Shown here in pieces: positions 1 to 64,000 of a DNA stretch of 64,000 nt; the stretch's first letter is position 1; each line of letters opens with the position of its first letter. The position numbers and the translations under genes were made by a program. The stretch lies in NCBI RefSeq assembly GCF_009914755.1, contig NC_060935.1; one strand, given 5' to 3'. The DNA comes from the human T2T-CHM13v2.0 reference genome, Homo sapiens. Under the pieces are notes generated by a model. The model worked only from the letters and a program-made list of their open reading frames with translations. It made no database searches and had not been told where the DNA came from.

Positions 1-175
1 ACATTATCTCAAAGCCTCTGTTTCCTTACATGGAAAATGAGGGCTAACTTGGAGGATTTTTATAAAAGGGGTACTTATCTGAAAAATATCAGCATATTCT
101 TCCCTTAGAAGGTTTTCTATAATTACAGCACGATGGGCTCAGGCAGCAGCCACGGTTCTTCATGTTTTTGTCTAG

Positions 176-275
176 GCTCCAACCCAGCAGCTGCCATCAG
201 GTGTTCATGTCAGGGCTGTGGTACAATTCCACCTGGCTACAGCTTCATGGCACATCCTTGAGAGATGCAAAACAG
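176..275 (+). other. Candidate + strand exon (probably an AAMDC alternative isoform)
   Basis: tttttgtctag|GCT...ACAG|gtaagc; 100 nt, open: APTQQLPSGVHVRAVVQFHLATASWHILERCKT; AAMDC is the known convergent neighbour of INTS4. Confidence 0.5.
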
Positions 276-1307
276 GTAAGCACACTAGAAAAGTCAGCTC
301 CCTGGAGTTAATCATTCTTCCCCTAGTCCCTCTTTCGCACTCATGACCTCGTGGAAATAGACTGCCTGGAAATAGACTGCCAGATCTGTCATTTCCTAAT
401 TGTGTGACCTAGGACAGGTTACTTATTTCTCTCAACTTCAGCTGCCTTGTTTATAAAATGAAGATAACAGTACCTAGAGAGTTAATTAATTAATGTAAAG
501 AGCTTACAACACTGCCAGGTACACCCAAGTACCTTAAACCAAAAGTTAAAACATGCTTGAATTTAAATTCCAGCTCCACCTCTGAGTAATTGTATTATCT
601 TGCTATTATTTTTATAAGCTTGCCAAGTGTCAAATATGATCAAGACTGGCTGCAGGTTCAGATTCTACCAATTGTTATTTAATCCATCCTACTCAACCAC
701 TGTTGAGGTCCAATTATCTTCGTTTCACAGATGAGGAAACTGAGGCAGAGAGAGCTGAAGATTTGAAGGCTTTTTCCCATATACTTCCCCTGAGGTGGTA
801 TAGCTTAGACCTTTGGGATCTTCTTGGATTTGAATGAATACAGGCTTTATTACTTACTGTACAGTAATAGCCTCATTTGGCTATTGTGAAGATTAAATGA
901 CAGGTAAAGTACATAGCACAGGCAGTACCAAAGGTTAACCTCTCTGGAGCACTGACTGTTATATCACACTTGCAATTTTTTTTTTTTAAACAGAGATGGG
1001 GTCTCGCTATGTTGCCCAGGCTGGTCTTGAACTCCTGGGCTCAAGAAATCCTCCTGCCTCCTATAATCCCAAAGTCCTGGGATTATAGGCATGAGCCACA
1101 GCCCCCAGCCCCATGCCTAAAACTTTTAACTCACATGCAGCATCAACTCATCAGAGATGCTGCAGTAAATTACTTTATTTCTTGCACTGGACCCCTGTTT
1201 CCCATAATCTTGATTTCTTTTGTAAAATATAGCTCTTCTATATTATTTATTTAAAGCCATAGAGGTCCTAAGAATAATGGCAGGCAAGATCAAGAATTTC
1301 CTTCAAA

Positions 1308-1608
<301 letters not shown>

Positions 1609-1944
1609 TCAAAGATGAAAATGATTCATTCTCCAGCTATTCAGTCCTTGGCCCAGCTACTGCCTGCATTAGGGAAGAGGCTTCTTAGCAAGGTTAACAC
1701 ATGTTTAAGGTCCTTCAGCAACTGTCAATGGTAAAAAAAAAAAGTACAGCTGTTAAAGCGGCCTTGGAGTTGCCCTGACAAACACACCGTCACTTTAAGA
1801 AATAAGACTATAGCTCAAATAACCAGTTATCAGGAGGTAACTGGATCTTTGTGTTTCACACCTGAGGAATAGCATGTAAGCACGTAGTATAAAAGCTGAA
1901 GCTATAGCCACACGCATTTCTTTACAGACCAGGAACTAGAACAG

Positions 1945-2174
1945 CTTGGTGTTTTCTCAACTTTATTGTGGACAGGAGAAGGGTAAGTAGACTTGAAGGT
2001 TTTTTATTTTTTAATGAAGAAACAATTTATCCTGTGTTTGATACCAGATGAGACTGTAAGGGTCACATACTCCTTAAGCCTACACATCAATTCCAGGTGA
2101 AGTGCTTCAGGCTTGGCTCATTCTGACACCTAAGAAGGGCCCTCTAGGCCACGGTTGGGAAGACTGTTTTTGCC
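1945..2174 (-). terminator. INTS4: INTS4 3' UTR with polyadenylation signals
   Basis: Minus-strand AATAAA at 2008-2003 and at 1967-1962; cleavage position approximate. Confidence 0.75.
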
Positions 2175-2353
2175 TTAGCGCCGTGCAGGTTTGGGCATTA
2201 TATAAACTTTTACAGGCTTGCTGAAGGGAATGGTGCCCTCGATGCTGGTTTCCACCTGTGGTGACATCTCACCACCCTCCATCCAGGGGCATTTTGGAAT
2301 GCGAGCACTGGAGTTGTAGGCCAGCAGCAGCCTCACTTCCACCTGGCATGCCT
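2175..2353 (-). CDS. INTS4: INTS4 last coding exon (probable exon 23) with TAA stop
   Basis: tttcag|AG...; ACQVEVRLLLAYNSSARIPKCPWMEGGEMSPQVETSIEGTIPFSKPVKVYIMPKPARR*; stop at 2177-2175. Confidence 0.96.
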
Positions 2354-3914
2354 CTGAAAAAAAGATAAAAGAAATCCTCTATAACTAGGCAACTGCTAGG
2401 AATGAGGATGAAATGTGAAGTTAAAGAAATATCAAAATGGAAGCAGTAGGGAGAAATTTCTTCATCCGTCTACATTCCCTCCCCTTACCCTCACCAAACA
2501 AAACACTGAGCCTGCAGATGTGATGCTGTTCCATCACCTTCCCCTTGGGCTCACTGTGGCACAGAGCCAAAGCTGCTGAGGCAACTGGAGAGCAAGCTAA
2601 AAACCCTTCCAGGAAGATAATTGCTTCATGATCTGCTTTATGAACTGGGCTCAAATTCTTATGCAGGTGTGGATTTGGGCAGTTTCAGAAGGTGCATGTG
2701 GCTTATTCTGATACCCAGTTGGGCTCTTCCTGCGCAGTTCCATCTCAAGCCTCAGGGCTGCATGTACCACAGACTACTTTATTAGTGGAGAGGAAGCCTT
2801 TGAATAGGAAGTGGTTCGCCAAAAAGTTTCTGGCCAATGAACAGGAACATGTCTCAGGGACCTAAAATGTCTGAAAACATCTCATTCTTTCATTACATTA
2901 TCTTACGATATAATCATCTAGTGTCTCTATGTGGCAGGTCCTAGCAAGAATAATTAAGAACTCCCCTCAAGTTGCCTGCTGTTTGGTTGAGGAAACAGAT
3001 AGTTGCAATGGAGTACAACACACGCTCTAACCAAGCCTGCAAGAAGTACTGAGGAGGAGCGCAGGAAGGCTTTGGAATAGAATATCCATTCTATGCCAAA
3101 CAGTTAACCCCAAGAGTTCTTATCCTGCTACATTATGAAAGAAAGACTGTCACAATCTTGGCAAAAATCCCAAGAATCAGATAGGTTCTCAGAGACTCCC
3201 CAGATGCACACCTGGGTAAGAATTTGAGCCCAGTTCATAAACTGAAGCAGTTACTCATTCTATTAACCACAAGCTTCTATAAAGAAGAGGGAGAGAATTT
3301 CAGAAAAATGTAAGGGCAAGTGCAAAGGCCAGGAATGGAGTGAGCTTGGGATGTCTCCTTAATTTGGTGCAACCAGAGCAAAAAGTGTAAGTTGAAGATG
3401 ATCCCAAGGCTAAGAAGTTCAGAGGGTAGGAATGAAGGCTAGATGGATCTAAATTAACAAGGGCAGAGACTCCAGGACTTCTCAGTGCCTCCCCAGACCT
3501 CTTCCTGGTTACATCCAAGCTTCTCTCTATGGGTCAGAGTAGAGACTGGATTGCTGTCCTCCAGGAAGGGAAAGGTTTGCAGTCAGCCCAAGGCCAGAGC
3601 AATCCAGTGCACCTCAGATTTCAGCATGAGATCTAAGTGCAGCCTCATCATCAAGTACCAGCCATGTGATAAGCACACACTCACATGACAACATGAGGGT
3701 CATGCAGCAGCCATGAGTGTAACTGTCATGAAACTAACACTGTTCTCTGATACCAGGCTCCAGATGAATCTCCCACTTAGGGTGGAATCAAAATAGGTAC
3801 CTATATCTGCTTTCCTGCCACACTCTCCCATTCCATCCCAAGTGGCAGACCACAACCACAGCCCCAGTTGGCATAGCACTTTCAAGAAGCCAAATCCTGG
3901 TAAGAGCTGGATAA

Positions 3915-6330
<2,416 letters not shown>

Positions 6331-7061
6331 GCCTTATAATTATGTGTTTAAAAACACAGAGTGAAAGAAAATTCCAAAAGGCATTCCCTATCTCTAAAAT
6401 AAACCAAATTTGGTGGCATTAAACACCTCCAGTAACAGTGCTCCTGAACCATCTCCAATTATTTGGGAAACACCACTGAGGCCAATTCTGCCCCCTATTC
6501 TAGGTTCTGCAGACTGAGGTCTTCTTAAGTTTTTTAAAGCAGGCTTACAGGCTTGAAATGTAATCTCCTTTGTACTTGTATTCTCCCATTTTATCCTCAC
6601 AATTCAGACATAAGTTGGCAAATGAAAAAAAATATTTTTAAAAATCCTCACAACTAATTTGTAGGTTGAGAATTATTATTGTCATTTGGAAGATAAGGAA
6701 AAAGACTCAGAAAGGGAGAGACTTGTCTAAGGTGACCAAGCAAGTCGGTGGCAGTTAGGATAAGAATAATCTCCTGGTGTCCAGACCAGGGCCCTTTCCA
6801 TGAGACTCCATTCTATCATAATCGCCTGTATATCTTCCAACAGAATCTTATCTCTCATGCAATCAAAGCACTGTAGCAAATTAGCCCAAATATACCCAGT
6901 TTTTTACCCACTTAATGAGTGCTTATAAACTCATTAAGTTCAATTCTTACAAGGCCTGATTCATCCATGTATTTTTTTCAAACTTTAAAAACCAAACGCT
7001 TAAGGGTAGGTGTGATCTCCAGCAGCATATTTCCCTTCCCACCCTGGTCCTGACTCCTTAC

Positions 7062-7182
7062 CTGTCCAAGCGGTGTGGGAGAGATAAACCTGAGTGATGA
7101 GCCGGTGCCGCCCTGGGCCAGGATTCCGGAAGTCTGCAGGCTTGGGGTGAATCATCTGAGCCTGGCCATCTGGATATAAGAC
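7062..7182 (-). CDS. INTS4: INTS4 coding exon (probable exon 22)
   Basis: tttag|GTC...ACAG|gtaagg; 121 nt; VLYPDGQAQMIHPKPADFRNPGPGRHRLITQVYLSHTAWT(E). Confidence 0.95.
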
Positions 7183-7979
7183 CTAAAGGGTGACAGAAAT
7201 GAGAAAAAGGCAGAAGCGAGAGGAGCATTTAACAAAATGGATGATGACATCTGTTGTGAACCTCAAAACACAAGAAGAAACATGACACCAACTTTACTAA
7301 GATTGAGCCTTGGGGGTAGGTCAACACTGTAGACATCTCTATTCCCCTAATCCAGCATGAAGCAGTGTTCAGTAAACATTTCCTGAATTCATGGTGAATA
7401 AGTAATATGAACAGAGTGTCTCTATTAAGCGCAAAGACAGGTAAGAATATTAATTCTTATTATGAAAAGTGTTCTCAGGCACCTTCACCAGAAGAGCACT
7501 CCCTCCCTGGCTCTGAATCATACCATGGCCCAGCATCCATCACCAACCACCAGTATTTGGAGTTATTTTGTAATTGCATTCTTTCCACTACATTGCAAGC
7601 AGCTAGGAAGTCATTTATCTCTCTCTCTACGGAGAGACGGCTCAATGAAGAGTCCACTCAAATCACTGGCCAGTTCTTTAAGGCTCATAAACTGCAACAG
7701 AGTTCTTTCCTCAGCATCCTGGGGGACCTCCCAGCTCCCTGTGTAGACAGCCTACTATACTGCAGCGCACAAAGGAACTAGAGGAACAAATGAAGCTTAT
7801 CCTAGGACTAGGACCTGCTCTATGTAAATATACTTATGAAGGCAGAGTAGGGAACCACACAGGTCTTCCAATGTTGAAACTGTGGTCAATGTTGAAACTG
7901 CGGAAGGCATGTCTCACCCACTTGCCCTATAATCCTTCATCTCTCCTCAGGTCATGGGGCCTCCCCCTGATTCTACACT

Positions 7980-9452
<1,473 letters not shown>

Positions 9453-9657
9453 TTCCCAGCATTCTCAGCAAAACTGTCCTTGGTGAAAGGCCTTCACTCC
9501 TCTGTGAAATGGTTGCTGGAAGCCTTCTTTCATTTGTCTACTCCAAAAGTGGAGCTTAGAAACCTGTGGCCCAAGTAGGTCAGAGGAAGGAAATGGCCAG
9601 TATGAATGATCATCAGGTAGAATACAGTAACCTAGATTAGGCTTACAAGAGTTAATA

Positions 9658-12796
<3,139 letters not shown>

Positions 12797-13041
12797 TGTT
12801 AATGAATGGAGTTCTGCAGGGTTTGCTTTAAAGAACAGATCTACAGTATTTTAATGGGGAATGTAATCTCAGTGTCATCTCTGAGGCATGTTTACTGCTA
12901 TATCTCTATTGAGCACCTGAAGTAGTGCCTGGAACAGAGGAATGACTCCGGGTGTGGTGACAGGACTGGATGGCACTTTCAAACCACTGGACCTGTCCCA
13001 CGATGGGGCAGTGAGTTTCCTGTCCCTCTACCTATAAGGTA

Positions 13042-13804
13042 TCTAAAAGGTTTAGCCTTGCGTGTGGTAGAGGTGCTATGAAGGGGGTTTTTTAGGAGAC
13101 AGTCTAGGAGATGACCCTTAAGTAACCTGCCTACAATCTCCTTTACGCTCAGGTGATCAGTGAAGTTTTTTTCAGGGACAATGTAAAACAGTAGTTCTGC
13201 TAGTATCACTGACTACGTATTAGAATCACCTATGAACTCTTAAACACTAGTGTCCATAGGCCCTATTCTCAGGATTTTGATTTAATTAATGTAGGCTGAC
13301 ACCTATTCATCTGTTCTTCTTAATGCTTTCTGAGTAATCCTAAAGTGCAGTGAAGGTGGACAACCACTAATGTGGAAAAAAACAAACAAACAAACAAAAC
13401 ACTCCAATATGCAATACAACTTCACAGCTAGCTCAGAACTAGTTCTCTGCAGGTCTCATAATTTTTAATAATTCCTGCTTGGAAGCCAGAAGGCCTGTTC
13501 CTCTATTGTCACCATAGCCAAAAAGCATAATCTTCAAGGCCTGATTCATCCTTACCTCCTCCAGGAAGTCTTCTCTGCCTGTTCCAGCCTATTTTTCTGT
13601 CCCCTTATTGTACTTCCTGCCAGTGCTTGCATCCCTGCTTTGACTCATATCCCTTTGGCCCTTCTCTCATATCCCTTGTGCCCTTCTCCTTTCCTTTCCT
13701 GAGCCTCCACCACACTCCAAATTGAATACTCTAAAAGGTTTAGCCCTGCATGTGGTAGAGGTGCTTTGAAAGGGTTTTTTAGGAGACAGTCTAGGAGATG
13801 ACCC
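13042..13804 (+). repeat. About 75-bp dispersed direct duplication
   Basis: 13042-13117 vs 13730-13804: tctaaaaggtttagcc...aggagacagtctaggagatgaccc. Confidence 0.93.
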
Positions 13805-14548
13805 ATCCTGTGCATGTCTACTCACCAAACCCTGTTTTATAATTGCCTGCCCATTTGTATGTCTCTCAATGAAACTGTGCACACCCCGAGAGGAAGAACT
13901 GTGACATATTTACCTTGGCAACCACAGCACTTAGTGCATGCAATAGAGTAAACACGATTGCACAGATGGATGGAAGGAAGGATGAATGAGTGGACAGATG
14001 GATGAATGAAGTAGTAGTACTCTTTGTGGGGCTTAATTGCACTGTCTGAATTGATTAGTGTCTCTACTACATTTCTCATGTGTCTCTATTACATCTATGT
14101 AACTTGGGAAAGAATATTTCCTAGTAATTGCTTTTTCCCAACCATAAATTTTATCTGCCAGCCGACTGACTCATAGCCTGAAAGGAACTTGTTTATTACA
14201 GTTTTCTGTAACAAAAGACCAAATCTTAACGTCACATTACAAGATTAGAAAAGGTCTTATCATTTAGTGAACCCTTACTGGGTCCTGGGGGCTTTAAATA
14301 CATTATCTCTTTATGTCAACTCCTCCTATTTGTCAGTTGTAGAATCTGAGACTCAGAGTTTAAAGTAACTTGCTCCAAACCACACTCAGCAGTAGTTGAG
14401 ATTCAAGCCTAGGTTCTTTCCCACAGAGGCTCATTTCTTCTCCTGTCCCAGTTTCTGTCCCTCAAGTAGAGACTACAGGGGTGCTAACATTAAATACTTC
14501 AACACAATGTCAGTCTAGAAGCTCCATGAGGACCCAAACCCGACAGAC

Positions 14549-14692
14549 CTGGACCTTAACAGTGTTCTGAGGATCCTGCACATGCTCCAGGGTTGCATCA
14601 ACATCCAGGGCAACCACCAACCCAGAGGTAAACCGCAAAGGGTTGTCTGACTCGCCCGCTGGCTCGATGATGGTGGCTGAGGCTTTGTGGAT
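14549..14692 (-). CDS. INTS4: INTS4 coding exon (probable exon 21)
   Basis: ttacag|ATC...CAG|gtctgt; 144 nt; IHKASATIIEPAGESDNPLRFTSGLVVALDVDATLEHVQDPQNTVKVQ. Confidence 0.94.
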
Positions 14693-14910
14693 CTGTAAGC
14701 AAGAGGAAAATCCTATGATTTTAAAGCCAGGTCATTCCTGGATGAGAAAACGCATCTTTTTTCTGTCTCCTTATCTAATGAGTGGGCATGTGGGAGCCAC
14801 TCAGAGGAACAGCCTAGCCCAGCTGCTCCACTGGTCAAAGAAGATCACCAAGGTAAAGATTTTTGACCGTCTGGACAGATTTGGCCTACAGGGGCCAAAT
14901 AGACCCTGAC

Positions 14911-15070
14911 CTGCTCTGGAAGCGGGAGATGCAGAAAGGCACTCTGTCGCAGCATGGTCTGTAGAATTTTGACCACTTCTGCAGGTTTGGATGTCATGAG
15001 TCGGGGCATAAGGTCAAGGAGTTTGTCCACAAAGCTGTCCTGCAAGTGGGGCAAATCAGCGATGAAATAC
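14911..15070 (-). CDS. INTS4: INTS4 coding exon (probable exon 20)
   Basis: ctccag|G...CAG|gtcagg; 160 nt; YFIADLPHLQDSFVDKLLDLMPRLMTSKPAEVVKILQTMLRQSAFLHLPLPEQ. Confidence 0.95.
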
Positions 15071-15807
15071 CTGGAGGAACAAACAGAAGCAACTGACTCA
15101 TTCAACTGTGCACTCATTCACCACAGGCTGGGCCCCAGACACCTATCAAACCCTGAAGTAGGAAGAATGATGAAGTGAGAGGAGCTTGCAGTTTACGACC
15201 AAGATAGACTGGTACCTATACAATCATGCCTCAGTCACATGATCATCAGAAAGGCTTCTGTTTATTGATAACCATTATGTGCCAGGCATACTCTTAAGTG
15301 TTTTACATGATCTTATTTAACTTCCAGCAATCCTATGCATCATTAGAATTTTTATTTTCGTATTATAGATTCATTAATTATTTTAACAAATACATTTTTA
15401 AGACCTACGAAGCGCCAAGCACTATTTTAGGTTCTGGAAACACAGTGAACGGAAGAGAAAAAAACGATTGCTTCAATGGAGCTTACATTCAAGTGGCAGA
15501 AACACTGAGACTCAGAGGGGATGATGCCTCACTGAGGCTCAGAAAAGTTAAGTACGTTACTCCTGGCTCAGACTGATCCAATTTTGTGCCTTGTGCCAGT
15601 GGATAGTCAAAAAATATCTCACTGAGGAGGTGATATCTGTGCAGGAACTCAAAGGATGAATTAAGAACATCAGATGAAGAACTTTGGGGATTCAGAGCTC
15701 TCATCTTCCCAAAAATCTTTTCAACCCAACTGTGCAAAAACAGACTCTCTACTTTAAAGAAACTAAAGCAAAAGTAAGGCATGAACTTATTTCAGATTCA
15801 AAACTAG

Positions 15808-17202
<1,395 letters not shown>

Positions 17203-17527
17203 CTAATGATTTTTTTCAACAAACGTATTTACACGTTTTCTTCATATTACTTGTCTTTTTATGGCCTAGCTGAGTGCTAAATGCAAGTGATTCCTGGTAG
17301 GTTTAGTTTTGAAGCTCCAACTTCAAAGAAGTTTCTATAACATTAAGGAAAAAAACCAAATTAGGTTCTTTTTTTCCTAATTTAAGGTTAACGACATGGC
17401 CACAGATGATAGCTTGGCTGCACAAGCTAAACCAAGGAATGTGATTTGTGATTGTTCCTATTGCCTGCAAGTGCTATACTCCATGTAACCAAGATTTAAT
17501 AAGCCAGAAGAGTTATAAAATACTTAC

Positions 17528-17587
17528 CTCTGAAAAAAGTCTACTTCCTGTAAAAATTTTTCACACATCCCAAATAAGGGGTCAAGT
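17528..17587 (-). CDS. INTS4: INTS4 coding exon (probable exon 19)
   Basis: ctacag|A...CAGAG|gtaagt; 60 nt; LDPLFGMCEKFLQEVDFFQ(R). Confidence 0.94.
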
Positions 17588-19604
17588 CTGTAGAAAAGAA
17601 ATGTAAAATAATTTGCTTGTGAAATCTGCAAACTGAGGAGGACCAAAAGTCCCAGAAACCTGAGCCTAAATTAAAGGAAAATTAGCATATTACACTATAA
17701 AAATGATCTCTAAAAGTAACAGAAGACTCCTAATGGACCTGGGGGAAACACCTGTCGGGATCCCAAGACCTGATTAAACCACTGCAGTGCCCATTAAGCT
17801 CAAAGAATATTAAAAATCAAAGAGTATCACAGGCTACACTTGGCACTAGACTCACTACGAATACAGGAGAGAAGCATAGCATGTGGGCAGTACAGTGTCA
17901 AGTTCCCCTTCTGCAGGAGTCCTTGCTTCATTAGCATCTCAGCTAGTATGGTCTCTATACCTACCTGATTTAGATCTCATCTCCTTGCACATGAGCTGTC
18001 AGCATTGGGATGAAAGCTCCCAGATAGCTGTGTGGACTGCTGCAAGATCTATCCAGTTTCAAGAATCACTGCACTCAATGAAGCCTACAGCCATTGTATC
18101 GGCATCTGGAAACTAGTTCATTTATATTTCCTTCTGGTCTACATGCAATTTACTCAGAGATCATTTTTTCCATAGCGGTATAGCCTACTAATGTAGTTGA
18201 TACTGTAAGGGCTCCAAGAAACATACCTAAAAAGTTAACTAAATTCCTGTGCAAGAGGGGAAAAGGTTTTGTTACTATTTTGGCGACAGACATAGATGGT
18301 GTTCCTTCCTCTCTATCTTGAATTACTTGGCCTCACAGTACTTGAGAACATTTCATTTCACTAAAAAGTTATTGCATACCTAAATAATCCAGGCAACATG
18401 CTAGGTCAGTATGACTTACTAAGTTTTGACCTTTGCATATTTTCTTCCTATTTCTTGTATGTAATTTCTGCATGAAATTTCCCACTTGTTTTCTTTAATA
18501 TATTATTCATTGGAGGAATAAAGTTCCCACCAAGATAAAACAAATACTCTTTCCTTATGTAAAAATATTTAAGAGAATGATGTCAAGGTTTAGTCTTTTT
18601 ATTAAAATATAGTCTCCATGAGTAGACTTTGTATTCTTCATCATATATTTCCTAGCACAGGCAGCAGTCAATAAGTATTTGCTGAATGAACAAAAAATGG
18701 GGCCGGGGGTAGATGGCAAATGGAAACCTACTCTGGAAGCAACATTCATTCTAATTCTTTTCCTGAAAAAAAAAAAAAAAAAAAAAAAAAAAGTAGCACT
18801 TGAAAGTTTTTAAACTAATCTTCTACCAGAAATGGAAGTGAAATTTCATAGTGAGGTTACCCACCAAACACCACAAGGAGTGAGAGGGCTAGAAGGGAGA
18901 ATTCCAGCCAAGCAAGGGCACAAAGGAAAGCAATTTGGCCAAGCAGTGACATTTCCTCATTTGTTTGCCTGATTATATAGAGAATCATCTTGGAGAGACT
19001 CCAGGAAGTAAAATACAAAAAGATTTGGGAACTCTCCCCAAACGTCAAAAAAGAGCAGGCATCCTCATCAACAGGCCATATACATGAAGTAGGCCTCTAA
19101 GAACTCCTACTTTTCCTTTGGTGTGAGGGAAGGAAAGCTATGAAAGTGAGGCTCACTCGGGGGCTAACAATCATTAAAGAATACAAATTACCAATTTAAA
19201 CTAGTCTAGACTTTCATTGTAAGTAGGCAAAGACAATGGAAAATGACTAGGTGTTATAAACGACAATCAGGAGCTGTAAAGGAGACCAAGCAGTCCTCAA
19301 AAAGAGTTAAGTCAAGGCAAGAAAGCACAGAAAACTTTTTTAAAAATTCTAATCAACAACCTCGGTGAGAGTTAACAGGGGATTTAAAAGGATATTACAT
19401 TGACAAAGCAAGAGAAACTGCTACAGAAACAGCAGATGACAAGAAGAGAAACTATACAGAAAAAAAAGGAAAAAAATAGTAGAGAAGCACACTTGGAAAT
19501 AAAACACATAATAATGAAATCAAACTCAACGGTTCAGAACAGTGGAATCAACAACAATGTAAACTGAAATGATAAACTAAAAAAAGCATATTAAAGAATT
19601 TACT

Positions 19605-23635
<4,031 letters not shown>

Positions 23636-23806
23636 CATATGAATATCTTTAAGATTAAATGATTCTTTGACTTTATGAGGTCACTATCAAGATACGTGAA
23701 GAAATAAAATATTTTATTTTTCAGGATGTTATTTCTGACCTAGTATGTTTCTGTGTTTAAGCATTCATATTTATATCTCTATGGCACTTTTTTTTTTTTG
23801 ACACAG

Positions 23807-24005
23807 GAGCTGGACTGAGCATCAAACATGTCTGTGAGCTGGCAATGAGTCACCTAAGTACTTTTTTGTATCAAATCTATGATGCCATCATTCTTAAGAT
23901 GCACCTTTATTTTATGAAATAGTAAGAAACAAAAAACACTATGGGACACCATCAAAATATCTGATTTCAGAGAAGTTACAATAATAAAAAATGTGTATCT
24001 TGGAA
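23807..24005 (+). other. Candidate + strand terminal exon, antisense within an INTS4 intron
   Basis: T-run acceptor acacag|GAGC; phase-1 frame (G)AGLSIKHVCELAMSHLSTFLYQIYDAIILKMHLYFMK* (TAG 23920-23922); AATAAA at 23983-23988. Confidence 0.45.
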
Positions 24006-24656
24006 TCAATGAAATGTGGCAATTCCAGTTATCTGAAAGTCTTACAGATATAATTACACTGAGCTCTTATTACGTATCAAGTACCATGCTAAGTGTTTTT
24101 ACATGTATTATCTCATTTATTCTTCATAGAAATGCCATGAGGTAGATGCTGTCTTCATTTTCATTTTGTACAGGGAAACAAGGTACAGAAAGGTTCATAA
24201 CCAAACAACTAGTAAGTAGAAAAGACAAGATTTGAACAAAGTAGTCTGACTTCCCAGTACATCCTCTTAATTTATCCTTATTGCCTGAGAAAAAGCTTAT
24301 TAGTCCCTTCAGAACAGAAAAAGTGGTCCCTGGCACTAAATTCTTAAGGAAATCTATCAAGTAGGAGGATACAGAGTGTCCTTATTGCCAGATAAAGTCC
24401 AGTGTTGTGCTATATGTAATGGAGAGTCACCAGAGGGTTTTTAGCAAGGGAGAGACACAATTGGATTTCCAAGGGTCTAATCTGATCCAACAACAGAATT
24501 TGTAATATCTGAAAAAAATGAATAGATCACACATTCCTTAGCTAGTCTTTCCTAAATTTCATTTCACTTATCATTAACTTTCGTGTGATGTCTGAATGCA
24601 TTTGAAGTATCTTTGAAAGGAACATGCCACATATTTTGGCCAACCCCACATCTTAC

Positions 24657-24787
24657 CCTCGTGTAGTTCGTGCTGTTACTATAAGTTGCAAAGCTTTGGC
24701 CTGCAGCCTCATGTGATGTATAATCACCACCTGCTTATTCTCCACACCACTGTACATGAATTCCATTTTGTAGGTCTCTTCCATAAT
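24657..24787 (-). CDS. INTS4: INTS4 coding exon (probable exon 18)
   Basis: tatag|ATT...CGAGG|gtaaga; 131 nt; IMEETYKMEFMYSGVENKQVVIIHHMRLQAKALQLIVTARTTR(G). Confidence 0.95.
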
Positions 24788-26596
24788 CTATAAAGGAAAG
24801 ATAATTAACAATCAATAAAAATATCATAGTCTTACTTGAGAGCAGCATAGAATTCTACTGTTAAATGACCTTAGGTGAAACTCTTAACTGAGATTTTACA
24901 TCCTTATGCTTTTAAGTGTTGAAAGAAATTAGTATAGTATGCCTTGTAAAAAGAGAATAAATTATTTTGCCTATTTAAAAAGAAGACTGACCTGGTAATA
25001 AAATCATCTTAGTTGATGATGTGAAGATAAGAAAGTTTAATCACTAAGCAAACTGCAAAGCACTGAAAGCACTGCTTCTTACCCTAAATGAAGCCCACTC
25101 TGCTGTGGGAACAAATTAATATATATTATGTATGGAAACCCAATCCCCACAAAGTCCTCAAGAATTAAGCATCAGGAACTATTAACCATATGTTAGTTAT
25201 CCTGACAGACTGTTCCATGGGCCTGGTCTGAGGGAGTTTGGGACAGAAATAAGTGCAAGAAAACATTTGTCTATGACCCCAGATCAAGTCCCCGATCTTG
25301 CTCGGTTCTATCCAAATAAGCGATTTTCATCAAAATGATGCTTCTCTTTTCCTTCTGTGCTTGCCTCCCAGTGAACACTCTAGGGTCACGGAAATGACTC
25401 CAGACTCTCTTACAATTGGCAATAAGACAAGTTAAATTACATGAGTGTCTCAATCCCTTTCTGTAAACAGGGAAGAAACAGTACCAATATCATGAAGTTT
25501 CAAGTATCAAATGGAGCATGCAATGTGTTTATCACAGTATCTGGTATACAGCAATGGTAATTCCTTTCCTCTTTTCCTTCCAAATTATTGCTCCCTGGTC
25601 CCATCCTTCCAATGTGGCTCAATTATCGGGTTCTAGTCATTAAATTCTACTCTTCTACAATAAGCCACATACCAGGTCTGAGAAAGAGTCTGGATCAGAC
25701 AAGAGTTCAGCACTGTAGTAGAAAACAGATTCTGGGTATCAGAGGATCTGGTCTCAAGTCCTGACTGTATTACCTATAGCTCTATGAATTTAACCTTGCT
25801 GAGCCTTAACTGCCTCATCTCTAAAACAGACTTAATACTTATTCCTATCTAATGGGATTATTATGAGGGTTAATTAAGCTAATAGACTTGAAATCATTTA
25901 GTGAACTGTAATGTAACAATAACAGTCACCATCATTAGCTTCCTCCTGGGTCATTTACAGACTCCCTATCTGGAAGACTTGACCTGCAAGAGATCACCAA
26001 GTCTCAATACTCAGGTGCAAAGGGGAATGACTCAAAGCTAAAAAGAAATAAACTAGAGACAAATAAAATTAAAGCCTACTTAATGAACTACCCAGGACCT
26101 TTTAACGTTGAAGAGATGGTACAGGCTAAAGATATAAACAACCTTAACTGAGTTGGGCTACATTTTCAGATGAAAGATTCATGATAGTAGAGACAGCGTT
26201 TCACCATGTTGGCCAGGCCGGTCTCAAACTCCTAACCTTAAGTGATGTGCCCATCTCAGCCTCCCAAAGTGCTGGGATTACAGGTGTGAGCCACCGCGCC
26301 CGGCCCAACTGCCACATTTTATAGAAGAGAAAAAATCCAGGGAATTTAAGTAACTTGCTCAATATCACTCAGCAAATCAGAGGAAGACCTGGGACTAGGA
26401 CCCAGGTCCCCTGAGTCCAAAGTGAGTGCTGTGTCTCCTAGTTATGCTCCTTCTCATATCACTAACTTCTGTCATAGCCTGAAATTAGGGAGGCCACAGC
26501 AGAGGTATAGAGCTACAGGAAGGCCTCTGGCTCCGCCTTGGACCAGACAATTCCTGGACAGAGACCTATTTGAAGGGAAGGTCTGAATAAGCTTAC

Positions 26597-26677
26597 CTGT
26601 GTTGCTGCTGCTGAGGCCAAATCACTCTGCTTCAAATACAAAGGGGCAGCTACATGCCACAACTTTTCCTGCAAGGC
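26597..26677 (-). other. INTS4: Duplicated copy of the 81-nt INTS4 exon (candidate alternative exon or pseudo-exon)
   Basis: gtgtag|GCC...CAG|gtaagc; open frame ALQEKLWHVAAPLYLKQSDLASAAATQ; lies inside a 179-bp tandem duplication; splicing not demonstrated. Confidence 0.85.
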
Positions 26678-26775
26678 CTACACAGACAGAGCTATAGGAA
26701 GGCCTCTGGCTCTGTCTTGGACCAGACAATTACTGGACAGAGACCTATTTGAAGGGAAGGTCTGAATAAGCTTAC

Positions 26776-26856
26776 CTGTTTCGCTGCTGCTGAGGCCAAA
26801 TCACTCTGCTTCAAATACAAAGGGGCAGCTACATTCCACAACTTTTCCTGCAAGGC
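26776..26856 (-). CDS. INTS4: INTS4 coding exon (probable exon 17, canonical copy)
   Basis: gcgtag|GCC...CAG|gtaagc; 81 nt, phase 0-0; ALQEKLWNVAAPLYLKQSDLASAAAKQ; keeps the native upstream intron. Confidence 0.93.
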
Positions 26857-27519
26857 CTACGCAGACAAATCAGGAGGGAACAGAATACCGAGGTCACAAA
26901 GACTGGCCTATCATTTGGGATTTACATTTTTGTTTTCCTTTGAAAGTCTCCCATGAACAGGACTTCTCAATTGATCTTATTCTTTTAACCCAATAAGCTG
27001 TATCTATTATGGAGAAAGATGAGACCAATGGTTTGGGCTAAATGAATTCCCACCCATTTGATCCAATTCTTGGCCCAAAGGCTCTGTGTCCCAGATCAGT
27101 GCTTCTGGAAGCAGAGGACAGGAACCACGAAAGCTTCACCAGAATGCGCAGGCAAGCCAGCTTCCGGGCTCTAGGCACTCCTTGTTCCCAGAGCTACTGG
27201 ACTAACCCAAGCCACCTAGATACTTCTTCCTTAACTGTGGTTCTTTTTTCTTTTCCCCTATGCTCATTATGTTGTAAGCCCCAACCACTTTATCAACATA
27301 TTCAACTAGAAATCAAGCAGCTTTCCTAGATTTCTCCCTCTTTCAATCTTTCTACATTCAAAACCACCACTAAGAGCCATGATTTTACCTTCCATCTCTC
27401 TCCTCACCTATCCATCCACATGACCTCATCCCTTGCACAAACTTCTGTGACAGCCTCTTATTTTCTCAGTCCTTCTGAATTACAGATGTAATCAAATGAC
27501 ATTACAGAAAACCTAGACT

Positions 27520-27860
27520 AACACTGTCCAATAGAAATATAACATGAGCTATATATAATTTTAAATATTCTCGTAGCCACGGTTTTTAAATTACAAAGAT
27601 GTAAGTTAATTTTAAGATACAAAGACTAAGTTAATTTTTTAAAAAAGTTTATTTAACCCAGTATATCCAAGATATTAACATTTCACCATGCAGTATTTTT
27701 TAAATTATTAATTAGTTTACATTTTCTCTTCATACTAAGTCTGAGAAATCCAGTGTGTATTTTGCACTTAATAACACATCTCAGTTTGGACTAACAACTT
27801 TTCGAGTGCTCAAGAGTCCCATGTATCTGGTGGCTATCAAATTAAACAGTGGTAGGTCTA
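27520..27860. mobile_element. MER33/MER3-like hAT MITE
   Basis: ctgtccaatagaaatataa terminus and gtggctatcaaattaaacag at the other end. Confidence 0.65.
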
Positions 27861-27962
27861 AACTGTAGATAAAAACTATAGGAATTTCTGGAATATTTAC
27901 TTCTAATCATTTCTTGTATGCATGTTTTTTGACAGTTGTAGTCAGAAAGCAGAATTAAGTTT

Positions 27963-29432
<1,470 letters not shown>

Positions 29433-30311
29433 TTCTTTTGGGTACATAACATTACACCCTAAATATTTTGTCATGTTGTTGTATAATTCTTCATAAAGAA
29501 TTACTGACTACAGAATATACTGCTAGGTAGCTGTACCAAAATTTATTTAGCTTTTTTCCTGTTATTAAACACACTTGCCTTGGGTTCTGGCTCTGGGCCC
29601 CTCACCTACACTGTCACCCCTTGTCATTGAATAACCAACAATTATGTGTTCTTTTTAGGAGTAATCACTTCTCTTTCCTCACCCATATTTTGCTACTATA
29701 GAAAAGTGGATTCTTCTCCATGGCCTCCTTGAATTCCTGGGGTTTCACAGAGGCTTGGAAAAGCCAAACAACCTTGCAAAGGGGCAGGAAGGAACTTCTT
29801 GGAGTGATGAAAATGTTCTACGACTTGCCTATGGTGGTGATTACACAGATATATACATTAGAAAGAACATATCTAGCCTAACAAGGACCATTTAAGTGCC
29901 AAGTATACATACGCACCTTTACATGTATAGGCACACCTGCACAACTGTAAATATAACATTTAGCACAAGTTCACACAGTAGAAAATAACTTTTGACTCCC
30001 TGATTTACTCTGACTTTAGCCAAACATCATTAATCACTTTGAAAACAAAGAACACTTTGAACTAGGGCCAAGATAAAAGTTCGTCAAGTGAGAAGGGCTC
30101 TCCTAAATTCTGTGCCAAAATTTATAGTAAAATTCTGCTGCAGAAGCTGAAAGATACTGAACTCATTTAATTGTTTTTTAACTCAGCAAAACTAAATAGA
30201 TTCTTGGGTACCAATTCTGTGTATAGCTGACTACTGAGTAAGAAACGCCAGCAAGTTGGTCTTTTTAAAAGCAATGAAATCAACCTTTTAACTTTGATGA
30301 AGTGCAGTGAG

Positions 30312-30609
30312 TTTTTTTGTTTGTTTGTTTGTTTGTTTTCTTTAAAGACAGGATCTTGGTCTGTCATCCAGGCTGGAGTGCAATCTCACTGCAGCCTTGA
30401 CCTCCTAGGCTCAAGCAGTCCTCCCAACTCCAGCCGAGTAGCTGGATATACAGGAATGCACCACCACACCTGCCTACTTTAAATTTTCTTGTAGAGATGA
30501 GGTGTCGCTATGTTGCCCAGGCTGGTCTCAAACTCTTGAGCTCAAGCGATCCTCCTGCCTTGGCCTGCCAAAGTGCTAAGATTACAGGTGTGAGCCACCG
30601 CACCTGGCC
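30312..30609 (-). mobile_element. AluJ-like
   Basis: Alu consensus motifs, (TTTG)n tail. Confidence 0.9.
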
Positions 30610-30952
30610 TTCAAATGAGCATTTTAAGAAAATAGTCTAAAACTTCATACAATTCCTTTGCTAATCAAATTATACAAAACATTTACAACCTTGGGATTCT
30701 AACTAAAATGATTATCCAATCTGCTCTAATTATATTATGATAAAAGAATTCTCCCCAAATTTACAAATTCCTATGAGTTAATATTTCGTTAATTAGAGAC
30801 AAATGTAATCACACTGCAGAGTACATATTTCTCCATTGTCAAGTGGTTGCATTAAGACCATAAGTTTTATAACTTATGGCCTCACACACTGCTGGATCCA
30901 CAAAGATGCATTTTTAGCAACACAATCATAAATGGAATGGATGCAAACCAAC

Positions 30953-31046
30953 CTTGATGAGAAGTAGTTGACAGCGAAGATAGGTGGCAGAGAAATCAGC
31001 TACTCCTGCCAATTCAGATTGAAGTTCTCCAAGTCTTTGCAGATCC
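30953..31046 (-). CDS. INTS4: INTS4 coding exon (probable exon 16)
   Basis: tatag|G...AAG|gttggt; 94 nt; DLQRLGELQSELAGVADFSATYLRCQLLLIK. Confidence 0.95.
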
Positions 31047-31470
31047 CTATAGTAAATAAAACCCCCAAGGCAAACACAGGATAAGGATAATGCCACCAAC
31101 ATAAAGATCATGTCAAAAGCATTTTATCATTTTATACCTAGTAAACAGTCATACATTTTTAAATGACGACACTGAATGCTGGAGTGGTTATAATAAAATT
31201 GGTTCACTCACACTGTGATAGTAGTTTAAGCTGATGTAACCCTTTTGGAAAGCAAAACCGTACTGTTATAAAGGCACATATATGGTAAAATGTTTTGATT
31301 CATAGCTTTACACTGAAAAGTAATACTAAGAGAAATATTCAACAGAAATGAAATGCTTTATGGGTCATAATATTCATTGTTATGTGGACTATTATAGTAA
31401 AAACTCAGTAGCTACTTATTCAATGGTGAAAAAAATATTGAGTAAATTATGATGCATCCAATCAAGTAAA

Positions 31471-31864
<394 letters not shown>

Positions 31865-32529
31865 CAAGTAAATATTTTGTAGCCATTAAAATATGGAATG
31901 GTTAATAAGGTGTATGATCTCAACTATGTAAAAACTATATAGAGGAGAAAAATACATTGAGGTGGTTTTCTGGATAATGGTAATAGGGTGCTCTTTAGTA
32001 CCTTCTCCCAACTATGCTTTATTTTCCGAGTTTTTAAGACAATGAACAAGTATTTTTTTGTATCAGAAAAAAACATTATTTTTTAAAAAGGTATTATGGT
32101 AGACACTGTTGGTTGCCTGTCCAGTTAGCCATTCTCCACTTCTTTATTACTAATTGAACTCTGATTTTGTTCAAGGGAACATGTCCCCAAGCCCAATTCC
32201 AAGTAGTATCTGATTGAACTAAGCCAATTAGTGCACATTGTCTGTCTGGATATGTGACCTGAGTTGACCTTATCAGTTCAGTTGAAAGTACTTTATTCCA
32301 TGCTTACAACAAATTGGTGTGTCTGTCTGTCTCTCGCCGGACTGGGCAAGGATGTTTATAGCCCTGATTGCCATTAGCAGCATACTGTAACTCTAAGGGA
32401 AAAACCCTTAAGATAAAGCCAATGCTGAAGACAAGAAAAGTCCAAAGAGAAATAGAGAAACTAGGTCCTCAATGATATAAATAAGCCACTTAATCATACC
32501 ATATCTCCAATTTCTGGACATCTGGAAAA

Positions 32530-32870
32530 ATACCTTAGTCATGCAACTGCTATAACAAAATATCATAGACTGGGTGGGTTATAAACAACCGAAATTTATT
32601 TCTCACAGTTGTATAGGCTGGGAAGTCCAAAATCAAGACACCTACAGATTTGGTTTCTAGTGAGGGCTCATTTCCTCATAGGTTGCACCTTCTACATGTA
32701 TCTTCATATGGTGGAAGTCACAAACGAGCTCCCTTAGGCCTCTTTTAAAGGTTATTAATCTCATTCATGACCTAATCACCTCCCAAAGACCTCACTTCCT
32801 CATAACATCACCTTGGGGTTAGGATTGCAGTATATGAATTTGGGGGAGACATAAACTTTCAGATCATAGC
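32530..32870 (-). mobile_element. MLT1A-like MaLR LTR nested in an older MLT1 LTR (about 32095-32920)
   Basis: gctataacaaaatatcatagactgggtgg...aaatttatttctcacagtt...ttcagatcatagca. Confidence 0.75.
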
Positions 32871-33051
32871 AGGAAATAAATAGCCATTATAAGCTAGCTT
32901 GTGAAAAGCATCCTAACTGGATATAAGTATAGACACAATGACTGTAACCATATGAAAACATATCTGCCTATAGTAAGAAATTAGAAAGTGTCATACACAA
33001 ATAAAATAGTTGTGCTAGAATTATTGGTGATTTAAAACATTTAGTTTTCAT

Positions 33052-33862
33052 ATTTATGCAGCCAAAAGACACATGAAAAAATGCTCATCATCACTGGCCA
33101 TCAGAGAAATGCAAATCAAAACCACAGTGAGATACCATCTCACACCAGTTAGAATGGCTATCATTAAAAAGTCAGGAATCAACACGTGCTGGAGAGGATG
33201 TGGAGAAATAGGAACACTTTTACACTGTTGGTGGGACTGTAAACTAGTTCAACCATTGTGGAAGTCAGTGTGGTGATTCCTCAGGGATCTAGAACTAGAA
33301 ATATCATTTGACCCAGCCATCCCATTACTGGGTATATACCCAAAGGATTATAAATCATGCTGCTATAAAGACACATGCACGCATATGTTTATTGTGGCAC
33401 TATTCACAATAGCAAAGACTTGGAACCAAGCCAAATGTCCAACAATGATAGACTGGATTAAGAAAATGTGGCATATATACACCATGGAATACTATGCAGC
33501 CATAAAAAATGATGAGTTCATGTCCTTTGTAGGGACATGGATGAAGCTGGAAACCATCATTCTCAGCAAACTATCACAAGGACAAAAAACCAAACACTGC
33601 CTGTTCTCACTCATAGGTGGGAATTGAACAATGAGAACACATGGACACAGGAAGGGGAACATCACACCCCGGGGCCTGTTGTGGGGTGGGGGAGGGGGGA
33701 GGGATAGCATTAGGAGATATACCTAATGCTAAATGATGAGTTAATGGGTGCAGCACACCAACATGGCACATGTATACATATGTAACTAACCTGCACATTG
33801 TGCACATGTACCCTAAAACTTAAAGTATAATAAAAAGAGAAAATGTTTCTTTAAAAAAAAAA
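33052..33862 (+). mobile_element. 5'-truncated L1PA (about PA4-PA5), 3' end
   Basis: ORF2 C-terminus ...KHCLFSLIGGN*, G-rich 3' UTR, A tail; probable TSD aaaa(c/a)atttagtttt at about 33034-33048 and 33857-33871. Confidence 0.95.
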
Positions 33863-35318
33863 TTTAGTTTTTTTGAATAGTTAATACATACTTAAGGTAT
33901 AGCTTTCAAAGGATATACAATTAAATTAAATTAAATTAGTCCCCCTTCCTACGCCTGTGCCCTGTAGCCCTGCCACCCTGTATACCTTCCCAGAGGCAAC
34001 TACTATTACCAGTTTCTTTTGAATTTTGAGATATGCCATGCATTTACAAAAAGTACTGGTTTTCTTTGCTTTCTTCTTTTTTAGGGGAGGAATGTGAGTG
34101 TGTGTGTGTTTGTGTATTACCTAACCATCTCAGCATTCATAGAAAGCTGCCTCATTACTTTTTAATAGCAACATTAAATTCTGAATAGAAATGGAAACTG
34201 TGGGAAACCTTAAGGTCTGAGTCACTTGGGAAGCTGTCTGTTTCAGGGCCGGCATAACACATCAGGTTTCACAGTAGCCTGGAAAAAACCGTCCACTGGA
34301 CTATGACACTTCCTCCCATCTCATGCTCGGCAGGTAACGTTACGATAGTTAACGATGCCTCCTGGGGACTTTGACATCAAGAAGGAGATGCCTACAAAGG
34401 GGCAAAGAGTAAATTACTCTCAAAGTGATTGAAGAATTAATGTATGATATATATCACTTCTTATTCGTTTGGGTTGCTTGAACTGGTCCTGGAGGGCCTA
34501 CCCAAAGTGTGGGAACCCAGCACAATGAAAGCCAAGACCATAGACTAGCTAAGCCCAACTGTGAAGTGTGAGTTTGGTGGCCAGATGGTCTCTTCCTTTC
34601 GCTTCTCTGATTTTTCTCTTGCAAGAGACAGCCCTGAAGTATTCTACTTCAGAAGCATTTGTGTTTCCTCTCCAGGAAGATTCTGCCTTCTATGACAATT
34701 ATACAGAATACAGACCAACTGACTGTACATTAACTAACTGATTCCAAATGTTACTTTATTCCCCTGCCCCGGAATTGTAGCAGTTGTTCTGAAGTGCACA
34801 AAACAAGATGTAACCCAATCCAACACAATTAGCCATAAGAAATCTGAACTTCTGTACAAACAAAAATGGAAACTTGTTAGCTCTGGGAAAAATCCTGTGT
34901 CCCAGTGTTACCTCTCTTTATCTCTTTATGCTCACAATTCTCAGGAAGCCTCAGTCTAGACATCCATCAGGAGACTATGGGCTCTAATGAGAAAGGTAAA
35001 CTGAGCACATTCTATGTGCACTGTACTGTGCTGGCTGTTTCCTTACTTGAGCTCACTTAATCCTCACAATATGAATTGCAATTAATCCTATTTCACTGAA
35101 CAGGAAACTAAAGATCAAAATTTAAGTGGCTTGCCTAAGGTCACAGAATAAACAACAAAACAGGACATGAACTAGACAGAGTCAGCTCTGACTCCAAAAG
35201 TATTTTTTTAACCATATCATATTGCATCTCATTTATTTATTTGCTATTAAACTCTTTTCATTTATTTATTAATTACATCAAACACAGATGAGACCAAAAC
35301 TAATTTAAAACTAGATAC

Positions 35319-36849
<1,531 letters not shown>

Positions 36850-37813
36850 AGTTAGTTTAAATTTTAAAGCAAACATCCATAAATGTCCAACTATTATCTA
36901 TGTAACTGATATTCTCAAAATGCTTTTGCCACATATCATTACAATAATCTTCGCAACAGTTCTACAGGTGCAAGCCACAGCATCTGGCTCATAGGTGAGA
37001 TCTTCATTGGGTTAAATGGCTGTTTGGATTACAAAACAGGGCACTGTGTATGACAGTGAAATTTGTTTTACACTCATACTAACAAATACATGGCTCCAGT
37101 CCTCATCAGAGAACCTTCTGTATGAAAGGCTAACATTTCACTCCATAACAACTCAGAAAGTGTAAGTTGTGGAGAACCCCAGGGGTCAACTGATCTAATC
37201 TCATGTGATACAGGAATCCCCTGTAAATCACTGCACATCACAGAATATGGATTTTAGAGTTGACAAAGCTGAACTCAAATCCTGCTTCTGCCTCTTCTTA
37301 GCAAATTACTTCATGTCTGCAATGATGGTTGTAAAACATCGCAGGTGCCCTCAGTGCTATGGTCCATCTGCTTCCCTTTCCAGATTTTTCACCATCCTGC
37401 CTATGCTCCTGAATACACACTCAAGCTAGAAACACAGAGCCCCAAACTTAGGACAGTGATCTGGCCGGCCACTGCCTAGCAAGACTATCATCTCAGGAAA
37501 CCCAGACCATGAAGGCGAGTACCTTCTAAGAGCCAGCACTGCAGCTGATCACCAAACTGGCTAGCTTTTGTGCCTTTTGCACTTGCTTTAGTGCCAACAG
37601 GATAAAACTGTCAAGGACAAAATCTAAATGTTTATTTAGGTGGGGATGAGTCAGGAAGTAGACTGTATTTTACTGGGCTCAGGGCCAACAACCTCATTCA
37701 GTGGCCTCCAAAACTAAACACTTTGTTGAGGGAGAAGAGAAATCGCTTCACAAGAGGTATAGAAAGGACTGGAATCTCCGCTTACAGAGCTGTGGACTGC
37801 CCAGAGCTTACAG

Positions 37814-38036
37814 CAGGGTCAGCAAATTTTTTCTGTAAAAGGTCAAACAGTAAATATGTTAGGTTTTACAGGCCGTATGGTCTCTGTGGCAACTACTCAA
37901 CTCTGTGATTGTAGCATGAAAGCAACTATAGACAATACCTAAACAAATGAGCGTGGGTGTGCTTCAATCAGATCTTACATACAAAAGCAGGCAACAGGCC
38001 AGCTTTGGTCCACAGGCTGTAGTCTGGGGACTCCTA
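37814..38036. mobile_element. MER58A-like hAT MITE
   Basis: cagggtcagcaaattttttctgtaaaaggtcaaacagtaaatat... matches the MER58 pattern. Confidence 0.8.
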
Positions 38037-38489
38037 GTTTAGAGTACTGTTACTGGCACATCACAGGCACACAATAAATATCAAGTATATGATTCAATGT
38101 ACAGTGGCAAGAGAACAAACTGCCATGCTAAAATCATTTCAACCTAAAAAATAATTCAGTTTTCCCTATCTTTTATTGTTACTGATTACAGTGATGGTAT
38201 TCAGGTGAACACTCTGCCATTTGGAATATCATTTAGGCTTAGCCTGTGCAGCTAATGCAGCTTCTTCACACCACACAGCCATCTTTGACATATTTCAACT
38301 TGTTAACGATTCATGTTCTGCAGCCCTTTTGGCTGATGCTATCACTGCAAAGCAGTGATATGTGTGAGTCCATTCATTACGGTAACAAGCTTTCACTCAA
38401 GCTTTGTTTCTTGCAGTATCTATCATTTCTAGTGTGATCTCCTCCACTGATTTTTAAAAATCCAGTCAACAGCAGGATTTTCTTGTTGA

Positions 38490-39407
38490 ACTGTGAAGGC
38501 CTGTGCTAGGTAGGGACTTTGTGAATCATCCCTGCTTGGGTCCCAGAGCTACTGGGGGGCCCATCACTGGAGTGGCTGGTGAGACCCTCCAGGGCATGAG
38601 AGTTGCTATGGGCCTCTGTGTGGCTTCTAGAGGCTTCCCAGGGGCACAAAGACTAAGTGACCCAGGTGGAAGCTCAGGAGGCTCACGCTGGACACATGCT
38701 GCACACTCTGGCTCTCCTGTGGCTGCAGCTGCACCCACCTACCCAGCATTCTCCCCACGACCTGTCCAGCCCAAGCCCACGGCACTCCCAGGGGAGCCCA
38801 GGACACCCTCAACTTTTTATTGGATTACTAGAGTATCAGACCACCCATTTATCTCTCAGTTCCTCACTCCCACCCCTGCACCCAGCAAGTCACCAAGTCC
38901 CCCAGGTGAGTAAACTGGAGCTAACAGCAGTTGGTACTTATGGCATATACTGGATTTGGCTCACTCACTCGTGGTATTCCTATCTTCATCTACTGTATCT
39001 TCCTAGACTACATAAGCTGCAAAGTTAAAAACTGCATTTCTCAGATTCCCTTGAGCTAGGTTCCAGACATGATTTATTATCAGTCAATCAAACACATTCG
39101 CATGAGTTTTGCATAGGGAATAATGTTAAGTGGGAAGAAAGGCAGAATGCAAGACATGGTTCTGGAGCCAGCAGCTTTATTGGTAGCATCCTGACTCAAT
39201 AGGCAGCTTTCCTGATCATAGCAGGAACATCAGCCTCCTTGGTGGCCCACTCATTGTGTGGCTCTGGAAATCATTCCTGGATATTCCACCTAGTCTGTTT
39301 CTTTAGCCTTCCCAACAACTCTGTGAGCCATGTAACATTCTGTAATAAATTTCTTTCTGCTTAAATTAGTTAAAAGCCTCTTTTGTTTTCTGCAAATGAA
39401 CCCTGAG
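38490..39407. mobile_element. Old ERVL-class LTR remnants (LTR16/LTR33-like)
   Basis: tttctcagattcccttgagctagg and aataaatttctttctgcttaaattag...aaccctga motifs. Confidence 0.55.
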
Positions 39408-39436
39408 CAATAAACTTGACTAAGATCAAACAACTA

Positions 39437-39773
39437 CAAGTCATGTGTTGTTTAACGATGGAGATACATTCTGAGACATACACTGTTATGTGATTTTGTC
39501 TCACAAACATCATAGAGTATATTTACACAAATCTAAATGGTATAGCCTACTACACACCTAGGCTATATGGTATAGTCTGTTGCTCCTAGGCTACAAATCT
39601 GTACAGCATGTTACTGTACTAAAGACTGTAGGCAACTGTAACACTGGTTACAATGGTAAATATTGGTAAATATGGTAAACAATGGTAAATATCTGTATAT
39701 CTAAACATCAAAAAGGTACAGTAAAAATATAATCATGGGACCACCACAACGTTGTTATTCAGTGCATGACTGT
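39437..39773. mobile_element. Tigger-derived MITE (MER47-like)
   Basis: TIR core gtcatg...catgactg(ta); gcctactacacacctaggctatatggtata core. Confidence 0.75.
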
Positions 39774-40885
39774 ATTAGCTCAGACGTTAAACAAAATGAG
39801 TCTGCCCTCAAAGCTCCATTCACTCAATCACTATACTACACCACTGCAGTTCTGGGAGGCTGTTCTCCCTCAGGTCTCCCAGCTCTTCTAATGTCTGCTG
39901 AAGTTGGAACTGTCTTCTGCACATGGACTACGAAACTGACATGCTCAGTTATCATTTCATACTAGCTAAAGGATCTTCTCCTTTGTGAAGCATCCCTCAC
40001 CACCACTACCGTGATGGGTCGGGGACTTTCATCTGTTTTTCCACAGCATCTATGCTTCTCTTCACTGTATCATTTATCAAATTGATGATTTCTGGGTCCT
40101 GTAATAAACAGTGAGTACCTTAAGAACAAATGTCATTTCTTATTTCTCTCTACCCTCAGCAACTGGCTTATTAGAATAAACAAATAGTTAATGCTGCTAA
40201 GTGAATGAATGACCTAATATAGTGGGAAAACGTAACTTGGAGGATGGTTCAGTTGGCTGGCTTTATAACATGTTAAGATGCAATAATGGACAGGAAAGCA
40301 TGAACAAAGTACAAAGCGCTGTTATCCACCATCATAAGTCTTTGTCTATATCCATCTTGTCTACATGGGCTCTCTAAGGGCAGAATCCTAGCTAGCTGAT
40401 CTGTATCTAGCACAGAGCTTGTTTCTTAGTGTATGGAATGAAATCATCCACTAAAAATTATTAATTGAATGTGGCTGGTACCAAATACTCTTCCGGGCAG
40501 ATCAAAAGAGATCTCAACTAAGATACAAATTATATAATATAATATTTTTCCTTCTTTCTTTTTTTTTTTTGAGATGGAGTCTCACTCTGTTGCCCAGACT
40601 GGAGTGCAGTGGCGCAATCCTGGCTCACTGCAAGCTCTGCCTCCGAGTTCAAGCGATCCTTGTGCCTCAATCTCCCAAGTAGCTGGGATTACAGGCGCGT
40701 GCCACCACACCTGGCTAATTTTTGTATTTTTAGTAGAGATGGGGTTTCACTCAACGGGGCTGGTCTTGAACTCCTAGCCTCAAGTGATCCTCCCGCCTCA
40801 GTCTCCCAAAGTGCTGGGATTACAGGCATGAGCCACTGCACCTGGCCGATATAATATTTTTCTCTTTTAAGAGCAAACAATAAAG

Positions 40886-41002
40886 AATTTAAACTCATTT
40901 GCTTTTAGCAAAAGCAGTACTGTTTGCTCCTCAAAGATATAATTTTTTAATCTTTTAAGAGCAAACAATACTGCTTTTGCTAAAAGCAAATGAGTTTAAA
41001 TT
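40886..41002. repeat. 44-bp inverted repeat with 1 mismatch
   Basis: 40886-40929 is the reverse complement of 40959-41002 except at one base. Confidence 0.93.
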
Positions 41003-41213
41003 TTTTTCATATCATTCAGGCCATTTTGAGGAAGGTCTGGCAGAGCCTTTTGGTTGTTCCCCAATATCTTTCTCCCATTCTTCCTGAGTATTAGAGTCAT
41101 CGCATGTAAACCAGGCATTAGTCACCCAGAATAAAGACTGCATGTCCTCGCTCCTTGAAGTGAGAGATGGCCATGTGACTTAAGTTCTAGTCAATGGAAT
41201 GCAAGTAAAATTA

Positions 41214-41588
<375 letters not shown>

Positions 41589-42060
41589 TCACTTGCAGTG
41601 AGCTGATATTATGCCACTGCACTCCAGCCTGGGTGACAGGGTGAGACCCTGTCTCAAAAAAAAAAAAAAAAAAAAAAAAAGAGCAAGCCTAGATCCCTGA
41701 TGGTCATCTCAGCCCTGTCCTGCCTATGAGAAAGAATTAAACTTTGCTCCTGTTTTAGCCACTGTTACTTTGCATTTTGGTCACTCATCCTAATATATAA
41801 AATTAAAAAACTAAAAACAGGTTCTTTGTAACTATTTCTGTTGTGTACTAATCATCAATCGAGTCATGAATATAAAGAGCTCTTTTAAAAAATATGTCTA
41901 AACCACAATCTAATCCAAATATAAACAGACCATAAAACCGTGTGTGAATGTAGACCAATAAAGTCAGAATATCAAGCCTAGTAACCAACACCAGAATTCA
42001 GAACAGTCAAGCTGAGTGTAACAGCACTAACTCTGTCAGATGAAGGGATGATTACCCTAC

Positions 42061-42218
42061 CTGATGGTGAATTCCAGCAGCTCCTGGGCTCCCTGAGGGT
42101 CCAAGTGCTGAAGACTATACACTCTTTCAAGGCTCTGCTGCAGGAACTGCTGGGAAGGATCCTCTTGAGGTATGATGCTGGGAGAAACAGCTGATGACAC
42201 CAGTTTTCTACCTGGTAA
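42061..42218 (-). CDS. INTS4: INTS4 coding exon (probable exon 15)
   Basis: gcttag|TTA...ATCAG|gtaggg; 158 nt; LPGRKLVSSAVSPSIIPQEDPSQQFLQQSLERVYSLQHLDPQGAQELLEFTI(R). Confidence 0.95.
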
Positions 42219-42996
42219 CTAAGCAGAGTGGGATTACAGAGTCATTAAGTTTGGTGGCTCAGCTTTTGGTAACACACACACAAACACATAAAAGCACATT
42301 AAAAACGTGAGCTAAACAAAACAAAGGGGAAAAAAGGCTAGGATATTCTATAAATAACATTTCTCCCCTTCCTCAGCAACATTGGGAGTTAAAGAGAAAG
42401 AGACAAAATGCAAACATGGTCTACCCAATACAGCCACAGCTGCCAGGAGAAAAACAGAAAGATATAATATTTTCTATTGCTAACTGAAATAAATGGGCCA
42501 ACCCTAGGAAGGAGACTAAAAATTGAACTGTTGTTACATTTTTTTTTTTTAGACAGAGTTTCACTCTTGTTGCCCAGAGTGCAATGGTACCATCTCGGCT
42601 CACTGCAACCTCCGCCTCCCAGGTTCAAGCGATTCTCTTGCCTCAGCCTCCTGAGTAGCTGGGATTAGAGGTGGCCGCCCCCACACCCAGCTAATTTTGT
42701 ATTTTTAGTAGAGACAGGGTTTCTCCATGTTGGTCAGGCTGGTCTCGAACTCCTGACCACAGGTGATCTGCCTGCCTCGGCCACCCAGAGTGCTGGGATT
42801 ACAGGCGTGAGCCACTGCACCCGGCCACATTTATCTTTAAAACACTATCTTATCTTTCACTTGAAGGAAGAATAATTATTTATTCCCAAATAAATTTATA
42901 TAGCATATAATTTTTTCATGAGAATAATTTTTTTTTATTTTTGGCCTAGCCCTACAGATATACTTATTCTTACTGTTAAAAGTGGTTACCTTTTAA

Positions 42997-43317
<321 letters not shown>

Positions 43318-43387
43318 TAGATTACAGGTATGAGCCACCGCACCTGGCCTCATTTTGTATTTTCTATAAAGTTTAAATTTTCTAACC

Positions 43388-43588
43388 ATATATATATATA
43401 CACATATATATACATATACATATACACATATATATACATATATATACACACATATATATACACATATATATACACATATATATACACACATATATACACA
43501 TATACATACATATATACATATATATACATATATATACATATATATACACATATATATACACATATATATATATACACACATATATATA
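43388..43588. repeat. Compound (TA)/(CA) microsatellite, about 200 bp
   Basis: catatatatatatacacatatatatacat... alternating purine-pyrimidine run. Confidence 0.97.
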
Positions 43589-43945
43589 AATGTTCCTCTA
43601 AATAAACACATATTACTCCAAATAAAGTGATTTGGAGTCACCCAAGCAGGGATGAGTTAATGCAAATAGAGAGATTGGAAGAGTACCTGAGCCACAGCAT
43701 TCACGAAGTGTTTGCTATTATTATTATGATCTATTTTTAAATTTTCTTCTATATAACTCTAGGTTTTAAAAATAGTAAAGGTTTTATTTTTAAAAAATAA
43801 GCACTTGTGGAGAATCATAGCTATATGTAATAGTTAAAATATAACAATTTAGGCTGGGTGTGGTGGCTCATGCCTGTAATCCCAGCACTTTGGGAGGCCG
43901 AGGCAGGCAGATCACGAGGTCAGGAGATCAAGACCATCCTGGCTA

Positions 43946-44195
<250 letters not shown>

Positions 44196-44620
44196 CTAAA
44201 ATATAATCTATTGTTCCAGGTTCCTTTCTTCTTGCCTAATATCAATAACCCAGGGACACCAAAAAAAATGAATCATCTTAAAAGGTAAAGGATGCAAAAG
44301 CAAAAGTATAAAACAATGGCAAAGAGCCCAAGAGAGAAAGAGAATGAACAAACAAGTTTTCAGAGAATATATGGACTGCTTTCTACTATTTAATAACCAC
44401 AAAGCACAAAAAATAAAAAGCCAAAAACAAGCTGCACACAGTGGTGCTCACCTGTAATCCCAGTGACTTGGGAGGCTGAGCCAGGAGGATGGCTTAAGCC
44501 CAGGAGTTTGAGACCGCCCTGGGCAACATAACAAGACCCCCATCTCAAAGGAAAACATGAACAAAAATAACCCTACCCCATGCAAAATAAAAACAAGGAC
44601 AACAGATGTTTTCAACATAC

Positions 44621-44754
44621 CCTCAAGGCAGGAACAAGATGAGAAAGACTGTCTCGGAGGTAGGCATAGTGCCTGAAGGTGTGATCTGAGAACAATGCTG
44701 GCATTGTTGGACAGGTTTTAGCAGCATTGAAAATAAGTACCAAAACTGCAATAT
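44621..44754 (-). CDS. INTS4: INTS4 coding exon (probable exon 14)
   Basis: atcag|AT...AGG|gtatgt; 134 nt; (Y)IAVLVLIFNAAKTCPTMPALFSDHTFRHYAYLRDSLSHLVPALR. Confidence 0.95.
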
Positions 44755-45635
<881 letters not shown>

Positions 45636-45751
45636 AAGCTGGATCATCCATGTCTGGTTCAGCTGTGTCAAAAAATGGGTGGGTGCTCAGAAGCTCTGGC
45701 ACCAAGGGAAGCACCAGGGTTGGATGCCGACTTCCCAGAAACTTCAAGCAC
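45636..45751 (-). CDS. INTS4: INTS4 coding exon (probable exon 13)
   Basis: tttcag|G...GCTT|gtatcctc; 116 nt; CLKFLGSRHPTLVLPLVPELLSTHPFFDTAEPDMDDPA(Y). Confidence 0.95.
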
Positions 45752-47021
45752 CTGAAACAAACAAATAAGAATGCACATCAACAAATTAGTAAAGTTAGTC
45801 CTTTGAAAAGTACTAGGAACTGGAATCAGAAAACCTGAACTGGAATTGGAAATTCTCAACCATATACTTTTGCTAACTCTATGACTTCAGATAAGTCACC
45901 CAGTTATTCTGGAACTCGGTTAATTCATCTAAAAAAACTGGTTATTATAAAGATAAAAGAACTGGTTATTTAACCAAGAGCCATTTCCCCCATCTTTCTT
46001 CCTGAGAGAGCCCTGATTTTACTCAGGTATCAGGCAGGCAGCAAAGTGCTCGGAAAAGGCAGGTCCAGCCCAAGAGCTGAACCACTATTGGTCTAAACCC
46101 ATCATGGCAATCCCATTCCCATTTTCCAGTGACTGGTTTGCTGGTGGGCAAGTAAGCCAGTTCTAGACAATGGAGCACGAGAGTATGCTGGCTGGGGAGC
46201 TTCTCAGGGATGTTTTTGCAAATCAAAAGAGCAATGCATGAAAGGGAATGACCCTTCCTTTCTGTCTTGAGATATTATCTTATGAGGCAGCCATCTTACA
46301 ACTATGAGAAGAAAGCCGGCCGGGTGTGGTGGCTCACGCCTATAATCCCAACACTTTGCGAGGCCGAAGTGGCTGGATCAGGAGGTCAAGAGATCAAGAC
46401 CATCCTGGCCAACATGGTGAAACCCCATCTCTGCTAAAAATACAAAAATTAGCTGGGCATGGTGGCACGGGCCTGTAGTCCCAGCTACTCGGGAGGCTGA
46501 GGCAGGAGAATCACTTGAACCTGGAAGGCGGAGGTTCAGTGAGCCAATATTATGCCAATGCACTCCACCCTGGCGATAAAGAGAGACTCTGTCTCAAAAA
46601 AAAAAAAAAAAAAAAAAGCCAAGAGAACTGCAGAGAAACCAAAGAGAGCCCTGGTAACCTGTTGAATGACGAATCCTGAAACCAACCTTCTGACCACTTG
46701 TTATGAAAAAACAGACTTATTGGCTAAGATATTTTTAATCAGATTGTCTTTTTTATTTGTGGGCAAAAACATTCTGATTGATATCCTGGGTGAAGTCCTG
46801 AAATCACAGATCTGTCTGAAACTAAGTAGCCTTATGCAAGTAAATTTTTTCATCTACAAAATGAGATTAAAAGTCATTACTTCATAGAGTTGCTATACGC
46901 ATTAAATAACTAACATAAAGTACTTAGCAAAGTGTCTGTCACATAGTAAGAACTCAATGTTAGCTATTATAACTACATGAGGGCCCTTTATAAACTATAA
47001 GGAACTATAAAAGCAAGGTAA

Positions 47022-47198
<177 letters not shown>

Positions 47199-47533
47199 TA
47201 GGCCCGGCAGATTTTTGCATTTTTAGTAGAGATGAGGTTTCACCATGTTGGCCAGGGTGGTCTTGAACTCCTGACCTCAGGTGATCCACCCGCCCCAGCC
47301 TCCCAAAGTGCTGGGATTATAGGCGTGAGCCACTGCACCCAGCCAATTTAGTGCACCTTCTAAACCAGAACTTAATGAATAAAAAATAATAAGGCCAGGC
47401 ACAGTGGCTCATGCCTGTAATCCCAGCACTTTGGGAGGCCGGGGCAGGGGGATCACCTGAGGTCAGGAGTTCAAGACCAGCCTAACCAACATGGTAAAAC
47501 CCCATCTCTACTAAAAAAAAAAAACAAAAATTA

Positions 47534-47653
<120 letters not shown>

Positions 47654-48030
47654 TCAGAGTGACAGAGCGAGACTCCGTCTCAAAAAAAAAAAGTAACAAA
47701 ACAAAACACTATATAGGAGAAAGAGGAAATCTAATTAATTTATTTCTATACTTGTAACAGCTACCACAAGGGTTGGTGCATAGTCAGCACACAGCAGGCA
47801 CATAATATTTGCTAGGTGGATAGATGCACAAATTAGTAAGTAATCTAAAATGTGATACTCAGCTTAGGAATCAGATTCCTGAGAGTTCGGTTAAGTTGAA
47901 TCAGGTTTCTAAAGTAAAGGCAAAATTCAGGGCCGTACTATCCTCAATCTATAAGGACGGAACAAATGTCAGCATTATACATTTACCACATTATGGGACT
48001 CAGTGAGTAAATGGGCAAAAAAGTCATTAC

Positions 48031-48173
48031 TTCCATATGGAGTCCCTATCAGTAGGGTACTTGGTTAAATTTTTCAGCAGCTCCACCAATGCAAGATGAA
48101 TCCCTTCTTTGGTTGAAACATTAGTACAGCATAAGAGTTCATGAAGAGCCTCTCGAATATCTCTGGATGAATC
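48031..48173 (-). CDS. INTS4: INTS4 coding exon (probable exon 12)
   Basis: aaag|GAT...TGGAA|gtaatg; 143 nt; DSSRDIREALHELLCCTNVSTKEGIHLALVELLKNLTKYPTDRDSIW(K). Confidence 0.95.
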
Positions 48174-48489
48174 CTTTTAAAAAAAAAGTAATAATAACAG
48201 TAGTTACTGTTGGTTAGCAGACTCAGCCTCTATCTACCATCCCCTTCTACCCAGCCACCTTCCCATCTAGGGTGGCCATGTAACAAAGTATGTGGAAGTT
48301 TTTTAGCTGAAATTCCTGAAATATCTTTCATTTTATTGATAAAGGACCAGAGGCAGTAGCTTTATCCCCTTTGTTCTTTAACCTTCCTTTTCCATCCTAT
48401 CTGGAACTCAATCATGATGCTGAAGGTACAAGAGCCTTTTTGCAACTAGGAAAAAGGACAGGCTAAGAAGAAAGGCTAAGAGAGAGGCT

Positions 48490-48809
48490 GGGAATGGCCA
48501 GTTAGCAGAACACTCAGAACACACATACTTATTAAGTTTGCCATCTTATACAGGCACAGTTTGTGGCATCCCAAAACAATTACAACAGTAACATCAAAGA
48601 TCACTGATCACAGATCACTGTAACAGATGTAATAATGAAAAAGTTTGAAATATTGCAAGAATTACCAAAATGTGACACAGACATAAAGTGAGCACATGCT
48701 ATTGGAAAAATGGCACCGATAGACTTGCTCAATGCATGGTTGCCGCAATCTCTCAATTTATTAAAAAAACACAATATCTGCAAAGCCCAATAAAGAGAGG
48801 TATACCTGT
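48490..48809 (-). mobile_element. Tigger1 terminal fragment
   Basis: taacatcaaagatcactgatcacagatcac...aggtatacctgta terminus. Confidence 0.8.
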
Positions 48810-49807
48810 ATGTGTTAAATGGAGGAGTGAGGGAAAAAGTCAATCTATCTGAAGTGAATTTCAAGATTTCAAGAATGAGAAATATTAAAAGAGAGGCAAA
48901 TCGAAATGTCACTCCTATCCATAAAATTCTGCAACAGTTTTCCATAATGTTAGAATAAAATCCAGACATCTTAAAATGGCCTACAAGGCTCTCCACCTGT
49001 CCCTAATCCCCTCTCAGACTTCATCTCATGCCACATTTCTACTTTCTCACTGTGGTTCACTCCTACTGGCTTTCTCTCTATTCTGCAAACACAACAAAGC
49101 TCACTTGTGTTTTAGAGCCTTTCCACTAGCTGTTGCCTCTACCTGAAGTTATTCTCCCAGTCTTCACATAGCTAGCTTCTGTTTATCATTCAAGACTCAA
49201 CTTGAACATCATCTCCTCAGAAAGTCTTTACTAACCACTCAAATTACAGAGAAATTCCCCATTCCTCAATCATACTGTTTATCTTCTGCAAAACATTTAT
49301 CACCATCTGAAATCATTTTGTTTGTTTACTCCACCTCTCTTTAGAATATAAGTTTTATGACAGCAGGGATCCTGCCTGTTTTGATATCCCTATATTTCTA
49401 ATACATAGACAGTGCTTGTTGAATAAAGAAGTGAATTTTTCTAGGCAGGGTAGGATCTTGACATAGCAGGAAAAAAAAAAAGGCAAATTCCAGCTGGAAG
49501 GGTCAGCAAGGTAAGGCTCAAAGCAATGAAGCCCAGTGACACAGAAAATATAAGGGAGAAGTACACAGCAGGGTGGAAGAATAGTCTACTGTAAGTTTAT
49601 ATTGGTCTGAACTCCTGAAAAGAATTAAAAGGCAAGGATTCTTTGTGAGTTATACACATAAGTACTCACAAATAAGCATACCTGTGAACAATTCTGTACA
49701 TCAAAACATAGCTTGGAACATAGCTCAGCTACTCAGCAAACACTTACCGAGCACCTAATTGTGCCAGACACTGCTGCAAGACATTGGTAATAAAAAAATG
49801 AAGAGTC

Positions 49808-54100
<4,293 letters not shown>

Positions 54101-54759
54101 AAAAGTTAATTAAAAATAAATAAATAATATGTCACAGATTCCCTATGGGTACAGAGCAGAGAAAAGGAATCTACTATACTATATTTTTAAAAAGACTGAT
54201 TCTCAGCATCTGCACATGTATAATTGGATCCAGACTTAGCTACCTATTAGGTTTGTACTTAGTACTAAAGATACAAAGATGAACAAAAGCAAGACTATCC
54301 CCCAGGCTTACAAACAAGAACAGTTAATTGCATTACAGAGTGATGACTGTTGCCATGGAAAAGCACAGGGAATGTAAGAAAATGCATATGAAGAAATATA
54401 GCTCAATCAATGGGATCAGAGGTGGCTTTCTGTAATATGTGATCCCTAAAAACAATAACTAAAAGAGCTGCTAAGCCAAAAGAAAGAAAAAGACCTTTCT
54501 AGAAGAAAAGCTGCATGCACAAAGTCCCAAAAAGGAGGGAGAAGATGGATAAATTAGAAGACTAGAAGTATGTGAGGCACTACACTAGAGTGAACAGCCA
54601 GTGAAATAAGGCTCCATTTCATTCCCAGCAATGCATCCCTAAAACCCAAATTTTCCCAGAACTGTATAAATGTGATAAAATTAGAAAGCTGTCATACCTG
54701 ATACCTGGTTATGGTATACTCACTTTTTAAACTTAAGTTAATTTGATTACATCTTAATA

Positions 54760-54884
54760 ACATTTGTAACACGAAGGATAAATCCTTGAGGAGATGGATA
54801 CCTATTCTATATGATGTGATTATTTCATATTTCATGCCTGTATCAAAACATCTCATGTACCCCTTAAATATATATACTAGTATG
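54760..54884 (+). mobile_element. L1MA-type 3' end fragment
   Basis: gcctgtatcaaaacatctcatgtacccc motif typical of the L1MA 3' UTR. Confidence 0.7.
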
Positions 54885-56395
54885 GAACCAAAAAAGGGCC
54901 CACATAGCCAAGACAATTCTAAGCAAAAAGAACAAAGCTGGAGGCCTCATGCTACCTGACTTCAAACTATACTACAAGGCTACAGTAACCAAAACAGCAT
55001 AGTACTGGTACCAAAACAGATATATAGACCAATGGAACAGAATAGAGGCCTCAGAAATAACACCACACATCTACAACCATCTGATCTTTCACAAACCTGA
55101 CAAAAACAACCAACAGGGAAAGGATTCCCTATTTAATAAATGGTGTTAGGAAAACTGGCTAGCCATATGCAGAAAACTGAAACTGGATCCCTTCCTTACA
55201 CTTTATACAAAAATTAACTCAAGATGGATTAAAGACTTAAACATAAGACCTAAAACCATAAAAACCCTAGAAGAAAATCTAGGCAATACCATTCAGGACA
55301 TAGGCATGGGCAAAGACTTCATGACTTAAACACCAAAAGCAACGGCAATGAAGCCAAAACTGACAAATGGGATCTAATTAAACTAAAGAGCTTCTGCACA
55401 GCAAAAGAAACTATCATCAGAGTGAACAGGCAACCTACAGAATGGGAGAAAATTTTTGTAACCTATCCATCTGACAAAGAGCTAATATCCAGAATCTACA
55501 AGGAACTTAAACAAATTTCCAAAAAACAAAACAAAACAAAACAAAAAACCATGACCCCATCAAAAAGTGGGCAAAGGATACAAACAGACACTTCTCAAAA
55601 GAAGACATTTATGCGACCAACAAACATATTAAAAAAAGCTCATCATCACTGGTCATTAGAGAAATGCAAATCAAAACCACAATGAGATACCATCTCACAC
55701 CAGTTAGAATGGCGATCATTAAAAAGTCAGGAAACAACAGATGCTGGAGAAGATGTGGAGAAACAGGAACACTTTTACACTGTTGGTGGGAGTGTAAATT
55801 AGTTCAGCCATTGTGGAAGACAGTGTAACGATTCCTCAAGGATCTAGAACCAGAAATACCATTTGACCCAGCAATCCCATTACTGGGCATATACCCAAAG
55901 CATTATAAATCATTCTACTATAAGAACACATGCACACATATGTTTATTGCAGCACTATTCACAAGTAAAGACTTGGAACCAACCCAAAGGCCCATCAATG
56001 ATAGACTGGATAAAGAAAATGTGGCACATATACACCATGGAATACCACGCAGCCATAAAAAAGGATGAGTTCATGTTCTTTGCAGGGACATGGCTGAAGC
56101 TGGAAACCATCATTCTCAGCAAACTAGCACAAGAACAGAAAACCAAACACCACATGTTCTCACTCATAAGTGGGAGGTGAACAATGAGAACACATGGACA
56201 CTGAAGGTGGGGGGGCATCACACACTGGGGCCTGTCAGGGGGTGGGGGGCTGGGGGAGGGATAGCATTAGGAGAAATACCTAACGTAGATGATGGGTTGA
56301 CGGGTGCAGCAAACCACCATGGCACGTGTATACCTATGTAACAAACCTGCACGTTCTACACATGTACCCCAGAACTCAAAAGTATAAAAAAAAGT
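54880..56395 (+). mobile_element. 5'-truncated older L1PA (about PA7-PA8)
   Basis: Decayed ORF2 3' region and 3' UTR ggtgcagcaaaccaccatggcacgtgtatacc, A tail. Confidence 0.93.
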
Positions 56396-56458
56396 ATTTA
56401 AAAAATCTTAATGGCAAACTGAAAACTGTATAACTAAATCATATAAATGTTAAAAGTG

Positions 56459-57692
56459 GCCCTCTCCCTGTCCCTCTCCGTCCCCCTCTCCATCCCCCTC
56501 TCCCCACAGTCTCCCTCTCCCTCTCTCTCCACGGTCTCCCTCTGATGCCGAGCCCGAAGCTGGACTGTACTGCCACCATCTCGGCTCACTGCAACCTCCC
56601 TGCCTGATTCTCCTGCCTCAGCCTGCCGAGTGCCTGGGATTGCAGGCGCGCGCTGCCACGTCTGACTGGTTTTCGTATTTTTTTGGTGGAGACGGGGTTT
56701 CGCTGTGTTGGCCGGGCTGGTCTCCAGCTCCTAACCGCCAGTGATCTGCCAGCCTCGGCCTCCTGAGGTGCTGGGATTGCAGACGGAGTCTCGCTAATTC
56801 AGTGCTCAATGTTGCCCAGGCTGGAGTGCAGTGGCGTGATCTCGGCTCGCTACAACCTCCACCTCCCAGCCGCCTGCCCTGGCCTCCCAAAGTGCCGAGA
56901 TTGCAGCCTCTGCCCGGCCGCCACCCCGTCTGGGAAGTGAAGAGCGTCTCTGCCTGGCTGCCCATCATCTGGGATGTGAGGAGCCCCTCTGCCCTGCCGC
57001 CCCCTATGAGAAGTGAAGAGCCCCTCCGCCCAGCAGCCGCCCGTCTGGGAAGTGAGGAGCGTCTCCGCCCGGCAGCCGCCCCGTCCGGGAGGTGGGGGGC
57101 GCCTCTGCCCGGCCGCCCTGTCTGGGAAGTGAGGAGCCCCTCTGCCCGGCAGCCACCCTGTCTGGGAGGTGTGCCCAGCAGCTCATTGAGAGCGGGCCAT
57201 GATGACAATGGCGGTTTTGTGGAGTGGAGAAGGGGGAAATGTGGGGAGGGGATGGAGGGGTCGGATTGTTGCTGTGTCTGTGTAGAGGGAAGTGGACTTA
57301 GGAGACTCCATTTTGTTCTGTACTAAGAAAAATTCTTCTGCCTTGGGATGCTGTTAATCTATGACCTTACCCCCAACCCCGTGCTCTCTGAAACATGTGC
57401 TGTGTCCACTCAGGGTTAAATGGATTAAGGGCGGTGCAAGATGTGCTTTGTTAAACAGATGCTTGAAGGCAGCATGCTCTTTAAGAGTCATCACCACTCC
57501 CTAATCTCAAGTACCCAGGGACACAAACACTGCGGAAGGCCACAGGGTCCTCTGCCTAGGAAAACCAGAGACCCTTGTTCACTTGCTTATCTGCTGACCT
57601 TCCCTCCACTATTGTCCTATGACCCTGCCAAATCCCCCTCTCTGAGAAACACCCAAGAATGATCAATAAATACTAAAAAAAAAAAAAAAAAA
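56459..57692 (+). mobile_element. SVA retrotransposon (older subfamily, SVA_A/B-like)
   Basis: CCCTCT hexamer head, antisense Alu-like region, GC-rich VNTR (ccgtctgggaagtgaggagc), SINE-R, AATAAA and poly(A). Confidence 0.96.
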
Positions 57693-57908
57693 AGAATGAT
57701 GCAAATGCCTAGATCTGCACATTTCTAAAAGGGTGACTGCAGGGAGACAAATCCCAGAGGGAAGAGACAAACATGAGAATGTTGTTGTGTTGGAGAGGTG
57801 GGATTACGGATGTTTTCTTCTTTTCAAAATTTCCATGACTGTTGTTACATTGCCATTGAATTCAATAATAAAGAGCATTAAAACTCAAAAATAAAAAAAT
57901 AAAAAAAT
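57693..57908 (+). mobile_element. Probable SVA 3' transduction with a second poly(A) tail
   Basis: About 195 nt of non-SVA sequence, AATAAA at 57867-57872, A-rich tail, then AAAAGTG (57909-57915) matching 56452-56458. Confidence 0.75.
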
Positions 57909-58399
57909 AAAAGTGATGAAATTCAGTTGTAGAAACGAAACAAAGCAAAAATGCTAATAGAAACAAAATAGGTTTCAGTTACTCATTTTAGAGTAAAATA
58001 GGTTTTAATAACTGGACTTCCTTATTATCCAATATTATTTAAACTGTAATTCATATTTTAAGTTCACAGAGAATCAAAAAGCAGAGGTAGATTTACTTTC
58101 TATACATATGGAACATTTTAGAACAAATGATAAGATAACCCAATTCTTAACATCTACTGATGAAAAACTTTCTTTCAAAAATAATATTCTTGCCCTTCTA
58201 AGAAGTAGTTCTATCCTGAGGTATGATTTTGTAGGCACTTTTAAGACCTCGCACAGGTCTCCGGCACAAATTTACTGTAAAATGTGGACAATCAACATTA
58301 CCTCACCAGGTCTGTTACCCTTGCTGATAATGAAGAGGCTGGAGTCAATCATCTCAAAGCACTGAAATTCTGAGATGTACATGAGACAGATAGCATATG

Positions 58400-61480
<3,081 letters not shown>

Positions 61481-61936
61481 TATAAAGGTTTGGCAGTCAG
61501 ACATACCTAGGTTTAAATCTTGCTCTGTCTCTTATTAGCTGGGTAATATCAAGTTATTGTTTTTATTAATATCAATTTTAATTACCAATTATTAAGTGCT
61601 TATTATAAATAGGCACGTGTATTATGCCAAGTGCTTTATGTATACAGAACCTCATTTAATTCTCACAACTCAGAAAGATAGTTATTATTATCCCTGTTTT
61701 ATAAAAATGCTGGAATTTAAATACAGATTGACTGAACCCAAATCTCTTGCTCTTTACCATTGTCTCATACTACTGGGGCCTCAGTCTCTTCTGTGTGTAA
61801 AATAAAAAGCATAGTAAGTACTTCCCAGAGTTACTGTGAGGACTAAATGAAACGATACATGTGTATCACCCAGTATAATGCCTGACACACAGCAGTCACT
61901 TAAAGAGTGCTATTGCTATTATACAGTCATACTTAC

Positions 61937-62111
61937 CATACATCTCATCTTCCAACCCATGAACAAAAGCTCCACAAGCTCCTGACTCAATCAAGTTCAC
62001 AGCCCCGGTATCTACTTCTTCCTTGGGAGCATCATCTCCCCACTTTCTGCCACTGGAAAACTCCCCCGAACTGTAAAGTTCCTTGGCACGCTCATGTGCA
62101 GTACGTTTCCT
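61937..62111 (-). CDS. INTS4: INTS4 coding exon (probable exon 10)
   Basis: ctgcag|AGG...TATG|gtaagt; 175 nt; RKRTAHERAKELYSSGEFSSGRKWGDDAPKEEVDTGAVNLIESGACGAFVHGLEDEMY, recognised as INTS4; phase 0 to 1. Confidence 0.96.
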
Positions 62112-62479
62112 CTGCAGAGGACAACAACAATTACCAATTGTAGGAGGTTCATGAAGGAACACTAAGATGAACCCTGAGAACATGGGAAGGCAGAAAATAA
62201 AACTGCTCTTTGAGAGTTACGTTTGTAAAAATTATCAGTAGTTCATACAAGAGAAATGCAAATTCAACTTAAAATGAAACCAAAGCCTTGCTGGTCTATA
62301 ATAGCTGAAAGTACCTAATTAAAGAGGATAAAGATAGCTGAAGAATGTGTTAAGAAAGTCGGTTATGTTTGCTGTGGCAGCAACATAGGAAAGAGAGAGC
62401 CAGAGAGGCAAATAATGGCAGTGCCCCTCCAAAAGCCATCTTGGGTAGACAATACGTTGACTCTAAGAAAACAATTATC

Positions 62480-64000
62480 GGGCAGGGAGCAGGTGGCTCA
62501 CACCTGTAATCCCAGCACTTTGGGAGGCCAAGGCAGGCTGATCACGAGGTCAGGAGATTGAGACCATCCTGGCCAACATGGTGAAACTCCATCTCTACTA
62601 TAAGTACAAAAATTAGCTGGGCGTGGTGGCACATGCCTGTAGTCCCAGCTACTCGGGAGGCGGAGGTTGCAGTGAGCCGAGATCATGCCACTGCACTCCA
62701 GCCTGGCGACAGAGCGAGACTCCGCCTCAAAAAAAAAATTATCTTCAGTCCCAGTAAAAGTATTTTTCTATTTGGCAACATTGCGTTCTATTTCAGCTAC
62801 AGTACAGTCACTAAATAATCTAGTAAACTCACTTTACACAGAGATTGCCTAAGGTGGAATATACTGGTTAGTGTATCCAGTCCACTTGACAGTTATGGTT
62901 CTCATCACAAATGAATGACCTGGCACTCCGTTTTATATATCAGCCTCTCATTAAACCCCATCTCTAAAAAACTACAAAAAATTAGCCGGGTGTGGTGGTA
63001 CACACCTGTAGTCCCAGCTACTCAGGAGGCCGAGGTGAGAGGATCACTTGAGCCCGGGAGGCAGAGGTTGCAGTGAACCAAGATCACACCACTGCACTCC
63101 AGCCTGGGCGACAGAGCGAGACCCTGTCTCAAACAAAAAAACAAAACAAAACAAACAAACAAACAAAAAAACCATGCACAAGAAAAAGAGCTGAGAGACA
63201 TATACCAAAATCACCAAAGTCATTATATTAGGGTAGCAGGCATATGGGTAAATTGTTTTCCTTTCCCTTATCAAAAATTCTACAACTCTATAATATCACT
63301 TTTATAATTTCAAAATTGAGGTACTAACAATGAATGTACATATTATTTTCTCAGACTCAAATTTGGTTCTGCAAACCACGTTAGTGAACCATCACAATCA
63401 AAGCCTAAGGGCATTTCATAAGAGGCATTTGGGGCCGGGCACAATGGCTCACATCTGTAATCCCAGCACTTTGGGAGGCAGAGGCAAGAAGATTGCCTGG
63501 GCTCAGGAGTTCAAGACCAACATGAGGAACACAGCAAGACCTCATTTCTACTAAAGATAAAAAAAAATTAGCTGGGCATGGTGAGGTATGCCTGTAGTCC
63601 CAGCTACTCAGGAGGGTGAGGTGGGAGGAATGCTTGAGCCCAAGAGATCAAAGTTGCATTGAGTAATGATTGTGCCACTGCATTTCAGCCTGGGCAATAG
63701 AGTGAGACCCTGTTTCAAAAAAAAAGAAGAAAAAATGGCGTGGGGTTGGGGGTATTTTGTTACTGTTTGGAGAAAGGCTTTACTCAGTCTTCCATGGTAA
63801 CTGCTGCTGAAAAGGAGTCCTAAAATGTCATACCATCTCACAAAATGAGAATGGGCCTTTGTAGTTCCTAACAAATAGAAAATTAATCTTTTGAGGTTTT
63901 CTGGGGTTTTTTTGTTGTTGTTTTTTGGGTTTTGTTTTTTGAGACAGAGTCCCACTCTGTTGCCTAGGCTGGAGTGCAGTGGTGCGATCTCGGCTCACTG
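62480..64000. mobile_element. Alus at about 62480-62738 (+), 62960-63140 (+, partial), 63433-63725 (+), 63905-64000 (-, cut by the window edge)
   Basis: Alu consensus motifs. Confidence 0.9.

What the first reader, a model, noticed from the sequence alone, without database searches (positions are those of the whole stretch)
26509..26866. Tandem duplication created a second intact, frame-preserving INTS4 exon 98 nt downstream of the original
Seen: two 179-bp copies with 8 substitutions and no indels. Each holds a full 81-nt phase 0-0 exon with an AG acceptor and an identical CAG|GTAAGC donor. The downstream copy (26677-26597) is open and differs by N>H, K>T and one silent change. The 98-nt spacer (26775-26678) is long enough to be spliced and ends ccttcctatagctctgtctgtgtag. 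A competing AG 14 nt upstream would shift the frame. Inference: the copy could be mutually exclusive with the original, included in tandem (+27 aa in the helical region of INTS4), a source of NMD transcripts, or silent because it lost the native branch region. About 4-5% divergence suggests a primate-era event.
Basis: partly seen in the sequence, partly recalled or inferred. Interest (0 to 1): 0.85.

Follow-up and report, generated by a model that had tools for sequence, protein, structure and literature searches.

The report
Unused duplicate of INTS4 exon 17
A 179-base stretch holding INTS4 exon 17 was copied head-to-tail in an ape or Old World monkey ancestor, and the extra exon copy still looks intact but shows no sign of use or of selection, so it is most likely a silent leftover.

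Summary
Window 26509-26687 and 26688-26866 are two 179-nt tandem units with 8 substitutions and no indels. The upstream unit holds INTS4 exon 17 of 23 (aa 673-699, phase 0-0). The downstream unit holds an open 81-nt copy (N680H, K698T, one silent change) with AG and an identical CAG|GTAAGC donor.

No evidence of use was found. None of the 4 RefSeq INTS4 transcripts contains the copy. Only 10 nt of the native acceptor region were duplicated. The 40 nt upstream of the copy are purine-rich and hold 6 AGs; only 3 of 402 real acceptors have that many. Exon and flank diverged alike, 3/81 against 5/98. A neutral copy of this age stays intact with probability about 0.4-0.6.

The chr7 pseudogene INTS4P2 carries both units with an identical copy B. 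INTS4P1 carries one chimeric unit. The duplication therefore most likely predates the chr11-to-chr7 duplication (2.1% divergence). That makes it old and fixed, not an assembly artefact.

Verdict: an ordinary young tandem exon duplicate, probably silent. RNA junction data and primate genomes were out of reach.

The parts
26688..26866 (-). Tandem unit A: 10 nt of intron 16 end, INTS4 exon 17, and 88 nt of intron 17
26776..26856 (-). INTS4 exon 17 of 23 (aa 673-699, phase 0-0), present in all 4 RefSeq INTS4 transcripts
26509..26687 (-). Tandem unit B: a 179-nt copy with 8 substitutions and no indels against unit A
26597..26677 (-). Unannotated copy of exon 17 ('17B'). It is an open 81-nt frame with N680H, K698T and one silent change, and it is identical in INTS4P2 on chr7
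26678..26775 (-). 98-nt spacer between exon 17 and its copy. It is purine- and AG-rich in its last 40 nt, and reading it through gives a stop after 26 codons
26692..26693 (-). Competing AG 14 nt upstream of the copy's in-frame AG. Using it adds 14 nt, shifts the frame and gives a stop after 13 codons
26591..26596 (-). Donor gtaagc of the copy. The 9-mer CAG|gtaagc is identical to exon 17's donor at 26770-26775 and sits at the 75th percentile of 381 real donors
23807..29260 (+). Terminal exon of 8 AAMDC transcripts, mostly 3' UTR, on the opposite strand. Both units lie inside it

Best explanation
A 179-bp tandem duplication of unique, non-transposon sequence copied INTS4 exon 17. The copied unit held only 10 nt of upstream intron and 88 nt of downstream intron. 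The event happened in a catarrhine or ape ancestor. It most likely happened before the segmental duplication that seeded INTS4P1 and INTS4P2 on chr7. The downstream copy (26597-26677) kept its frame, its AG and its GT simply because too little time has passed for them to decay. It lost the native pyrimidine tract and branch region, and it now sits behind a purine-rich stretch full of AGs. The spliceosome therefore joins exon 17 to exon 18 and removes the copy with intron 17. The copy evolves neutrally and contributes at most trace splicing noise. Shown here: the anatomy, the absence from annotation, the atypical acceptor surroundings, the lack of detectable constraint, and the presence of the same copy in a pseudogene. 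Inferred: that it is skipped in cells.
For: 1) Annotation. 0 of 4 RefSeq INTS4 transcripts (NM_033547.4, XM_054370508.1 and two XR models) have an exon at 26597-26677. All 4 use 26776-26856.
2) Acceptor surroundings. The copy has 6 AGs in -40..-3, and only 3 of 402 real chr11 acceptors have 6 or more. Exon 17 has 0. The pyrimidine fraction in -40..-4 is 0.51, and 57 of 402 real sites are as low or lower. Exon 17 scores 0.70, and all 14 INTS4 acceptors in the window score 0.62 or more. An upstream AG within 14 nt occurs in 38 of 403 real acceptors.
3) No constraint. A/B differences are 3/81 in the exon and 5/98 in the flank (Fisher p=0.73). 2 of the 3 exon changes are non-synonymous. The neutral probability of keeping the frame, the AG, the GT and no indel is 0.40-0.64.
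4) Control. INTS4P2, a pseudogene, carries an identical intact copy B, so intactness needs no selection.
5) Age and reality. Both units are present in INTS4P2. 5 of the 8 A/B differences are shared by chr11 and chr7 (a sixth, unit position 6, is ambiguous). chr11-chr7 divergence is 2.12-2.21% over 3.3-3.6 kb.
6) Nothing enforces alternative use. The length is 81 nt. The spacer is 98 nt, against a steric limit below 50 bp between donor and branch point in Hatje et al. 2017 (passages read). No inverted-repeat arm lies inside the units among the 25 longest of 89 pairs.
7) Literature. No paper was found for INTS4 with 'exon duplication' (0 hits) or with 'cryptic exon' (2 hits, 1 listed, unrelated). 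INTS4 occurs 0 times in the main texts of Hatje 2017 and Martinez-Gomez 2022.
Against: The 23-nt acceptor weight matrix does not separate the copy from real sites. The copy scores 4.64 bits against 6.26 for exon 17, and 8 of the 14 true INTS4 acceptors in the window score lower than the copy. That matrix was trained on exon-dense, GC-rich loci and undervalues T-rich tracts. The copy's donor is strong and identical to exon 17's. The exon body, and so most splicing enhancers of a constitutive exon, is 78/81 identical. The lack of a yUnAy motif 15-45 nt upstream is not informative, because only 190 of 403 real acceptors have one. Absence from RefSeq is an argument from silence. I could not see RNA-seq junctions, GENCODE models, proteomics, primate genomes or supplementary tables. 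Copy B is unchanged on chr11 since the chr7 split, with 0 changes where about 1.9 are expected (P=0.15). That is weak but points toward conservation.
Confidence: 0.65

Rival explanations
1. The copy is used at a low level and yields unproductive transcripts that nonsense-mediated decay removes. There are three routes. The -14 AG adds 95 nt. The duplicated strong donor of the copy can serve as an alternative 5' site, giving a 260-nt exon that contains the spacer. Other AGs in the spacer can also be used. The effect would be a small drain on INTS4 output and no protein.
For: The donor is identical and strong, at the 75th percentile of 381 real donors. The -14 AG scores slightly higher than the in-frame AG, 5.43 against 4.64 bits. 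Using the -14 AG gives a stop after 13 codons. Retaining the spacer gives a stop after 26 codons. The spacer holds 11 AGs.
Against: No XR or XM model shows such a junction in 0 of 4 transcripts. All acceptor candidates in the spacer sit in poor pyrimidine context. Nothing was measured.
Confidence: 0.22
2. The copy is a working alternative coding exon. It is either included after exon 17, giving +27 aa and a 990-aa INTS4. Or it is used instead of exon 17, giving a 963-aa protein with N680H and K698T. Either way it makes an ape-specific isoform.
For: The frame is open, the phase is 0-0, and AG and GT are present. The 98-nt spacer is long enough to be spliced. The exon copy has not changed on chr11 or in INTS4P2 since their split.
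Against: It is not annotated. The acceptor surroundings are atypical. No constraint is detectable, and the intact state is expected by chance at 0.40-0.64. No mechanism for exclusivity was found. Annotated human substitution events of this kind are mostly ancient and highly expressed (abstract of Martinez-Gomez 2022). Primate-derived alternative exons rarely yield detectable protein (passage in the same paper). By my inference only, adding 27 aa would insert one extra helix into an alpha-helical repeat protein (INTS4 is almost entirely helical outside its last 150 residues; passage in PMC7980224).
Confidence: 0.07
3. The order of events is reversed. The chr11-to-chr7 duplication came first and INTS4P1 keeps the original single unit. 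The tandem duplication arose later on chr11, and INTS4P2 received copy B by gene conversion between chromosomes. The tandem duplication would then be younger than about 2.1% divergence.
For: The single unit in INTS4P1 has an A-like exon and a B-like flank, which is also what an unduplicated ancestor could look like. Copy B differs at only 1 of 179 sites between chr11 and INTS4P2, where 3.8 are expected (P=0.11).
Against: 8 A/B differences where 3.8 are expected if the duplication were no older than the split (P=0.04). The conversion tract would have to begin between unit positions 152 and 154. 205-column windows with 1 difference or fewer make up 7.7% of 3369 windows, so the low divergence of copy B is unremarkable. 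Unequal exchange between tandem units is the simpler event.
Confidence: 0.1
4. The duplication is an assembly error or a private variant of the sequenced genome.
For: None found. I could not compare other human assemblies.
Against: The two units differ at 8 sites. An independent locus on chr7 carries the same two units with the same copy-B-specific bases.
Confidence: 0.01

Closest known systems
Exon candidates predicted by similarity in neighbouring introns (Hatje et al. 2017, PMC5740500)
   Same: The anatomy matches. An unannotated, same-length, same-frame, stop-free GT-AG copy of a coding exon lies in the adjacent intron. That study predicted 1,722 such novel exons. It validated 654 with 1 junction read, or 358 with 3 reads, as mutually exclusive (passages read).
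   Different: INTS4 is not named in its main text (0 occurrences). Its candidate tables are supplements, which I could not open. Here no read evidence could be examined, and the length is divisible by 3.
Unannotated tandem exon duplications (Ivanov and Pervouchine 2022, PMC9013439)
   Same: The class is the same: an exon homolog inside the parent gene that overlaps no annotated exon and no interspersed repeat (Methods and Results read). No masked repeat overlaps the units here.
   Different: The query-target tables are in an outside repository that I did not see. INTS4 with 'exon duplication' gave 0 papers.
[quoted passage not shown] 2022, PMC9741552)
   Same: The origin is the same: tandem duplication of one coding exon that keeps length and frame.
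   Different: Those events are mostly ancient, highly expressed and tissue-specific (abstract). This one is primate-age, unannotated, differs by only 2 residues and shows no constraint.
INTS4P1 and INTS4P2, transcribed pseudogenes on chr7
   Same: They are genomic copies of this INTS4 segment, with 2.1-2.2% divergence over 3.3-3.6 kb. INTS4P2 has both units with an identical copy B.
   Different: Their exon-17 copies carry L678S and L685S. INTS4P2 has an 8-bp deletion in the spacer. INTS4P1 has a single chimeric unit.
Pseudoexons (intronic exon-like sequences that are normally not spliced)
   Same: An intronic sequence with AG, GT and exon-like size that is absent from annotated mRNAs.
   Different: Its body is a near-exact copy of a constitutive exon with an open frame, not a chance arrangement of splice-like sites.

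Membership tests
Tandem exon duplication (structural class) | An adjacent homologous copy of a coding exon in the neighbouring intron, of similar length | tested here: met
   Units of 179 nt, 171/179 identical. Both exons are 81 nt and lie 98 nt apart.
Tandem exon duplication (structural class) | Same reading frame without an in-frame stop, with GT-AG borders | tested here: met
   The open 27-codon frame is in phase 0-0, with tag| and |gtaagc borders.
Tandem exon duplication (structural class) | Not derived from an interspersed repeat | tested here: met
   The nearest masked repeats are 26183-26364 and 28407-28664, and none overlaps 26509-26866. The only other genomic copies are the two chr7 pseudogene loci.
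Mutually exclusive exon pair | Transcripts that contain each exon separately | tested here: not met
   0 of 4 RefSeq INTS4 transcripts contain the copy. This is at annotation level only, because junction reads were not available.
Mutually exclusive exon pair | No transcripts that join the two exons | not testable with these tools
   This needs RNA-seq junction data.
Mutually exclusive exon pair | Joint inclusion is prevented by a frame shift (length not divisible by 3) | tested here: not met
   81 nt equals 27 codons.
Mutually exclusive exon pair | Steric block: donor-to-branch-point distance below 50 bp (criterion from Hatje 2017) | tested here: inconclusive
   The spacer is 98 nt, so a branch point 18-48 nt from the AG would be allowed. 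The real branch point is unknown, and no yUnAy motif lies 15-60 nt upstream.
Mutually exclusive exon pair | U2/U12 splice-site incompatibility | tested here: not met
   Both donors are CAG|gtaagc and both acceptors are tag|. U2-type is by recalled consensus.
Mutually exclusive exon pair | Competing RNA structures (docking and selector sites) | tested here: inconclusive
   No arm lies inside 26509-26866 among the 25 longest of 89 inverted repeats in 24600-31100. Shorter pairs were not listed.
Poison (NMD) cassette exon | Inclusion introduces a premature stop | tested here: inconclusive
   Use of the in-frame AG gives no stop. The -14 AG or spacer retention gives stops. Which site is used is unknown.
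Poison (NMD) cassette exon | Detected inclusion that rises when NMD is blocked | not testable with these tools
   No expression data were available.
Pseudoexon | Exon-like intronic sequence that is absent from mature mRNA | tested here: inconclusive
   It is absent from 4 of 4 annotated transcripts. Its acceptor surroundings are atypical. RNA-level absence was not tested.

The most novel reading that the evidence does not exclude
Exon 17B is spliced in some tissue or stage and gives an ape-specific INTS4 isoform. One form has an extra 27-residue helix-loop in the helical region between the N-terminal HEAT solenoid and the C-terminal domain. The other has N680H and K698T. That would be a very young tandem exon duplication caught at the moment it becomes alternative coding sequence, in an essential RNA-processing scaffold.
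Probability: 0.07. Interest if true: 0.55.

Novelty: new member of a known kind. Interest (0 to 1): 0.25.

Why it matters
If it is silent, as I think, its value is modest but real in four ways.

1. It is a dated snapshot of the earliest stage of a tandem exon duplication. The pseudogene copy serves as a built-in neutral control.
2. Copy B and the chr7 pseudogenes are near-identical to exon 17. Short reads can therefore be misplaced and mimic c.2038A>C (N680H), c.2091G>A and c.2093A>C (K698T). These positions were computed.
3. The two units are a substrate for unequal exchange that removes or adds 179 bp. The single chimeric unit of INTS4P1 shows this has happened.
4. It is a latent exon with a strong donor in an essential gene. 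It is worth knowing about when deep-intronic variants of INTS4 are interpreted.

If it is used, it would be a rare primate-age coding exon duplication.

Tried and rejected
Weight-matrix scoring of the acceptors did not discriminate. The copy outscores 8 of 14 true INTS4 acceptors, and the training set is GC-rich. I kept the result as evidence against my reading and turned to tract composition and AG counts.

The yUnAy branch-motif scan was also uninformative, because only 190 of 403 real sites have the motif.

A 20-kb self-search meant to map the extent of the chr7 duplication was swamped by an interspersed repeat and was abandoned.

The Rfam scan of 25500-28000 gave only an Alu/SRP-type hit at 26188-26304 and three chance-level hits. 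None lies in the units.

Interlocus gene conversion as the source of copy B in INTS4P2 was considered and judged less likely.

Paper searches were as follows. INTS4 with 'exon duplication' gave 0. The pseudogene names gave 18 papers, and by title and abstract start the 17 listed are copy-number, expression or association studies. INTS4 with 'mutually exclusive exons' gave 8 papers with 5 listed, none about this exon by title or abstract. A mixed cryptic/poison/pseudoexon query had no INTS4 hit in the 20 listed. INTS4 with 'cryptic exon' gave 2, with 1 listed and unrelated. The two tryptic peptides gave 0, including the canonical one, so that blank means nothing. Variant names gave 0.

The search for homologous proteins was not used (0 of 3). 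Full-length INTS4 relatives of about 963 aa need a query of 550 aa or more. The longest stop-free stretch through the exon is 53 aa, and joined exons may not be typed. Predicted primate isoforms were therefore not examined. Structure prediction and fold search were not used for the same reason.

Supplementary tables of Hatje 2017 and the outside repository of Ivanov and Pervouchine 2022 may list this exon copy. I could not see them.

The species divergence figures behind 'catarrhine or ape' are recalled, not computed. They are human-chimpanzee about 1.2%, human-orangutan about 3%, and human-macaque about 6%.
Full report
OBSERVATION. On the minus strand, the window holds two head-to-tail units of 179 nt: 26866-26688 (unit A) and 26687-26509 (unit B). 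The repeat finder reports them as the only direct-repeat family of 30 nt or more in 25500-28000, at 96% identity. TRF gives period 179, 2.0 copies, no indels and score 662. A base-by-base comparison finds 8 substitutions, 3 in the 81-nt exon and 5 in the 98 nt of flank. Three of the 8 sit at CpG sites: unit positions 6, 85 and 154.

Unit A contains the annotated exon 26776-26856. In NM_033547.4 this is exon 17 of 23, cds nt 2017-2097, aa 673-699, and it starts and ends in phase 0. Its 27 residues equal 673-699 of human INTS4 in PDB entries.

Unit B contains an open 81-nt copy at 26597-26677. It carries AAT>CAT (N680H), AAA>ACA (K698T) and a silent GCG>GCA change. Both copies have tag|GCC acceptors and CAG|gtaagc donors, and 98 nt separate them.

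WHAT WAS COPIED. The unit starts only 10 nt upstream of the acceptor AG and ends 88 nt into intron 17. No masked repeat overlaps it, so it is a plain local duplication. At most 1 nt of junction homology is visible, since TRF extends the array by one base.

The copy therefore did not inherit exon 17's pyrimidine tract or branch region. Its upstream sequence is the tail of unit A. On the + strand both units lie inside the terminal exon 23807-29260 of 8 AAMDC transcripts. Unstranded RNA coverage over the copy would therefore not prove INTS4 exon use.

USE. None of the 4 RefSeq INTS4 transcripts (one curated mRNA, one model mRNA, two model non-coding RNAs) has an exon at 26597-26677.

To judge the splice signals I built weight matrices from 402 acceptors and 381 donors. 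They came from curated chr11 mRNAs in 20 exon-dense 10-kb stretches plus the window.
- Donors: both donors score 11.15 bits, the 75th percentile of real donors.
- Acceptors: exon 17 scores 6.26 bits (14th percentile). The copy scores 4.64 (9th percentile). The competing AG 14 nt upstream scores 5.43 (11th percentile).

This matrix does not separate the copy from real sites, because 8 of 14 true INTS4 acceptors in the window score below it. The training loci are GC-rich, so T-rich tracts are undervalued.

Wider features do separate it.
- In -40..-3 the copy has 6 AG dinucleotides. Only 3 of 402 real acceptors have 6 or more, and exon 17 has none.
- Its pyrimidine fraction in -40..-4 is 0.51. 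57 of 402 real sites are as low or lower. Exon 17 scores 0.70, and all 14 INTS4 acceptors score 0.62 or more.
- An AG within 14 nt upstream occurs in 38 of 403 real acceptors.
- No yUnAy motif lies 15-60 nt upstream of the copy. Only 190 of 403 real sites have one at 15-45 nt, so this says little.

In short, the acceptor side is atypical but not impossible, and the donor side is excellent.

CONSEQUENCES IF USED.
- The in-frame AG after exon 17 adds 27 residues.
- Use instead of exon 17 changes two residues.
- The -14 AG adds 95 nt and stops after 13 codons.
- Keeping the spacer stops after 26 codons.

Nothing would force the two exons to be mutually exclusive. The length is divisible by 3. The 98-nt spacer exceeds the steric limit of less than 50 bp between donor and branch point used by Hatje et al. 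2017 (passages). Both introns are GT-AG with the same donor. No inverted-repeat arm lies inside the units among the 25 longest of 89 pairs between exons 16 and 18.

SELECTION. A/B differences are 3/81 in the exon and 5/98 in the flank (Fisher p=0.73). Two of the three exon changes alter the protein. Of 243 possible single changes in the exon, 18 make a stop.

A neutral copy that has diverged 2.25-4.5% on its own lineage keeps the frame, the AG, the GT and no indel with probability 0.40-0.64. This assumes a recalled indel-to-substitution ratio of 1:8. Being 'intact' is therefore what neutrality predicts.

A natural control agrees. The pseudogene INTS4P2 carries a copy B with an identical exon and splice sites.

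AGE. The window's own genome holds two other copies of this segment, on chr7, inside INTS4P2 and INTS4P1. Divergence over 3.3-3.6 kb is as follows:
- chr11 against INTS4P2: 2.12% (95% CI 1.67-2.65).
- chr11 against INTS4P1: 2.21%.
- INTS4P1 against INTS4P2: 0.63%.

INTS4P2 has both units. 5 of the 8 A/B differences (unit positions 32, 85, 87, 154 and 172) are shared between chr11 and chr7. Two (135 and 152) are later changes in chr11 unit A. Position 6 is ambiguous.

INTS4P1 has one unit. It is A-like through position 120, where it shares three chr7-specific bases with INTS4P2 unit A. It is B-like at positions 154 and 172. The simplest reading is a 179-bp loss by unequal exchange between the two units.

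On that reading the tandem duplication predates the chr7 copies and corresponds to about 4.9-5.5% divergence. The direct A/B figure is 4.5% (95% CI 1.9-8.8). Against recalled calibrations (human-orangutan about 3%, human-macaque about 6%), this places the event in the ape or catarrhine stem.

The reverse order is not excluded. In that order the chr7 copy came first, INTS4P1 is ancestral, and INTS4P2 received copy B by interchromosomal conversion. Three things count against it. It needs 8 differences where 3.8 are expected (P=0.04). It needs a conversion tract that starts between positions 152 and 154. And the low divergence of copy B (1/179) is unremarkable, since 7.7% of 3369 windows of 205 columns have 1 difference or fewer.

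Either way the duplication is old and is not an assembly artefact.

LITERATURE. I found nothing in print on this exon copy. The searches are listed in Tried and rejected. The class is well known.
- Hatje et al. 2017 predicted 1,722 novel same-frame exon copies in introns and validated a minority as mutually exclusive (passages).
- Ivanov and Pervouchine 2022 catalogued unannotated tandem exon duplicates (Methods and Results).
- Martinez-Gomez et al. 2022 describe the 236 annotated substitution events as mostly ancient and highly expressed. They note that primate-derived alternative exons rarely yield protein (abstract and two passages).

INTS4 is not in the main text of the first and third papers.

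Structurally, INTS4 is almost entirely helical except for its last 150 residues (passage in PMC7980224). That an extra 27 residues would disturb the repeat packing is my inference.

VERDICT. The best explanation is a neutral, essentially unused intronic duplicate of exon 17 of ape or catarrhine age (confidence 0.65). Low-level unproductive use through the strong duplicated donor or the -14 AG is the main rival (0.22). A working in-frame isoform is unlikely (0.07).

This is a new member of a known kind. Interest is 0.25.

Noticed in passing
L003 (chr7 INTS4P1) about 1635-1813, compared with L002 (chr7 INTS4P2) about 1635-1984: INTS4P1 has one chimeric 179-nt unit, A-like to unit position 120 and B-like from position 154. 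INTS4P2 has both units. This fits a loss of one unit by unequal exchange, so the tandem pair is recombination-prone. The pseudogene exon-17 copies carry L678S and L685S, and INTS4P2 has an 8-bp deletion in the spacer.
   Followed up: yes
window 26185-26307 and 28409-28531: An inverted Alu-type pair (123 nt, 82% complementary) brackets exon 17 and its copy in the INTS4 pre-mRNA. Rfam gives an SRP/Alu-type hit at 26188-26304 on the minus strand. By general knowledge, such pairs can favour exon skipping or back-splicing. This was not examined.
   Followed up: no
window 44755-45635 (-), the INTS4 intron between exons 45636-45751 and 44621-44754: The donor CTT|gtatcctc and the sequence tacttaac about 17 nt before the acceptor look like a U12-type (minor spliceosome) intron by recalled consensus. 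The donor scores -2.95 bits on the U2-type matrix, below all 381 real donors.
   Followed up: partly
window 23807-29260 (+): The terminal exon of 8 AAMDC transcripts overlaps INTS4 exons 17 and 18 and the duplicate on the opposite strand. The tandem duplication is therefore also a 179-nt duplication inside an AAMDC 3' UTR.
   Followed up: no
window about 33050-33836: A repeat of about 790 bp has at least 37 copies at 95-97% identity on many chromosomes. It is evidently a young interspersed element. It swamped the 20-kb self-search and was not identified or followed.
   Followed up: no
window 26688-26866 against L002: Since the chr11/chr7 split, unit A changed at 2-3 sites on chr11 and at 3-4 sites plus an 8-bp deletion on chr7. 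Unit B changed at 0 and 1 sites. The asymmetry is not significant (P about 0.1) but is noted.
   Followed up: partly
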